This document shows, piece by piece, positions 1-64,000 of a stretch of 64,000 nucleotides of DNA. The notes under the pieces are model-generated. The model made no database searches. It worked only from the letters and a program-made list of their open reading frames with translations, and had not been told where the DNA came from. A program made the position numbers and the translations under genes. The number at the start of each line of letters is the position of its first letter. Within the stretch, counting starts at the first letter, position 1. This DNA is from Ascidiella aspersa (lineage: Eukaryota): positions 2,728,001-2,792,000 of the forward strand of contig OZ004607.1 in the NCBI GenBank assembly GCA_963924565.1. Direction: 5' to 3'.

Positions 1-829
1 AAACCTAGTACATGTCATAATAATATGCTTTTGTAGTGATTGGTGACAAACTAAAACATATTTTTATGACATGACATGTAGTGGTTCTGGTGAATAACTT
101 GAAAAATTTACTATGAGCAAAGGAATAAAGAGTTGTTCAGTGATAGTGTATAATTTAATCACTGCAGTGTAATATATTGATCTAAATTTATTTCTTAGGC
201 AGCCATGCTCAACTCGTCTTCTAAAAAGAAAAGCTCTTCGAGGCCTTTATTGGGCAAACCTTTGGGGTGGACGGCACAGCAGCTTTTCTGCATTGGTATA
301 TTAGTGGATGGAATGGACATTACATTTGTGGAAGAACAACACTTGTTGAACGAATTGTTAAATTATATTTCATTGATATTCGAGCCTGTTAATATACACG
401 GGATTTAAGTTATCCATCCTACTGCTCTGTGTTTTTATATGTTTTTAAACAATGTACGAAAGGCCCCACCTTAAAAATTTGCCAAACATAGCAATTATAA
501 ATATTAAAAAAAGGTTTCAAATTTGTAAAATATCTTCTTTTTCTCTGTTTTTCTTTTTATCACATACGCATTTTTGTTTGCATAAACACCTGCATTGTAT
601 TAAAAATGCGATATTTATATTATTATTCGCTTTGTTTGGAATAATAAAATTGTATACCTCATAATATATTGTGAAATTTGTTTGGAAACACTGAATACTA
701 GCATTAAACACCTGGCAGAATAAACGGCAAAAGCCTAAACACCTGGAATTTAAACATGTTTAATTTTAAACGTGCTGACATTTCGCCCCTTTCAGGTGTT
801 TAATTTTGGTGTTTAATCGAATGACAGTG
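1..829 (+). mobile_element. Right end of a CACTG-terminated (CMC/EnSpm-like) DNA transposon, same family as 3310-7031
   Basis: Colinear similarity to ~6070-7031. Ends ...gtgtttaatcgaaTGACAGTG followed by TA (830-831). Subterminal aaacacc/ggtgttt repeats. Left part lies outside the window. Confidence 0.75.
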
Positions 830-1756
830 TAGGGAAAAACAACAACCAGCTGTGTTGGTAAAGCGAAAAGAAAAGAAAAAAGGAAAAAAAGGGGTGGCAA
901 GAGGTGACAACAAAGACGATAAGGCAAACGGTAGAGGCCCATTGCAACTAAAATAAAAGATAAAACAATGCAAAATAAAAGAGAAACCAAGGAGACAAAT
1001 AGTTATTTAATACCGGGTAAAACCATTTTTTGTATATTAATACTTGCATGAACTTTATTGTGCCATTTATCTTCTGCTATATCCAACAGATAATACGGAG
1101 GTTGGGCAACAAATTGAACGTAAAAACACTCGGGAAGCAACGGTTTGTTTAATAAATAACTTTTATGATACATAACATAATGGTGTTGCAAATGTCTTCT
1201 GAAATGTCTATTTCTTTGTTGTTTTAAAAGCGCAACTTCTCCAAAAACCTCAGATGCGTGTTTATCCAACACCTTTTTATATGCGTCTTTCTAACTTGTG
1301 GCGTTTAAAAAACACAACACTAAACATTTGTATATTTAAGATTGCTTATATAGTGAAATCCAGAACACTAAAGCCATGACAGAGTTTTAAACGAATTATA
1401 CACATAAATGGTACAGGTATAATTCATTGGTAAAGCTTTATTTACCACCATTGCGACGAGAAACCAAACAGGTTTAAATAGAGATTCACCAACTTAAAGG
1501 ACTATTTTAATGACAATAAATAATCAATAGTTCGGTGGATAAATACTGAATTCGGTTAATTAACCAAGTTTGGAAATTGAATACATTCGTATTACCAGGT
1601 CCACCGTTTTTACTTTAGCCAAACTGAAAAACATACGCCGCAGTGTTTCTCAACCTTTTTCATTTGTAGATAAGGGTTCCATTATTTACAACCATTCTTG
1701 TGTTTGGTATTCTGTAAAATCTTAGTTTGCAGTTTCTTTGCTTATATTGCAAAAAA

Positions 1757-2673
1757 TCAAGTTTTGTTTTTGAAAATTTCTTCTATAGAGTGCGTTATTT
1801 TGTGTTTATTTAGATTTGACATCTGTCTAAAGCACTTTCCACATTCTTTACATTTCTAAGGTTTTTCTCCGGTGTGAACTTTTTCGTGAACTTTAAGATT
1901 ATCTGGCCGACAAAAACACTTTCCACATTCTTTGCATTTGTAAGGTTTTTCTCCGGTATGAATTCTTTCATGAATTTTAAGACTTCCTGTATGGCTAAAA
2001 CACTTCCCACATTTTTCACATTTGTAAGGTTTTTCTCCAGTGTGAACTTTTTCATGCTCTTTAAGATGTCCTCGTCGACAAAAACACTTTCCACATTCTA
2101 TGCATTTGTAAGGTCTTTCTCCGGTGTGAACTCTTGCATGAAATATAACACTTCCTTCCTGGGTAAAACATTTGCCACAAACTTTGCACACATATGGTCT
2201 TTCCCCAGTATGAATTCTTTCGTGTACTTTCAAGGTTTGAGCTACGTTAAAACATTTATCGCAATAAGCACATTTAAAGGGTTTTTCTCCAGTGTGAATT
2301 CGCACGTGGTTTGTCAGTGCGGTAATCGTTCCATATAGTTTCCCACAATTCTTGCATTTGTGTTTCTTGAAGTGAACTGTGGACAAATGTCTACTAAGCA
2401 TACGACGATTTTTAAACAACTTTTCGCAAATGTTGCATCGGAACTCCGTGTTGTTTGTAATTTTGTCGTTGTTGGATAATCCTCATTTATATCCTTCTTA
2501 GAAGTATCCATTTGATCCAAGTCACTTTGTTCTTCACAATCAGACTCTTCACTTACAGCTTTGTGTTCTTGTGATGACCAATCTGTAATCGTGGCAACAG
2601 AATCATCTGAAAATCCATCTTCGCTTTCTTTTGTCAGTTCCGTCGTACAAAAATCACTTTGGTGGTTTGACAT
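1757..2673 (-). pseudogene. C2H2 zinc-finger cluster gene 1 (8 fingers), frameshifted and with premature stop
   Basis: ORF 2314-2673 carries the family N-terminal motif, but the fingers (TEFRCNICEK...HFKKHKC) are in another frame (1856-2419), with the shift near 2450-2490. TAG replaces Tyr in KPY at 1856-1858. The frame continues through one more finger to TGA at 1757-1759. Confidence 0.8.
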
Positions 2674-3309
2674 GTTTTAATTTTTCTTTCTGAAAAATAA
2701 CAAGTATAAGCTCACTAATAATACGAAGCACTGCATAACCACAACCTCTGGTCAATGCTCTTTAATATTATACAGATAGTTTTGCTCATTGATGCAACTA
2801 ACTTAAATTTCCTTTTTTCTCATGTGACTTAATTTGTATTTTCCTCTTAAGCGCCAATCTGTGACAAGACTGTTATTGATTTGTTGCACAATTAGCATAA
2901 AAAAACGTTTAGGCGACAGACAGAGCATAATGAAACTTAAAGTTTTACTCGCTAATTTCACAAGGCTACACCCAGACGTCTCTCTCCGCTGTAGGCGGTG
3001 AGCCGCTCGTAATATACGCTAAAACAAAACTCCTTTTCACGAGAACCGACGCGCTCCCGGAAACCCCAGGCCTGCCTTACAGGGCGGCCGTTTCGTGGAA
3101 AGATAACATTGGGCGGACCTTTTAGTGAGAAGTTAAACCGCGCCGGAAAACAAGCGATAAATAATCGTGAGATTTGCAGAAATGTTTGGAGACAGGAAAA
3201 AAAACATGTCCAAAGTCCAATTAACGGCGAACACCACAGCGCGCAAGAATATTACGTTAATATACAATTATACATGTCTCGAAATGTGAAAACCTAATTC
3301 CTAGCCCTA

Positions 3310-6300
3310 CACTGTCAGAACGATGTTTAAATTTAAACACCAAAACGGTCTAAGCACGTTTAAAATCTAAACACTTAAACACCTAATTTAAACACCTTTG
3401 TGTTTAATTTGAATTTTGATGTTTAAATTCTAAACACCTGAACGATTTTATGCTAAACACCTGATATTTTGACGTGTTTAACAACGAATATTGGGAGATT
3501 TTAAGCACAATTAACGATTTTAAACATATTGACGATTAAACACTTGATATTTTTAACACGTTGATTGTTAGACGTGTTTAATTCGATGCATTCTTGCAAA
3601 GTTATAGCTTAAGCCATTTATGTTGATGTGATGGGATGTTGTTGAGAGAGGTATTGTTATTTTAAAGCACTGAGCGGTTGTTTTATGTACGATTGCGTCT
3701 ATCGATTTCGTCAAATATTTAACAAGTTAGCATATATGGCCGTGACAGATCACAATAAACAAAATGACTTAAGTCATGGTTTCCTAACTTAAAATCTGTT
3801 CGGCCTATTTGGCATTATTTTATTTTTGTAAATGTGGAAATAATAAATATACGGGTTAGAGTGCTCAACGTGCCATTTAATCCAATATTTGATTTCATTA
3901 ATGTAGCTTGCCTATAGCTTTGTACCTAAGCACAAAGCGAGGCTGTGCGGCCTTGTGCCGCCATGACCTACTTAAATTGCGCCAGCAATAAAAAAACGCG
4001 CGATGAAAACAATCTACGGCACAGATTTATTCTAAGGAAAGCTGTCTCGCAATGAAGCTTATATATTTTTCAAGATTAAATTGTTTGACCAAGCCTATCT
4101 GGTTTGACATATGACGAACAGTAAGTATTCTTTATTAAGTGTTTGATTGACGATATATTTTAACTAATTATAGTAATTATATTTTGTTTCAATACAATTT
4201 TCTGCGTACATATAAATTTCATTCAATAAATAAATCATAAGGTATTTGAAATTGATTCGGTCCGCTGAACAACGCACTGGCGTGTGACGAACGCGGGATA
4301 TTGAAACCTCAAACAGAGAAAATGCTTAGCACTTTTACAAGTTATACATTACTGTTAAAGCCGGTTTTGCGTATATTTGGCTTTCGAGTTACCAACATTT
4401 ATGTTAAACAAATACTAATGTGTATAGTGGTGACATATATACTTTAATATACTTTTGATAAATGTGTAGTAATAATGTTTTATTAGCTGTGCAAGACTGT
4501 CAGGTTGAGAATCTGAAATGTATGTTACAAAAGCCATGTCTTGGAAAATGAAGTGACTGAATTGGGGTTTTTGTTTCAGAATTATAGGTATTTCATTCAT
4601 CAATCCAAAAGCAATGAAAGTTGTAAAATACTATTTCATGATGATTCATGGCTTTACACTTTGTACACATTAAAGGATTATCTTAGATGAAACATTTAAG
4701 GTTTGTATGCTTTTAAATAGAAATTTAATTTTTCTGTTAAACTATCAAGTATGCTTTTAACAATTTATTATTATTAAATATACTTAATTACACTGCTTTG
4801 TTTCAGGGAAATCAATGACAGCAAACAAATTGCCCTTTTCGACTTCAAAAACAACTTCACGGACGATCAAGGTTAAAATGCAATTACATTTTACTTACAT
4901 GTTTTACATGAAAATAGTTTATTCGCATTTGGCTTTTATTTCATATGTAGCGGCCAGCGAGGAAAACTATTGCCTTCCGCAATTGGCTAATATATAAGTT
5001 TTTGCTTAGAATCTTTCATCATAGAATACGTAAAAAAATATGTTACATATTGTTCCAGCATTTTCGCCAATTTTGATGTTTTTTTAATCTATAAAATTTC
5101 TGAGGTGCTTTTTTTGTTTTAGTTTGAATTTATCATTTCCATTATTTAAATCTTACATTGAAGTTTTAAATGTAAAATTTAATCTGTAGTCTTTTGGAAT
5201 GCTAATGGCCCTTTTAATAAATTATATAGTATAATTTTCTTTATTTTCAGCAATTTTAACTGCAAAGTGCACGATGGGAAAATAAAAGTCTGTGACAAAG
5301 TGCAAGTGGAAATCAACAAAAGAATATGGATCACAAGGTAAACAAACTCATTTTTTTTTTAAATTTGTGGAAAATACATTTAATTTATATATGTTGTGTA
5401 TAGTGTCTGGTCTGAATGTCCCAGTAATGGGCAACTTTTGGGGGTTACATTGTGTATCACTAGTTTAAGCACAAATTTTAATAGCACATAATGTCCAATA
5501 CAATAATCTGGCACACATATTTACTTTTTGTATGAAATAATGATTTAATTTGTTTTCAAAGTAGGGTGAACCTTTTTTTTAATTTTAGTCGGTTATGAAG
5601 ATATCAATTACAATAAAAATGAACTTGTTTCGCAATCATTGCACTGTCATTCAGTTACAGCAGGGGCGGGCAACATACAGGATTTTAAGCGGCCCGTAGA
5701 CAGCTTCCGGCCTTAAATGATCCACATTTCGCAACTAAAATCATTATACTTATGATGCTTTTAGTAGCGAAATATTGTTATCTTATTCCTTTAAGTTCCA
5801 AACAAACTGATTTTCGGTTTACTAAGTTCTGAACTTAGTTTATTTTTCTTCAAGTCGGGAAGTAATCAGTATGTTTAATGTGCAATGAAAGTGTGGCAGT
5901 GTGTAAAGAGTACAACATTAGCGGCCATTATGCGACAAAATATGCAAGATTTGGCAGTACTTAATCCGGCCCGCCAAGTACTTCATTTTCCCATATCTGG
6001 CCCGCCAACCGGAGAAGTTGCCCACCCTTTAGTTACAGTGAAACATAAATAAAACATTTCCTAATGCTACAAATTAGTACATGTCTTAATAATATGTTTT
6101 GTGGTGATTAGTGACAGACTAAAACATGTTTTTATAACATTACATGTAGTGGTTCTGGATGGTAACTTCAAATTGTTACTATGTTAGGCAAATAAAAAAA
6201 AAAGTTGTTCAGTGACAGTGTATAATTTAATTATTGCAGTATATTATATTGATCTAAATTTTATTTTCTAGGCAGCCATGCTCAACTCGTCTTAAAGAAA

Positions 6301-7031
6301 AGCTCTTCAAGGCCTTTATTGGGCTAACCTTTGTACATCACATCAGCATTTCTGCATTTGTATATTAGTGGATGGAATGGCTGTTAAATTAGACTTAGCG
6401 GAAGAACAGCACTTTTGAACAAATTGTTAAGTTATATTTCATTGATATTCGAGCCTGTTAATATGCACAGGATTCAAGTTATCAATTAACTTCATGTTGC
6501 TCTGTGTTTGTATGTTTTTAAACCACCGACTTAAGGCCCAACCTTGAAAATTTGCCAAGTGTAGAAATTATAAATATTAAAAAATATATATCTTTTTTTG
6601 TTGTTTTTATTTACTTTTTTATTTTTTGTTGCATATATATTTTTGTTTGCATTAACACTTTCATTGTCTCCATTTCCAACATGTTATTTTGTGTATTATG
6701 TAAGTTTTCCGTTATCCTACTCATTTTCCTTTTTAATGTAAGCACTTCAATTTTTAATGTGTAGTTTTCTTTTCCAAGTTTTACATTTTTTGAAACTTTC
6801 ACTGTGTTGAGCTTTTTGTGTTGTTTTTCACCTTTTTCGCGCAATAAAATGGTTTACCCAATGAAATTTTTGTGGAATTGATTTGGAAACACTGAATACT
6901 AGCCCTAAACACCTGACCGAATAAACGGCAAAACGTCTAAACACCTGAAATTTAAACATGTTTAATTTTAAACGTGCTGACATTTCGCCCCTTTCAGGTG
7001 TTTAATTTTGGTGTTTAATCGAATGACAGTG
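3310..7031 (+). mobile_element. Non-autonomous CACTG-type (CMC/EnSpm-like) DNA transposon, ~3.7 kb
   Basis: Termini CACTGTCA...TGACAGTG, both flanked by TA (3308-3309, 7032-7033). Arrays of aaacacc/gtgtttaa subterminal repeats at both ends. Internal decayed AG/GT-bounded exon-like pieces. No intact transposase ORF. Confidence 0.75.
5661..6030. mobile_element. hAT (Charlie/Buster-type) MITE nested in the CACTG element
   Basis: TIRs caggggcgggcaac / gttgcccacccttt. Perfect 8-bp TSD agttacag (5653-5660, 6031-6038). Confidence 0.85.
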
Positions 7032-9137
7032 TACATTTAAGAACAAAGGCGCAAAATTAATAATGAATATTAGAATTTACAGTCGGCGTAATTAGCAACC
7101 GGTGATAATTTTGTAGTGCTAATTAAGCACGTAACATCGAACCCGAACCTTTCAATAGCAACTAAGCTTTCCAAACTCGCTCAAAATGCTTGGTTTATAA
7201 TGAAATTATAAAAAAACAACGCAACAACACCATTAGATTGATAACGAATATCGCGACGAAACTAACAGCGGCCTCTTGACCAAAAGTTTGGAACTTGTAG
7301 GTTATTCGAATGCGCCAGTCCGATGCTATTTAGAAATATATTTTCACGTTTCGATACGAAGTTGTGGCGCGGGGGACGGTGCAATTGATTTCATTCTGAG
7401 TTGCTATTATTGGGACCAATATTTAGCACCTTCAGGTGTAACTAATTTAATGGTTTTCCACAACAATGTAAACAATAATAATAAACAAAGCATGTGTATA
7501 GGGCTGATGACTGCTATACGTTTGCAATAAGATGTGGAAAATAGATTTTAAGCAGACATACATTGATTTAACCTTGTCTCGCGTAAGTACAAGCAATGAT
7601 AAACTAGAACTGCAACTATAAGTTGGCTCGCCACGCACTGAGGCCATATCACCAAATCTCGTCTACTATTATTGCGTCATATTATCGCCTAAACATGTTT
7701 TTCACTATAGTTTATACCTTTTTATAACAGGTATACACTCCCTGGATTAAAACTGGGTTTAATAACATTTGCTTCATACTTCCTCGCGTTCATATACAGT
7801 AGCTCGTTTTTTAAACAGCTAGAAGAAACGCTGCGGAAGTTATTGACATCCCATCAGTCGGTTCGCTTTTTGACCGGCATAAATACTGTAAGTTTAAGCA
7901 TACTGTAATCTGAAGCATCAACAAAAATCTATGGATGGCCAAATTACTATTCTTAACCTAGAAGTTACAGCTTGCTGAATAAGCTACTAGGCGTTATGTA
8001 GTCATTTATACTAAAATGCTTTAACCTCTTACAGGGAATGATGGTGTATCCTTTTTGGCAATTGTGTTCATAAGGCCTAGTACTGTAGATGTGGTTTGTT
8101 AATATGTAGCTGCCACATAAATAATAACATTATATTATAACTATATGTAACCACATCTGCAGTTTCCAAGCAAACGTATAAATATATATGGCTGTCATCG
8201 ATTAACTAATAAATCATAATTTTAAGAAGCAATGTTGAACGCTTTTACCGCGATAAGCTAAACTAATTGTCACTGCCTGCTTTACAGAAATGCAACTATA
8301 AACATCGCACAGCTTTTTTAACTTCCGTTTTCGCAAGACTGAAACGCATTGCTCATTTAATGCAACGCATGACTAGTTATAAGTTAGGCATGGATAGTAA
8401 AATATAGGCTAAGCGTATAGTTTATTTTTGGTATGCGAATAAATCAAACAAACTTTATAAGTATTCATAGTTGGTTCATGTGGCAGTTTTTTAAGACTTG
8501 TATTTTTTCTCATAGGTTTCTGCTCGATATTAATGAATGGATTTAACAAAATACAACATTGCTATGTTTAACCGGTACATTATAAGAACTGATTGCGTAT
8601 CAGTATATAGCATTTAGCGATTAGTAGACGTATTTACGGGTAAGGCCGCTAAAATGACTGTTCGAAACTTATGGTGCTCTAGATAGAGTCACTTCACTCA
8701 GTTGATATTGATCGGTGAGTATATATTCATAAATCTCAGAACACACGATAAAAGAACGCAGTTATTCAAGCCGCTATTCTACAAGCTTCAAAAAGTGCAA
8801 TGCATCGAAAAACGCCGATAATGCACGGTTTTGGTCACGCGTCAGTAGACAACAGTCACGTGCATTGTGACGTCAAATGTAGCAATGCAGGCTAATAATG
8901 TTGAATAAAGGCTTCAAACAAAACATTAGAAATCAAAATAACAGATATGCATACAGTTACACAATACAAACCCTGTCTATTGATAAAATTGAACAAGACT
9001 TTAACCGAGAATAAATATGCTGTTGCTACCAGGCATAGTATATTTAAAATTGGTTCCTCTGGCATATATTTCTTTAACCAGCGTTTCGGCTTATTATAAG
9101 CGAGAATTATGACAAACTAAGAACGTATAGGCTACGT

Positions 9138-9506
9138 CAGGGGTATCCAACCAGCCAGATATCAAGAGCCGCATTTTCTTACTTGGTTAACCGCAAAGGG
9201 CCACACTTTACACCATGAAAAGAACAGCTTATCACTACATTTCTTGCTCACTCCCTAGAAGCAATCGCGAAAAAAATGCCTTTATTTAGTTAAAACACGA
9301 CCAGACGCTTTGGTTAGAATAACGACCCCGTAAGTGTTACTAATAACCGTAAGTGTTACTAATAATGGCCTTGAGTCGGAACCGACAATATTCCACATTG
9401 ACCCAAACGAAATCGAAACATTCTAAACCAAAGTAAAACATGAGAGTCACATAACACTGGGTGAAGAGCCGCATGTGGCTCGCGAGCCGCGTGTTGGCCA
9501 TCCCTG
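9138..9506. mobile_element. hAT MITE
   Basis: caggggtatccaac...gttggccatccctg with subterminal gagccgca motifs. TSD ggctacgt/ggctaggt (7/8). Confidence 0.8.
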
Positions 9507-10385
9507 GGCTAGGTGAAGAGCAATTCAAAATCTCGTTTTGCTTTAGCAAGCCTAACTATACGCATCTTCTATAAGTTGGCTTGCCACACCCCGACATTTA
9601 CTGCAGTTTACCGTAACATTAATACAGAAAGAAAAAACAGAAGAAGTCTTTAAGCCGTGGCCTCTCTAAATCAATATTACTGAATACGTCTTATCTTCAC
9701 CATTTCAGTTTTTCAATGCCGACTATCAGCTATAACATTAAAATTTGTGTAAGAGCGACATGCAATCAAATTTTAAAAGTTTTTTTAAATTATCAAGATA
9801 CCTCAGATGCGTGTTTATTGAACTATCACCTTTACATATGCACCTGTACCATGTAGCGCTATATGGAGCGCAAAAAATTACAATTTGAATATTCCGTTAC
9901 GCAACACTATTGCTTAGATTTGATATTCCGAAAAGTGAAATTATACACATAAATCGTATAGGGATAATTGCAAACGCTTTATTTAACACCATTTCTACGA
10001 GAATAAAAAAGGATTAAATAACGATTACACAACTTAAAGCAACTGGGAACGAAAATAAATGCTTAGAGGTTCGGTGGGTAAATGCAAAATCCTGTAACTT
10101 TATCGATTTTAGAAATAGAATACATACTTATAAACTGATCGTTCCTTTTACTTTTTTTCAAGTGCGATAAAGTCCAGCATAGGAAGTTGCATATCGATAT
10201 AAGTTCAAAGCTCACACTTATTCACATTTCCTTTAAATTTCAGATACATCTTTAAGTTTTACAATCATTGTTGTGTTATTATTTTCTGCAAAGTTTTGTT
10301 CGTAATTTCTACGTTTATTAAATTAGAAAAAAGTTTTACAGGTATAACTATTTGTCAGATATGAAACTATAATCACAAGTTTTGT

Positions 10386-11273
10386 TTAAAAGGTTTCTAC
10401 GTTAGAGTGCGTTCTTTTGTGTTGGTTAAGATTTGATGTATAGCGAAAACACTTTCCGCATTCTTTGCATTGGAAATGCTTTTCTCTAGTATGAATCCTT
10501 TTATGATATTTAAGATCTTCTGCCTGGGTAAAATACTTTCCATATTCTTCGCATTTGTAAGGCTTTTCGCCAGTGTGAATCCTTTTATGGCGTCTAAGAT
10601 GTCCTGTCTGGCTAAAACACTTTCCACATTCTTCACATTTGTAAGGTTTTTCTCCGGTGTGAACTCTTTCGTGGCATTTAAGACTTCTTGCATGACGAAA
10701 ACACTTTCCACATTCTTTGCATTTGTATGGTCTTTCATCGATGTGAACTTTTTCATGATCTTTAAGATTTCCTGCCATTTTAAAACACCGGCCACAAACT
10801 TTGCACGCATATGGTCTTTCCCCAGTGTGGATTCTTTCGTGTAATTTCACGGTTTGAGCTCGTTTGAAACATTTATCGCAATGGGCACATTTAAAGGGTT
10901 TTTCCCCAGTGTGAATTCGCATGTGGTTTTCAAGTTCATTAATGTCTCCAAACAGTTTCGCACAAACCTTGCATTTGTGTTTCTTGAAGTGAACTCTGGA
11001 CAAATGCGCTTTTAATAAGTAACGATTGTTGAACAGCTTTTCGCAAATGTGACATCGGAACTCTGTCTTCTGCGTTGAAATATTCTTGCTTTGTTTTTGC
11101 CTAGTTTTAGTTTGATCCAAGTCACTTTGTTCTACACAATTGGACTTTTCACTTGCAGGATGATGTTCTTTTGATGACCAATCTGTTGACGTATTAACAA
11201 AACCATTGAACAATCGATCATCGATTTTGCTTTTCAAATATTTTGTTGCAAAATCGGTCTGGTGTTTTGACAT
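10386..11273 (-). CDS. C2H2 zinc-finger cluster gene 2, 295 aa, 8 fingers (one degenerate, CEEY)
   Basis: Intact ORF with family N-terminal motif and TGEKP linkers. AG acceptor 13 nt upstream of the ATG. Confidence 0.9.
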   Translation of the reverse strand: MSKHQTDFATKYLKSKIDDRLFNGFVNTSTDWSSKEHHPASEKSNCVEQSDLDQTKTRQKQSKNISTQKTEFRCHICEKLFNNRYLLKAHLSRVHFKKHKCKVCAKLFGDINELENHMRIHTGEKPFKCAHCDKCFKRAQTVKLHERIHTGERPYACKVCGRCFKMAGNLKDHEKVHIDERPYKCKECGKCFRHARSLKCHERVHTGEKPYKCEECGKCFSQTGHLRRHKRIHTGEKPYKCEEYGKYFTQAEDLKYHKRIHTREKHFQCKECGKCFRYTSNLNQHKRTHSNVETF

Positions 11274-11776
11274 GTTTATTTATTTCCTGAAAGATAAAAA
11301 TGTCTTGAACTATATTTATTACTGATTTATCAAATTAACAGCCCAAGAAAGATGGTCAAGCTAACCTTATAACATTAAATTAAGGCGCGTTTAAATATCG
11401 ACTGTAATAATTTATAATGTCCATACCGCAACCATTCTTCACTGCGAAGAATGCAACATTACTAGAGTCGGTTCTGCAAACCCATGTGTAACTATATACA
11501 ACGCCGGTATTGCCCCGACTTTGTTAGTAACCTATACAGCTTATCTTGACGATCGAGTGTTACTTTGCAGTACAAACGCATTTCAAAGAAGCGCATTGAT
11601 ATTACAAGTTCGCCGCTTGCCCAATAACATTTAATTGGCAATTGATTATAATCAGACGACAGAAGGAAGGATATCACAACCACAACCACGTTTCACGGCG
11701 ATAATATATTTCAAATAAGCGCTACTAATGTTTATAGTACAATATTCACTTAGGCAATTGAAACATAAGTATATAG

Positions 11777-12616
11777 CAGGAGCGGACATTTTTTTAACCG
11801 CGGACAACTTGACAAACTTAAAATGTTGTGGCGGGCCAGGTCAAAAATAGGATCTTAAATACATGCAGTGTGACGTCTTGCTCTGGCGGTATAAAACAAA
11901 TAGGCCAACGAACTTGTTACGTTTGTAGTTTGTTATTACGTTTGTAGTTTGAAAAATTGCAATTTAAGTCGAATTCAAAGAAGACGTCGTAACAAAAATG
12001 CCAGTATATTTGTTTTAAAATACCAACTTTAATTTAGATATTAAGACGTGACGCATTGAGCACAAATACAAAACGTACATATCTTGTATTAGAATTTATC
12101 AAGTTGTGGGCGCGTTGACCCAAAATTTAAGATTAAAATGCGTAAAAACGTCTCACAAAAAAATTACAATGTTTACCTTGCTTTTTAAGGCTTCAAGTTT
12201 TGTGATACAACGGCCATATTGCAAACACGGTATAAATCGGGAGAAACACACAACATAGCATTCATTAACTAAATTAGGTTGACAAAATGCGAATCGGTAT
12301 GTTTCAGAGTTTGGAAATCGGCTGGTATTTAGTTCATATTTTATAGGCGGAATACATTCCACCGAAGCTTAAAATGTATATAAAATTAGGATAGGTTTGT
12401 TAGACTTTCGTTGGAGAGAGTAGCATAATGCTGAGAGCGCTTTTGTCAGAAAAGATTCGCGCGAACCGCGAAAACAATTTCCATTTCAGTATTCAAAACA
12501 GGCTAAAAATAAGGTTTTGTGGGGTCATGAATAGATCCATCTCTGGAAAGAGTGTTTAAGATGATTATTTGTATTTTGGGAAAAATTTTACGCTGGCCGT
12601 ATGTTGCCCAGGTCTG
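11777..12616. mobile_element. hAT non-autonomous element
   Basis: cagg...gttgcccaggtctg. Perfect 8-bp TSD gtatatag (11769-11776, 12617-12624). TIRs degenerate. Confidence 0.7.
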
Positions 12617-13057
12617 GTATATAGGATTACAAAGCTCCCTAGCGCATGAAAACGAGCTTTGCATGAAATTATATCTCTCCCAGCTACTTTATATTAACAA
12701 CAACTGTTTGAAATAGCTCTAGTTCTTATGATGTGAAAATCTACTTTAAACTACCTTAGCTTCCATTCCTTGTTTCTAAAGCTTTCAATAATTTCCAGCT
12801 ACCTGATTAAAGTGCGTTTATAAGAAATATCACCAACCCTTTATCAAATTTATATCTGCTGGCATTAATTAGAAGTTAGATAGACCTAATGAAAACCTAA
12901 CTCGGCATACTTAAACAATCGGCGGTCATTGTAGTAAATAAATGGCTTGCAATACAAAATAAAATTAACAAATGTATATATTTTAAATATTCCATACAGC
13001 TTTAAAGCCTTTGATTTATTAAAATTCCCAAAAGATATCTCCAGCAACTAGTCTGTT

Positions 13058-13400
13058 CAGCCTTGTACAGTAAACTCCACTCAGTACAAACACTAATATG
13101 ACGTTAAACACATTTGCTTGGTTGGTTTTATCGACCGTACAGCCTTGTACAGTAAACTGCACTCAGTTCAGACACTAATGTGACGTTAAACACACGTTTG
13201 CTTGATTGGTTTTATCGGGTCGAACGACAAGATGCTTCCTGTTCAGATAAACGGTGATAATTGTCCTGGCGCCGGATTAACAAAGCGGCGAACACTGCAC
13301 AGTAAGCCAGGATATCGACGGGTTCGATCCACGCAACGCTGCTGCTAGCAGAGTGTTATTTATCGCAGCTGCAAAGAGATTATCGCTTGTACCATGATGT
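13058..13400. repeat. Conserved ~300-bp element with Pol III A/B-box-like motifs; second copy at 28090-28350
   Basis: High similarity to 28090-28350. taacaaagcgg (13278) and ggttcgatcc (13321). Its 5' ~80 bp are tandemly duplicated here. Confidence 0.6.
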
Positions 13401-26834: not shown

Positions 26835-27704
26835 TCATTTGTAAGGTTTTTCTCCAGTGTGAATTCTTTCGTGATATTTAAGATTTCCTGCCTGGTTAAA
26901 ACATTTTCCACAATATTTGCATTGAAAGGGTTTTTCTCCGGTGTGAATTCTTTCGTGATATTTAATATTTCCTGCCTGGTTAAAACATTTTCCACAATAT
27001 TTGCATTGAAAGGGTTTTTCTCCAGTGTGAATTCTTTCGTGATATTTAAGATTTCCTGCCCGGTTAAAACATTTTCCACAATATTTGCATTGAAAGGGTT
27101 TCACGCCAGTGTGAATCGTTTCATGATGTTTAAGGCTTGACCGTAAGCGAAAAAATGTGCCACATTCTTTGCACTCGTACGGTTTTTCCCCAGTGTGAAT
27201 TGTTTCGTGTCGTTTAAGACTTGAGGCAATGGCAAAGCTTTTTCCACAAAACTTGCAGTCATATGGTCTTTCCCCGGTGTGAATCCGTTCATGAATTTTA
27301 AGTTTTCCTGTATGGTTAAAACACTCTCCACAAACTTTGCATTTGTAAGGTTTCTCTCCAGTATGAATTCTTTCATGAACTTTTAGATCTCCTGATCGAC
27401 TAAAAAACTTGCCACATTCTTTGCATCCGTATGGCTGTTCTCCAGTATGGATTCGTTGATGAATTTTGAGACTTCTTGCATTACTAAAATGCTTGCCACA
27501 TGCTTTGCACTTAAACAACCTTTCTCCAGTATGAATTCGCATATGAATTTCAAGTTCAGAATTAACTCCACATAATTTCCCACAAATTTGGCATTTGTGT
27601 TTCTTGAAGTGAACTCTTGCCAAATGCTGTTTTAGTTCGTAGTGTCTTTTAAAACACTTTTCGCAAATGTGACACCGGAACTCAGTATTCTGTGTTGATA
27701 GCAT
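26835..27704 (-). CDS. C2H2 zinc-finger cluster gene 5, 10 fingers; N-terminal motif cut off, 11th finger after a premature stop (possible pseudogene)
   Basis: 289-aa ORF starting [11 protein letters not shown]. An upstream remnant (EESDCESDLD) is separated by a stop. TGA sits at a Cys position (26835-26837), and the frame continues through one more finger to 26766. Confidence 0.75.
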
Positions 27705-28089
27705 GTTTTTTAATCTTTACTGGTATTTGTTCGATCCAAATCGCTTTCACAATCGGACTCTTCACTTGCAGGTTGACGTTCTTGTGGTGAACAATCTCTA
27801 TTTCCCTTTTTAGCACGAAACTTTCATTTGACGATCCTAAACCAAACCTTATGTTAAACCAACGCCCTTAATAATAAAGTTGCAGTTCCAATTTGGCTTT
27901 CCTGACAGCAATTAACAGCAGTAAATACTTATGTCATGCTTTTCAACCAATAAAATAAAGATATATAATGTTTAAAAGCCGTTAGGACTTAGTTAGCATT
28001 GCTGGTAAATTATTCTAATCGAAACATATATACTTATACTTAAATGTTTCCTATACTTATTCTCAATATACATTTATTTACAGTAACTA

Positions 28090-28350
28090 GTCAGCACAGC
28101 CTTTTACAGTAAACACCACTCAGTCCAGATACTAGTATGACGTTAAACATATTTTGTTGGTTAGTTTTAGCGGGTCGAACGACAAGATGCTTCCTGCTCA
28201 GGGAAACGAGAGCTAATTGTCCTGGCGCGGGGATTAACAAAGCGGCGAACAATGCATGGTAAGTCAGGATAACGACGGTTCGATCCACGCAACGCTGCTG
28301 CTAGCAGAGTGTTATTTATCACAGCTGTGAATAAGATTAGACGCTTGTAC
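28090..28350. repeat. Second copy of the conserved element at 13058-13400
   Basis: Shared gggtcgaacgacaagatgcttcctg...ggattaacaaagcggcgaac...ggttcgatccacgcaacgctgctgctagcagagtgttatttatc. Confidence 0.7.
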
Positions 28351-29265
28351 ATTTGATGATGTCTTGAGATTTAGATTATTTAAAAGTGTCAAACAGTTAT
28401 CAATCCTCTACCTACCACATAAAAGAGCCGTTTCTAAACTAAACCTCGTAACATTATATTAAGGGGTGTTTAACTAAAAGGCTTGTATAACTCTATACAA
28501 CACTACTACTGTCGGTGCTGCATTTATTATTGGCTGACAATCAGGATTTGTCGCTGAGTAGCGATAATTTTCTTCCAAAACCAACGCGTTTTCCGATGAA
28601 GTGTTACCATTCAATAAGAACGCATTTTGACAGCAAAATAAAATTACAAAAAGCGCAAAGAAATTACAAAATCCTTTCACCTGACATTATATATAACATC
28701 TCATAAAAATCATTAGACTCTGCCAGAAAACCGTAAGCGATTGTTCGCTCAAAAACAAATTTCCTGTAATTCTATAGATAAATCAACAATCACAATCGCC
28801 CTAGATCTATGACCTTTGAAATATTGAGGTTTGAATATCAAGTTAATTTTAACTGAGTATACAGTAACCAGAATGCATAACAAAAGTAAACAACAGAAAC
28901 CAGTCTATCAAAATTTTTACTTTCTTTAATTTATTGACGCAACTCTAGTTTAAAACTTCGGAATATCTGAGATATTTCCACTCATGTTTCTTTTTAAATG
29001 TCAATTCCTGTTTTGTTTTATTTGCGAAACTTCTTCCACAAACCTCGGATGCGTGTTTGCATGTTTAGTTTGGTATTATTACCTTTATATGTGCGTCTAA
29101 CACTTTGAACATATCGCAAAAAACAGCATTGCGACGGGAAAAAAACAAGATTGAAAAAATATTTGATAAGTTAGAGGATATTAAATACTGACAGTTTGGG
29201 TGGGTAAATGCAGAATCCTAATACTTTACCGCAGGGGTCCGTTTTTAAAGTGTGTTGACGTAAGC

Positions 29266-29807
29266 CAGGGTTCGGCAACCTCCGGCCTCTTTGACAAACT
29301 AGACACGAGTCTATTCACATACTTTTTGACTATTCTAACTACAAAAGTGCTAAATATTGTGTGATCCTTGCACGTCCGATTTGTTTACGTTTTGATGCTG
29401 TCTATTGAACTAGATGCGCGCTTCTTTACCGTTGCGCCGTGAAAGGCTGTCAAGTGCGTCGCCGACAAACAGAAAATGTATTCAAAAATATTGGACATAT
29501 ATTTTTTGACATTTGCGCCCGGACTTAAAAAGGTTAACAAACACTATTAACTATTGAGGTTATCGGATTTCTTCAAAGTAGTTTTTTAAACCAAACAAAA
29601 GCTTTCTTTGCGCTTTGTGCCAACACTTTACTACCTCCTGATGTAATTAAACACATTTTTAAATGCAAAAAAGATCCGAGGCCTACCTAATTGACAGATG
29701 TTCTAACATTTTAATAAGAAAAATTTTAGTTATCATTTTGTGCGACCCGCAGAGAACATTCTGAGTTTGGTTTTGGCCCGCGACTAGAGAAAGGTTGCCG
29801 ACCCCTA
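29266..29807. mobile_element. hAT MITE
   Basis: cagggttcggcaacct / aggttgccgacccct. TSD acgtaagc/atgtaaac (6/8). Related to 32515-32940. Confidence 0.75.
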
Positions 29808-30669
29808 ATGTAAACTGTCGCCACTGTATTTCTAAGTTGTTCGCACATATATTTATGTATTTTTCGGTGGTTTTTAGTGTGGCCTGTTCCCACCATCCAA
29901 CAGATATATACATTTTAAAAAGAAAATAAATTATAAGTACAAATGGTGTTTTTATAGTACCAATTGGGCAAGCGGGATTGGTTTGACAAAAAGGACAAAA
30001 AATGTAAAAACTAATCAAACTGTAAATGTAAACAAGGCTGGTTAAAGGAAAAAAAACTAGATCAACATTTAAACCTTAACTGCTCAGTTCCAATAAATAT
30101 GAAAAACGAAATGCAAAGGTAATTGGTGTATTGCTAGAACACAATAACATTGTACGGTGTGTTTCTCTTATATATTACATCAATAAGTCATCTCATATCA
30201 AATAAAACAACAGAGTAATAAAATACAGATGAAAAATCGATAAACCGTTGCACTCTAAAACTATACATCAACAAGAATTGATATATTTTATTACAAATTT
30301 TGTCGGTGCTAAAATGTTTGGCCGTTTGGGGACACCAAACTGTATTATTGGATTATTATTGTTGGTTAAAAAACATTTTTTCACATTAGTCAGTATAAAA
30401 CTCATATCAACTATACCTATAATAAAGATAAGCAATTGCACTTGTGTGTTCAAAGGTCGCGAAAAAAATACATTTTCATTATAATAAGTTATGTGACTGC
30501 CTAATTAGCAAAACGTGATTAATATTATTTACAATTATTTTTTATAGTGTGTCTAAGAGGTTTTATATCCGCAATTTACATGCATATAATTAATATCTTT
30601 ATATTTAAAATAATATTTTTGACATAATCACTAATTGTAAAACAATCTATTTTGTATTTAAAAAAAGTT

Positions 30670-31665
30670 TTATGCAGCGTGAGTTTTTTTATGCCATTTG
30701 AGGTATGAAGATCTAGAATAGCATTTTCCACATTCTTTGCACAAATATCCGTTTTCTCTGTCGTGGGTTGTTGTATGATTTCTGAGTGTTGCTGAATGGG
30801 TAAAACATTTTCCACAAACTTGACAGACATACGGTTTTTCACCAGTGTGAATTCTTTCATGTTCTTTGAGATCTCCTGGACGCAAAAAACGTTTGCCACA
30901 AACTTTGCATTCGTGAGGTTGTTCTCCAGTATGGATTCCTGTGTGTATTTTCAAGGCACTTAATTGTTGAAAACTTTTAGAGCAATAAGTACATTTTAAA
31001 AGTTTTTCCCCATTGTGAATCTTTGTGTGTATTTCTAAGGTGCCTGATTGTTGAAAACTTTTAGGGGAATAAGTACATTTGAAAGATTTTTCTCCAGTGT
31101 GAGTTCGCATGTGGTTTTCAAGTTCGTTCTTTCTCCCAAAAAGTTTTCCACAAACCTCGCATTTGTGTTTCTTGAAGTGAATCCTGGCCAAATGTAATTT
31201 GAGCACTTCGCGCGTTTTGAAACACTTTTCGCAAACGTGGCATCGAAACTCTAAGCTTTGATTTGTTTGAGTGTGAATTGCCATGTGATACTTAAAATTA
31301 CTTAATGTTCCGAACACTTTTCCACAAATCTTACATTTGTGCTTCTTGAAATGGACAACGGACAAATGTTGATTAAGCACGCGACGTTCGATGAATAACT
31401 TTCCACAAATGTTACACCGGATCTCTATGTTTTTACAACTATGTTTAAACTTTAGTCTGTTAGATGAAATATCTACGCTTTTGTTTTTCTTAGAAGTATC
31501 CATTTGATCCGAGTCACTTTGTTTTTCACAATCGGACTCTGCACTTACAGGTTGATTTTCTTGTGATGACCAATCTGTTATCGTGTCAACAGAATCATCA
31601 GAAAATCCTTCATCGCTCTCTTTTGTCAGTTTGATCATTTCAAAATCGGTTTGATGCTTTGACAT
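30670..31665 (-). CDS. C2H2 zinc-finger cluster gene 6, 331 aa, 9 fingers, with duplicated N-terminal finger pair
   Basis: Intact ORF with family motif. The RC..HFKKHKC module occurs twice. One finger is degenerate (CTYS). Confidence 0.9.
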   Translation of the reverse strand: MSKHQTDFEMIKLTKESDEGFSDDSVDTITDWSSQENQPVSAESDCEKQSDSDQMDTSKKNKSVDISSNRLKFKHSCKNIEIRCNICGKLFIERRVLNQHLSVVHFKKHKCKICGKVFGTLSNFKYHMAIHTQTNQSLEFRCHVCEKCFKTREVLKLHLARIHFKKHKCEVCGKLFGRKNELENHMRTHTGEKSFKCTYSPKSFQQSGTLEIHTKIHNGEKLLKCTYCSKSFQQLSALKIHTGIHTGEQPHECKVCGKRFLRPGDLKEHERIHTGEKPYVCQVCGKCFTHSATLRNHTTTHDRENGYLCKECGKCYSRSSYLKWHKKTHAA

Positions 31666-32514
31666 GTTTATTATCTCCTGAAAAATAGAAGTGTGCTAAA
31701 CTATCTTCATTCCTGGTTTATCAAATACCAGCACAACAAAGATGTTCGACATAACTTTATCACATTAAATTACGTTTAAATAGCGACATTAAAAAACTAT
31801 GTCCAAGGTACTGCATTACTATTGCTTAGCCATTGCGCCTGTGTAGCTACAACGCTTAATCATGAGCCCAAGTTTGACGCTACACACCGTATATCGTGTT
31901 CACAGTTTCTGATTTAGTGTTACTTATGCAACATAAATGCATAAAATGCATTAAGAAACACAAGGAAAATACAAAATAGCGACAACTGGCACTAATAAAT
32001 GAACTCAAAGATTTGATTGACACCTGTTTGCAATTAGACGAAGGCAAAAAGGGTATCAATAAAGCGTATTTTACAGCAATGCCAACACAATCGCGAGTAA
32101 TTGGCTATTTTAAGAAATTTTCACAAATATTATACAATCACAGTAACAGAATTATTTCGGGTATATTTAACTTTTAAACCTACTCTTTTTTAATGCTTTT
32201 ATTCAGGAACAAACTAAGAATTACTTTTAAACATAGAGATCACATCTAACAGGAGGATATATAGCGGTCATGTTCAAATGGCGGATCGCGATCCGGTTCC
32301 GGATCTTTTCAGCGTTTTGTGCGGACCTTCTAGTCTTAAAAAACAAACTTTCTACAGTGTTTTCATGTGAATACCAATTGCCAGTGTTAATGAATTTTGT
32401 AAAAATCAAGCATAGAAAGAAACTCCCAAATGCTAATCTTTGTAAGCGTTTGAGGATATCAGACAGCGACAGAAAACCCAAATTCGATGCTATTGTAAGA
32501 CCTAAAGTCTAAAA

Positions 32515-33070
32515 CGGGGGTTGGCAACCTACGACCCGCGGGCTGGATGCGCCGCGCCAATTGAATTCATTCGGCCCGCCGCCTCTTTGACAAACTAGAT
32601 ACGAGTCCATTTCAAATACTTTTTGACTATTTTAACTACGCAAGTGCAAAACATTTCCAGCTTCGCGCAAATCATCTCTCTACGCCCGGCTTGTTTACGT
32701 TTTGATGCGGTCTTTTGAACTAGATCAGCGCTTCGTTACCATTAATGGAAAACTTATTCAAAAATATTGGACATATATATTTTTTAACATTTTGTATTTC
32801 TGGCAATGTAATAAAAACTTGAAAGAAATTTAAAAGAAATGCCGGTATACCTAAAAAAAATCGCGCTCGCTTCGCTCGCCACGTGCGCCCTGACTTAGAA
32901 AGGTTAACAAACACTAAACGAGATTAACTATTAAAGTTATCGCGTTTACATAAATTAAGCACCATAAAAATTAAAGCGTGTCCAACTTGTTTACTATCCT
33001 ATTTGGTGGCTCATCATGTTGTCAGGTTTGGCTGTGTTGGATCATGGCAGAAATCATTTGAACACCCCTG
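32515..33070. mobile_element. hAT MITE relic, same family as 29266-29807
   Basis: cgggggttggcaacct start. Shares gcctctttgacaaactaga...aaggttaacaaacact with the 29266 copy. Right end (tttgaacacccctg) is uncertain and has no matching TSD. Confidence 0.6.
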
Positions 33071-35143
33071 GTATATAGATTACCAAATTTTTGACATGGT
33101 TGACTGTGCTAAATAGATATCTTACCTATAGTACCCACGGAACCTAACTAAACGACGTGAAATAAAGTTGTTAAATCGCCTGATTTTACAGTAATCATAC
33201 GACCAAAGTTGACTATTAAAGAAACCTTATGTTGCTCTTCAACAAATCCTTACTGGCTGCATAATGTAACTCGCCAAATCAGTCTGTTTTACTTTTAACT
33301 GGTTCTTAATTTCAAATAAATCAGGGCTATATGACACAAAGACCTTAACTAATACAAAAGTTTACTTTAAAAATATGTTGTACTGCAAGAAACCCCTAGA
33401 ACGTGTTTTACTTTCGCGTATTCAGCTGACTTCACACCGACTTGTTAATGCTTTGCATTGGGCAGCGGGTGACGGTGTAAAATAATAAAGTCTGGTGCGG
33501 AAACTTAAATCCAGGCTGCCTTTTCCTACCAATGTTTTCTTACCAACAAATTATGCTTTTCCACAGAATGAGTAATTTTGACAAATCAGGTAATTTTTTT
33601 CTCTTTTAACGCTGAGATTGGTTTATTGTCTTCCCATTTCATTAGTGAAGCAATACATTGCATACGAGTAGAATAGAATTAGAGCACATAAGCAATTCAC
33701 AAATTAGATTAGAATTAGTCGCATTTTGCTCTACAGCAATTCGTTGAAATGGAAAACTAGTATTAGTTGTCCAGATCTGCCCTTAAGCCATGTAAGGCGA
33801 GTAGCGTGATAGTTTCAAAGCGGGGTGTCCCGAATTTTGAACTTAGGGAATTCCCCTATTTTTCGTTTGACATTAATGATTAATGACCTTATTAAACAGT
33901 GACGGATGTGACGTCATAAAATAGTGATCGTAAGACATACACAGGGAGCCAGTTACCAACACATTGTTTTCGCAAGTTAAAGTCAGGTGTAACTTGATAC
34001 AAGGCGTTTACGAAAATGGGTTCGCGGGTTTGTTAATGTTTAGAAAGGCGTTGTCCGTTAGCAAGCAAAACATGTGAGTTATATCAGTGCTAAATTGGAG
34101 GTTTTATCTTGTTTTAAAACATCCCCAATCAAATATTCAGAGAGTAAAACGAGCAGAAAATATTAATTTACGTGGGCAGTAAAAGCTGTGTCTATAAGGG
34201 CGGCGCATGTTTAAAGTACAAACTTCAACGTTCGTAGTGGCGCCGCTTTAACCAACAACGAAGACGTTTCACGCTCTGTTTGCGTCGCGATCGCTGAGCG
34301 AGACTACAGAAATTAAAGGCACCTAACTTAAAACGACTGGTTAAGCTGCTATTGTAGGGGTCTTAGACTTATAAAAACACAAGGATTTTGGGGATGACGT
34401 GACGTCATATATTGACAACAATCAGACTTAAGAAAAAAGAAACCTGCTGGTTTTTTTTCTACAACAAATGTAAAGCTTTTTGCATTTTTACGAAGACCCA
34501 TTAATGTATTGAAAGCAGAAATCAGACGAATTTCCCAGGCTTGCTTCTTTAGCCAAGGATTATTTGCGATTGCGACTCAGCTCCGTCAGAAAGAGTTTTT
34601 TTCAAATGCGAGCAACTTTTATACGGCAATAGGAAATTGACTGGGGTTAGAAACTATTCGCAGCCTATAATGTCCATAAAGTGCAATCCAACAGATTTTA
34701 AGAAAGTGAAAACGTAAATACAAACCAAAATGTAATAATTTCTAACTAATTAATAAAATGTTTTGCTTACGAGTAATTGTAATTAGTAATATTTTTTAAA
34801 TACGTGGCTGTTCGGAAAAGGCATCACTTTATTGTATTTGCAAATGTAATTGTAATTGTAATGTAATTGAAAGATTTAAGGGAGTAATTGTAATTGAACT
34901 GAATTAATATAATTGATTCAACTCTGATTTAGACAGGTTCAAATTTAAAAATATTACGAAACCAATAAGCATGTCCCACAATAATTAAATTCGAACTGTT
35001 TTTTTAGTTTGCTTACAAAAAGTTCATCGAAAGGGTCGCCCAAAATTCGTTGTAACACTCAAGCTTTTAGTTTTTGGGCCGCCGGGAGACAGGTCAAGAA
35101 ACCTTGCTTTAATTAGGTGATGCTAGGGTGTAAAGGACTACAA

Positions 35144-35618
35144 CAGTGGTCGGCAAACTGTGTGCGGCGGCCCAAATGTGGACCGCAGAACCATTTTTAG
35201 TGGGCCGCGAGTTACTTTCGAATACATTAGGGTTATCATGTTGTTGTGGGCCGCGTGATAGCCGTTAATTTATTGCACTTTTTCCAAACTTCGCGTGTCT
35301 AGGAATTGTTATATTGTCTCAGCGTGGTTTAGACCCACGTGCCAAATGTGGTCCTGAAAGCCAGTACAACTATATTTTCTGTTAAACAATTATGTGTAAA
35401 CTCAAATTTTTTCGCGCCAAGCGCGTATATTTTGCGTTTTACACTATGTTTTACGTTATGCCATGGCAGTATTTTGACATCAGGGCTTAGTGTAGTATTT
35501 TACCTTAAGACAATTATCCTGAATCCGCCACTGTTTTCGTAGTGGTTTTACGTGGTGGGCCTTCAAGATTTCTGAAAATGGTGCTTTGGGCCGCGACATA
35601 AAAGTTTGCCGACCACTG
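35144..35618. mobile_element. Young hAT MITE just upstream of ZNF gene 7
   Basis: Perfect 16-bp TIR cagtggtcggcaaact / agtttgccgaccactg. Perfect TSD gactacaa. Confidence 0.93.
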
Positions 35619-35935
35619 GACTACAATAACGACAGTGTTGTTTGTGCGCAAGACAAAAAAAACAAGTTTGTAGGGCAGACACAACTGTTTGAATTGGCAA
35701 CACAGCAGTTTATCACGTGGTAGCAATAGACAAAGAGAAATACAAGAAAATAGACGGCCCTGAGTCGGCCTTTGTTGCACTTTAGGGATTTGAAACGGTT
35801 CGTAATTATGATCCCACTTAAACGCTCACATATGTTCGTGTTGTGGCATTTGTTTGTTCATCTTCGTAACATTGCTTTGATACGACCGGGATAATGAAGT
35901 TGAGCTAATTTTTTCTCATTTTTAGAAATTCAAAA

Positions 35936-37263
35936 ATGTCTATTTATCAAATCCAACATGAAACGACAGAATTAAACAAACTTAGCGATTGTGAATTTTC
36001 TGATAATTCAGTTACAACGATTACTGATTGGTCATCACAAGAACATCAACCCGTAAATGAAGAGTCCGATTGTGAAGAACAAAGTGGCTTGGATCAAGTA
36101 AACCAACAACAAACGGAAGAAATTAAGGACCTTGCAACAAGACAAAAATCATTTAAGAACAAAAACCACAACAATACGGAGTTCCGATGTCACATTTGTG
36201 AAAAGCTGTTCAAAAAGCGCCACATGCTCAATAAACATTTGTCCACAGTTCACTTCAAGAAACACAAATGCGAGACTTGTGGAAAACTGTTTGGTAATAG
36301 TTCTCATCTTAAACTTCACATAAAAATTCATACTGGAGAAAAACCGCACAAATGTGGATATTGCCCTAAACGTTTCAGTTCAGAACAAGACCTGAAACAA
36401 CACGAACGAATTCACACTGGGGAAAAACCTTACGAATGCAAAGTTTGCAAAAAACGTTTCTCAAACTTCGGCAACTTTAAAGTTCATGAAAGGACCCATA
36501 CTGGTGAAAAACGGTTCCATTGCAAAATTTGTGGAAATTTTTTTACCCACTCAGGAAGTCTAAGAATTCATGCGAGATTCCACACCGGGGAAAAACCATG
36601 TAAGTGCAAAGAATGTGGAAAATATTTAGCCAGGCTGGAGATGTTGAAAAACATAAATTACTCCACACCGGGGAAAGGCCATTTAGTTGCAAAGCATGTG
36701 GAAAAGGGTTTACAATATTATCAAATCTTATACAACATGAACGAACTCACACTGGAGAAAAGCCTTACGCATGCAAAGTTTGTGGGAAATATTTTGCGGA
36801 CAAAGGATATCTTAAAAAACATGCTAGGACTCATACTGGTGAAAAACCCTACAAATGCAAAGTTTGTGAAAAATGCTTTAGCATGTCTACTGATCTAAAA
36901 AATCATGAAAGAACCCACACTGGAGAAAAACCTTTTAAATGTAAAGTTTGTGGAAAATATTTTAGATGGTCAAGTAATCTTAAAGTCCATTCAAGGACCC
37001 ATACTGGAGAAAAACCTTTCAAATGTAAATTTTGTGGAAACGATTATAGCAATGCCAATAATTACAAAGTCCATCTAAGGAATCATACTGGAGAAAAACC
37101 TTTTGAATGCAAGGTTTGTGGGAAATATTTTGCGGACAAAGGATATCTTAAAAACCATGCTAGGACTCACACCGGGGAAAAACCATTTAAGTGCAAATTT
37201 TGTGAAAAATGTTTTACTCGTGCACTAAATCGTAACACCAACCAACAAAGTCACACTGGTTAA
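35936..37263 (+). pseudogene. C2H2 zinc-finger cluster gene 7 (inverted orientation, ~13 fingers), single 1-bp frameshift
   Basis: ORFs 35936-36898 and 36604-37263 join if one T is added at 36623-36627 (CGKY-FSQAGDVEKH). Could be a true lesion or a homopolymer assembly error. Confidence 0.75.
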
Positions 37264-37493
37264 TGCCCTACATAATTATGTCAAGTTTGTGGAAACGTTT
37301 TAACCTGCGCAGCAACTTTTAAACTTACGTAAAATAAAATCTTACACTGAAGAAATAAACCTTTTGAATGCAAGAATTATCAGAAATATGTTTGCCTATT
37401 TAGGAAACCTCCAACATACACGGCAAAGACTTTTATTAAAATAAACATGTGAAAAAACTTTGAACGACCTATAGTGTATTAAAGCGATTATTT

Positions 37494-37903
37494 CAGGGTT
37501 GCCAGTTAACAAAAATAAAAAAGCTAAACTTACCTAAAAAATCCACTACAAACTCCAACAAGCCTATGTTTTTCCTTATATTAGTAAAAAATGTAATAAA
37601 TAACCATTCTTGTACATTGAATTTCATTTTTTGAGGCAAATTTTCTCAATTTTTTGTCGCTTTTTGTAAAATTATTTTGGCATTTTTTTCTCTTTTTGTA
37701 TTTTTTTTTGTAATTTTTCTCTTTTTGTGTTAGTTTGATCTCTTCTTAAGATAAAAGTCATGAAAGTTTTGAATAAAACAAAAAAAGCCTAAAAAAACAA
37801 ATTCAATTTGGATTTTTTTTTGGAAAAAATAAAATTCAAAAAGGGGTCAAAAAACGCCTAAATTTTCAAATTTGGCTTTAAAAAATCCTAACTGGCAACC
37901 CTG
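37494..37903. mobile_element. hAT-like MITE (CAGGGTTGCCA termini)
   Basis: TIR cagggttgccagtta / taactggcaaccctg. Imperfect 8-bp TSD gattattt/gatttttc. Confidence 0.8.
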
Positions 37904-39688
37904 GATTTTTCGCATAAACTAAAAAACATGTGACCATTACAAGATATTTAAACTCATGTGAAACAGCATTTAACCTACTACTATTTTAGAAGATTTTGGA
38001 ATACTGCATCCTCGGTTGTTCAACATGGATTCTTTGTCCTAATTTAAATTCATTTATCTATACGCAAATGTTGTTTAGTATCAAATAACGAGTTGTATAA
38101 TTACATCTGTATACATGTGTCCAAGGCTTAAGTGATGCATCGACTTTTTTGTTTATTCAACATATCGACATTTTTGCGTAAATAATATACACTTACAGTC
38201 GTTATTCCATTGTATCCAGAATCACACCATAGATCGTACCTTGGCGGTAACCAAATATTACCTAAAGTAACTGGAATTTGAAATAAAAATGCAACAAATA
38301 TACTTTTACATTCACAGTCGTTCTGTTATGGGATTTCACCACTTTTCTTTTTAATCAATTTCATAACTATTATCTGAGAAACACTTTTTTCTCTGATAGC
38401 AAATCGAAACAACACAGCTCTGTATTTACTGAATAAAAGGTAAAGTACTTACTGAATAAAAGGTAAAGTAAATACTGTCCAAAAGTAGTAAAACTACATT
38501 ATTGTATAGCAAACGTAATATTAACTACATGGTTTGTGACGTAACAATGTATGATAACTAAAGGTATCGCGTGCCTGTGCTCGACTGTTGTGGTACTGCT
38601 CATAAATGCTAAAAAACAAAGTATTACGAGTAAAATATTTATAAATTTTGGGGTCATGGCCCCTCAGCTCTCTGGCTACGCCTATGTGCTGATTTCGAAA
38701 ATAATGATCAGGGTAATTTTTTCGTAAAATCCAATTCAATATTTTGACTGCAAAGAAATTACTTGAGTGGCTAGACTAGGCCTGGAATTTGACTGGGAAT
38801 TTGTTCGTTTTAAAATGCCTTGTTCAAACCCTGCTAACATGATAACAGTTAAAAATTAAACATATCCAATATTGGTACTTCATATCTCGGTAAAACCTTC
38901 TAGCAGGGGCGAAAGAAGAAAAAATTTTCTTACCAACGATATAAAATCTCGGACCGTCACGCATGACTTTTTAACAGATGACGTCGCAAAGTAACGTCAT
39001 ATAGAAACGTTAAAAACAAATTAAGAAACTGACGTTTTTAATCGATGTAGTGCACAAAGACGCAATTAAAATCCTAGGTTAAATATATTCAAGCAAATGA
39101 CCGAAAGACCAGGTAAAAGTTGCCTTTTTTTACAGTAACGGCGCACCCGCGAAAGTTGTTTTTATCCTTGACGGCGGCCCGTAAGCTAATATTTTAACAG
39201 AACGTCGTACCAGCTCTTTCCGGGTTACTTTCGTCACTGTTGCTTAATATACCCTACGCCACTATGTGGGACAGTGCTCCGTTTACTTGGTAGCCCCTGC
39301 TTAGGTGAAATCACGTTACCTTCATTAAATAAATTAGCTCAAGTTGGTTTCTTCCAGTAAAAATATTGAACAGGTATCAGTCGATATCACTGTGTTCACC
39401 TGATTAACCTGTTCGCGGGTACGGTAATAATAAACAGCGTTGTACATATTCGGGCGCAAAATCCAGGAACTTTTAAACGTCGTTACTAACAAAACGCTTT
39501 CTATTAACAAAGCTGGTCTTTAAACGGGTTATAATTCCAAGATAGCTCTAATATGCTTCGGACCGCCACAATAGACAGTTGATTTAAAATTTCATGAAAA
39601 AGAAACAGGTTGTATTGTATTTTTATAAAGTTTTGCAAAACTTGTTTTCATTTCGTAAACCCTTGTTGCCTTTATTTTCAGGATCGTT

Positions 39689-40432
39689 TCATTTTTTAGA
39701 TTTAACTCCAGTGTGGATCCTCGTATGTCTTCTCAGGTTACTTACATGGCTAAATCGTGTTCCACATTCTTGGCATTTGTATGGTTTTTCTCCGGTGTGA
39801 ACAAGCTGGTGGCGTTTAACGTGGCTCTCGTGACGAAAACTCTTCTCACACTTGAGACATTTATGTGGTCTTTCAACAGTGTGGACTATCAAGTGTTTTT
39901 TAAGATTTGCCATTTCGTTAAAACACTTTCTACACTCCTTACACTTGTACTTTCTTTCCCCGGTGTGAATTCGTTCGTGTTTTTTGAGATTGCCTGCCAG
40001 GCCGAAGCATTTTCCACAGTAATCGCATTTGTGAGATTTTTCTCCGGTGTGGGTGATCATGTGAGTTTTAAGCAAAGAAACCGCTCCGAAATGTTTGCCA
40101 CAAAACTCGCAGCGGTGTTTCTTGAAGTGCAACCTGGACAAGTGGTCGTTAAGAATGTGGCGCTTTTTAAAACACTTTTCGCAAACATGGCAGCGAAACT
40201 CAATGTTTGTGTCCTTAAGATCAGCTTTTCTTATGTTTCTTTTGAGGCATTTGATTTTTTTATTTGTCCAACTTTTACCTTGTTCAAATTGGTCTTTACA
40301 GTCGGATTCTTCACTTCTAGGCTGATCTTCGTGTGATAACAGTTCTGTCATCGTCGCAATAAAATTGTCGGAACAACGACGCTCCCGTCTTTCCATTTCT
40401 TCCTTTACAAATGAGTTTTGATAGTTAGACAT
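39689..40432 (-). CDS. C2H2 zinc-finger cluster gene 8, 247 aa, 6 fingers (most divergent paralog)
   Basis: Intact ORF with a diverged family motif (SEESDC) and EFRCHVC...HFKKHRC. Confidence 0.9.
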   Translation of the reverse strand: MSNYQNSFVKEEMERRERRCSDNFIATMTELLSHEDQPRSEESDCKDQFEQGKSWTNKKIKCLKRNIRKADLKDTNIEFRCHVCEKCFKKRHILNDHLSRLHFKKHRCEFCGKHFGAVSLLKTHMITHTGEKSHKCDYCGKCFGLAGNLKKHERIHTGERKYKCKECRKCFNEMANLKKHLIVHTVERPHKCLKCEKSFRHESHVKRHQLVHTGEKPYKCQECGTRFSHVSNLRRHTRIHTGVKSKK

Positions 40433-41132
40433 ATTTTAACACCTTGAAAAATATAAATTTTCGTAATACACAACACTAGTTTTTCTTAAACTGTCTTAAA
40501 ACACAAAACTTGTCTGAAATACAAACTTAATTTCCTCAAATTTGTTCAACGTATTTTAACACCCTAAAACCTTGAATTTTTAATACACAAACATCTCGAA
40601 GATTGTTGACATTAATTTGTTTAATAATACTGATTTATTCACAGTAAAAATGCTCTTTGAATTGTTTTAAGTTTGCGATACCCGCGACACAGCAAGAAAA
40701 AAGAAAAGTATTTAAACAGTTCGATCGACTTGTAACTTTGGTTTTACAAGAAGGTCTTAACAAATTCGTACAAGTCAAATCCGGATCGATCAGCCGCCTA
40801 CTTTACAACACTTCCTGTATAACGGTGACTTCCTATGAAAAAGTGATATGAGGTATTGGTAATTTGTCAAAAGATATAATTCACAAAACTTATTGTGCCG
40901 ACGATGCGACAAAGATCAAAACAGATTAGCATTTTAGAGAATTAGTTTTTGATGTTACTTTGCACAACAGCGCAACCCAAACAATTGTCCGAATTTTTTG
41001 ACAACGCCTGTGACTTACGACTCCTGGGGCACATGAACCAACCATGAATCTAGTACTCAACGAATTTTGTGAAGGGCATATAGTTTACCTTGAAAAATTT
41101 GAAAAGTTAGAAACCAGGTAAGAGAAAAACAC

Positions 41133-41293
41133 GGCGCTGATTTAATATTCTACCACAGAAAATTAACGCAGATTATTTGGTTTGGGGTGCGGGTTAGCGT
41201 TTAGCTTCGGGTGGATAAATTCTGCCTTATTTCAATTTTAACTACTGATTTTGCTACTGTACCTAAAAAGTGGTATGATTCTAGACCAGCGCC
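41133..41293. mobile_element. GG-terminated MITE with 8-bp TSD (Merlin-like)
   Basis: ggcgctg...taccac / gtggta...ccagcgcc. Perfect TSD aaaaacac. Superfamily assignment is inferred from GG ends plus an 8-bp TSD. Confidence 0.7.
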
Positions 41294-44010
41294 AAAAACA
41301 CAAATCACCTACGGGTTTATCTTAAAGCCAAGTTTTGCCATGAATTAAAACTTCACTGCTATGAATTTCGAGATAGAAATATTGACAAAAATAACCTCAC
41401 CAATATAACTAAACTGTATATCAATATTTACTAAAATTTTGCAAAATTACCCTAAAATGTAGTGCAATAATGCATCTTACAATACTATACTGTGAACAAC
41501 ATTGCCTCGCTTTTAAGTGTGAGCCTTGTCGTTGAACAACTGCTATGCTCGTTTCGTTCTTTTAACCACTCGCAAATCAGCTGACTGCTGTACCCAGTCG
41601 CAGAACCAGTCTAGCACATCCAACCGCAACGTAAACAATGCGTGCAATATAGAAGTCGTAAGAGGGATTTTAAAAATTAAACCAATAAAATCTGCCTCGA
41701 AGCTGAAAAAACACATTTAAACCAGTTTTCAAAGTTTTTTTTTTCAACTTTATTCTCTGATTTGCACTATTTCAACCTTAACACTCTTTAGTAAGAAAAC
41801 ATTCATTTAGAATTGTATTATGTAGAAACTTAACAGTCGTCGTTCTGTTAATTTTGGGGTAAGTTGTTACTACTATATTTCCTAACTCATTTGCGATTTG
41901 TCTATCGTAACAATGTAATTGTCTCTTTGTCGAAACCTCACAACACCACGGAAAGTCTCCTCACGAAAAAATTGACAGTATAAAACGTTTAATGCTGCTT
42001 TGTATCGGCTATGGTTGCAGTTTTCTATTTTTGGGCGAACATAATAGGAGATCACATTTTAAAACACCTTCGCTCCCATTGCTAAACTCTCTGTCTTTGC
42101 ATTACACTATAACAGCAACAGCTCCATACACGACTCATCCAAAATTAAACTTCCTTTTTATTAGGCCGAAATGCCAGTCTAATTGTAGCTGACAAGCAAA
42201 CGCGACATTACCGAAAGGATGTTGTCGGGAAACAGATGTAATGTATATCAACTGTAGTAATGCTTGTCATTTGACCATGGCTATGCTATGTAGGCTATTT
42301 TCGGTTGTCGGTAAACGCACCGATTTACCAGTTAAACATTGAAAAAAATACCAATTAAAATACTTTTTAAGTGCGCATGCCATATTGCTAAAGCTGCTAA
42401 TTTTTGTAACAATCCCGTGGAGGAAAGCATTTAAAAACAAGGAATTGTGACAACAACTGTATTCAGCTGTATACAGCATATTACAAACCAACATTAAGTA
42501 TATACGATTAAAGAGAAACTTGTCAAGGACTTTTTGTGCCTTGAAATCCTTTTTTTGTTTTTTCTCGTAAAGACAATTTTGTTTTTTCTCGTAAATTTTA
42601 TGCTTATATGTGTGACGTGAACACATCTACCCTTGTACAGCAATAAATAATCTAAACTTCATCTCTACTAGTTTAAGATCATTTGTTACTAAGTGGATTT
42701 TGTAGTTTTGCATTAAACAAAGATACTTCAAAAACGCATGTCGCCCTTTGTAAAAGTTCGCGGGAACCATAAGTCACGAACTACTTTTAAACAAGCGTAG
42801 TATACAAAAAATTTGCATTCAACCGTTTTGGTTACGATGTGCGAAGACTTCTAATTAAAAATAGGTATGTTTTATACCGGGATTATCCCGTTACCTATAC
42901 ACGATATATTGGACAAAAAGTATCGCGTTAATTAGTTCACCTCCAGTTGTTAATCTCCTATTTATTTAATAATATTTCATGGCTAAAATTCATATGTTAA
43001 TTGGGTATCAGACGAGTATCGATACTGCTGCTGGGCATCACTCATCAGCTCTGATCCAATATATTTGCTTTTGATATAAGGGTCAGTATTTGTTTCGTTC
43101 TAGTTAATGTCTATAAAAGAACAGGATTTTCGTAATAAAAGGACATAGCCTATGCTTCCATGTTTTATGTTTTACTATACATGTTTTACTATATTAAGCC
43201 AGGAAACAAAACAGGGTTCATTCACCCAACTTGATTTCTTGTAAGATTTCCTATCCCAACCCGCTATTATACTTTTGAATTTGACGCAGCTGTGAAAATA
43301 AAAGTACTGGCAACATTCCCGCTGTGTGTTGTAATAGTTAGTTACCTGATCAAAATCAATAATTTATATGGGCAAAAATATACCAGGTGGCATATACTAG
43401 TATTAACACTGGTTAATACCGCTCACGTCGTATTGATAAACACTCAAAAATATAGTATTTTATTAGTTTAGGTAAATTCCCCGCTTGTGTACCATTTCCA
43501 CGAATAGGAAACTTTTACGTCAATATTTATTGAATAATTGTTGAGAAACTTTAATCGTTTATTTATGTTATCTAATCAATTTGGCTAGGATAAGGTTTTA
43601 ATATAAGTAATTTGAGTCTAAAGTTTTTTAGTTATTGCCACATTGACAACACATAACAGCCAAACTATTAATTTTTGCGCATTCCAAATTGTTTTTGTGT
43701 GTTATGTTGTATTGTATACGCAAGTCTATCATTCCCTGAATTTGCATATTTTGAAAGATACTTAAAATAAATTTAAACAATAAATATGTCTCGTTTGTAG
43801 ACGTATTACAAAGCAGTGTTTAAAACAAGTCATTTTAAAATGCTTTAATACAAACCTATCAAATTATTTTCACAAATAGCAAGTCGACTTTATTAGTCCC
43901 AGTTAAACGCTCAAAATAACCAAACTTTATTAAATGTTTTTAATTAAAGTACCTTAACATGTTCAAAGCCATTTGTGTAAATTAATAAAATCTAAGTTGA
44001 GTCATTTGCC

Positions 44011-44198
44011 GGCGCTGGACTAGAATCCTACCACATTTATTTTAACACTAACGAAACGAGTTAGCCAAATTGCAAGGAAGGCATAATTTCCATAAATACG
44101 TTTATATAAATATAAACGCTAACTCACACCCCAACCCAAATAAAATGTTAGCAATATGACCCCCTGACGAAAATGTGGTAGGATTATAGACCAGTGCC
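44011..44198. mobile_element. Second GG-terminated MITE, same family, opposite orientation
   Basis: ~28-bp TIR ggcgctggactagaatcctaccacattt / aaatgtggtaggattatagaccagtgcc. TSD catttgcc/catttgtc. Confidence 0.75.
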
Positions 44199-44507
44199 CA
44201 TTTGTCCGAATGAGTTATGGTGTGTCATTTAAAATCAAATGCATAGATTTAGTTAAATAATAATATAAATTTGAATATGATTGGTAAATAGTAGTGGATT
44301 TATTATTTCAATGTACAAACCTGCAATTTTACTGAAGCAATCAGTCATTTAATATTAACTAACACTCTTGTGAGTTTTACTAAAAGTATGTGTACAGTCA
44401 AATAAATAACCTTAAACTTTGTATTATTATAGGAATATAGGTATGGTGCTTTATCGTCAATTTTAAATACTTTTTGTAATGATATGAAAAGTAGTGCAAG
44501 ACCCTAA

Positions 44508-44768
44508 ATGGCCAGTAAACTACCTTCAAATATTCCAAATCTAAAGGCTTTCGTAAAGCGAAGAGAGGTGCTTGGACTTTACAAGGACATTCTAAGGCGC
44601 ATTTACAGGATTGAGACGGAAACCGACCGTCAATATCTTCTGAAATGGACCCGTGATGAATTTCGCAAGTACAAGACAGAAACTGATAAAGAAACAATTG
44701 CATTTCACCTCAGAAGAGCAAAATCAGAACTGAAAAACTTGTCATCAGCGATGGGGGGCTTGAAATAA
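44508..44768 (+). CDS. LYRM2: LYR motif-containing protein 2 (mitochondrial), intronless CDS, 86 aa
   Basis: SKLP..LKAFVKRREVLGLYKDILR...DRQYLLKWTRDEFR matches the LYRM2 pattern (LYK variant of LYR). Confidence 0.88.
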   Translation: MASKLPSNIPNLKAFVKRREVLGLYKDILRRIYRIETETDRQYLLKWTRDEFRKYKTETDKETIAFHLRRAKSELKNLSSAMGGLK

Positions 44769-45482
44769 TAAATCACAAACCACAATATGCTGTGGTTCTT
44801 AATATAGATGTATATATATGTCATGCTTGTCAATATCCATGTTGCTCTCTGCTTGTAATGTTTTCTAACACATATTTAGCAGCAAATAAATACCCCTTTA
44901 TTTGAAAAACCTGGTCATGTGATCTTGCCATATTACTACTTAGCTCTAAAAATGCTTGTTTTGTACTGTGACCATACTTTCATACCCAATATTGGAAAAA
45001 ACAAACCTTATTTTGCATCAAATTTACATAATGCTGAACGGTGCAAACCAAACTCTATATTGAATCATTCAGTGATAAAAATGAAAGCTACAAAGGACAC
45101 ATTTGCAAATTCATAATAAAAAAAAAGCCAATTAAAGAAAATATATATTATTTGTTATTTTCATAGTGAATGGTAAATCGGCAGGAGGTGAATACTGATG
45201 ATATTATTGGTAACATATATATAGATATATATATATACATATATATATTTATTTAAGCTTTAAAGTCTTTACTAAAATATACCTTAAGTTGATGGCATTC
45301 TTCACTACATTTATAATTTGTTCAGTTTTAAAGTGTTTCTGCACACATATATATAATGCCATTTCAAATTAAAAAAATACAGGCTGTGAAATCGATGTAG
45401 CTCACTGCTGTTGAGGTATTTATGCAACTTTTTGTTTCTCTTTTCCAAAGGCATAGGTGAATGCCAGTAGAAATTACTTCCC

Positions 45483-46295
45483 ATGGATGGCATAACTTGG
45501 GTTGTTGTGTTGTGTTTGTGTGGATATATTGGTTTTGCTGAAGCTGTGTGTTCTGAGTCAACTTCACAATGGTTTTCTTCAGAGCAATCATGTTCTCCTG
45601 AGTATAAATCTATTATCAGCTCAAAGTGTAACATCGCCAGAAGGCACAAAATTACCCAAGAAGAGTTTATTGAAGATTTTGCCTTTACGGCTCCTGTGAT
45701 TTTGACCGGAGTTTCAGACAATTCTGTTTTCCAAGATCTTTGTCAAAAGGATGAGCTGGTTCGTAATCACGGCGATAAAGTGGTAACCCTTAGTACAGCA
45801 AACACTCACTCCTACAAAAAAGTATACATGACGTTCACTGAATATATGAACAAGGTTTTTTCGCCGCAGGACTTTAACAAATCCGGACCGGATACTTTGT
45901 ACTTTTTTGGAAACCACAACCTAACAGAATGGGATGATTTATTCAGACATTATCAAACGCCACCATTATGGCTGCCTGGAAAGGAATCAGCGCTTAGTTT
46001 CGGAATTGCTGGTCAAGGAACTGGGGTTCCTTTTCATTTTCACGGCCCTGGTTTTGCTGAGGTCATCCACGGCAGCAAGCGCTGGTTTCTACAACCGTTT
46101 GAAAAGAAGCCGGACTTCGATCCGAATAAAACGACTTTACGTTGGGTGCTTGAGGATTATGGGAAGCTGGATGAAGCAGACAAGCCGTTCGAGTGTGTCG
46201 TCAAACCTGGGGAGATCATTTACTTTCCAGATAAATGGTGGCATGCAACCCTAAACCTGGAACACTCTGTTTTTATGTCAACATTCCTCGGCTAA
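45483..46295 (+). CDS. JMJD8: JmjC domain-containing protein 8, intronless CDS, 270 aa with signal peptide
   Basis: Hydrophobic N-terminus; LSTANTHSY, LYFFGNHN, SFGIAGQGTGVPFHFHGPGFAEVIHGSKRWFL, YFPDKWWHATLNL...STFLG. Confidence 0.93.
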   Translation: MDGITWVVVLCLCGYIGFAEAVCSESTSQWFSSEQSCSPEYKSIISSKCNIARRHKITQEEFIEDFAFTAPVILTGVSDNSVFQDLCQKDELVRNHGDKVVTLSTANTHSYKKVYMTFTEYMNKVFSPQDFNKSGPDTLYFFGNHNLTEWDDLFRHYQTPPLWLPGKESALSFGIAGQGTGVPFHFHGPGFAEVIHGSKRWFLQPFEKKPDFDPNKTTLRWVLEDYGKLDEADKPFECVVKPGEIIYFPDKWWHATLNLEHSVFMSTFLG

Positions 46296-46785
46296 TTTAT
46301 TGTCCTTAAAATTGGTTATTTTAGGCCTTTTTATATTTCAGTTTCTAATTATGCAGGGGTGAAGCAAGATTAGTATTGTGTGTTATTGCAGTATGGCGCC
46401 TTGAATGTACTTAAAATAATTTTAAAACATTGTTTCTTATTGTGATACTATTTTATAGTAAATTTATACTAATAATTTATAAATTTTCAGATTTATAGCT
46501 GTGATAATAGTAAGAAGCTAATGATGAACCTAAATTGGATACATTTGTTTAGCCATATTTTTTTGTTTAATAATAAGTTTTGTTATTATTTAGTTTACTT
46601 AGAAGAGCCAATTAGTTTATAACAGCAAGTTTAACCAAATTAATTTAAAAGGTTGTGGTGCTAATTTTGTTTGTGATGGTAATCTGAAAAAGCAAATAAT
46701 TTATTTTTTGGTGTATTCCTGCAAATTAAACTATTTATTTATGGTTTCCAGTTGAATAGGTGAAATACAAAAAGTGATTTGAGAA

Positions 46786-49667
46786 ATGAAGACCGTTTTA
46801 ATGGTTGCGGAGAAACCATCTCTGTCGCTATCAATTGCCAAAATCTTATCCCGCGGTAGTTTAAACACAAGAAAAGGTATCAGCAGTGCTTGTCCAATTC
46901 ATGAATACTCTGGTAAGTTTATTTACTTTCTACAAGTAAGTTGGACTAAATAGTAAAGTAAAATAAAATTGCATATTGGTTGGAGGCTGTGGTAAGACTT
47001 ATATATAAGAATATCAAAGCCCATACAGAAGTAGGTAGCATTTTGACTGTTTTAAATAACTTTATTCATTTTCAAAATAGTCTTCAACATAAAAATAAAA
47101 ATGTTTACAGAACACCATTTTTTCTTTATATCCGTGTAAATTACTACATAATTTTTCCTAACAGAATGCCGCACTGTATAACTTTATTTGTTCAGGTAAA
47201 TTTCAAGGTGAACCAGTGAATTTTAAAGTCACTTCTGTTTGCGGACATGTGATGGCCCTGGATTTTGACGGAAAGTACAACAACTGGGACAAAGTTGACC
47301 CGGCCGAGTTGTTCAACGCTCCAACCTTCAAAAAGGAATCAAACCCAAAACTTAACATTGTCAAGTAAGTAACATTGAGAGCTTCAGTTGCTGGCACAGG
47401 CTGTTGATCCTGAGTATAGCGGGCAATGGTTCTATGGGCGTTTCTTGACTAGCTTCCAATAAGCCTATTTACGTCAGTTAGTAGAGCATCAGGATTGGTT
47501 TGGCTGGAGTTCGTCAGTTGAAACCTGACCTTAGACTAGTTATTTGTCTGATCTTGCTTGCACTGTAATCCTTAGACTGACTCATTTCGATAGCCTTTTT
47601 GGAGGCATCACATGAAATAAGCAACATTATCAATATATTATGCGTTGTGAAACTTTTAGGTTTTTTGATGTGGAGATGTTAAGTGGTTTCTATTGTATAA
47701 CTGTCATACTTTGGTAAAACAAGATTAAACCATATACAGAATTAACACTTTACAGTTAGCTGAACTAAAATATTTTGAATTTTAAACAATTCCTATTTTC
47801 AATAAGAATATTATTTCAAATTATACGTCTTACAGAAACTATTTTACCTTAATAATTAACATTTAATCCTAAAACAAATCAAGTGTTTTTCACCACAAGC
47901 TCATTATGGATCATTTGATGTGAATTGTGAAACACATTTTTTACATTTTGTTTTTTTGCCAGATTTCTTGAAAAGGAAGGCAGGGGAATTGATTACGTTG
48001 TTTTGTGGCTGGATTGTGACAAGGAGGGGGAAAATATCTGCTACGAAGTTCTCGACATAGTATTGCCTGTTATGAAACCGGTAGGTTCACATGCTTAACA
48101 GAATAAAAAGATTGCCAATTTTTTTGATATTTAAAATCTTTTTGTAAAATCACCAAAAAAACAGATTGTCTGATAAGAGTTAAATTTTTTATTGCTTAAC
48201 CCATACCAGAAAGAAAAGAGTAACCAATGTTATGTTTTACATTAAATATTGGTGTAAAATCATCAACAAAACAAATTGTCAGTTTAAAAGTAAAATTTGT
48301 AACGGTTATTATTTTTCCTTTGTCACTAAATTTGAGTAAGACATGATTCACTTTAGACATAAAATAACTAGCTGGTCTTTTTTTTTATTAAAAACAGTAA
48401 ATGTTTGACTGCTTTAGAAGTTGTACTTAGTTTATTTTAACACTTCATATATTTTTTAAAAACACACAAAAAAAAAACAGATAACAGTTGTATTTAATCT
48501 CCCCTTGTCAGTAAATTACATAATATAATATTTAACCAGCAGTTTTGCTCGTAAAACAACTTACTGGCTCTTTAATTGAAAGGTGTAAATGTTTTACAGT
48601 CCCCAAGGCAAACAGTGTTCCGTGCTCACTTTAGCGCGATCACCGACAAAGACATCCATGCTGCGATGAACAAGCTCGGTTCTCCGAATGAAAACGAATC
48701 TTTGGCGGTAGATGCTCGCCAGGAACTCGATTTAAGGGTCGGTTGTGCCTTCACGAGATTTCAAACTAAATATTTCCAGGTATGTGTTAGTTTTTAACGG
48801 ACTGATTTTAGGTTGTTTTGTGTACAGTTAGCCTATGTAGGCTTATACATGGGTCAAACCATGAACTCTGAAGCACAGTTATTGGTCACCAAAAGTGTTC
48901 AAAACCTACCTAAATTGCCACATATTTGCACAAGGCCAATAAACCCCTAAACAATATTTTTTATTTTTACCAAATGTAATTTTTTTTATTTAATGTTGCA
49001 CTCATGGCTATGGATTGTTTTTTTTTTCTTGTTTTTTTTTCCTACAGGCACTGGAAGAAATTTACCCTATGCTTCATGTTTGGTATCAATTATAATTGCA
49101 ACAGCGCAAAAGTTTATTTATGTAATTAATTAACCGTTTTGTACTGGTTTGGGAAAAAAACAACCTGGAATTTCTAATGTTTGGCTCCTATGTGCAAAAG
49201 AGGCTGATTATATGTTTAGATTTTATTCAGAATGTTAAGAGTGTGTGTAGACATTTCTACATATTTAATTTTTTTTTCAATTATTTTACTGTTTTACCGC
49301 AGGGAAAATATGGAAACCTTGACAGCTCGTTAATCTCCTATGGACCTTGCCAGACACCCACCTTAACGTTTTGTGTTGAGCGACATGACAAAATTCAATC
49401 TTTCAAACCTGAAACCTACTGGCAAATAGACGTCGATGTCAAGTGTCCAAATGATGGGCCGACGATTAAACTGGACTGGTCCCGGTATATAGTATTTTCT
49501 TTTTTGTATAAAGTATTATTATCAAAACCCTTTTTTTTAAATCATTTATTATTTTATTCAAAAATTGTAATAGTGAATATCCCATTTTGTTTCTGAAAAA
49601 TCAAAAAAGATTTTTTCTTTATTTGACTAAATAAATTGATTTACAATCAATGGAATAGATTAACTTT

Positions 49668-49698
<31 letters not shown>

Positions 49699-52600
49699 TT
49701 AAATATTTAAACCAAAATTTAAATTATTCTAAATTTGTCCTTGGTAATGAAATATTATTTGCTTTGAAAAATAATTGTCATGTGTATTAGATTGGATTTA
49801 ATTGATTAGAAAACAAAATAATTGACCTAAATATTCGCAGTATTCTGTATATAATCAGACCGCTGTGTAGATTTTCTATTAAATAACAAAAAATGTCAAA
49901 AGTGTTTAAATGATCTAATACTTCTTTGATAAAATATTTGTGATAAAAAATGTTGTTTTTTCTTCTGTTTTTTCTAAACAATCGCCATACGTTTGAATAC
50001 GCTTAGCTGAATAGAAAGCAAAACAATTAAAATTTTCGCAGAGTTCGCGTGTTTGATCAAACGGTCGCCAATATGTTCCTTGGATTCGTGAAAGACCAAA
50101 AGTCAGCGATCGTCCAATCGGTTAAAGCTGATGAGAAGAAGAAACAAAGGCCACTCGCCTTAAACACAATTGAAATGCTGAGAATCGCAAGTTCAGCTCT
50201 CGGTATTGGACCACAGCAAACTATGCAGGTGATCACCACGCTTTAAAAGGGAAATTTTGTGTTCCTATATCCTGTTTTTCTAAAATCCAGTCAATCCTTT
50301 AAAATTTAACAGAAAGTTTAAGTCGTCTGCGCATGATTAACCAGGGCAGTGGTTCATTCATTACATTTATGCAAAGTACTTAAGTATATTGCATATTATA
50401 TTAAAACAAAAAGGATTCTTTTAAACCAGATGAACCACCTTGCTGTTAGAAACAGACATAATTTCTCCTAGAAAAACTACATTTCTCTTAGAATTTGTTA
50501 TGTTAAAATTTTTGATGCATAAATTTATAGCCTATATTATGATAATAAAAAAATATATAAATTAAAAAAATCTGTTTTAAATTAAACATGTTTTAAAATT
50601 TATAAAAAAATTTTCATTGAAAAACACTGTTTTAAATTTTTTTATAAAAAACATGAAAAAAACTAATATTAAAAAATAATATTATATTAAATCAAAATAC
50701 ATTTTTATCAGAAGAATACTATTTAAACTCTGACAAAAATAGAAATTATCACCTTTCATCTAACCAAGTCCTTCAAAATTGTCCTAACCCCCCTTAGATA
50801 GCCGAGCACCTCTACATCCAAGGTTACATCAGTTACCCTCGAACCGAGACCACAAGTTACCCGGACAACTTTGATTTCCGTGGACCCCTGGGGCAGCAAT
50901 CAAGCAACCCCATCTGGGGTCAGTACGCCAAGTCCCTGCTTCAAGGGGGTGATCTGAAAGCAAGGAAGGGTCATGACGCGGGTGATCACCCTCCTATTAC
51001 CCCAATGAGAAGCGCATCTGAGCATGAAATCGGTAACTAAGTATTTAAGAACCCGGAATAAATTACTTTATACCAGACATCCCTGAAATGTATATTTACC
51101 TGCGGAATATTTTTCTATCTATGTTACTCTTTTAAGGAGAACCTCTGAACATGAAATCGGTAATTCTAGAGTATAATTATGTATTGGAAAGTCGGAATAG
51201 ATTGCCATGTATTAGATTTAGAACATGAGATGGCAACTAAACGGCAACTTAATATGTCTTAAGTATTGGGGAAATAAATTGCAACGTATAAGACAGCCCT
51301 TAAATGTATATATATATATATATATATAAGATTTTCCATCTATGTTACTCCAGTAAGGAGCACATCTGAACACGAAATCTGTATTTAGATGTGTGTATGT
51401 GTAAGCTTGCAAATCAATTTACGAGAGTTAGTAAAGCGACGGTCCCGGTATGGCCGAGGTCGTGAGTTCGAACCCCACTGCAGGCCAGTTGTACCAACAG
51501 GGTGCAGCAGGCAACGGTGCTATGATTGTTTCTCGACTAACTACCCTTTAAGCCTGTGTAGCTTAGTTGGTAAAGCAACGCTCCCGGTATGACCGAGGTT
51601 GTGCGTTCGAATCCCACTGCAGGCCAGTTGTACCAACAGGATGCAGCAGGCAACAGTGCTATGATTGTTTCTCGGCTTGCTCCCTTCTGAGCCTGCGTAT
51701 AGCTCAGTTGGTAGAGCGACGGTCCCGGTATGACCGAGGTTGTGCGTTCTAATCTCACCGCTGTTGTTCTTTTAGCCTCGCTTTGCTGGCAATATAATTC
51801 TGGATAAGCCTCCCTATTTCAGTAAGCCTTTCCGAAGGAAAGGTGGTTGTTTAGATTTTAACATTTTTTTAAGTTCAGCTTTCCTAAGTGTTTTTGTAAT
51901 TAATCGTCATATGTTCATTTTGACCTGCTTTTATACTACCTTTTTCCTACTTTGGCCTGTTGAAGCACGGTTGTGCGAAAGCTTGTCGAGAATTTAATAC
52001 AATTTGTCTTTACATAATGCCACCTGATTACCCTAATTAGAATTCGACAAATACGGCCATTTCCGAAGATTGGTGAATAAAAAACTTAATCCTAAGTTTT
52101 ATTTTTCTGTGCAGGTCACGACCATTGGCGACTGTACGATTACATAGCCCGTCATTTCATGGCCACCTTAAGTCCCGACTGCACTTACCTACACACCGAG
52201 ATACAATTCAAAGTCGGTGCCGAGATGTTCACTTGTACAGGCAACGCCCCGCTCAAACCAGGTTTCACTGAGGTAATTATTTGTGTGTCAAGCACGCCTT
52301 CTATGCAGGGATATCCGATGTCATGTTATAGTATAGGTACTTTTCCGATACCAAATTAATTTAGGAATTTCAGACCTGGGTACACTATGCACGGATCTGT
52401 AATGTAGCTTGATAATGAATTGCAAAGTCAAAGAGGTCGAGTAGATCGACATCATCTTGATAAAGACGTTTCGATACGAGCTTGTATCATCATCAGTTAA
52501 TGTGACTGAGAAGTAGTTCATGCATCACATGACACAAGTTCGTATCGAATTGTTTTTTTTCATTATCAAATTTCAGACATAATTTGCGAATACACGCAGC

Positions 52601-55600
52601 GAATTAATGTCAAAAAGTAAATTTGTCAAAAAAGTAGTGGAGGTAGCTAACTGTGGATAACTAGTAATTCACGATTAGGCCCTGGTGGAAACTTTGGGCG
52701 CTCCCCTTAAACCATGATAAATCATCATGCTAAATAAAATACGGGTTGTCTGTTATGATTTTGGCAAAAAAAATCACCAATGTTCGTTTCTCGCCATAGA
52801 TTATGCACTGGCAATCGATAGGAGAAGGTCAGACAGTTCCCAAGCTGAAGAAGGGGGATTCGTGTTCCGTGGAGAAGGTGATGTTGTCGGAGCGGAAGAC
52901 AGGACCTCCGGACTTTCTCACAGAGAGCGAGCTCATCTCGCTCATGGAGAAGCACGGCATTGGAACGGATGCCAGCATCTCGACGCACATCAACAACATT
53001 GTGCAGAGGAACTACGTGGCAGTTATGGCTGGCAGAAAGCTACAGCCTACTACTCTGGGTAAGATGGAAAAAAGGGGGTTGGTTGATTTCGTAGTTTTGA
53101 AGTGTAATAATTTATATTTTAACTAGGCTCTAAATCAGTGTTTCTCGATCTATGTAAACAACAATAATGCTTAAAGTTTAAAAACCCGTGTAAAACGAGG
53201 ATCAGACATTTTTTAAAGGAATATATATTTCGCCTATACTCGCATCGTCAGTTCCGTAATTCTTACTTTTTAATGAAGTAATGATGTCAATATAAATATA
53301 TATTTCTTTAAAAAAATTCTGATCCTGGTTTTACTCGGGTTTTTAAACTTTTAGTTCCATTGTTAATATACGCGTCAGCGGAACAGTGACCGACAAGCAG
53401 AAACCTGCTGCCAATGGTTTGGGGTTCCATAAAGATCCGCATATATTTAATGTATATATCAATCTATGGGGAATATGTGTCGCCGTTGAATTTCGTTTCC
53501 GCAATTACTTATTTATTTTAGTAAGAGAAAACACACTTCGACTTCCGAAACACAGAAAAAAGCAGCTGAAAAAAGAGAAACACTGCGCTAACCTAAAGGT
53601 TGAGCCTCGTTGACGCCGTTCATGACGTTCGGAAAATGGTCAGAATTTTACGAATGTTTTAACGTTGTTTATTTGTGATGAAGGCATTGTGTTGGTCCAC
53701 GGATACAAGATGATAGATCCCGACCTCGCTTTACCAACGATGAGGTCCGCTGTTGAAAAGCAACTCAACCTAATTTCACTTGGTAAGTAGTTTTGCTAAC
53801 TTGTTGTTCAGTTACAACCCAAATATGCATCCGTGGTTCGCTTTATTTAAAGCTGTGCATCACGTTTTGTTATATTCTCGTAGGTTTTTATGTAAATACT
53901 TCCCAGTGTACACTTTTAAGTTATTACGCGTTGTTCCTGTAAACCATTTGTTACTCGTTGTAAATGGTGCCACGACAAAAAGTGTTCTTTAGGCGTAATA
54001 ATGCCACCTGATTGTCGGTAAATCAATATCAAAATAAAATCCGTGGCAGCCCAGGGGTTCTGAGGTTGAAGAAACCCATTCATAAAAACTGTTTTTTGCC
54101 CATGTGCAAATACAAAACTGAAATAGAGTCTAAATATAATTAAGGAGAATGCGCCAGATCGTTTTTCAGTTACGCTGTTTGATTTTGAAATCCGTTCCTT
54201 TTTTTAAACTAAAAAAAGTATTTGGATTGAAATCGAATTTCGCATTTTTTCGACCAAAACAGCAGGTTTCTAAAGCATACTTGTTTTGTGACGTTAACTA
54301 ATAGCGTCAGCTAAAAATTATACCCATGTAGATCCCATGGCGTATTTTACAGATACGCCCTTTTATATTATACATATAAATCTATATGTGAAATGTGGGT
54401 CGCGTTGCATTTTGTTCGGCACATTTTCGCATGTTTATTACTTATTTACTTTACCTACAGAAGAACACATTTTAACTTAAATACCGAAAAAAACTGCTGT
54501 GTGCGGTAAAAATGGCGTTTCCAGTCCGCTTTTTTTATTGAAATTATGTTCTAAGAAGTGGCCTGGCTTTAGTTTAGAGCTTAATTTACGGTGTTTCTGC
54601 CAATTAGTGGTGTCGGATTTTTAGGAATGGTGTATTTGCTGCTTAAAAGCGATATTTTTGCGGACTCCAGCCATAAGACCGAGATAAGAACAACACCATC
54701 TTCAGAATAAAACACAATTCGGAATAAGGCCAAAATAGGACTATACCTAATGGTATTAGTACCGTCTAAATCAGAATAAATCCAATTTAGGCCTTATTTC
54801 GACAAATTTTGGGTTTTATTCAGACGATTTTGAACTTATTCTGTACTGGATATTACTGCGTATTTAGCTGTATTATGTCGTTGGTCTTAATGCTATGGTT
54901 TTATTGATTTTCTACTTTGGGTATTGCTGCTTTTTGGGTCCAATTGTGTGTTCCTATTTTTTGCAGGCAAAGCCCAACATCGCGATGTATTACGTCACGC
55001 AACCGCCATCTTCCAGCAAAAGTTCAACTACTTTGTGGCGAAGGTTCTCTCCATGGACAAACTATTCGAGGTTTCGTTCACTCCGTTGTCAGAAAGTGGA
55101 AAGTCGATGTGCCGGTTCGTTACTTAAGCTTGGATTACAAAGAAATGTTTTTGTATTATGTAAAGTGGGTTGCCGAGCTTCGTTATATACCAAATGTTGG
55201 CACTTTTTAAGGAACCCTTTTGCTCCCTGGTTGGAGTATCCCGTAAAGAAGGTAAATCCTTAGGTACTCTATGCACGGTTCTGAAGCTTGAAAATACTTG
55301 CCATCATCAGTTAATGTAAATATTACACTTCGGTGCACTATGCACGGATATGTAATATAGGTTGAAAATATATGCCAAAGCCAAATAGGTCGAGTAGATC
55401 GACATTATCTTGATAAAGACACTTCGATATACGAACTTGTATCATCATCAGTTAATGTAAATGTTATACCGTAGTCCGTAATGGATGCAAATATATTTAA
55501 GTGCACTATGCACGGATCTGTAATGTAACTTAATAGTTTAAAGCCTAATTGGTCAAGTAAATCGACATCATCTTAAAAAAGACGTTTCGATACGAACCAT

Positions 55601-58600
55601 TATCAGTAAATCTGTCTGAAATATACCCAAACATCACTTCTAAAAGGTAGAATGTCATTCTTATCAGGTTTATATATATTTCTGTCAAGAAATTGAAACT
55701 ACGCACAGTTTGGGAAAACGCACTAAATGCGATCCAATCTGAACTGGGTCAGAGCATCGTGCCAAGTTTACCTTGCGCCTATATTTCTTAGTTCTGCAGA
55801 TGTTACAAATATGATATTATTAAGACATTTACATGTAGTTTGTTGTGTGTAAAGGGCGATTGTAAACTTACTGTATTGTTATTCTGTTAAAAGAAGGCCG
55901 CGAAATATTGAAGATTTTTGTAGTGTGTCTCTAGCAAAAAAGTGTGAGAACCACTTCCCCACTCTCAAATCGAGTCTGAGCATCGTGCGAAGTTACCCTG
56001 CAGTTTATTTCGTCTTTAATGCCTGAAGTTTCGCAAATACCCACTCTTGTTGCGTTCAGATGCGGACACGCATTTTATACTTAAAAACTACCTGTTGCAA
56101 AACTGATAATATGACGACGTTTGCATGTAGGTTTTCGTGTGGTAAACGCAATTGTAAAGTTTCTACATTGTTGTTGTGTTAAAACTTGGCTTCGAAATCT
56201 CAAAGATTTTTTTAGTGTGACCCTAACTTTTGAGAACCACTTCCCCACCCTCGTTTAAATGTGGGAATTGCAAACGCTTTAGGAACCTCTGCACTAATGT
56301 AATCGAATCTGAGCTTGGCCAGCATCGTGCGAAGTTTACCTTGAGGATTACCTTGGTCTTTACTTCTTAAAGTTTTACATAAACCCGCTTTCCTATGTTC
56401 AGTTGCGGCAAGTGCAGACGCTTTATGAAGTTCATAGCAACCGCCCCACCTCGCTTACACTGCAGTACTTGCGATGAAACATATGACCTTCCGGCCAAGA
56501 CCAACATCAAGTTGTACAAGGAACTCAAATGCCCGCTGGACGACTTCGAGCTCGTGCTTTGCTCAACAGGTGTGACTGTTTTACATTTGAATTACTTTTA
56601 AAAAAGCGAACCTCTGTTTTAATGTTAGTGTATATTGGGTTTTAAAAGTGCTCAAGTGTAGCGGGTTTATTTTTTGGCACATGCGAATAAATTAAAACAG
56701 AAAGTTCGGGCATACTAAAATAACGGTTTGTACAAAACAATTTATTTACAGTTGCGACAGGTTAATTACACGAAATCTTGCTAAATGCTTTGGTGTAAAC
56801 CACACCAATTACAATGCGTTATATTTGAAAGAAAAAATTATACCAATGTGTTGTTTTTCAACTTTTTGCAAATAATCTTTGTAAACCATGTATTGAGGGA
56901 TAGGTAAGATAATTTAATATTGTTTCCAAAAAGAAAATTGGACATACATATATTAACTGATCTTAAAAACTACTTAATATTTAAAAAAAAAAAAATTTGA
57001 AAAAAAAATAATCTCGCATTTCTTGGAATACCAACAGGCTCCCAGGGCAAGAACTACCCGCTATGTCCTTACTGCTACAACCACCCTCCATTCAAGGACA
57101 TGCGACGAGGTGCCGGCTGCAATTCGTGCACACACCCAGGTTGCATGCACTCACGCACCAACTTGGGGGTTTCCCCCTGCCCTAGCTGTGAGAACGGGGT
57201 GCTTGTTCTCGATATGACGTCATCACCCAAGTGGAAGCTCGCCTGCAACGATAATCGATGCTCTACGGTGGTGCAGCTCTTTCAAAACGCACACAGGGTT
57301 GGTTGGTTTTGGTCTTTGGACTTGTTTGTATGGATAAGGAGCATAATGGCTGGATGTTGTGGTTAGGTGTAGAATGAATATCAAAGCCCATACAGATTTA
57401 GGTAAAGCATTTTAACGTTTCGAATAAATCTTAAGATAATTGTTGGAGGTTTTAGTTAGAGGGTTAGACATAAAATATCAAAACCCATACAGAATTAGGT
57501 GGAATTTTGGTAACGGTTTAAATAAATCTTGCGCAATTTGTTGGTTTTGGTTTTTGGACTTGTTTGTAGACACATATGGAGAATAACGGCTGCAACTTAT
57601 AGTTAGACCTTCAATAAATATCGGGACTTTGATTTATTCTACTATATAGATTGCGATTTGAACTAAATTGATGTGAAATAACAAAATTCAAACCCAATTT
57701 GAAAACATTGAAAAGCTTTATTTTAATTCTAATATAATTTGGAACTACTAAGCTAAAACTGATCTAATTTTACTTCTGCATAAATTTGAAAAATCTTTAG
57801 CTAAATCCAGTTGTTGTCGTGCAACCAACACTAACCCTTCTGTGTTGTTTTTAGATCGCTGTTACAGACGCTACTTGCGACAAATGCTCGGCTTACCAAC
57901 TCTCGGTCGAATTCCACAAAGACAAAACCCCGCTGGAAAATAACGAAACGAAACACACCGGTGAGACGTTATTTGTGTTTCCTGTGCAACTAAATAATGT
58001 TTTTAAAGTTATATTACATCGCAATAGTGTTAAGAAATGTTGAAACGAACTGTTGCCTTTTTTCGAACAGTAAACATCTAGAATTAAAATAAATTACATC
58101 TAGAAACATCCAGATTTTTTACAGAACAATCTAGATAGTGTTTTTGAAAGATAATTATTAAATTTGTACAAGATATACACATTATAAAGTTTAATGTCGT
58201 ATAAAGTTGCATTGAGCATTGTTTGATGCCTTAGATTTAAGACTTCTGTTTCATAAAAAAATTACTAAACATGACTAGTTAATACATTTTTTTTATATTT
58301 GAGAAAATTTAAACTGAACAAATTAATATAAAAATTTTCTGAATCGGTCACCAATCTAAAAAACTTTTCATGATTTAGAATTCTATACTAAATAATCCTA
58401 CATCTAGATCTAGATTGAAATAAATGGCAACCATACTTTAAAGAGCTTGCATTATGTTTTTACCAACTTGAAATTTTGTTTTTGTCTATATAATTTGTTT
58501 TATAATTTTGTTTCTAATAGCACACAGCATCGTGGTGAAAGGTGTGCTATGTAGTTTTCCCGGTTATCGCATCTAAAGAAGTCCAGTAGGTTGAAGTCTG

Positions 58601-58938
58601 GACTAATTCTTTTTGGTGGTCTGGACTAATTAATAAAGTTTTAAACACACATATGCGTGAGTGAGTAGACTATCCCAAACATTCAAAGTCGTCACTATAA
58701 CCCCAATCTCAAGCAGCCCTTCATATACAAGGTAATCGTCAAACGATTGTTTTCTTTTGAATTTGTTGTCAAGACGATGCTCGTTTTGACGTAACAATGC
58801 AGTGGAAAGTTGTGTGTTTGATTGTGGAAAAAGCCAGAAAGTTGTACCAGTTAAGCGGTTGTATCCAAGTTGTGAATGCTTTACCGCGTTTTTTCTTGAT
58901 TTAAGAAATGTTGTGCGTTTGGTTCAAACGTGGGCAGG

Positions 58939-58971
<33 letters not shown>

Positions 58972-59199
58972 GTATTACGGACATTCCAAATCGCCACTAT
59001 AACCCCAACCTCCCTTCATTCAGGTTGCATCTTTTGCGACGAGGTTTTCTCGAACCTGATAAAACTCAAGCAAGCTCGTCTCTTCGTCAAACGACAGCAC
59101 GCCAACACTAGGGGTCGCGGGAGAGGTCGGGGGTCAAGAGGTCGCGGAAGGAAAGCACCAAAAGACAAGATGTCGCAACTTGCTGCTTACTTCGTTTAG
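46786..59199 (+). CDS. TOP3B: DNA topoisomerase III beta, 15 coding exons
   Basis: Exons (GT-AG): 46786-46912, 47196-47364, 47963-48080, 48600-48779, 49303-49484, 50042-50228, 50798-51032, 52115-52272, 52800-53058, 53684-53782, 54967-55114, 56403-56569, 57038-57297, 57855-57960, 59024-59199. Motifs: [24 protein letters not shown] (TOPRIM), [10 protein letters not shown] (catalytic Tyr), Cys-rich C-terminus, RGG box, [12 protein letters not shown]. Confidence 0.97.
51421..51765 (+). repeat. Tandem tRNA-like units (139-bp period, ~2.5 copies) in TOP3B intron 7; tRNA-derived SINE/satellite or pseudo-tRNA
   Basis: A-box tagctcagttgg and B-box gttcgaatcc. Cloverleaf-like arms gcctgYg/tgcaggc, cggtc-ccggtat-gaccg and gtgNg/cccac. 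Confidence 0.7.
52458..52502 (-). ncRNA. Minimal type I hammerhead ribozyme motif (Penelope/retrozyme-like)
   Basis: Minus strand reads attaa CTGATGA t GATAC aagctc GTATC GAAA CGTC tttat. This gives an intact core, a 5-bp stem II, palindromic ACGT in place of stem III, and a GUC cleavage triplet. Confidence 0.7.
53173..53351. repeat. Fold-back MITE-like inverted repeat in TOP3B intron 9
   Basis: aaagtttaaaaacccgtgtaaaacgaggatcaga / tctgatcctggttttactcgggtttttaaacttt. TSD unclear (ttaa on the left only). Confidence 0.65.
55263..55612 (-). repeat. Tandem ~168-bp repeats related to 52380-52502, carrying decayed hammerhead motifs
   Basis: gtgcactatgcacgg at 55333 and 55501. gtcgagtagatcgacatYatcttgataaagac...tcatcatcagttaatgt shared with 52380-52502. 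Confidence 0.8.
58942..58969. repeat. (CA)n microsatellite in the last TOP3B intron
   Basis: Direct observation. Confidence 0.95.
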
Positions 59200-60044
59200 C
59201 TGAGCGCAAAATACACTTTCTTTCTTTACTTTGTGATGATTTTGATTCGACCAAGGTCAGAAATAAAAATTATTGCGCAACACATGAATTTGATGGCAGC
59301 TTGGGAAAATCTGATAAAACTTTGGGAAACTCTGATTAAACAAATTTCAGGCACTGGCTGCCTACTTCGTTTAGCTGAGCGCAAAATACACTTTCGTTTT
59401 TCGAAGCTTGTGATGATGTTGATTCGAAGGCAGAAAAACTTTTTGCTCAACACATGCATGGTTATGGCAGCTTGGGAAACTCCGATTAATATAAAAGTAG
59501 AATATTAATGATAAAAACGTTTCTTACAAATACGCATAAAATTTTCATAGAAACGTCACAAACACACGTCATGACCGAAAGTAACCCGTGTTTTTTTTCG
59601 ATCTAATGCTTAAATATGCAACAAATGCATTCACGACTATGGCGGGATGGCCTGGTTAAAAAGTTGATGTATTTAGCGGTTCGGCGTACCTACAATAAAT
59701 ATTCTACCCGAAAGCCACTCCGGCTTGCTTTTGCCACTGTTGAAGAGTTGTTTTTGTAATACTTTTGTTTCAGTCAATAAAAAATTAAGAAAATCGTAAA
59801 GATCGCATTTGTAAGTCTAAACCTCTTGGTTGGAAAAAAATGAGCTGTGGAACTTGTTCAATGCTTTTTTTGTTTATTTATTTAGGAAAAAAATTAAACT
59901 AGAAGTTTGAAGCAAGGTTCTAAAACTAAGGGAACGCGCAACGAACCCAAGGCGTCGCGGGTAGATAGGCCTAAATCTTTTCAATACCATTTGTTGTATG
60001 TATATAAATTTCTATAGAAAAATATTAAAACTAGGAAACGCTGT

Positions 60045-60354
60045 TGTATGGTGAAGCGTAGAGGGATAGTTGGGAGCTATAAGAAGGCTGCTGACAATGG
60101 CATATCATAAATGTTAGATATAGCTGACTTCGGCGGGCTGTTAGCTTTTGCTGTTTTTTCCATCAAATAAGTTAATGGGGGGGAGCAAGAGGAGACCAGA
60201 GAAAGTTAGGTCTGGTCTTAGCGAGAGACAGAGCGGTATATGACGAGGACTGAGCGGTCTCTCCGAAAATAGTAGATGGAGAAGAAGAAGGCGGTCGATA
60301 CAACGCAGCAGGAATAATCTCGGCCCTTACAAACTGACCTGCGGAGTCACTACA
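60045..60354. mobile_element. Solo LTR (310 bp), probably Ty3/gypsy-type
   Basis: TGTA...TACA termini with 4-bp TSD ctgt (60041-60044, 60355-60358). Base composition is distinct from the flanks. Confidence 0.65.
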
Positions 60355-61827
60355 CTGTCACCAAATAAGTCGCATATTACTGGAATGTGTGGGTTTTGAC
60401 CACAATGAATCCAACAGAGTGTTTCAATTGAATAACCGGAGTTTCAACCCGGTAACAATATGGAGCGCAAACCGCTGCAAATGAATGCTGGATTGGGACA
60501 AGACATTACAACTAATATGCCACTGTCAAATATAAAGGTTTATGGAAAAGTTAACTAAAAACGTGTGCAAACCTGTGGTCTACAAAGTGCCTGCGTATAC
60601 TTTTCCGTATATTTCTTAAGTTAATAAAGTACGAAATTTTCGAAAGTTTGCCTTTTTCTAAATTTAAAACCTTATATGGCGTGGCGTTCAGGTAGTTTAT
60701 AGCGCGCATAATTATTGTTTTTAACATATTGTTTTTAATATGCGAACATATATGGGTCACGTTTCTGGAAAGAGTGGCTGCCCAGAATTTTTTCGACTTG
60801 GGCGTCATGATGACGCAAGGCATTTTTTATGTCATGTCATTATGAGCCAGCAGCTTTCGTCAAACTGCAGGACAGCAACTAGCAAAAAAACTCCCAAAGA
60901 ACAATATTTAGTTGATTTTAACACAACTCACTTTTTACCCAAATCCTTAGGTATTGTTATTTGACATTTTCCCAATACCGTTATTTCGGACATTTATTGC
61001 GATCCACCTAGACATGACGTCATAAGTATGCTAAAATGAGCAAAATAGATAAAATCAAGACGTCCAAAAGTATTTTTTAGGTTAATAGACCAAATTTGCA
61101 TTAGCATTAATTACATTCAGTTGTTATCCTACTATTTTTGATAGGTTGACCTTTTAATGTAGAATCGAAAGCAGGGATCGTTAATTGAGGTTGTGCCTGT
61201 CGCTGCGTTGGATTGCAAACCGTAGCTAAAACAACTGTATTAATTGGTATCGGCACCAATGCCACCCTTTTATCGGACGTGTACCGATACTACCAGTTAA
61301 TATCGGGTATCGGCCTCGATCCGATAGTATCGGACTTTCTATTTTTTGCCTGCGGCTATTATTAACTATGAAGTTCGATATTTTTGTGGGCCTTTGGAAC
61401 GCAGGATATATTTTGTAGGCTTTAAAAAGTCGGAGATACGCTCTAAAAAAAAGCAGCTTCGAAGGGCTAGATCTGAGCTATTAACACACATATGTGTGAA
61501 TGTTTCATTGAATAAACGCTCTAAATGTCTTGATTTACAATCTTTTTATTGGCGACAGTTTTTACGGCGATTTTTAAAGTAACATAATTTGCTGATACAA
61601 GCACTAATAAAATGGAACACACGAGATTTGAACAGAAGGCCAACACATCATTCACTTAATAAAGTATTCTGTTTAAGTTTAACAATTACAAGTTATATTG
61701 CGAACCCAGGCAACTAGATCGAGGCAATGCGTCTTATATAACATAAGCTTTGAATGCAATGCGATGAATGGTATAAGCTAGCATAAAGCAATAATGTTTG
61801 ATTACTATTATCTTTACTGAATCCACT

Positions 61828-63332
61828 TTACAGTTCGTCTTTATTTTTCTTGTCAAACGCCAGAGAGGCGCTGTTGATGCAATATCTTTCCCCAGTCGAC
61901 GCAGGACCGTCCGTAAAAACATGACCGAGATGAGCCTGGCACTATAGAATGAAAACAGAACAGTTTATTGAAAACAAACTAGTTGCAACACAACAAACAC
62001 GCTTTGTTAAGGATTAACCTGAATATGTACATTTTTCAGCTGTAAATAAAAATAAACATAAACATTTTTTAAGTTAATATATTATAAGCTTATAGTGTCA
62101 TTATTATGGGTTTCATTTCGGCTTCACACATTGGGTTTTAACAAATTAGTTGTAAGAAAAAACACGCTTTCTTAGGGATTAACCTGAACGGTAAATCGTA
62201 ATGGTGAAATAACAAATGGAAACTTTCAATCCATCATGCTATACGGGTGGGTAAATTGTATGAGTGGATTTCTGTATAGCAAATTAGTTGCAACTATCAA
62301 CCAAGTATTTGTTTAACAAAGTGACCAGTTTGTCAACCACCCAAATTCATTTATTAATAAGACACTATCTGGAAATGGCCACGGCATAATGTTTGCAGAA
62401 GACAAAACTGGGCAACAAAAAAAACAAGTTGTAAATGGAAAAAAATTGCCTAACAATCAATTACTAAAAATTTGGAAGGTTTTTTTTTCACAATTTAAAT
62501 TACCTTCTTGCACACGACTTCAGTTCTTTCTCTGCCTAAGCTTTTGTCGCTGTTTCTTTGGATATTTTTGTCATCGACCGGTCTGTCGAAAGAAGGCCAG
62601 CCCGATCCTGAATCATACTTGTGATCAGACCTGCACAAATTTATGATTGGATTTACTACATACGTTCACAGTAAAAGAAAATACATAGATAGAAATTAAA
62701 TTTTGGAATCCAAAGAGTTTTTAAGATTCATGCAAGTGAACAGATATAGACATAGTAAATCGAAAGCCATCGCAGACTAACCGAATCTGTTGTTTAATGA
62801 TGCTACCAAGGCAGGCAAGAAAGGTCGTGAGTTTGAACCTCACTGCAGGCTAGTTGTTTTTCTAGCCTGCCCTGCTTGCATCATTGATTGACAGATTTTA
62901 GTGAGTCTGCGATGGCTTTCATTGATCAAAAAGCAGAGTTAAGATGGACTCAATCACAGTTGTTGAACACACATGTGTGTGTAATTTTGTGTATCTTTCT
63001 TTGAATAGATATTGACATATGTTAATTAGATTTGTTAGGTACATCAAAACCAGCTGTTCATAATCTAAACAAAGTATTTGCATTTTTGAGTGAATTTGCA
63101 TTGTAAAGACCTGACTAATTCAATACATGCAAATCCATGAATTGCGTGGTTTGAATATTTATTGCAAATTAGTTTAATCCATTTCCAATAAAGATCTTAA
63201 CAATTTTTTTTTGCATTTATATTAATAGTTAAATGAAAGTGGAATAAGACTTACTTGAAAAGTGGTTCTCCACAAACCACGCAATTGTACATTCCTGGCT
63301 CCTTGTTTTTTTCATATTCTCCAGTAAATGCC
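61828..63332 (-). CDS. MSRB3: Methionine-R-sulfoxide reductase B (MSRB3-like), last three coding exons; 5' exons not found in window
   Basis: Exons 63332-63255 ([26 protein letters not shown]), 62630-62504 ([15 protein letters not shown]...RTEVVCKK) and 61941-61828 ([37 protein letters not shown]). Phases are consistent. Missed by the ORF track. Confidence 0.92.
62762..62920. repeat. Fold-back element in MsrB intron, with a tRNA-like fragment in its loop
   Basis: Perfect 17-bp terminal IR gaaagccatcgcagact/agtctgcgatggctttc, plus inner pairs aatctgt/acagatt, aatgatgc/gcatcatt and ggcaggc/gcctgcc. Confidence 0.8.
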
Positions 63333-64000
63333 CTGTAAAGTAATAATTTGGTTAATTATAGATTAAGTTTACCACCTTGAAAGTGCTTTTTAGCATCTGC
63401 CATTTCAAGATAATATGGATAAGCATTCAATGCACTTAAATTTTTTTTTGCGCACACTTCAACAATGATACCTTTCCGATAAATATCTTTCGTAGCCCAC
63501 TTTCCTTACCCCACAGTTGGTGTCATCTGGCTTAAAATACTTGCAAATTGGTGTTTTACACTGTTTTATCGACCTTTTCCAGTATTATACTGTAGAATTT
63601 TCAAGTGGTTTTCATGCGAACAATTTTCTGGTGTTTCAGAAAGCAAATATATTCACAAAACAGGAGTTGTGTAAAGTATGTGGATTATTTTACCAGGTCA
63701 TGAAACAACAGTTTAGCAAAATTCGGGCACACATTATGCCTAATTTTTACTTTCTACTTACCATTTAAACTTTTGTGACTACTTTCTAGGCAATCAATCT
63801 TTTTTTTAACTTTTGGAGCCAGTTCATTAAAAGGTTGCTAGCAATTTAGCAATTATAGGTTTGTAACAATGGCTTCCCTTTAAAGCACAGTTCGTTAAAC
63901 ATTTTCAATAAAAATAATATTTGCTCAAAAAATTGTCAAAAAATGAAAACATCCAAGGAAGAAAAAAAGTATAGTAAATACATCAGTATTACTTGATCAA

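Follow-up and report, generated by a model that had tools for sequence, protein, structure and literature searches.

The window, which is the whole 64-kb stretch of DNA that was analysed, carries TOP3B on its plus strand. The downstream one of the two exons listed in Table 1 matched residues 456-541 of human TOP3B (E 4.8e-28), and the upstream one, found as an open translation, presumably resembles human TOP3B as well. The intron between them (52273-52799) has GT..AG ends and contains an insertion of 193 bp (52376-52568), with a copy of the target-site duplication (TSD) on either side. A hammerhead motif lies in this insertion on the minus strand. The original prediction had placed a hammerhead antisense in a TOP3B intron and had reasoned that TOP3B pre-mRNA would for that reason not be cut; both statements agree with the strands of the exons and of the motif.

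Table 1. Positions in the window of the hammerhead, the insertion and the neighbouring exons
Feature	Positions	Strand	Basis or remark
TOP3B exon upstream of host intron	52115-52272	+	open translation
TOP3B exon downstream of host intron	52800-53059	+	match to human TOP3B
Target-site duplication, left copy, 10 bp	52366-52375		identical to right copy
Target-site duplication, right copy, 10 bp	52569-52578		identical to left copy
5'-truncated pLTR end of Penelope-like element, 152 bp, with tail	52377-52528	-	sequence comparison
Inverted, internally deleted second copy, 40 bp	52529-52568	+	head to head with the 152-bp piece
Likely first 26 codons of element ORF (ATG at 52455)	52377-52455	-	likeness to sister ORF
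Minimal type I hammerhead	52465-52496	-	direct reading and core pattern scan
Hammerhead core	52496-52490	-
Extra U	52489	-
Stem II and loop	52488-52473	-
GAAA	52472-52469	-
Palindromic stem III half	52469-52466	-
C17	52465	-
Stem I arms	52501-52497 and 52464-52460	-	U.U mismatch at 52462 (A in most copies)
Initiator-like site with the likely start of family transcription at 52503	52499-52505	-	junction counts and motif

On the minus strand, the core is followed by a single additional U, then by stem II (5 bp, closed by a loop of 6 nt), GAAA and CGUC, in the order that had been predicted. All 13 core positions are intact, and cleavage is predicted between C17 and position 52464. The core pattern matched the 64-kb window only at this place, with 0.02 matches expected by chance in the window, and it matched 2 of 100 shuffled controls. 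Stem II paired with a probability of 0.93 in a 50-nt fold. When positions 48000-57000 were compared with Rfam at E<=1, no hammerhead family was matched. The stem I arms, which the original prediction called weak, form two base pairs, a U.U mismatch and two further base pairs, whereas most copies of the family possess a perfect 5-bp stem I. The change at 52462 is common to 8 of 76 segments, often together with a U at the free position 7, and the mismatch is therefore a subfamily trait.

Several other repeats were observed in this region. A second minimal hammerhead, which belongs to another repeat family (repeat about 51940-52070), lies at 51957-51984 in the preceding TOP3B intron, on the plus (sense) strand. 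Both its stem II and its 4-nt palindrome differ from those of the family described below. The genome contains 390 exact copies of this second motif, and none of the 12 copies that were read showed a GIY-YIG motif upstream. The A at core position A6 (51960), present in 977 of 1016 plus-strand DNA reads, is replaced by T in the copy in the window; because of this replacement the copy is likely dead. Three tRNA-like units at 51417-51762 (+), spaced by 139-141 bp in a TOP3B intron, are likely a tRNA-derived tandem repeat or SINE, and one of them was called as tRNA-Thr(GGT) (51552-51625). An inverted repeat at 53160-53364 (71-bp arms, 86% complementary, 63 nt between them) is possibly a MITE.

The insertion and its parent element

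We searched the genome (308.6 Mb) with positions 52340-52700 as a query. Copies covered only about 52377-52528 and were up to 95% identical among the 40 scored of 3714 first-look candidates. The 32-nt core with stem II had 463 exact matches and the 3' 25-mer had 517, while the reversed-pattern control of each had 0. Further, in a DNA run the element was covered by reads to a depth of about 8100 and its unique flanks to about 10, which corresponds to roughly 800 copies at >=90% identity. To call the hammerhead hidden, as the original prediction did, thus overstated the case, since it is one of hundreds of copies.

Longer copies of the repeat contained the linked Penelope reverse transcriptase (RT) and GIY-YIG reading frames for which a search had been proposed, and the suggestion that the motif is a relic of a ribozyme-bearing mobile element of Penelope type was upheld. 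In the copy L017, whose end is 92% identical to the 152-bp piece of the insertion, RT (YVDD) and GIY-YIG share one frame with one stop, which ends about 100 nt before the ribozyme. Another copy, L032, matched Pfam RVT_1 (E 2.4e-9). The C-terminal 202 aa were 53% identical to the intact 848-aa ORF of a sister element (L073), which has a hammerhead at each end. A single ORF with RT followed by a C-terminal GIY-YIG, as in L017 (same frame, one stop), is a feature of EN+ Penelope-like elements (PLEs), and a position of the hammerhead in the pLTR of a PLE, as found here, is a feature of the minimal hammerheads (min-HHRs) of these elements.

Pfam did not recognise the GIY-YIG domain of the family to which the window copy belongs; it was assigned from the motif and from the identity that it shares with the sister ORF, and the Pfam match to GIY-YIG, which fell below the cut-off (E 8.6e-4), was obtained only on the ORF of a related family. 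By eye, L017 and L051/L072 showed the DKG motif and a CCHH motif in which two cysteines are placed between GIY and YIG, and the linker between RT and endonuclease in L017 lacks the CX2-5CxxC zinc finger that is a trait of Neptune and Nematis. Since the DKG motif and this zinc finger distinguish clades in the accessible part of PMC8557442, their presence and absence, respectively, point to the Penelope/Poseidon clade, an assignment made from motifs only. Among the five closest RT matches (75-100% identity) there was no intact full-length copy of the family; all five were broken or rearranged, and whole ORFs occurred only in more distant families.

Some of these more distant elements were observed in a complete state. 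The intact sister PLE is represented by L073 (G000:C3:20855000-20862500) and L074, with frames that are open over 848 and 880 aa. Direct pLTRs are present in L073, the hammerheads of which are of the C3-G8 type and have a U at position 17, and almost no RNA reads fell on the ORF body in one run. Another PLE, with ORFs that reach 816 aa, is arranged as a head-to-tail array with a period of about 2.67 kb (L075, G000:C9:23484000-23493900, and L076), the junctions of which each carry a U3-A8 hammerhead. The near-identity of its units suggests recent activity. A minus-strand frame at about 57340-57411 in the window resembles, by eye, the N-terminus of the family in L075 and is probably another pLTR stub in a TOP3B intron. 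Further, a 62-bp fragment at 7378-7439 (-) is 79% identical to that part of the element behind the TOP3B insertion which lies upstream of the ribozyme.

The 152-bp piece shows 10 differences from a typical copy. The inverted partial copy that had been noticed at ~52529-52549 proved to belong to the longer 40-bp inverted piece, the 3' end of which fits the tail-less end class described below. The first 26 residues of the element ORF are likely encoded in the final 79 nt of the window piece, to judge from a frame in which 12 of 44 positions agree with the N-terminus of the ORF in the intact sister (E 1e-4 in a single comparison). No spliced or empty-site joint was present among the joints listed in the sequencing-run reads.

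The anatomy of the insertion recurs throughout the family. In the first 70 of the 517 places of the 3' 25-mer, a sample chosen blind to the ribozyme and including 7 apparent duplicates, the median copy length was 112 nt, the forward piece reached the whole hammerhead in 27 copies and an inverted 5' piece was present in 48. A duplication candidate of >=8 bp was found in 39 of the 70, a count that has no chance control and in which some distant candidates are probably due to chance. The 3' end was fixed and the 5' ends varied. When 62 loci, with the 7 duplicates and the window copy dropped, were divided into 110 segments, two classes of 3' end were distinguished, namely 61 segments ending at positions 146-152, the class selected for, and 33 at 115-128. 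The main 3' end lies 88 nt beyond the cut site, and the DNA reads of the sister family have their ends piled up 88-90 nt and 59 nt beyond its cut sites. The family thus displays 5' truncation, an inverted 5' copy, an optional tail of 30-40 bp and variable TSDs, all of which are EN+ PLE features.

We hold it very probable that the motif is a minimal hammerhead in a Penelope-like terminal repeat, preserved in a truncated 193-bp insertion in a TOP3B intron, and that this copy is likely inert. The insertion may have arisen when both strands of an AT-rich site in the DNA were nicked by the element protein. Two starts of reverse transcription within the RNA, one 88 nt and the other about 55-60 nt beyond the cut site, would have given two cDNAs that joined head to head as the 152-bp piece and the inverted piece of 40 bp. 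The template RNA would not have cut itself, because the window copy spans the cut site. In the parent element, the two hammerheads of a tandem transcript would pair via the 4-nt palindrome and cut slowly, probably with the help of the protein of the element.

This scheme resembles that of Poseidon PAc of the green anole, as given in the accessible part of Frangieh et al. (2024; PMC11167929), in that a hammerhead overlaps the ORF start, targets are AT-rich, two internal RT starts yield the optional tail of 30-40 bp, the RNA template is uncut and no RNA reads end at the cut site. In contrast to the PAc ORF, which starts at stem II in that account, the frame at this place in the window family stops early, and the likely ATG is 10 nt past the cut; a further difference from PAc is that none of the five closest RT matches was an intact copy of the window family. 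Penelope of Adineta vaga, in the portion of Arkhipova et al. (2013; PMC3846280) available to us, likewise has an inverted pLTR at the 5' junction, TSDs of 8-10 bp, a tail (31 bp there), its first codons in the pLTR, and a TATA box followed by an initiator-like site.

We consider it very unlikely that the copy derives instead from a retrozyme, a kind of element that the original prediction had named beside the PLEs. Retrozymes are non-autonomous, short repeats of hammerheads in tandem, which spread through circular RNA without an ORF of their own. Type I hammerheads, short non-coding copies and a likely origin from PLEs are common to the family and to animal retrozymes (10.64898/2026.07.22.740005, a preprint that derives animal retrozymes from PLE pLTRs; PMC7229834). 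Most copies of the family are indeed short and non-coding, and a few loci, such as L025 and window positions 55240-55665, hold several partial copies in a row. However, retrozymes are tandem arrays of complete units, whereas no array of >=2 consecutive complete hammerhead units was found in the family loci that were read. The fixed 3' end, the uneven 5' ends with their gradual extension into GIY-YIG and RT sequence, and the frequent inverted partners argue against a retrozyme. The window copy itself is a solitary, TSD-flanked pLTR end, continuous with the RT/endonuclease ORF in longer copies.

State of the intronic copy

The copy in the window is likely inert, because it is antisense, lacks the TATA box, has a mismatch in stem I, is accompanied by an inverted piece that pairs with its core and has no intact dimer partner in the window. 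On the minus strand, the inverted piece paired with the core at -39.7 kcal/mol (z -5.0), and the probability of stem I was about 0. The energy of the hammerhead fold was +0.2 kcal/mol for the window copy compared with -3.7 for a typical copy. The same-strand copies at 55332-55458 and 55501-55665 have broken cores; they lie in the region 55240-55665 (-) of a later TOP3B intron, in which the main family is represented by two or three more copies, all degraded and partly in tandem. With no promoter, on the wrong strand for TOP3B, with its core masked and without an intact partner nearby, the window copy would not be cleaved. It may cut in trans, to judge from a core whose 13 positions are all intact.

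Such hammerhead variants are said, in the title of one paper further to those cited here, to cleave as dimers. The original prediction went as far as to state that they do so efficiently, for which the accessible parts of three papers gave no support. The single motif does not cleave and dimers and trimers cleave at a low level in PMC4209133; cleavage is very low even as dimers in PMC6765202; and it occurs only with the protein of the element in PMC11167929, in which insertion needs no cleavage.

One RNA run was read to about 6%, in which the depth of TOP3B exons was <=5. In this single shallow run, and so as weak evidence, no antisense reads were detected on the unique flanks (52278-52318 and 52565-52769). 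Reads over the element were from both strands, and they came mostly from other copies, because 95% of all reads continued into unlike sequence. No RNA read ends were listed at the cut site of either the window copy or the intact sister element, the ORF body of which had almost no reads. A search across sequencing runs, with rows of small share disregarded, listed no RNA run that carries the query.

That the insertion has been co-opted, with the ribozyme cutting an antisense RNA or a 96-nt hairpin in the pre-mRNA tuning the splicing or editing of TOP3B, appears less probable still than a retrozyme. The core is intact, the plus-strand hairpin is strong (-38.4 kcal/mol, z -5.5), and the right junction was present on two different contigs of run X2, so the insertion may be common in the species. 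On the other hand, 10 differences from a typical copy in 152 positions are not unusual in the family, the hairpin follows as a side effect from the inverted piece, which is present in 48 of 70 copies, and the flanks showed neither antisense reads nor a pile of read ends in the shallow run.

Conservation of the hammerhead fold

The motif closely matches the min-HHRs of PLEs that are described in the accessible part of Cervera and De la Pena (2014; PMC4209133), and the original statement that minimal hammerheads with a palindromic stem III mark PLE termini fits that account. Common to both are the type I core, a stem III that lacks a loop, the palindromic 15.2-16.2 segment, the extra base between 9 and 10.1, G10.1-C11.1 and a short stem I; further, both occur mostly as solitary truncated copies and in opposite-strand pairs, and both include a U3-A8 variant, which is found here in a sister family. 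Stem II is 5 bp in the window family compared with 7-8 bp in the Schistosoma families of that paper.

Within the family, 63 loci including the window copy yielded 110 segments. Changes affected 42 of 813 core positions (5.2%), 32 of 514 in stem II, 42 of 383 in the loop and 51 of 581 in stem I, compared with 428 of 4989 (8.6%) elsewhere. Common polymorphisms avoided the core and stem II, and two fell in stem I. The extra U at 52489 was present in 54 of 54 segments. No compensating pairs were seen in the 110 segments.

Across families, we aligned 10 hammerheads picked from the window and from RT-bearing loci to a structure drawn from the window sequence. Nine of the 11 pairs change on both sides in this set, in which three or four of the ten hammerheads are close kin. 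The covariation score was 0.76, compared with 0.23 for shuffled and <=0.19 for slid alignments, in what is a small and related set of 10. A G-C pair (the G10.1-C11.1 feature) was present in 9 of the 10 and G-U in one, the palindromic 15.1-16.1 segment was invariant in all 10, and one family had U3-A8 in place of C3-G8. Thus, the covariation of stem II, on which the original prediction had staked its refutation, was absent within the family but clear across related families. Because related families keep the fold with compensating changes, the comparison supports the view that the motif has been selected in the parent Penelope elements.

There is next to no probability that the motif is a chance match or decayed sequence that was never a working ribozyme: the lack of an Rfam match, the lack of compensation within the family with the small gap between 5.2% and 8.6%, and an active fold that is not the lowest-energy fold of the monomer are outweighed by the 0.02 matches expected by chance and by the occurrence of this core, in the same location, in several Penelope families of the genome, among which the stems differ yet remain complementary and C3-G8 is exchanged for U3-A8, and in the accessible part of PMC4209133 a monomer of the min-HHR class is not expected to fold actively.

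Junctions of the family and its likely transcription start

Longer copies of the family possess a TATA box (TATAA) 30 nt upstream of the initiator-like site, and the window copy begins just past this box and so lacks it. Segments beginning at positions 23-30 accounted for 25 of 110. Among copies that match from the equivalent of 52503 onward, the preceding base was the family C in 427 and a different base in 150. We read 90 of these 150 junctions, of which 85 were unique; 13 were like point changes and 72 were true breaks, and the 9 breaks explained by an inverted partner were removed. G occupied 25 of the remaining 63 junctions, compared with 18% in neighbouring bases (binomial p 5e-5, with the junctions taken as independent), and 13 of 34 plain-flank junctions, compared with 16%.

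Reverse transcriptases can copy the cap as a G. The excess of G at the junctions, together with the TATA box at -30, suggests that transcription of the family starts 7 nt before C3 and that the RT copies the cap; no such start was observed in RNA. Because the window copy starts 25 nt upstream of 52503, it would derive from read-through RNA.

Alternatively, the RT may have added an untemplated base with a bias towards G. Microhomology between the junction and the inverted partner is an improbable source of the G, as it explained 2 of 27 G junctions (exact run >=6 nt); some diverged inverted partners were classed as flank in this comparison, and the excess of G persisted in the plain-flank junctions. 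A splice junction behind an upstream AG was rejected as the origin of the 5' breaks near 52503, since such copies share no common upstream exon. A narrow literature search, which is no proof that the matter is unpublished, found no paper on a cap-derived untemplated G in PLEs.

The accessible part of PMC3846280 favours an antisense template for Penelope, whereas the hot spot of 5' breaks and the excess of G in the window family point to a sense, capped RNA as the template of at least some copies. The balance tips slightly towards the reading that the stubs are an end-to-end record of the element RNA, in which transcription starts 7 nt upstream of the core and the RT copies capped, sense, uncut RNA as far as the cap, so that an additional G stays at the 5' junction.

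Minimal hammerheads at the ends of Penelope elements have already been published, with thousands per genome, and the window copy, a real motif of this published kind in a dead stub, shows no sign of acting on TOP3B. The useful gain lies in the statistics of the junctions. If the stubs are such a record, the commonest of them (about 127 nt) would be a complete cDNA of the 5' end of the transcript rather than a random truncation, and the antisense-template proposal would be ruled against for these copies. If the junction G is a copy of the cap, sense uncut RNA would be a natural template, which bears on the role of the ribozymes. The promoters and transcription starts of PLEs would then be mappable from genome sequence alone.
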